A stretch of 32,000 nt of DNA, taken from assembly GCA_963804745.1 (NCBI GenBank), contig CAWDRY010000006.1, forward strand, positions 8,668 to 40,667, given 5' to 3'. The position numbers were made by a program, and so were the translations under genes. The stretch comes from an uncultured Gemmataceae bacterium (GTDB lineage: Bacteria; Planctomycetota; Planctomycetia; Gemmatales; Gemmataceae). Below the pieces are notes generated by a model. It saw only the letters and a list, made by a program, of their open reading frames with translations, was not told the DNA's origin and ran no database searches. Below, piece after piece: positions 1 to 32,000 of this stretch; the stretch's first letter is position 1; every line of letters begins with the position of its first letter.

Positions 1-69
1 CGGAGCATGGTTGCCAGTCGCTCCCGCAAACGTGCTGCCACCCGGCCGGCTTTTCTTTCCCGTCGGCCG

Positions 70-1452
70 TCACTTCCATTCCAGCCACTCGCTCAGCTTG
101 TCGCGGTCCAGGCGGATCAACTGGCCGCCCGGCGAAACGATCCATACTGCCCTGGGTGTTTGCACAATCGCATTGCGGCCGGAGTGCAGGGGGCTGACAA
201 CCCATTGACCTGGCTTCTTCGTCGGTACTAAGGTCTGGGAGAGCAAGAACAGCTTCTGGCCCGCGAGTGCCAAGGACCGCGGCACGTCGGTCGAAAATGG
301 CGGGGACGGGAGGGGCGTGCGCGCGTACGCCTTCCACTTCCCGCCGGCAAGGCGAGCCAGCACAACGGTCTTCGTCACCGGGCCGTATTGACCGGGTTTG
401 CCGTGTGGGATTTCGTTCTTGCCGTGTGGGATACCGTCGCCCTTACCGTGTTCGATACGGGTGTAGTCGCCTTCAACGCCGTCGCCCTCGCGGAAGGCGA
501 CCCACAACGAGTCGCCCACTGTTTGCATCAGCGTGACCCAGCGGACCGGGCGGTCATCGATTCGGTCGATCCGCTGCCAACGTGCGACTTTGGGATCGAA
601 CACGCAAAGTCCGCCTGGCCCCCATTCTTTTTTGTCCGGGTCGTAAATATCGACGCACGCGGCCCAGAGCTTCCCCTCGGCCACTACCAGGTGGGTGATA
701 ATGTTGCTCGCCAGGCACTCTTTCATGGTGTGATGAACGGCTGCGCCGCCGCCCTTGGGCTTGGTTTCCAGGTAGGCAAGGTCGTTTAGTTCTCGAAGGA
801 TCGTTGTCCAGTTCTCATTGCGCTCTGTCTTGTTCCTGCTGCGACGTTTCTCCGAATTGAGAAACCCGGCCGGCTGCATTGCCTGCCAGGTCTGGCCGTT
901 GAACTCGATCGTGACAGCGGGTAGATACTCCCAGTCCGGTTTGGTCTTGAGGTCAGGTTTGCCAGGGGCATCGAGTACACCAGGACCGACCAGGCGAGGA
1001 ATGTATTGTTGCCTGGGTGGGGGGAACTCACCGGGCCGCACTTCTGGCCAGCCGTTGGCGATGGTCCGGCGCCCGGCCACGCGGCCTGTTTTGCGGTCGA
1101 ACAGGACCCCACTTTGCCCGTAGTCAACGGCGATCCGCTCCGGGCCGACGAACACGCCTTTGGACTCGGCCTCGTAGGTGAAAACCTGCACTGCGTCTCG
1201 GGGAATGGCGATGCCCTTGGGGGCGATGGTCTTTTCGCCGCCGGGTGTCGGGGTTGCCAGAGGTGGGTGAATCGGAGTCGGAGTGGGGATGTCCTTGGGA
1301 ATGATGGTATTGTCGTCCTTGAATGTACCCGATCCCACTGTCAAAATCTCACGGAACTCCAGCCGGCTCGGCCCAGCCGGTTCATCCGCTGCATGCACGC
1401 TCGCCGATGCAAGCGCTGCGACCACCAGTACACTGGTTAACTTCGTTTTCAT
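70..1452 (-). CDS. secreted hypothetical protein
   Basis: 460-aa ORF. AAGGAG lies 5 nt upstream of the ATG at 1452. N-terminus MKTKLTSVLVVAALASASVHA/ADEP looks like a signal peptide. No family recognised by eye. Confidence 0.6.
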   Translation of the reverse strand: MKTKLTSVLVVAALASASVHAADEPAGPSRLEFREILTVGSGTFKDDNTIIPKDIPTPTPIHPPLATPTPGGEKTIAPKGIAIPRDAVQVFTYEAESKGVFVGPERIAVDYGQSGVLFDRKTGRVAGRRTIANGWPEVRPGEFPPPRQQYIPRLVGPGVLDAPGKPDLKTKPDWEYLPAVTIEFNGQTWQAMQPAGFLNSEKRRSRNKTERNENWTTILRELNDLAYLETKPKGGGAAVHHTMKECLASNIITHLVVAEGKLWAACVDIYDPDKKEWGPGGLCVFDPKVARWQRIDRIDDRPVRWVTLMQTVGDSLWVAFREGDGVEGDYTRIEHGKGDGIPHGKNEIPHGKPGQYGPVTKTVVLARLAGGKWKAYARTPLPSPPFSTDVPRSLALAGQKLFLLSQTLVPTKKPGQWVVSPLHSGRNAIVQTPRAVWIVSPGGQLIRLDRDKLSEWLEWK

Positions 1453-1914
1453 GACGGACTCCTTTGCGGGTTGTGCGAACCTGGGCTGATTGTAACCCGA
1501 ATTAGCAGGGATGATTGTAACGTGTTTGTAACAACCTCAGTGAGCAAGAGGTGTTTTGCTATCAGATCGGTGTGAATGTTTCTGTCCCCGGCCCCTTTTC
1601 GCTTCTCCAGAACCATTGCCGTTTTTGCCGGTAAAAAAGGGGTCGGCGACACCGGCATTTTGACGCATGTTCAAGTTATCACACATCTTATGACGCGGCA
1701 CCGGGTGCCGGTTTGCAAAAGTACCGGCAAAGGAGAGGTAATATCTTAATTTGGGCATCGCATAACTGCCATTGTGTCAAGTAGTTGTGGCAACGGTTGT
1801 GACTAATGCCCAATTCCTTGAGCTGCTTTAGTTCCTTGATTTCCTTCAAGCCCGCGTCGGTTACCAGTGTTCATGTCCTTGACGCTGTCCTTTTCGGTAC
1901 ACTACCATGACAAT

Positions 1915-2112
1915 ATGAAAGTACGCGAAGTCATCAAGCTCATCGAAGCCGAGGGCTGGTTCTGGGTCCGGACCAAAGGCGATCACCGGCAGTTCCATCA
2001 CGCCACCAGGCCAGGAACCGTTACAGTGGCAGGCAAACTCTCGGAGGCGGTTCCACCGGGCACCCTCAACAGCATTCTCAGGCAAGCCGGTCTCAAAGGA
2101 GGTTCACAATGA
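1915..2112 (+). CDS. hicA: HicA-family toxin (mRNA interferase)
   Basis: Internal ATG at 1915 of ORF 1867..2112 gives MKVREVIKLIEAEGWFWVRTKGDHRQFHH...VPPGTLNSILRQAGL, the HicA/YcfA pattern (G-x-H...GTL..IL+QAGL). The stop overlaps the next gene start (ATGA). Confidence 0.85.
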   Translation: MKVREVIKLIEAEGWFWVRTKGDHRQFHHATRPGTVTVAGKLSEAVPPGTLNSILRQAGLKGGSQ

Positions 2113-2324
2113 AGTATCTGGTCGTCATCGAAAAAGGTCCTACCAGCTTCGGAGCATATGTTCCCGATCTGCCCGGTTGCGTGGCGGTGGCGAAGACCCG
2201 ACGCGAGGTTAAGCGCCTGATCCGCGAGGCGATCCAACTGCACGTCGAAGACATGCGCAACCGTGGCGACCCCATCCCCAAACCGACTGCCGGCAGCGAA
2301 TTCGTGGAACTGCAATCAGCATGA
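2109..2324 (+). CDS. hicB: HicB-family antitoxin (UPF0150-type)
   Basis: MKYLVVIEKGPTSFGAYVPDLPGCVAVAKTRREVKRLIREAIQLHVE matches the HicB N-terminal pattern (Y.a.vPDLPGC...g.T.eEa...i.EAI..H.e). 4-nt overlap with hicA. Confidence 0.85.
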   Translation: MKYLVVIEKGPTSFGAYVPDLPGCVAVAKTRREVKRLIREAIQLHVEDMRNRGDPIPKPTAGSEFVELQSA

Positions 2325-2604
2325 TCCTTGACAGGCTCCGCTCTTGCCTTGCCTGGCTCAGCTTCCAGAATGGATTGGCCCGGCAGAAAGAAATGCACCG
2401 GGTGCCCACCTCTTCGTGGGCATACTGTTCAACCATGCGCATGCGGACACGGGAATGGCACCCGGCGGTTGATTGCTCGCCCGCTGGCGCAAGGTCTGCC
2501 GGCGATGCCACGCGTGCCGTATCGCCGGACCGGGAATCGGAGGTCTCTCGGACCCGCGCTGACTTTGCCTGTTCCAGATGGCAGATACCGCCACCTACTG
2601 ATCC

Positions 2605-4002
2605 TCATTCATTACCCTGATCCTCATTATCGATCATGAGCGTCGGCAATGCCTTCTGGAGTCTCGCGACTCCTGCGCGTGTTACCTTCGTATTGCCCGT
2701 ACATAGGTGCCGCAGGTTCTTCAGCCCGGCCAGTTCCTTCAGACCCGCGTCCGTCACCTTGGTATAGCTAAGGTTCAGCGTTTGCAAGCTTTTCAGCCCG
2801 GCCAGTTCCTTCAGACCCGCGTCCGTCACCTTGGTAAAGCTAAGGTTCAGCGTTTGCAGGCTTTTCAGCCCGGCCAGTTCCTTCAGACTCGCGTCCGTCA
2901 CCTGGGTGTGGTCAAGGTACAGCGTTTGCAGGCTTTTCAGCCCGGCCAGTTCTTTCAGGCCCGCGTCCGTTACCACCCGGCTGTCGCCAAGGTACAGCGT
3001 TTGCAAGCTCTTCAGCCCGGCCAGTTCCTTCAAGCCCACGCCCGTGACCTTGGTGCCGTAAAGGCCCAGCGTTTGCAAGCTCTTCAGCCCGGCCAGCTCC
3101 TTCAGCCCCGCGTCCGTTATCTGGGTGTCGACAAGCTTCAGCTCCTGCAAGCTCTTCATCCCGGCCAACTCCTTCAGCCCCGCGTCCGTCACCTGGGTGT
3201 GGTCAAGGTACAGCGTTTGCAAGCTCTTCAGCCCGGCCAGTTCCTTCAGCCCCGCGTCCGTCGTCTGGGTGCTCGAAAGGTACAGCCCAGTTGGTGACTC
3301 AATGGCAGCCAGTAAATGCTTCAGATTGAGGTCGGTCACGGCGAAAGGAAGGGAGAGGCTTTTCAGCTTGAGACCGGCCAGTTCCTTCAGCCCCGCGCCC
3401 GTTACCTGGGTTTGTTCAAGGCCCAACGCTCGCAGGCTCTTCAGTCCGGCCAACTCCTTCAGGCCAGCGTCAGTTACCTTCGTGCCACGGAGGTTCAGCG
3501 CTTGCAGGTTCTTCAGTCCGGCCAACTCCTTCAGGCCAACGTCGGTTACCTTCGTGCAACTGAGGCTCAGCGATTGAAGGTTCTTGAACCCAGCCAACTC
3601 CTTCAGACCCGCGTCCGTTAGCGCCGGGTTACCGAACACCAGACCAAATGGTGTTTGCGGCTGCGGCAGCTTGGCCACGCCTTCGGGCGTCCAGTTCCGC
3701 GCATAGCGGAAACCAAAGGCAGGCATAAAGCCTTTCTTGTCCCCCCCCAGTTGACCCAACTCCGCATCCGCTGTCTCGAATTGGCCGTAGAGTTGATCCG
3801 CTGCCATCCAGCCGACCGAGGCGCCCGCTTTTTTCCAGGCGGCAACCACGTCTGCCGGCAATTCCCGCACCTGGTTCGCTTTGTTAGTAGCTTGACCGCC
3901 AGGCTCGGTATTTTTGGGATTGTCTTGCTTCGCGGCAGGGCCTTCCGTGCGACCGATGCCAGGGATGACTGCCAGTACCAGAACAATAACAACGTTGCGC
4001 AT
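2605..4002 (-). CDS. secreted leucine-rich-repeat protein
   Basis: 465-aa ORF. AGGAGA RBS upstream of the ATG at 4002. Signal peptide MRNVVIVLVLAVIPGIG. At least 13 tandem 24-25-aa LRR units LKELAGLKSLQTLxLxxTxVTDAG. Confidence 0.85.
   Translation of the reverse strand: MRNVVIVLVLAVIPGIGRTEGPAAKQDNPKNTEPGGQATNKANQVRELPADVVAAWKKAGASVGWMAADQLYGQFETADAELGQLGGDKKGFMPAFGFRYARNWTPEGVAKLPQPQTPFGLVFGNPALTDAGLKELAGFKNLQSLSLSCTKVTDVGLKELAGLKNLQALNLRGTKVTDAGLKELAGLKSLRALGLEQTQVTGAGLKELAGLKLKSLSLPFAVTDLNLKHLLAAIESPTGLYLSSTQTTDAGLKELAGLKSLQTLYLDHTQVTDAGLKELAGMKSLQELKLVDTQITDAGLKELAGLKSLQTLGLYGTKVTGVGLKELAGLKSLQTLYLGDSRVVTDAGLKELAGLKSLQTLYLDHTQVTDASLKELAGLKSLQTLNLSFTKVTDAGLKELAGLKSLQTLNLSYTKVTDAGLKELAGLKNLRHLCTGNTKVTRAGVARLQKALPTLMIDNEDQGNE
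2667..3618 (-). repeat. tandem 72-75-bp coding repeats (LRR units)
   Basis: Near-identical DNA units (cttcagcccggccagttccttcagacccgcgtccgtcacc...) recur through this span. They also create long spurious antisense ORFs. Confidence 0.8.
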
Positions 4003-4114
4003 AAGGTTTCTCCTGTAAAAGAGTGAAAACCGGATCCAAAATCGTCGGGTGGGTCGAACAACGCGAGGCCCACTCAGGGCTTCAGCCGCTGTCTGGCCGC
4101 CCGCGTTTCCTCTG

Positions 4115-5611
4115 TCAGTGACGCCCCTTCCGTTCCCGGATCGGCTCGATCAGGTCGCGGACGGCCACTGCCTCGTCAAGCTTGATCTCCTTGCATAATT
4201 GGTCCTGAAGGTTCTTCAACTCCGCGACCGCCTTGTCCCGTAGAGGATCGGTGTGCGATTTGGCCTTTTTGCCGATCTCAGCCAATTCCTGTTCGTGTTG
4301 CTCGTAGATTTTCCTGGCCGGCGGCGGCATGTCCTTGGTTGGAACTTCGCGCGCGCCGGCCTCGAGGCTGCGGATCAAGTCACGCACAGCCACCGCCTCA
4401 TCGAGCTTGGCCTCTCTACAGAAGGAATCCTGCACTTTCTTCAACTCGGTGGCCGTCTTTTCGTACCGCTTTCTGACCTCCGCTGCGGCCCGTTTCTCGA
4501 TTTCGGCGAACGTCTCCTCGAACTGCCGGACTGCCGCCGTCGCGGCCGGCGGCAACTGAACGGGCGGTGACGCATCAGCGGCCTGGCGGCCAGGCTTGTC
4601 CAAAGGCGTCTGCTGCGTGATTTGCGTAAACCGGTACACCCGCTCGACCTTGAAGCTCACGGCAGCCAAAGGGCCCTTCTTGAACTCGGAACTGGTTATA
4701 CCATTCCTGGTCGTGGCTCGGTACTTGTCAAATTCGGGCAAGATGGTCACCATCACGATCCCGCTCTCTCCGGCCTTGAGCGCGCCGCTGTGGACTGCCG
4801 CCATGCCCAGATGCGATCCGCTGGCGTAGACGATGGTGCCGTAGAGGTTAAAACCTTTCTCCACGCCGGTGACCTCATAGTAGAACCTCCTGCCGATGTC
4901 CGTGTCCCGATGGTCCAGGTAACCCCCGGCCGGCACAGCATTGGCCACCCTGTCCTTGATCGCACGGCTCAGGTCGCGCACCGCTACCGCCTCGTCGAGC
5001 TTATCCTCTTTCCAGGACAGGTCCTCCAGCTCCTTTAGCTTCGTGTGTAACTTGTCCTGTTCCTTCTTGAGTTCCGCCTCGCCAGTCTTGTAGAGTGCTG
5101 CCTGCTCAGACATCAGGACCACGTAGCCGGCAGCCTTTTTGCCCTGGGATCGGATTTTCCCGGTCTCAAGCGCGATGATGGAATTCTGGACCGCCACGGC
5201 ATCGTCGAGCTTGGCTTCCTTGCAGAGCCGGTCCAGCTCCATTTTCAACTCCCCAAGTTTCTTTTCTCGCCACTTCTTGACTTCCAACTCGGTCTTCTTT
5301 TCGATCTCGCCAGCCGAGTCCTCGTATTGTTTGAGCACCTCTTTCGCGGCCGGCGGCGGCGGAATGGAGCAGCATGCCGCAGGTTGCGGTGGTGGATATG
5401 GTGGGGGGAACCCAGGTGGAAGAAGATACGGGTATCCCGGATACGGGTTTGGCGGCGGGTATGGCGGCGGGTATGGCGGCGGCGGTGGCGAGGTGGGTTG
5501 GTACCCCGGCGGATAGACAAGATTTTGAGCCTGGACGATGGCAGTCAAGCCGCCTCCCACCAGCAGAACGGCCACCGCTCGCACGACAAACCGCTGAAAC
5601 GACGTAAACAT
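4115..5611 (-). CDS. secreted Pro-rich protein with a central LCCL-like domain and four helical repeat modules
   Basis: AGGAGG 7 nt upstream of the ATG at 5611. Signal or anchor MFTSFQRFVVRAVAVLLVGGGLTAIVQA. PPPPPYPPPYPPP tract. LYGTIVYASGSHLGMAAVHSGALKAGESGIVMVTILPEFDKYRATTRNGITSSEF resembles the LCCL core. Four modules end in C(K/R)E(A/I)KLD(E/D)AVAV(R/Q). Confidence 0.7.
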   Translation of the reverse strand: MFTSFQRFVVRAVAVLLVGGGLTAIVQAQNLVYPPGYQPTSPPPPPYPPPYPPPNPYPGYPYLLPPGFPPPYPPPQPAACCSIPPPPAAKEVLKQYEDSAGEIEKKTELEVKKWREKKLGELKMELDRLCKEAKLDDAVAVQNSIIALETGKIRSQGKKAAGYVVLMSEQAALYKTGEAELKKEQDKLHTKLKELEDLSWKEDKLDEAVAVRDLSRAIKDRVANAVPAGGYLDHRDTDIGRRFYYEVTGVEKGFNLYGTIVYASGSHLGMAAVHSGALKAGESGIVMVTILPEFDKYRATTRNGITSSEFKKGPLAAVSFKVERVYRFTQITQQTPLDKPGRQAADASPPVQLPPAATAAVRQFEETFAEIEKRAAAEVRKRYEKTATELKKVQDSFCREAKLDEAVAVRDLIRSLEAGAREVPTKDMPPPARKIYEQHEQELAEIGKKAKSHTDPLRDKAVAELKNLQDQLCKEIKLDEAVAVRDLIEPIRERKGRH

Positions 5612-5701
5612 AAAGCATCCTCCTGATTTGCCTCCAGCCACGCTGGAAGATGGTTCAATTGGCCGAAAACAACCTGCCTTGGATTAAGGGTTTACTGGAC
5701 C

Positions 5702-6547
5702 TCAATACGAGCACGTGACCTGAACGCGGACCGTGATGGGTGACGGGTTCGATTCCGAAGAAACACCATATGTATATGGACTGATCAATCCATAACTCGG
5801 TTGGTCCGTCAAGAAAGTAAAATCGTTTCCTGTCAGAACGTGGATCTCAACAACACTTATCTTGGCGTCTCCGACCGCGGCCTGCGCATTGGCCAGGGCT
5901 TCATCCACGGCTTTCTTGATGGCTTCCCAACGCGCCTCGCCGGCATTCTCGCTCGACCATTCGATCTTGGGTGCATTATGCGTGGTCCCAATGCCAGGAT
6001 AACTAAGGATGACACCGCCAGAAACCTGCGGGGCAGTTCCACCGTTCTCGGATGCGACATCGGCCAGCTTGGTAACGATGTCGCGCAGACTGTCTTCGTT
6101 CTTTTCCCGAATCGTCACGTGGAAAGTGGTGTGTGTCTGCTTGTTCTCAGCCGCAGGAGTGGGGTGTTTGGATCACCCAGTCTGGGAATGGATACCCATG
6201 GGATACTGCCCACCACCAAATGGTGGAGCGGTCACTGGGATGATGATCCCTATTGCGGCAGGAACAATCTGTATATCCACATTCTTGAAGTTCAAGGCTG
6301 TAAGGGCGTCTTTGATTTTTTTCACTTGCTTGGTGTTCTCATCCCGGACTTTCTTGGCATCAGCATCCACGGTGGTAACGACGAAAGTGATACGAGCCTT
6401 GTCCGGTTTCACGGACACCGTTGCGGAACCGGAGACAACGAGTTTGCGCTTGGCAGTTGCCGGTGTGTCCTGGCCGTGCGCGGGTGCAATCCACGCGCTT
6501 GACCACGCCAACAGAGCAAGGGCGGCAATTTTGCAAGAAGCAGACAT
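5702..6547 (-). pseudogene. SIMPL/DUF541-like secreted protein, paralog 1, interrupted by an in-frame TGA
   Basis: ORFs 6173..6547 and 5702..6118 are in the same frame and collinear with the intact paralog 8107..8973. They are separated by TGA at 6173-6175, after which the reading continues SKHPTPAAENKQTHTTFHVTIREKNEDS. GGAGG RBS before the ATG at 6547. Confidence 0.6.
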
Positions 6548-6799
6548 GAATCGACCTCCAAGAATGTTGTTGAATGGAAAACGACCGCATGCGAACCTAT
6601 CCGTCAGGTTACATGGTGAAGTATATGGGCGAGTGGTCCAGTGATTGATGACGGGGCTTGCGACTTTGGATCTGTTGAGTTTCTCTAGAAGGCACGGCCG
6701 GGGAATGAGCCATAGCCCGGTATGCCGCCGACAGGGACACCTGCGGGGAGACCGCCATAGCCTGCGGGGAGACCGCCAAAGGCTGCGGGGAAAGGGCTA

Positions 6800-7470
6800 A
6801 GGTACGGATTTGTCGCAAGCGGGTTTGCCACATAGGGGTTCGTCGCAAGCGGGTTTGCCACATACGGGTTTGCCATACGGGTTTGCCATTGCCACATAGG
6901 GGTTTGTCGCAAGCGGGTTTGCCACATACGGGTTTGCCACATAGGGATTTGTCGCGAGCGGGTTTGCCACATAGGGGTTTGCCACATACGGGTTTGTCGC
7001 GAGCGGGTTTGCCACATACGGGTTTGTCGCACGGGTTTGCCACATACGGGTTTGTCACATAGGGGTTTGCCACATACGGGTTTGTCGCATAGGGGTTTGC
7101 CACATACGGGTTTGTCGCGAGCGGGTTCGCCACATACGGGTTTGTCTGATACGGGACTGCCGGATACGGGTTTGTCGGATTATACGGGGTCGGATACGGG
7201 TTTGTCGGATTATACGGGGTCGGATACGGGTTTGTCGGATTATACGGGGTCGGATACGGGTTTGTCACATACGGGTTTGGCTGATACGGGTTTGTCACAT
7301 ACGGGTTTGTCACATACGGGTTTGGCTGATACGGGTTTGTCACATAAGGGTTTGTCCCGAACGGGTTTGGCTGATACGGGTTTGTCGCGAACGGGTTCGT
7401 CGCGAACGGGTTCGTCGCAAACTGGTTCATCGCGAACGGGTTTGTCGCAAACGGGTTTGTCACAAACGGA
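6800..7470. repeat. 15-nt periodic tandem repeat array (gggtttg(c/t)c(a/g)cata(c/g)-type)
   Basis: About 45 consecutive 15-nt units, all coding (5 aa per unit). Two aberrant 13-nt units lie at about 7021-7033 and 6866-6878, and one 21-nt unit at about 6879-6899. Confidence 0.85.
7161..7266. repeat. perfect 30-bp tandem repeat, 3.5 copies
   Basis: cggatacgggtttgtcggattatacggggt occurs at 7161, 7191 and 7221, with a partial copy from 7251. It encodes the decapeptide NPYPTPYNPT on the minus strand. Confidence 0.9.
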
Positions 7471-7932
7471 GAGGTGCCGGCGCCCTGCGATCCGTAGGTG
7501 GTGATGTTGATATTGGTCTTGGTGATGTTGATTAGAGCGGCATGAGAGAACGTGGCGCTTAGCAACAGCCCCGCCATGGCTGTACCGATGACGGCCGTTG
7601 GTCGCAGAAATTGCTGGAGAAACCTCATGATAGCACTCTGGGAGAGCAACGCGAAGGAACGGGACAGCACGTGCGTTGCCTGCGAACCATCCCGATGGTC
7701 ATGGGCCCCGCGGTTTAGGCTTGAACCAAGTCGCCTGGCCTTGTCGGCTCCAGGATACTCACAAGAGAGACGTTTCCCAGGCGATAACTTGCGCGCCTTT
7801 TTCTTTTTTTTGGCAGTGCCTCAAGTTTAAGAATCAGTGGAGTTTGCGTCTCATGGTGAACCTGGCAAGGGTAGGAAAGGACCGAATCCCGCATCCTTCG
7901 GAGAAAAAGGCGAGCGGCAAGACTTAATTTAC

Positions 7933-7985
7933 CTTCGCTTGCGCGTCAGGCTTGTGTGGGATACAAGCCTGACGCGCAAGCGAAG
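7933..7985 (-). terminator. 23-bp perfect hairpin downstream of the SIMPL-like gene (terminator or REP-like)
   Basis: cttcgcttgcgcgtcaggcttgt (7933-7955) is the exact reverse complement of 7963-7985, with a 7-nt loop. It lies 122 nt past the stop at 8107. No clear U-tract follows. Confidence 0.4.
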
Positions 7986-8106
7986 AGTAGGCTTGCACTT
8001 GCCACTCGCCTAAGCACAGACAAGGCGGACTTCAGCGGCATGAGCAGCAGCCGTGATCTCCTTCATTCAGCATGAATCCGCGGGCCGGGTCGTAAGGTCC
8101 GTTACT

Positions 8107-8973
8107 TCAATACGAGCACGTCACCTGAACGTGGACCGTGACGGGTGACGGGTTCGAATCCGAAGAAACACCATATGTAGTATATGTATATGGTGTATAT
8201 GGACTGAACAATCCATGACTCGATTTGTCCGTAATGAAAGTACCATCTCCTGTCACAACCTGGATCTCAACCTCAACAACAGTTATCTTGGCGTCTCCGG
8301 CCGTGGCCTGCGCATTGGCCAGGGCTTCATCCATGGCTTTCTTGATAGCTTCCCGACGCGCCTCGCCGGTATTCTCGCTCGACCATTCGATCTTGGGTCC
8401 ATTATGTGTGGACCCACTGCCATAATAAGCAGGGGGGAGGCCACCGCCAGAAACATCCTGCAGGGCAGTCCCACCGGTCTCGGATGCGACATCGGCCAGC
8501 TTGGTAACGATGTCGCGCAGACTGTCTTCGTTCTTTTCCCGGACCGTTAAATAGAAAGTGCTGTGTGTCTCCTTGTTCTCAGCCGGAGGAAGGGGGTTGA
8601 ATGGGCCACCAATGCCACCAGGACCAAATCCTTGGCCTGGACCAGCCCCGCCCTGAGCGGGCACCAGGACGGTACTTATTGCGGAAGGAACAACCTGTAT
8701 ATCCACATTCTTGAAGTTCAAAGCCGTAAGGGCGTCTTTGATTTTTTTTACTTGCTTGTTGTTCTCATCCCGGACTTTCTTGGCATCGGCATCCGTGGTG
8801 GTAACGACGAAAGTGATACGAGCCTTGTCCGCTTTCGCGGACACCGTTGCGGTACCAGAGACAACGAGTTTGCGCTTGGCAGTTGCCGGTGCGTCCTGGC
8901 CGTTCGCGGGCGCCAACCACGCGATTGACGAGGCCAACAGAGCAAGAGCAGCGATTTTGCAAGAAGCAGACAT
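8107..8973 (-). CDS. SIMPL/DUF541-like secreted protein, paralog 2 (intact)
   Basis: GGAGG RBS and ATG at 8973, identical in context to paralog 1. Signal peptide MSASCKIAALALLASSIAWLAPANG. KLVVSGTATVSAKADKARITFVV...DALTALNFKNVDIQ fits the SIMPL/BP26-like pattern as I remember it. Confidence 0.6.
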   Translation of the reverse strand: MSASCKIAALALLASSIAWLAPANGQDAPATAKRKLVVSGTATVSAKADKARITFVVTTTDADAKKVRDENNKQVKKIKDALTALNFKNVDIQVVPSAISTVLVPAQGGAGPGQGFGPGGIGGPFNPLPPAENKETHSTFYLTVREKNEDSLRDIVTKLADVASETGGTALQDVSGGGLPPAYYGSGSTHNGPKIEWSSENTGEARREAIKKAMDEALANAQATAGDAKITVVEVEIQVVTGDGTFITDKSSHGLFSPYTPYTYTTYGVSSDSNPSPVTVHVQVTCSY

Positions 8974-9088
8974 GAATCGACCTCCAAAAATGTTGTTCAA
9001 TACGACTCTATGCGGACCTATCGGTGATATTATACGGTGACGTACAAAGTTGCCAGCCTGGGGCGTGAAACATGCTTTCTTTTAAGTC

Positions 9089-9137
9089 TTGACCGGAAAC
9101 AGTCGAAGAGATATATTACTGCGTAGTTATATTACTG
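9089..9137 (+). promoter_or_regulatory. candidate sigma70-type promoter with a direct-repeat operator upstream of arsR
   Basis: TTGACC (9089-9094), a 17-nt spacer, then TATATT (9112-9117), inside an AT-rich island. The 10-nt direct repeat TATATTACTG occurs at 9112-9121 and 9128-9137. GGGAG RBS before the ATG at 9162. Confidence 0.35.
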
Positions 9138-9161
9138 GAGACGAATAGAAGGGAGAACCTC

Positions 9162-9569
9162 ATGGCCATCAGCCGCATTGACCTCATGTTCCGGGCCTTC
9201 TCCGATCACACGCGCCTGCGCATCCTTTCACTGTTGCAGGGCGCGGAGTGTTGCGTGGGCGACCTCGTGGACATCCTCCAAACCGAACAGCCCAGCATAT
9301 CTCGGCACCTGGCTTACTTGCGGCGGGCCGGCCTGGTGGCTGTCCGCAAGTCCAAACAGTGGAGCTATTACTCGCTGGCACCGGCCCGAGGAGAGTTTCA
9401 TCAGAGACTGTTGGAGTGTCTGGCCTGCTGCTTCCAAGAGGTACCCCAGATCCAGGCCGACCGGGCCATAGCGGGCAAGGTCAAGGAAGCCGGGGGCTGC
9501 TGCCCAGGGACAGCCCGTTCCAAGGCAACACCAAAGCTAAAGTCCAGGCGTTCCTGCGTTAATTTTTGA
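9162..9569 (+). CDS. arsR: ArsR/SmtB-family metalloregulator with several vicinal Cys pairs
   Basis: FRAFSDHTRLRILSLL...CCVGDLVDIL...QPSISRHLAYLRRAGLV...R+...W.YY is a typical ArsR wHTH. Cys30-31 sit at the position of the ELCVCDL site, with further pairs at C89-C90 and C113-C114. Confidence 0.85.
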   Translation: MAISRIDLMFRAFSDHTRLRILSLLQGAECCVGDLVDILQTEQPSISRHLAYLRRAGLVAVRKSKQWSYYSLAPARGEFHQRLLECLACCFQEVPQIQADRAIAGKVKEAGGCCPGTARSKATPKLKSRRSCVNF

Positions 9570-9579
9570 GGGGAAGGCC

Positions 9580-9831
9580 ATGCCGAAAGCCGACCATCGA
9601 CCTTGTTACGGAACCATTTTCCCCGAACCCCGGCACGCCGACTCGGTTGGACAGATGAGGGGCAAGGTATTCTCTTTGCAGGCGGTGACCCCGGCCGGGA
9701 TGCTTCCGCAGGTTCGCACGGTGGCGGCCGACCTCAGCCAGTGGGATGACTGCCTGGAATGCCCGGAGTTCAGCCATTGCTACCAGTTCTGCATGGCAAG
9801 GCTGGCTCTTGCGACTGCAATCAACACCTGA
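9580..9831 (+). CDS. small Cys-containing hypothetical protein
   Basis: 83-aa ORF starting 10 nt after the arsR stop, with a GAGGGGAAGG RBS-like tract. Third-codon positions are GC-rich. CLECPEFSHCYQFC motif. No family recognised. An overlapping antisense ORF also exists. Confidence 0.4.
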   Translation: MPKADHRPCYGTIFPEPRHADSVGQMRGKVFSLQAVTPAGMLPQVRTVAADLSQWDDCLECPEFSHCYQFCMARLALATAINT

Positions 9832-9942
9832 CTGGATACCCAAGACGGAACCTTGGGTGAAAACCATCGAAAATAATGTATGGACCGCGGGCTGACTGCC
9901 CCAGTAAGTCGGCCCTATTCTGTCAAGGAGAGAGGTGTCTTT

Positions 9943-10716
9943 ATGCGTCACTATTTACTGCGGGGCCTTGTCACGGCCCTGGTTCTGTATGGGATCAGCC
10001 ACTGGGCCGATTTCTCTTTGCGGGCACAGTCTGCCGTTCCCGCATCGGCCGGCGAGACAGCCATCGCCACGGCAGCCCAGGAGAACAAGTACCTGTTCAT
10101 CATGTTCTGGAAAGAGGACGACATGACCGCCCGGACCATGTGGCAGACACTCAAGACAGCCGTGGGCAAGTACGAGCGCTATGCCAAGACCCTTCAGGTG
10201 AATGTCACGAGTCCGGCCGAGAAAGTCCTGGTGGATCGCTATGCCCTGAGCCGTTCGCCCATGCCCCTGGTCATGTCCATTGCGCCGAATGGGGCCATCA
10301 CCGGCGGCTTTCCGCTGAACCTGACGGAGCAGGACGTCGCCAGCGCTTTCGTTAACCCGGGCAAGGCCATGTGCCTGAAAGGAACCCCAGCGCGTAAGCT
10401 CGTGCTTCTTTGCGTCCTGCCGGGGCCTACCAATGTGTTGCCGACCGGGGTCCTCAACTTCAGGGCGGACCCCCAATACGGGCCATACACCGACTTGGTG
10501 ACCGTCCAGGCCAACGATACGGCCGAGGCCAGCTTTTTCCAGAGCCTCAAGATCAATCCAAATGGCACTTTCATCACGGTGTTGCTGGCGCCGCCGAACA
10601 AGATGCTAGGGGCTTTTGAGGGAGCCGTCAGCATGGAGCAACTCGTCGAGCTGCTCAAGTCCGCCAAGAGTCCCTGCGCCGGAGGCCAATGTGGGCCGGG
10701 CGGTTGTGGGCCGTAA
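9943..10716 (+). CDS. exported double thioredoxin-fold-like protein with a C-terminal SPCAGGQCGPGGCGP tail
   Basis: AAGGAGAGAGG lies before the ATG at 9943. Signal or anchor MRHYLLRGLVTALVLYGISHWA. Two Trx-like halves (KYLFIMFWKEDD...PMPLVMSIAPNGAITG; KLVLLCVLPG...GTFITVLLAPPNKMLG), neither with a CxxC. The protein ends in a three-Cys tail. Confidence 0.6.
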   Translation: MRHYLLRGLVTALVLYGISHWADFSLRAQSAVPASAGETAIATAAQENKYLFIMFWKEDDMTARTMWQTLKTAVGKYERYAKTLQVNVTSPAEKVLVDRYALSRSPMPLVMSIAPNGAITGGFPLNLTEQDVASAFVNPGKAMCLKGTPARKLVLLCVLPGPTNVLPTGVLNFRADPQYGPYTDLVTVQANDTAEASFFQSLKINPNGTFITVLLAPPNKMLGAFEGAVSMEQLVELLKSAKSPCAGGQCGPGGCGP

Positions 10717-10766
10717 TAGGAGAATGTGTCTCCTCGCGCTTGCAGCAGAGTGACATTGCTGCCGGC

Positions 10767-10841
10767 GTGGCCGGGGCTGCGTCCGCGAAGCCCCGGTAAT
10801 TGCGGTCCTTGCCGGGGCTTCGCGGACGCAGCCCCGGCCAC
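10767..10841 (+). terminator. 30-bp perfect-stem hairpin, candidate intrinsic terminator
   Basis: gtggccggggctgcgtccgcgaagccccgg (10767-10796) is the exact reverse complement of 10812-10841, with a 15-nt loop, followed by ccgcccattttgtt. It lies 50 nt after the stop at 10716. Confidence 0.55.
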
Positions 10842-10870
10842 CCGCCCATTTTGTTAGGAGGACAAAGACA

Positions 10871-12088
10871 ATGCGTCTACCGACGCTGATTAGAAAGGAA
10901 CTTTGGGAGCGGCCCATCCCGATGTTGACCTGCTTCCTGGCCATCCTGCTTGGCGTCACAGCCCTGGTGGCCATCCGCACGGTGACGGTCTTTTCCGAGT
11001 CGGCCGTCGCTCGGGAACTGGATGCCCTGGGGGCCAACGTGCTAATCCTGCCCAAGAATGTCAGCCTACAGGACTACTACGCCGCCGACCTCCACGGCGA
11101 AACGCTGCCGGAGGAATATGTCGAGCGGATCACCCTGTCCAAGCTGGAAGGCGTGGACAACCTGTCGCCCAAGCTGTGCGTGCCGGCCACGCTAGGCAAC
11201 CTGCCAGTGACGCTGACCGGTATCCTGCCCAAGAGCGAGTTCCAGGCCAAGGCCGCCTGGGGCAGCGTAGGCATTTTCACCCATCCCAGCGGCTGCGGGT
11301 CACAGGCCGACCTACCCGGCAACAAGCCCGCCGACCCGAAGACCCTGGCCCGCAAGCGTGTGATCGAGACCCTCGGCGAGCACGAGACGCTCATCGGCGC
11401 CGACGTGGCCGCTCGACACGGGCTGAAAGAGGGCGACGCGATGGAATTGCTGGGTGAGAAGTTCACTGTCCTGGCGGTGTTGCCGCCTACAGGCACAGTG
11501 GACGACGCCCGCGTCTTCGCGCACCTGCACACGGTACAACGACTGGCAGGCAAGGGGGAAGTGGTCAATGTCATCGAGGTGGTCGGCTGCTGCAAGCAGA
11601 TCGCCGGTGGGTTGGTGGACGGGCTTAACCGGCTCCTGCCCGAGGCCAAGGTGGTGACCATTACCCAGGTGGTGCAGACGCAGCAGAACGTCAACCGGCT
11701 AATGGAGCGGTTGTCTTTGATCTTCCTGGCCGTGTTGCTGGCGGTTGGAGGGGCGGCGATGGCCAGCACCCTGTACGCCAATGTCTCGGAGCGACGCAAA
11801 GAGATCGGCACCCTGATGGCTCTGGGGGCGACCCCGGGGCTGGTACTGCGGCTGATTGTGGGCAAGGCCGTGGTACTGGGATTGGCGGGAGGAGTAGGCG
11901 GTTTCCTGATTGGCAGTGCGGCGGCACTGTGGTTGGGGCCGCAACTGGCTGGTGTTTCGGTCCGTCCCCTGCCGTCACTGGCGGGGCTGGCAGTAGGTAG
12001 TGCCTTGGCAGTCACCCTGCTTGCCAGCCTGCCGCCAGCATGGCGTGCTTCCCGGCTTGATCCGTGTGTTTGTTTCAAGGAGGTTTAA
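10871..12088 (+). CDS. ABC transporter permease, FtsX/MacB-type
   Basis: AGGAGG RBS at 10855-10860. N-terminal TM, an extracytoplasmic domain of about 250 aa, then the C-terminal FtsX bundle (RRKEIGTLMALGATPGLVLRLIVGKAVVLGLAGG...ASRLDP). Confidence 0.8.
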   Translation: MRLPTLIRKELWERPIPMLTCFLAILLGVTALVAIRTVTVFSESAVARELDALGANVLILPKNVSLQDYYAADLHGETLPEEYVERITLSKLEGVDNLSPKLCVPATLGNLPVTLTGILPKSEFQAKAAWGSVGIFTHPSGCGSQADLPGNKPADPKTLARKRVIETLGEHETLIGADVAARHGLKEGDAMELLGEKFTVLAVLPPTGTVDDARVFAHLHTVQRLAGKGEVVNVIEVVGCCKQIAGGLVDGLNRLLPEAKVVTITQVVQTQQNVNRLMERLSLIFLAVLLAVGGAAMASTLYANVSERRKEIGTLMALGATPGLVLRLIVGKAVVLGLAGGVGGFLIGSAAALWLGPQLAGVSVRPLPSLAGLAVGSALAVTLLASLPPAWRASRLDPCVCFKEV

Positions 12089-12091
12089 ATC

Positions 12092-12784
12092 GTGTTGCGA
12101 CTTGAAGCAGTGAGCAAGACGTTCACCCGCCGCGGCGGCTCGGTCGTCGGCCTGCACCCCGCCTCTCTGGAAATTGACGGCGGTGACTTCGTGGCCGTGG
12201 TTGGTCCCTCGGGCAGCGGCAAGACAACATTGTTGTCGATCGTGGGCGGAATGCTGGCCCCCACGACCGGGCGGGTGTTGTTGGAAGGCCAGTCTCTCTA
12301 CGAGCTATCCGTGAGGGCGCGAACGATCCTGCGCGGTAGGAAGATCGGGTTCGTTTTCCAGACGTTCAATCTCGTCCCTTTCTTGACCGCTCTGGAAAAT
12401 GTGCAGGTGCCGCTCTACCTGGCGGGCCTCGCTCCGAAGGAACAACAGCGGCGGGCGCTGGCGGCATTAGACCGCGTCGGGCTGGCCGATCGCGTCCAAC
12501 ATAAGCCGAGCGAGTTGAGCGTTGGTCAGCAGCAGCGCGTGGCCCTGGCTCGAACGCTGGCCAATGACCCAGTTCTGATCCTGGCAGATGAGCCGACCGG
12601 TAATCTCGACCCGGCCACGCGCAAGCAGGTGCTCGAAATGTTCGATGAGTTCAACCGCGAAGGCCGCACCATTGTCATGGTCACTCATGACCCTGAAGCT
12701 GCGGGTCACGCCCGGCGGGCGTTGCTCCTGGACCAGGGGACCGTCTGTAGTGACCCGAGCGCCGGACAGGTGTGTGTGGCTTGA
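12092..12784 (+). CDS. ABC transporter ATP-binding protein (MacB/LolD-like)
   Basis: GTG start 3 nt after the permease stop. Walker [11 protein letters not shown]-loop FVFQTFNL, signature [13 protein letters not shown], Walker [13 protein letters not shown]-loop VTHD. Confidence 0.9.
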
Positions 12785-13396
12785 TAGGAAGGTCCTGCGA
12801 GCCAATCTGAAAAGGTGAGAAAGAACAAGGAGATAGATTTCCATGATTAAAGGAACATTTGTCAGCCTCATTTTGGTGGTTGGGCTTGGGTTGGCGTTTA
12901 CCCTGTCCAGTTGCAACTCTGGTCAGCGGCGGGTCCAGACAATTGTCCCAGCTCAAAGCCCCTGCGCCGGCGGCAAGTGTGGGCCCGGCGGTTGCTGTTC
13001 TTCCGGCGGTGACGGTCGGTGCTGCCCGCCGCAGGGCGGCTGGGCCGGCGGTTGCAATTATTCCGTCGGTGACGGTAGCCAGCCGACAGACCCCCACGCC
13101 GACGGTAAAAGTATAGGCCCGGCGGTTATTGCTCCTGACCCAGGGGACCGTCCGTAGTAACCTGAGTGCCGGAGAGATGTATGTGGCTTGATGGGAAAGT
13201 CCTGCGGGCCAATCTGAAAAGCGGATAAAGGACAAGGAGATAGATTTCCATGACTAAAGGAAGACTTGTCGGCCTCATTTTGGTGGTTGGGATCGGGTTG
13301 GCGTCTACCTTATGGCTGGTTCTTCACACTTCTAACGGGGATAGTTCCAGAGGGGATTCTCTGACCGGTGGCGCTGGGGTCCAGACAACTGTCCCA
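12711..13396 (+). repeat. tandem segmental duplication (offset about 406 bp)
   Basis: 12711-12950 is about 85% identical to 13117-13396. The duplicated unit carries the last ~75 bp of the ABC ATPase gene, the spacer ...caaggagatagatttccATGa(t/c)taaagg and the signal-peptide start. The second copy therefore holds a fossil of the ATPase 3' end. Confidence 0.8.
12843..13157 (+). CDS. small Cys-rich putative lipoprotein (signal peptide fused directly to an [13 protein letters not shown] motif)
   Basis: AAGGAGA RBS. MIKGTFVSLILVVGLGLAFTLSSC is a lipobox-like signal. It is followed by [41 protein letters not shown]. The stop lies inside the duplicated fossil of the ABC ATPase 3' end. Confidence 0.5.
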   Translation: MIKGTFVSLILVVGLGLAFTLSSCNSGQRRVQTIVPAQSPCAGGKCGPGGCCSSGGDGRCCPPQGGWAGGCNYSVGDGSQPTDPHADGKSIGPAVIAPDPGDRP

Positions 13397-14080
13397 AGCC
13401 TCGACATCTCCCGGGCAAGCCACTCTGGAAGCCGCTGCCCAGGAAAATAAGTACATGTTCATGCTGTTCTGGAAAGAGGATGACTCCGCCACGCAGTCTT
13501 TGCGGCAGACACTCGATGCCGTCCTGGTTAAGCGCGTTGAAAAGGCCGCGGTGGCTCACGTGCATGTCAGCGACCCGGCGGAAAAGGCTTTGATCGATCG
13601 TCTAGCCCTGAACCGCTCGCCCATGCCCTTGGTCTTGGCCTTTGCGCCCAACGGCGCTATCACCGGCGTCTTTCCACTGAAGCTTACTGAGCAGGACGTG
13701 GCCAGCGCCTTTGTAAGCCCGGGTATGGCTAGTTGTCTGAAAGGAACCCAGCGCGTAAACTGGTGCTCCTGTGCGTGCAACCGGAACCAGGTAGCGAGTT
13801 ACCGGCCGGCGTCCGGGATTTCAAGGCGGACAGCGAGTATGGACCCAATACCGAAATAGTTACTGTCCGGGCCGACGACACAGCCGAGGCCGACTTTCTG
13901 CACAGCCTTGAGATCAAGCCCACTGGCACCGTTATCACGGCGCTGCTGGCTCCGCCGGGCAACATGCTCGGGGCTTTCGAGGGAGCCGTCACCAAGGACC
14001 GTCTGGTGGAATGCATTAGTGCGGCTCGAAGCCCCTGCGCCGGCGGCAAGTGTGGGCCAGGCGGTTGTGGGGCGAATTAG
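13250..14080 (+). pseudogene. paralog of the 9943..10716 Trx-fold/Cys-tail protein, two frame switches as sequenced
   Basis: Signal peptide in ORF 13250..13450. Trx-like half 1 in ORF 13368..13859 (AAQENKYMFMLFWKEDD...PMPLVLAFAPNGAITG). Half 2 and the tail [16 protein letters not shown] in ORF 13733..14080. The second switch is at ccc 13747-13749, where the paralog has cccc (10385-10388). Confidence 0.7.
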
Positions 14081-14165
14081 CATCAGGCTTCTTATCCTGG
14101 CAAGATGTTCGCCTATAATAGCGACTCGGTCGTCCGCCTTTACCCGGTATCGCTGGAGATTAGTC

Positions 14166-15287
14166 GTGCTTGCAACACAAGCAGAACCGAAGACCCTAAC
14201 TTGTCCGCTGCCGCGCCTGTCCTTCCTGGATCGCTTTCTGACGCTGTGGATCTTCCTGGCCATGGCCGTGGGTGTGGGCCTCGGTCACTTTGTCCCGGCC
14301 GTCAAAGGGCTTATCAACCAGTTCCAGGCGGGCACTACCAACATCCCCATCGCCATCGGCCTGATTCTGATGATGTACCCGCCGCTGGCCAAGGTGAAGT
14401 ACGAAGAACTGGGAGACGTTTTTCGCAACTGGAAGATCTTGAGCCTGTCGCTGGTGCAAAACTGGGTGATCGGGCCGATCCTGATGTTCGGGCTTGCTGT
14501 CGCCTTCTTCGGGCTGTTGGCGCCGGTCGTCTTCGGTGAGAACCCCAAGTACACCGAATATATGATCGGGCTGATTATGATCGGGCTGGCCCGCTGCATC
14601 GCCATGGTGATCGTTTGGAATGAACTTGGCAAGGGTGACACCGAATACTGTGCAGGTCTGGTGGCCTTCAACAGCGTCTTCCAGATCGTCTTCTACAGCG
14701 TCTACGCATGGGTTTTCATCACCCTGCTGCCGCCCCTGCTTGGCCTGCAGGGCAGCGCGGTCGCTGTCACCATGGGCCAGATCGCGGAGAGTGTCTTCAT
14801 TTACCTGGGCATTCCCTTCCTCGCTGGTCTGTTGAGCCGCGTGGTGCTGTTCAAGATCAAGGGCCGCGAGTGGTACGAAAAGCGGTTCATTCCGCGCATC
14901 AGTCCGATTACACTGATTGCCCTGCTCTTCACCATTCTCGTGATGTTCAGCCTCAAGGGCGAGCAAATCGTCCGCATTCCCGTCGATGTGTTGCTGATCG
15001 CGATTCCGCTATTGATCTACTTCGTGGTCATGTTCCTGGTCAGCTTCTGGATGGGCAAGCGCATCGGTGCGGACTACTCCCAGACCGCCACCCTGTCGTT
15101 CACGGCGGCCAGCAACAACTTCGAACTTGCCATCGCCGTGGCGGTCGCAGTGTTCGGCATCGGCTCCGGCGTTGCCTTCGCCGCCGTCATCGGCCCTCTG
15201 GTGGAGGTGCCGGTTTTGATCGGCCTTGTCAATGTGGCGTTGTATTTCCGGCGGCGGTACTTCCGAGCCGACCAGTCCGGCGGATAG
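14166..15287 (+). CDS. acr3: ACR3-family arsenite efflux transporter
   Basis: [23 protein letters not shown]...[23 protein letters not shown]...[14 protein letters not shown] is the ACR3 signature region. About 10 TM segments. GTG at 14166 follows GGAG. The ORF track extends upstream to 13908, but that part overlaps the previous gene. Confidence 0.85.
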
Positions 15288-15297
15288 GAGAGCGGCC

Positions 15298-15831
15298 ATG
15301 GAACAGGAGCATTCGCATTTGCATGGCCCAATCAAGGGAAAGCGATGCCGGCCACAATTTCGCAGACGCCTTGTTCAGGAGCAAATGTTTATGGGTGACC
15401 AGACCCAACCTGTCTTCCCCCGCCTACGAGTTCTATTCGTCTGTATCGAGAACTCGAACCGGAGTCAGATGGCCGAAGCTTTCGCTCGTTTCCACGGTGG
15501 CGGCAAGATCGACGTCTACAGCGCGGGCTCGCGACCGTCGGGGCGAATCAATCCCCGAGCGGTGGAGTTCATGAAAGAGGTCGGCTACGACCTGTCCACC
15601 CACCAGTCCAAGTCGCTCAACGATCTGCCGGATTTCCCTTTTGATGTGGCCGTGACGATGGGCTGCGGCGATGCCTGTCCGCTGGTACGGGCGAAGCGGC
15701 GCGAGGAATGGAACATCCCCGATCCGAAAGACCTGCCAGCCGAGGAGTTCCGGAAGGTTCGCGACTTGATCGAAAGCAAGGTCAAGGACCTGCTGGCCAA
15801 CATTTATGACCTGGCTGAGCATCAGGTTTGA
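15298..15831 (+). CDS. arsC: LMW-PTP-family arsenate reductase
   Basis: LRVLFVCIENSNRSQMAEAF carries the CX5R(S) P-loop. Also SAGSRPSGRINPRAVEFMKEVGYDLS and VTMGCGDACP...WNIPDP. AGGAG lies 7 nt before the ATG at 15298. Alternative starts at 15385 and 15391. Confidence 0.8.
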   Translation: MEQEHSHLHGPIKGKRCRPQFRRRLVQEQMFMGDQTQPVFPRLRVLFVCIENSNRSQMAEAFARFHGGGKIDVYSAGSRPSGRINPRAVEFMKEVGYDLSTHQSKSLNDLPDFPFDVAVTMGCGDACPLVRAKRREEWNIPDPKDLPAEEFRKVRDLIESKVKDLLANIYDLAEHQV

Positions 15832-15842
15832 ATCATAATCCC

Positions 15843-16621
15843 TCAGCCCTTGAGCTTTTGAAAGATCCCGGCCAGTTTGGTCTTGTAAATCGTGCGGACC
15901 ATCTCCTCGTCATCGTGGAGCGGCTTGACTGGCACAAGGTCCATCACATCTTCGGCGCTCAGGCCGGAACCGAAGAAGCTCTGTGCTGCACCTGTGACCA
16001 TCGCGGCTAGCCCCGCATCCACTTCACCGAGAGACAGACCGAACGATAGACCCAGTTCGCGGAGTTGCTGGAACTGGAACCAGAGGTAAGTCGGTCCCAT
16101 CGCCGTCAGCACTGCATAGGCTTCCAGTTTCTCCTCCGGCACGACTGGGCAAGCCCCCAGCATACGCAAGAGGTCCAGCACTTTCCCGCGGCCCCATTCA
16201 TCGAGGCCCGGCCCGAAACTGACGGGGTTGTAGCCCGCGCCAATCAGCGACGGCGCATTCGGGATGGTGCGGGCGATGCGGGCAAAGCCGTCCAGCGCTG
16301 CGCTCAACTTCGAGATGGTGATCTTGGGGGCAAGGGACACAACCACGGCATCGGGCCGCAGATGCCCGGCCAGCGGCTTGAGGGCTTCCAGCAATACGGG
16401 CGGGTGGACAGCCACGAATACATGGTCCATATGTCCCAGCGCCAGGGCGCATCCGGCGTGCTGCGGATGGTCGGGAACTGCTCCTTGAGCTTCTTCAGTA
16501 CCTCGCTGTTCGGCTCACTGACGACCACCTCGGCAGGCATGTACTCGGCCCGTTGCCAACCGCTCAAGATAATCCGAGCGATCCTTCCTCCACCGATAAA
16601 ACCGACTGTGTTTGCTGCCAT
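15843..16621 (-). pseudogene. pyrroline-5-carboxylate-reductase-like NAD(P) oxidoreductase, one frameshift as sequenced
   Basis: AGGAG RBS and ATG at 16621. Rossmann N-terminus MAANTVGFIGGGRIARIIL in ORF 16304..16687. The remainder (VFVAVHPPVLLEAL...IPNAPSLIGAGYNPVSF...EKLEAYAVLTAMGPTY) is in ORF 15843..16430. Frame switch at about 16445-16465. Confidence 0.55.
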
Positions 16622-16769
16622 GATATTATCTCCTGTTACACAATTCATTTCCTGCTCACGCGCTGGCGGCCGCCGGAAACCAGCCACGGGTCCGGTTACA
16701 GGCGGCGCAGACGGTCAGCATCACCGGCACTTCAACCAGTCCTTTCACCCGAGAACTTTGGCAAGCAAG

Positions 16770-17063
16770 TCAGCAACAATCCGTATCCGAACAGCAGCAG
16801 CTAGACTTGCCGCCCCGCAGTGCCCCCTTGATGATCGCCGTGGCACAACCAACGCCCGAGCGGACCGAGATGGCTCCTGTGGGGCAGTTCTTGGCGCAGG
16901 CGCCACACTCCATGCAGGCATCACGGTCGGCGATCCTCGCCTTCCTGGTCTCAATGGCAAACACAGCATGCGGGCAGACGTTGACGCACATGCCGCAACC
17001 GTTGCACCGTGATTCCACGAGAGTCAAAGTCACGGAGTCTGACAAGTAGCGCAAGCCAACCAT
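16770..17063 (-). CDS. hgcB: HgcB, 2x[4Fe-4S] ferredoxin of the mercury-methylation pair
   Basis: GGGAGGA RBS and ATG at 17063, 11 nt after the hgcA stop. 97 aa: CNGCGMCVNVCPH, then DRDACMECGACAKNCPTGA, with a C-terminal Cys tail SSCCCSDTDCC. Confidence 0.85.
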   Translation of the reverse strand: MVGLRYLSDSVTLTLVESRCNGCGMCVNVCPHAVFAIETRKARIADRDACMECGACAKNCPTGAISVRSGVGCATAIIKGALRGGKSSCCCSDTDCC

Positions 17064-17074
17064 CACCGTCCTCC

Positions 17075-32000: not shown

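Follow-up and report, generated by a model that had tools for sequence, protein, structure and literature searches.

ArsD, a thioredoxin-fold protein without the redox CxxC, is encoded in ars operons and gives As(III) to a three-cysteine site on an ATP-driven export system. Type VII ABC systems (MacAB-TolC, LolCDE, FtsEX, HrtBA, Spr0694-0695 and YbbAP) have a permease with four transmembrane (TM) helices, TM1 and TM2 flanking a large periplasmic domain, and a LolD/FtsE-like ATPase through which ATP hydrolysis in the cytoplasm does work in the periplasm. In NosDFY-NosL, which delivers copper, an ABC ATPase and permease drive conformational changes in a periplasmic module, with a lipoprotein chaperone passing a soft metal to a periplasmic acceptor. 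Finally, the SAO 'Cys/Sec-overloaded' ABC locus described by Haft combines transporter subunits with a thioredoxin-like protein bearing extra CC/CU motifs, which its author reads as handling heavy-metal-containing species (bioRxiv 10.1101/2022.07.06.499078).

Here we analyse a 32,000-nucleotide stretch of DNA (the window) from an uncultured Gemmataceae bacterium. It carries a module that resembles ArsD and the type VII ABC systems in the features named above and NosDFY-NosL in concept, although the module's own hand-off step is only proposed. The module comprises four predicted parts: one or two tail proteins, a type VII permease, its cytoplasmic ATPase and a dedicated Cys-rich ArsR. The module probably serves arsenic detoxification as a periplasmic arm not described before, and a paper describing such a tail-protein/ABC module was not found in the literature. 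The genes, tails and ars flanks named in the original prediction are all present in the window, laid out as follows:

9162-9569, + strand: arsR, an ArsR/SmtB repressor (HTH_5, 56.9 bits; metalloregulator NF033788, 85 bits)
9580-9831, + strand: orf83, a short ORF rich in Cys (C..CxxC..C..C), after arsR and before gene A
9943-10716, + strand: gene A, encoding an exported protein of 257 aa: two thioredoxin folds lacking CxxC, then a C-terminal C-x4-C-x4-C tail
10767-10841, + strand: a GC-rich hairpin of 33 perfectly paired bp and a 9-nt loop, in the gap from gene A to the permease gene
10871-12088, + strand: a type VII (MacB/LolCE-like) ABC permease, 405 aa (Pfam FtsX, MacB_PCD)
11294-11296 and 11588-11593: codons of the invariant periplasmic permease cysteines C142 and C240-C241
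12092-12784, + strand: an ABC ATPase, 230 aa, LolD/FtsE/MacB-NBD-like (ABC_tran, 114.9 bits)
12710-12902 (+ strand, copy 1) and 13117-13309 (copy 2): a 193-nt direct repeat, family D2, 87% identical
12843-13157, + strand: the mini-ORF, 104 aa, with a lipoprotein signal peptide, the tail motif and GGC-rich repeats
13250-14080, + strand: gene C, a full-length gene A paralogue with two single-base frame switches
14166-15287, + strand: acr3, an arsenite efflux permease (TIGR00832, 450 bits, cut-off 283; Pfam SBF match)
15400-15831, + strand: arsC, an LMW-PTP-type arsenate reductase (Pfam LMWPc match)

Tail proteins and their ABC transporter

Searches of Pfam and NCBIfam returned no match for the product of gene A. 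Its AlphaFold2 model (pLDDT 87.8) gave tandem-thioredoxin matches in Foldseek with E values down to 9e-7, among them PDI a-b/b-b', QSOX, the AhpF N-terminal domain, PfPDO and calsequestrin, which bears out the two thioredoxin-like halves without CxxC that had been predicted. Cysteines occur at positions 144, 157, 245, 250 and 255, none in a CxxC. The product ends in SPCAGGQCGPGGCGP, with the tail codons at about 10669-10713, and the window tail of the module protein is PCAGGQCGPGGC. Residues 244-257 have low pLDDT in the model, so the tail is probably flexible or disordered.

A word-indexed search recovered 744 homologues of the gene A product, none of them named and none with a Pfam domain, and an exhaustive profile search placed the family at about 924 clusters at 50% identity. 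Relatives occur in 205 GTDB species genomes, nearly all Planctomycetota. The tail on which the original prediction turned is conserved across hundreds of these homologues and is therefore not a product of chance. In an alignment of tail proteins (A1), the five positions C245, G248, C250, P252 and C255 are invariant, with C144 and C157 close to invariant. Of 120 close homologues, 119 have at least three cysteines among their final 35 residues (111 of 116 in a second count). The family consensus is CCPGGKCGP; gene A of the window lacks the first cysteine of the CC pair.

Linkage to an FtsX/ABC transporter is nearly absolute. Orthologues of the FtsX/MacB-type permease and its ATPase directly follow the tail-protein gene in 74 of 80 genome loci, and the six loci without the pair are mostly truncated by a contig end. 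Outside the window, the usual architecture has one or two full-length tail-protein paralogues upstream of the permease gene, across a gap of 4-50 nt in most loci. The window's gap holds the hairpin, and the RNA fold of 10717-10875 reaches -105 kcal/mol (z = -9.9); only a few other loci have a comparably long hairpin at this position, L005, L047 and L078 among them.

The permease scores above the Pfam cut-offs for both FtsX (59.4 bits) and MacB_PCD (35.5 bits), with Foldseek matches to LolE, MacB, Spr0695, YbbP and HrtB. The ATPase matches LolD, FtsE and DarD models at scores below their equivalog cut-offs. The single permease gene implies a homodimer. Between the window and its close relative L081, the permease gene shows 51 synonymous and 6 non-synonymous differences, a ratio that points to strong purifying selection. 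The transporter had been called a MacB-type pump, and its fold is indeed MacB/LolCE-like, but with a separate ATPase and no conserved MacA/TolC it is not a tripartite efflux pump and should best be read as a type VII ABC system.

Three permease cysteines, C142, C240 and C241, are 100% conserved in sets of 57 and 31 orthologues; all three belong to the periplasmic domain that follows TM1 and precedes TM2. The model places C142 in a loop of low confidence (pLDDT <50) and so gives no reliable spacing for the three. This triad, like an ArsD-like CC-x4-CGP pattern in the tail, lends support that the original prediction did not foresee.

We considered whether the transporter is instead a Lol-like or secretion-type extractor, whose cargo would be the lipoprotein paralogue or the tail protein, which would then form an arsenic-binding shield at the outer membrane or surface. 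LolE and LolC are the top Foldseek matches of the permease (its closest solved folds), and the ATPase comes closest to LolD. Where paralogues are in tandem, the upstream copy is often a lipoprotein, with a lipobox in at least 19 tandem pairs; the mini-ORF of the window also has one. Yet no lipobox could be detected in 33 of 37 single-copy loci, which nonetheless retain the ABC pair, the lolCE NCBIfam model scores 41 bits (cut-off 362), and acyl-chain extraction leaves the invariant periplasmic triad unexplained. We regard such an extractor as decidedly unlikely.

The same cysteines could belong to a periplasmic thiol-redox system or buffer, in which the tail proteins supply sacrificial or repair dithiols against As(III), for example for cytochrome c maturation, and the ABC system recycles or regulates them by disulfide exchange at the triad without handling metalloid. 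Tail protein and permease alike have conserved cysteines, the tandem thioredoxin folds resemble the redox scaffolds of PDI, the AhpF N-terminal domain and PfPDO, and genes for an ArsF-like CxxC thioredoxin and DsbD_2 lie near the module in 6-7 of 80 loci. We nevertheless find this very doubtful: CxxC occurs in neither thioredoxin domain of the 120 close homologues (0/120), the conserved cysteines sit in the predicted disordered tail and not at the thioredoxin active-site position, and type VII ABC systems are not known for redox chemistry.

Arsenic genes and the likely ligand

The ars linkage of the original prediction proved strong. ArsR is encoded near the module in 50 of 80 loci, and Acr3, ArsC or ArsM in 37 (Acr3 in 27, ArsC in at least 17, ArsM in 14). 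Caulifigura coniformis Pan44 has arsR, arsM/arsD, arsA, arsC, acr3, the tail protein, FtsX, ABC and arsR all on one strand. The window's own arsC matches ArsC NCBIfam models at scores below their equivalog cut-offs.

The window's ArsR carries C31, C86 and C90 plus a C-terminal GGCC. Orthologues (55-70% identity) adjoin the module in about 30 loci. The three cysteines never vary, and the GGCC is kept in 81-88%. We predict from these patterns that ArsR is a repressor dedicated to the module. For orf83, Pfam and NCBIfam searches returned no match and the word-indexed search only 4; homologues (39-52% identity) adjoin ars genes in L001, L002, L026, L034, L043 and L074.

The same architecture might serve another thiophilic metal (Hg(II), Cd(II), Cu(I)/Ag(I) or Zn(II)) or a wide spectrum of such metals, with the ars genes reflecting general metal-resistance islands. 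ArsR/SmtB regulators sense many metals, and the tails of some clades contain histidine (CSCHH, CKHCKE, CKHGH). One of these, the CKHCKE-tail clade that includes Gimesia (SCGVDGCKHCKE), has no ars neighbours and carries a Cys/His-rich 130-aa ORF and sometimes an RND pump, so the module is not arsenic-specific everywhere. Mercury also stays a possible ligand because hgcAB lies near the module, at most 8 kb away, in 5 of 81 distinct loci compared, namely L007, L034, L050, L073 and L081, the last representing the window's own lineage. However, that hgcAB and ars genes lie together is a known, general pattern (PMC7438021). In the Cys-only clade, to which the window belongs, the recurrent neighbours are arsenic-specific (Acr3, ArsC, ArsM, ArsD/ArsA and ArsF-like), whereas none of MerR, MerP, MerA, CopA and CzcD is conserved beside the module. 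Even the CSCHH-tail loci still have ArsR, Acr3 and ArsC. We therefore consider a different or broad ligand range unlikely, and arsenic remains our preferred reading.

The mini-ORF and gene C

The window does contain the three versions of the tail protein that had been described, but the mini-version is a lineage-specific chimera of duplication and deletion and not one member of a designed trio. Its lipobox (LSSC) leads into the tail motif, followed later by GRCCPP and GGC. The ORF is assembled from duplicated pieces of repeat families D2, D4, D9 and D12, and its 3' end is an out-of-frame relic of the ATPase gene 3' end. The 193-nt repeat itself spans the ATPase 3' end, the intergenic region with its ribosome-binding site, and signal-peptide codons. 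Beyond the window, the mini-ORF was found only in L081, which is 96-98% identical, and in none of 80 other loci. L081 has lost 559 nt of gene C, which marks this spot as structurally unstable.

A designed full/mini/full set, each member with its own function, would account for the mini-ORF's ribosome-binding site, clean lipobox and extra Cys pairs, and for its retention in a second strain. Set against its patchwork origin, its absence elsewhere and the instability of the spot, we judge this highly improbable; the mini-ORF also differs from its L081 counterpart by 0 synonymous and 5 non-synonymous changes (small numbers), against 51 and 6 for the permease. The mini-ORF, whose protein product is only putative, is a by-product of local duplication.

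The two frame switches reported in gene C are real in the sequence but most likely sequencing errors. The first is an extra A at 13396/13397, absent from L081; the second is a run of three C at 13747-13749 against four in gene A, one C fewer. Both are single-base homopolymer indels, probably from assembly, and a proC-like gene and hgcA are split in the window too. The repaired product has 276 aa and shares 63% identity with gene A. Gene C itself is probably intact, a second copy of the tail-protein gene.

Proposed function and comparison with known systems

The reading we prefer, and which half convinces us, is that this four-part Planctomycetota module is the periplasmic arm of As(III), possibly Sb(III), resistance, working as an ATP-driven thiolate relay. 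In the periplasm the tail would bind the metalloid through three thiolates, much like ArsD in the cytoplasm, and would pass it by ligand exchange to permease C142/C240/C241. As other type VII ABC systems do, the transporter would turn ATP hydrolysis into a mechanical movement of its periplasmic domain, and the distorted cysteine site would free the metalloid outward, resetting the carrier. The original interpretation, in which the tail proteins are metal(loid) chaperones or substrates of the ABC system, a role that we also infer, is partly supported.

Such a relay needs reduced cysteines in an oxidising compartment, and a reductant supply (DsbD_2 with a CxxC thioredoxin) lies nearby in 6-7 loci only. 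Across the 80 loci, neither a MacA-type adaptor nor an outer-membrane channel is a conserved neighbour of the module, so the relay does not account for passage through the outer membrane. Because As(OH)3 is uncharged and can diffuse, the gain from an ATP-driven periplasmic step is not obvious.

NosDFY-NosL differs from the module in permease class (NosY is an unrelated ABC-2 type) and in its unrelated periplasmic proteins, and it handles copper for cofactor assembly, not detoxification. The SAO locus, from anaerobic Firmicutes and others, encodes a MetI-type importer, substrate-binding proteins and a MerB homologue (bioRxiv 10.1101/2022.07.06.499078); it has no homology to the module. Among type VII ABC systems, the module stands apart in its divergent periplasmic domain, sequence alignment to solved structures being confined to the TM region, and in scores far below the lolCE, MacB and FtsX equivalog cut-offs. 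It further differs in its invariant permease Cys triad, in the lack of conserved MacA/TolC partners nearby, and in having as partner a new family of thioredoxin-fold, Cys-tail proteins.

ArsD and the tail proteins have no detectable homology (no PF06953 match; hhalign probability 3.6%). ArsD is a cytoplasmic, single-domain protein with its motif near the N-terminus and ArsA/ArsB as partner, whereas tail proteins are two-domain exported proteins that have the motif at the very C-terminus and are paired with a type VII ABC permease. Nevertheless, the ArsD domain of C. coniformis contains CCSTGVCGP and the tail protein of the same operon CCPGGKCGP. The two share the pattern CC-x4-CGP, and its CC-x4-C is the As(III) site of ArsD (Cys12/13/18).

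A cysteine-tailed protein family in an ars cluster

The fold, export signals, conservation, genetic linkage and ars context described below define a conserved module of one or more tail proteins, an FtsX/MacB-type permease, an ABC ATPase and ArsR. Within the window this module lies inside an ars operon running from arsR to acr3-arsC. Placing ORFs and Pfam and NCBIfam matches on the sequence confirmed every coordinate and reading of the original prediction. The genes of the region are:

9162-9569 (+), arsR
9580-9831 (+), orf83, a small Cys-rich ORF of 83 aa between arsR and gene A
9943-10716 (+), gene A, the exported tail protein, 257 aa, C-terminal end SPCAGGQCGPGGCGP before the stop
10871-12088 (+), permease, FtsX/MacB_PCD
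12092-12784 (+), ABC ATPase
12843-13157 (+), mini-ORF, 104 aa, a lipobox (LSSC) fused straight to a tail-type motif, then more Cys pairs
13250-14080 (+), gene C, a full-length paralogue of gene A, in continuous frame only after two frame switches
14166-15287 (+), acr3 (TIGR00832, 450 bits)
15400-15831 (+), arsC, LMW-PTP-type

The orf83 product (CYG...CLECPEFSHCYQFC) has no Pfam or NCBIfam match, and a homologue search returned four close matches, none of them named. In several loci its homologues stand beside Acr3 or ArsC independently of the module.

Gene A had been read as two thioredoxin-like halves without CxxC, and both AlphaFold2 and Foldseek agree. The model, built from a 32-sequence alignment (pLDDT 87.8), contains two copies of a beta-alpha-beta-alpha-beta-beta-alpha unit of thioredoxin type followed by a low-confidence tail, which places the protein, as predicted, in the thioredoxin fold. 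Foldseek against the PDB retrieved the a-b and b-b' domain pairs of PDI, QSOX, the N-terminal domain of AhpF, Pyrococcus furiosus PDO and calsequestrin. A profile search against PDB sequences gave only a PDI match, at E = 0.4, and neither gene A nor the mini-ORF matches Pfam or NCBIfam. The CxxC redox site is absent from gene A and, outside the tail, from all close homologues (0/120). Proteins of this fold with conserved cysteines could serve as a periplasmic thiol-redox buffer; given the missing redox site, we consider that role quite improbable.

The family is large and wholly unannotated. A word-indexed search found 744 homologues at E <= 1e-3, all "hypothetical", about 250-290 aa long and none with a Pfam domain, and when 1.84 billion representatives were searched exhaustively with a profile, 924 clusters (50% identity) were recovered, 701 with E <= 1e-10. 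Scanning one genome per GTDB species gave no matches with the gene A protein alone; with the alignment as query, 205 genomes carried a member, nearly all in Planctomycetota (Gemmataceae, Pirellulales, Thermoguttaceae, Gimesia, Stieleria tagensis and Allorhodopirellula solitaria among them). Naming these roughly 900 clusters would improve the annotation of hundreds of Planctomycetota genomes.

Conservation of the tail among homologues, on which the original prediction depended, is evident from both the alignment and Cys counts. C245, G248, C250, P252 and C255 are invariant in the family, and C144 and C157 nearly so. Of 120 close homologues, 119 have three or more cysteines among their final 35 residues, as do 111 of the 116 proteins derived from loci. 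An ArsD-type CC-x4-C motif is found in 87 of the 120 close homologues, while genes A and C of the window carry PC-x4-C-x4-C, three cysteines with the first of the CC pair missing.

Forms of the C-terminal tail
PCAGGKCGP(G/N)GCGPKK
CGPGGCGPGGCGPKK
CCGPGCSCHH
SCGV(D/E)GCKHCKE (clade including Gimesia)
CCDDPNCKHGH

The ABC machinery and its gene neighbourhood

The expected linkage to FtsX/ABC genes holds in 74 of 80 homologous loci, where the tail-protein gene is followed directly, usually after 4-50 nt, by orthologues of the permease (49-72% identical to the window's where intact) and ATPase. Of the six loci without a permease in ORF clustering, four are truncated, their contig breaking off as it reaches the permease gene or shortly after entering it; L009 and L049 hold orphan copies whose surroundings lack ABC genes. 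In roughly half of the loci two paralogues stand in tandem upstream of the permease, and in at least 19 such pairs the upstream copy carries a lipobox and the downstream copy does not; the reverse was never seen.

In the window, the gap between gene A and the permease gene holds a perfect 33-bp GC-rich hairpin (10767-10841; RNA-fold z = -9.9). We rejected it as a conserved regulatory feature, the gap being only 4-50 nt in most loci; it could be an inserted REP-like element or a means of differential expression. A few other loci (L005, L047, L078, L021) have comparable long palindromes at this position, and most have none.

Profile matches and a predicted structure identify the permease as a type VII ABC permease of the FtsX/MacB superfamily. 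Its C-terminal part is an FtsX domain of three TM helices (PF02687, 59.4 bits, cut-off 25.5); this follows a large periplasmic MacB_PCD domain between TM1 and TM2 (35.5 bits, cut-off 27), and the profile aligns with the TM regions of MacB, LolE, LolC and YtrF. The AlphaFold2 model (pLDDT 74) matches full-length LolE, MacB, Spr0695, YbbP and HrtB, with E down to 3e-17. Where sources name this permease, they do so generically or as "MacB". A strict MacB of the MacAB-TolC kind was nevertheless rejected: the ATPase is a separate gene, the MacB equivalog NF007826 (cut-off 966) gives 30 bits, and the 80 neighbourhoods share no recurring family of adaptors or outer-membrane factors. Every equivalog score falls well short of its cut-off, and LolCDE identity fails likewise (TIGR02212, 41 bits versus 362; LolD TIGR02211, 211 versus 308). 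The lipobox copies allow a reading in which the ABC system releases the lipoprotein paralogue or the tail protein in Lol-like fashion; with the LolCDE profiles so far below cut-off, we regard this as rather improbable.

The permease's periplasmic domain spans roughly residues 54-263, and three of its cysteines are invariant in 57 locus-derived and 31 database orthologues. C142 lies in an invariant P-x-G-C-G motif on a predicted flexible loop (pLDDT <50), and C240-C241 in an I-E-x-x-G-C-C motif at a strand-helix junction. This invariant periplasmic triad is a new finding.

Linkage to arsenic genes, the other association foreseen, is likewise found: of the 80 loci, 50 have ArsR near the module and 37 have Acr3, ArsC or ArsM.

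Neighbours of the module among 80 loci
ArsR: 50
Acr3: 27
ArsC: at least 17
Arsenite methyltransferase (NF008823, above cut-off): 14
ArsF-like CxxC thioredoxin (NF040494): 7
RND pump: 7
DsbD_2 membrane protein: 6

The complete genome of Caulifigura coniformis Pan44 encodes, on a single strand, arsR, an arsM-arsD fusion, arsA, arsC, acr3, tail protein, permease, ATPase and arsR; the module of this cultured carrier lies at about 2.372-2.394 Mb of CP036271.1. Module-linked ArsR proteins have invariant C31, C86 and C90, and more than 80% end in GGCC. The ArsF-family CxxC thioredoxin-like protein (NF040494, 108 bits) and DsbD_2 lie near the module at L010:3895-4551 and L078:5280-6140 and at five to six more loci each; they could supply periplasmic reductant or be parts of an ArsEF-type organoarsenical system.

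Neighbourhood varies with tail type. Loci with Cys-only tails have ArsR in 45 of 62 cases and Acr3, ArsC or ArsM in 30 of 62, against 6 of 18 and 7 of 18 for His-containing tails, a group that pools CSCHH loci, which keep ars genes, with CKHCKE loci. ArsR and ars genes are missing from most loci of the CKHCKE-tail clade (L011, L016, L024, L028, L031, L033, L043, L070), which has clearly shifted to another context. A Cys/His-rich exported ORF of 130 aa (CCSHACHLHDHHEPLEHDEHHNCPCACH; for example L031:7308-7700) lies directly upstream in this clade, and some of its loci have an RND pump. The CKHCKE variant may have been retargeted to another metal. That another thiophilic metal is the ligand of the module as a whole, with the same architecture, we think unlikely in view of the ars genes around the Cys-only tails.

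In the window, the genes around the module make up a mixed metal(loid) island. hgcA and hgcB (16770-18672, -) are immediately downstream of the ars cluster. hgcA, split by frameshifts, scores 327 bits with NF040863 (cut-off 275) and has the cap-helix motif GVNVWCAAGKGTF and a CC-rich N-terminal extension; hgcB (NF040864, 128 bits against 99) ends in SSCCCSDTDCC. A chromate-transporter family gene (18248-19453, -; TIGR00937, 224 bits) adjoins hgcA. In L007, L034, L050 and L073, too, no more than 8 kb separates hgcAB from the module, and co-location of this pair with ars genes is known in general (PMC7438021; bioRxiv 10.1101/2022.10.17.512643). Upstream of the cluster are two SIMPL/DUF541 gene regions (5702-6575 and 7996-9058, about 84% identical), the upstream copy apparently fragmented. 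Between them a 353-aa ORF (6609-7670, -) encodes a signal-peptide-like N-terminus, (V/A)TNPY-type repeats and then CGKP(V/A/L)CGKP repeats, possibly frameshifted at its end.

Local history of the three tail genes

The window was originally described as holding three versions of the tail protein. Three related genes are indeed present; the mini-ORF, however, is a product of local rearrangement, and gene C is likely intact. A 193-nt repeat of 87% identity (12710-12902 and 13117-13309) spans the ATPase 3' end, the intergenic region with its ribosome-binding site and the signal-peptide codons. The mini-ORF and gene C share a 20-nt stretch right after the signal peptide as well as the tail-coding block, and the mini-ORF has an internal 60-nt repeat and last codons that are an out-of-frame relic of the ATPase 3' end. 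Because of these shared repeats and this relic, we interpret the mini-ORF as a duplication/deletion chimera. It recurs in one close relative, L081 (96-98% identical; ENA ERZ25039512 contig_44984), and is missing from all 80 other genome loci. Compared with L081, it shows no synonymous and five non-synonymous differences, against 51 and six in the permease; on these small numbers there is no sign of selection on its frame.

One frame switch of gene C is an additional A at 13396/13397; the other lies at 13747-13749, a run of three C that is four C long in gene A. Both are likely consensus errors of long-read assembly. Several observations argue for this. The additional A is missing from L081, whose gene A contains a different one-base indel; a proC-like gene and hgcA are also split in the window; FtsX genes are split at several long-read MAG loci; and the repaired 276-aa product, 63% identical to gene A, keeps every family-invariant residue. 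True pseudogenisation was judged less likely. The proC-like (F420_oxidored/P5C reductase) gene, in two overlapping ORFs at 15843-16687 (-), is a further sign of single-base indels in the assembly. L081 lacks 559 nt (window 13506-14064), most of gene C, so this spot is structurally unstable. A 5.4-kb insertion with WD40-repeat genes lies between the SIMPL gene and arsR in L081 (1456-6826).

A candidate periplasmic relay and its relatives

Tail conservation, FtsX/ABC and ars linkage, and fold all came out in favour of the earlier interpretation, in which the tail proteins could be periplasmic metal(loid) chaperones or substrates of the ABC system; that interpretation is partly supported, with its count of three versions corrected. 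A vicinal Cys pair with a third Cys forms the classical As(III) S3 site in ArsD, ArsA and several ArsR types. Since the tail motif matches this ArsD-type pattern, we propose a periplasmic thiolate relay. The resemblance can be seen within one operon of C. coniformis, where the ArsD domain has CCSTGVCGP and the tail protein CCPGGKCGP. We infer metalloid binding and hand-off, as well as the direction of transfer and the part played by ATP: the flexible tail would capture As(III), perhaps Sb(III), in the periplasm and hand it to the permease Cys triad, and ATP-driven mechanotransmission would free the metalloid outward and reset the system.

In its most far-reaching form, which we hold to be possible if still doubtful, a type VII ABC mechanotransducer and exported thioredoxin-fold Cys-tail chaperones, ArsD-like in function and unrelated to it, would form an ATP-driven As(III)/Sb(III) relay, an arsenic-resistance determinant of a new class. 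Bacterial arsenic detoxification would then have its first described step that uses an ABC system and its first described in the periplasm, and MacB/Lol-type machines would have their first metal(loid) substrate. The relay has weak points. No route through the outer membrane is conserved, As(OH)3 can diffuse, the cysteines would have to remain reduced in the periplasm, the window's own tails are without the first Cys of the CC pair, and one clade sits in another context.

Arsenic resistance is among the best-catalogued bacterial stress systems, and as far as is known each of its steps is either cytoplasmic or a matter of inner-membrane transport. If true, a conserved ArsR-linked periplasmic module would add a new compartment and mechanism. 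Known substrates of type VII ABC systems are lipoproteins, peptides, antibiotics, heme and the activation of cell-wall hydrolases, and these systems would take on work of a different sort. Both the triad domain of the permease and the short Cys tail could find use as metalloid-binding parts. With cultured carriers and the genetic tractability of some lineages in the phylum, the hypothesis is directly testable.

Full-text literature searches brought up no description of the module; the sole mention of FtsX found in an arsenic paper is unrelated to it. ArsD homology (PF06953) of gene A was rejected, there being no Pfam match and an hhalign probability of 3.6%, and in a comparison of the ArsD and tail-protein profiles the Cys motif alone aligned, without domain homology. 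ArsD-ArsA follows the same logic with unrelated proteins, in the cytoplasm. NosDFY-NosL, reportedly an ABC-driven metal hand-off in the periplasm, is near in concept, as is Haft's Cys/Sec-overloaded SAO locus (bioRxiv 10.1101/2022.07.06.499078). With other type VII ABC systems the module shares its engine, whereas partners and substrates differ: the machine is of a known kind, its partner family new and unannotated.
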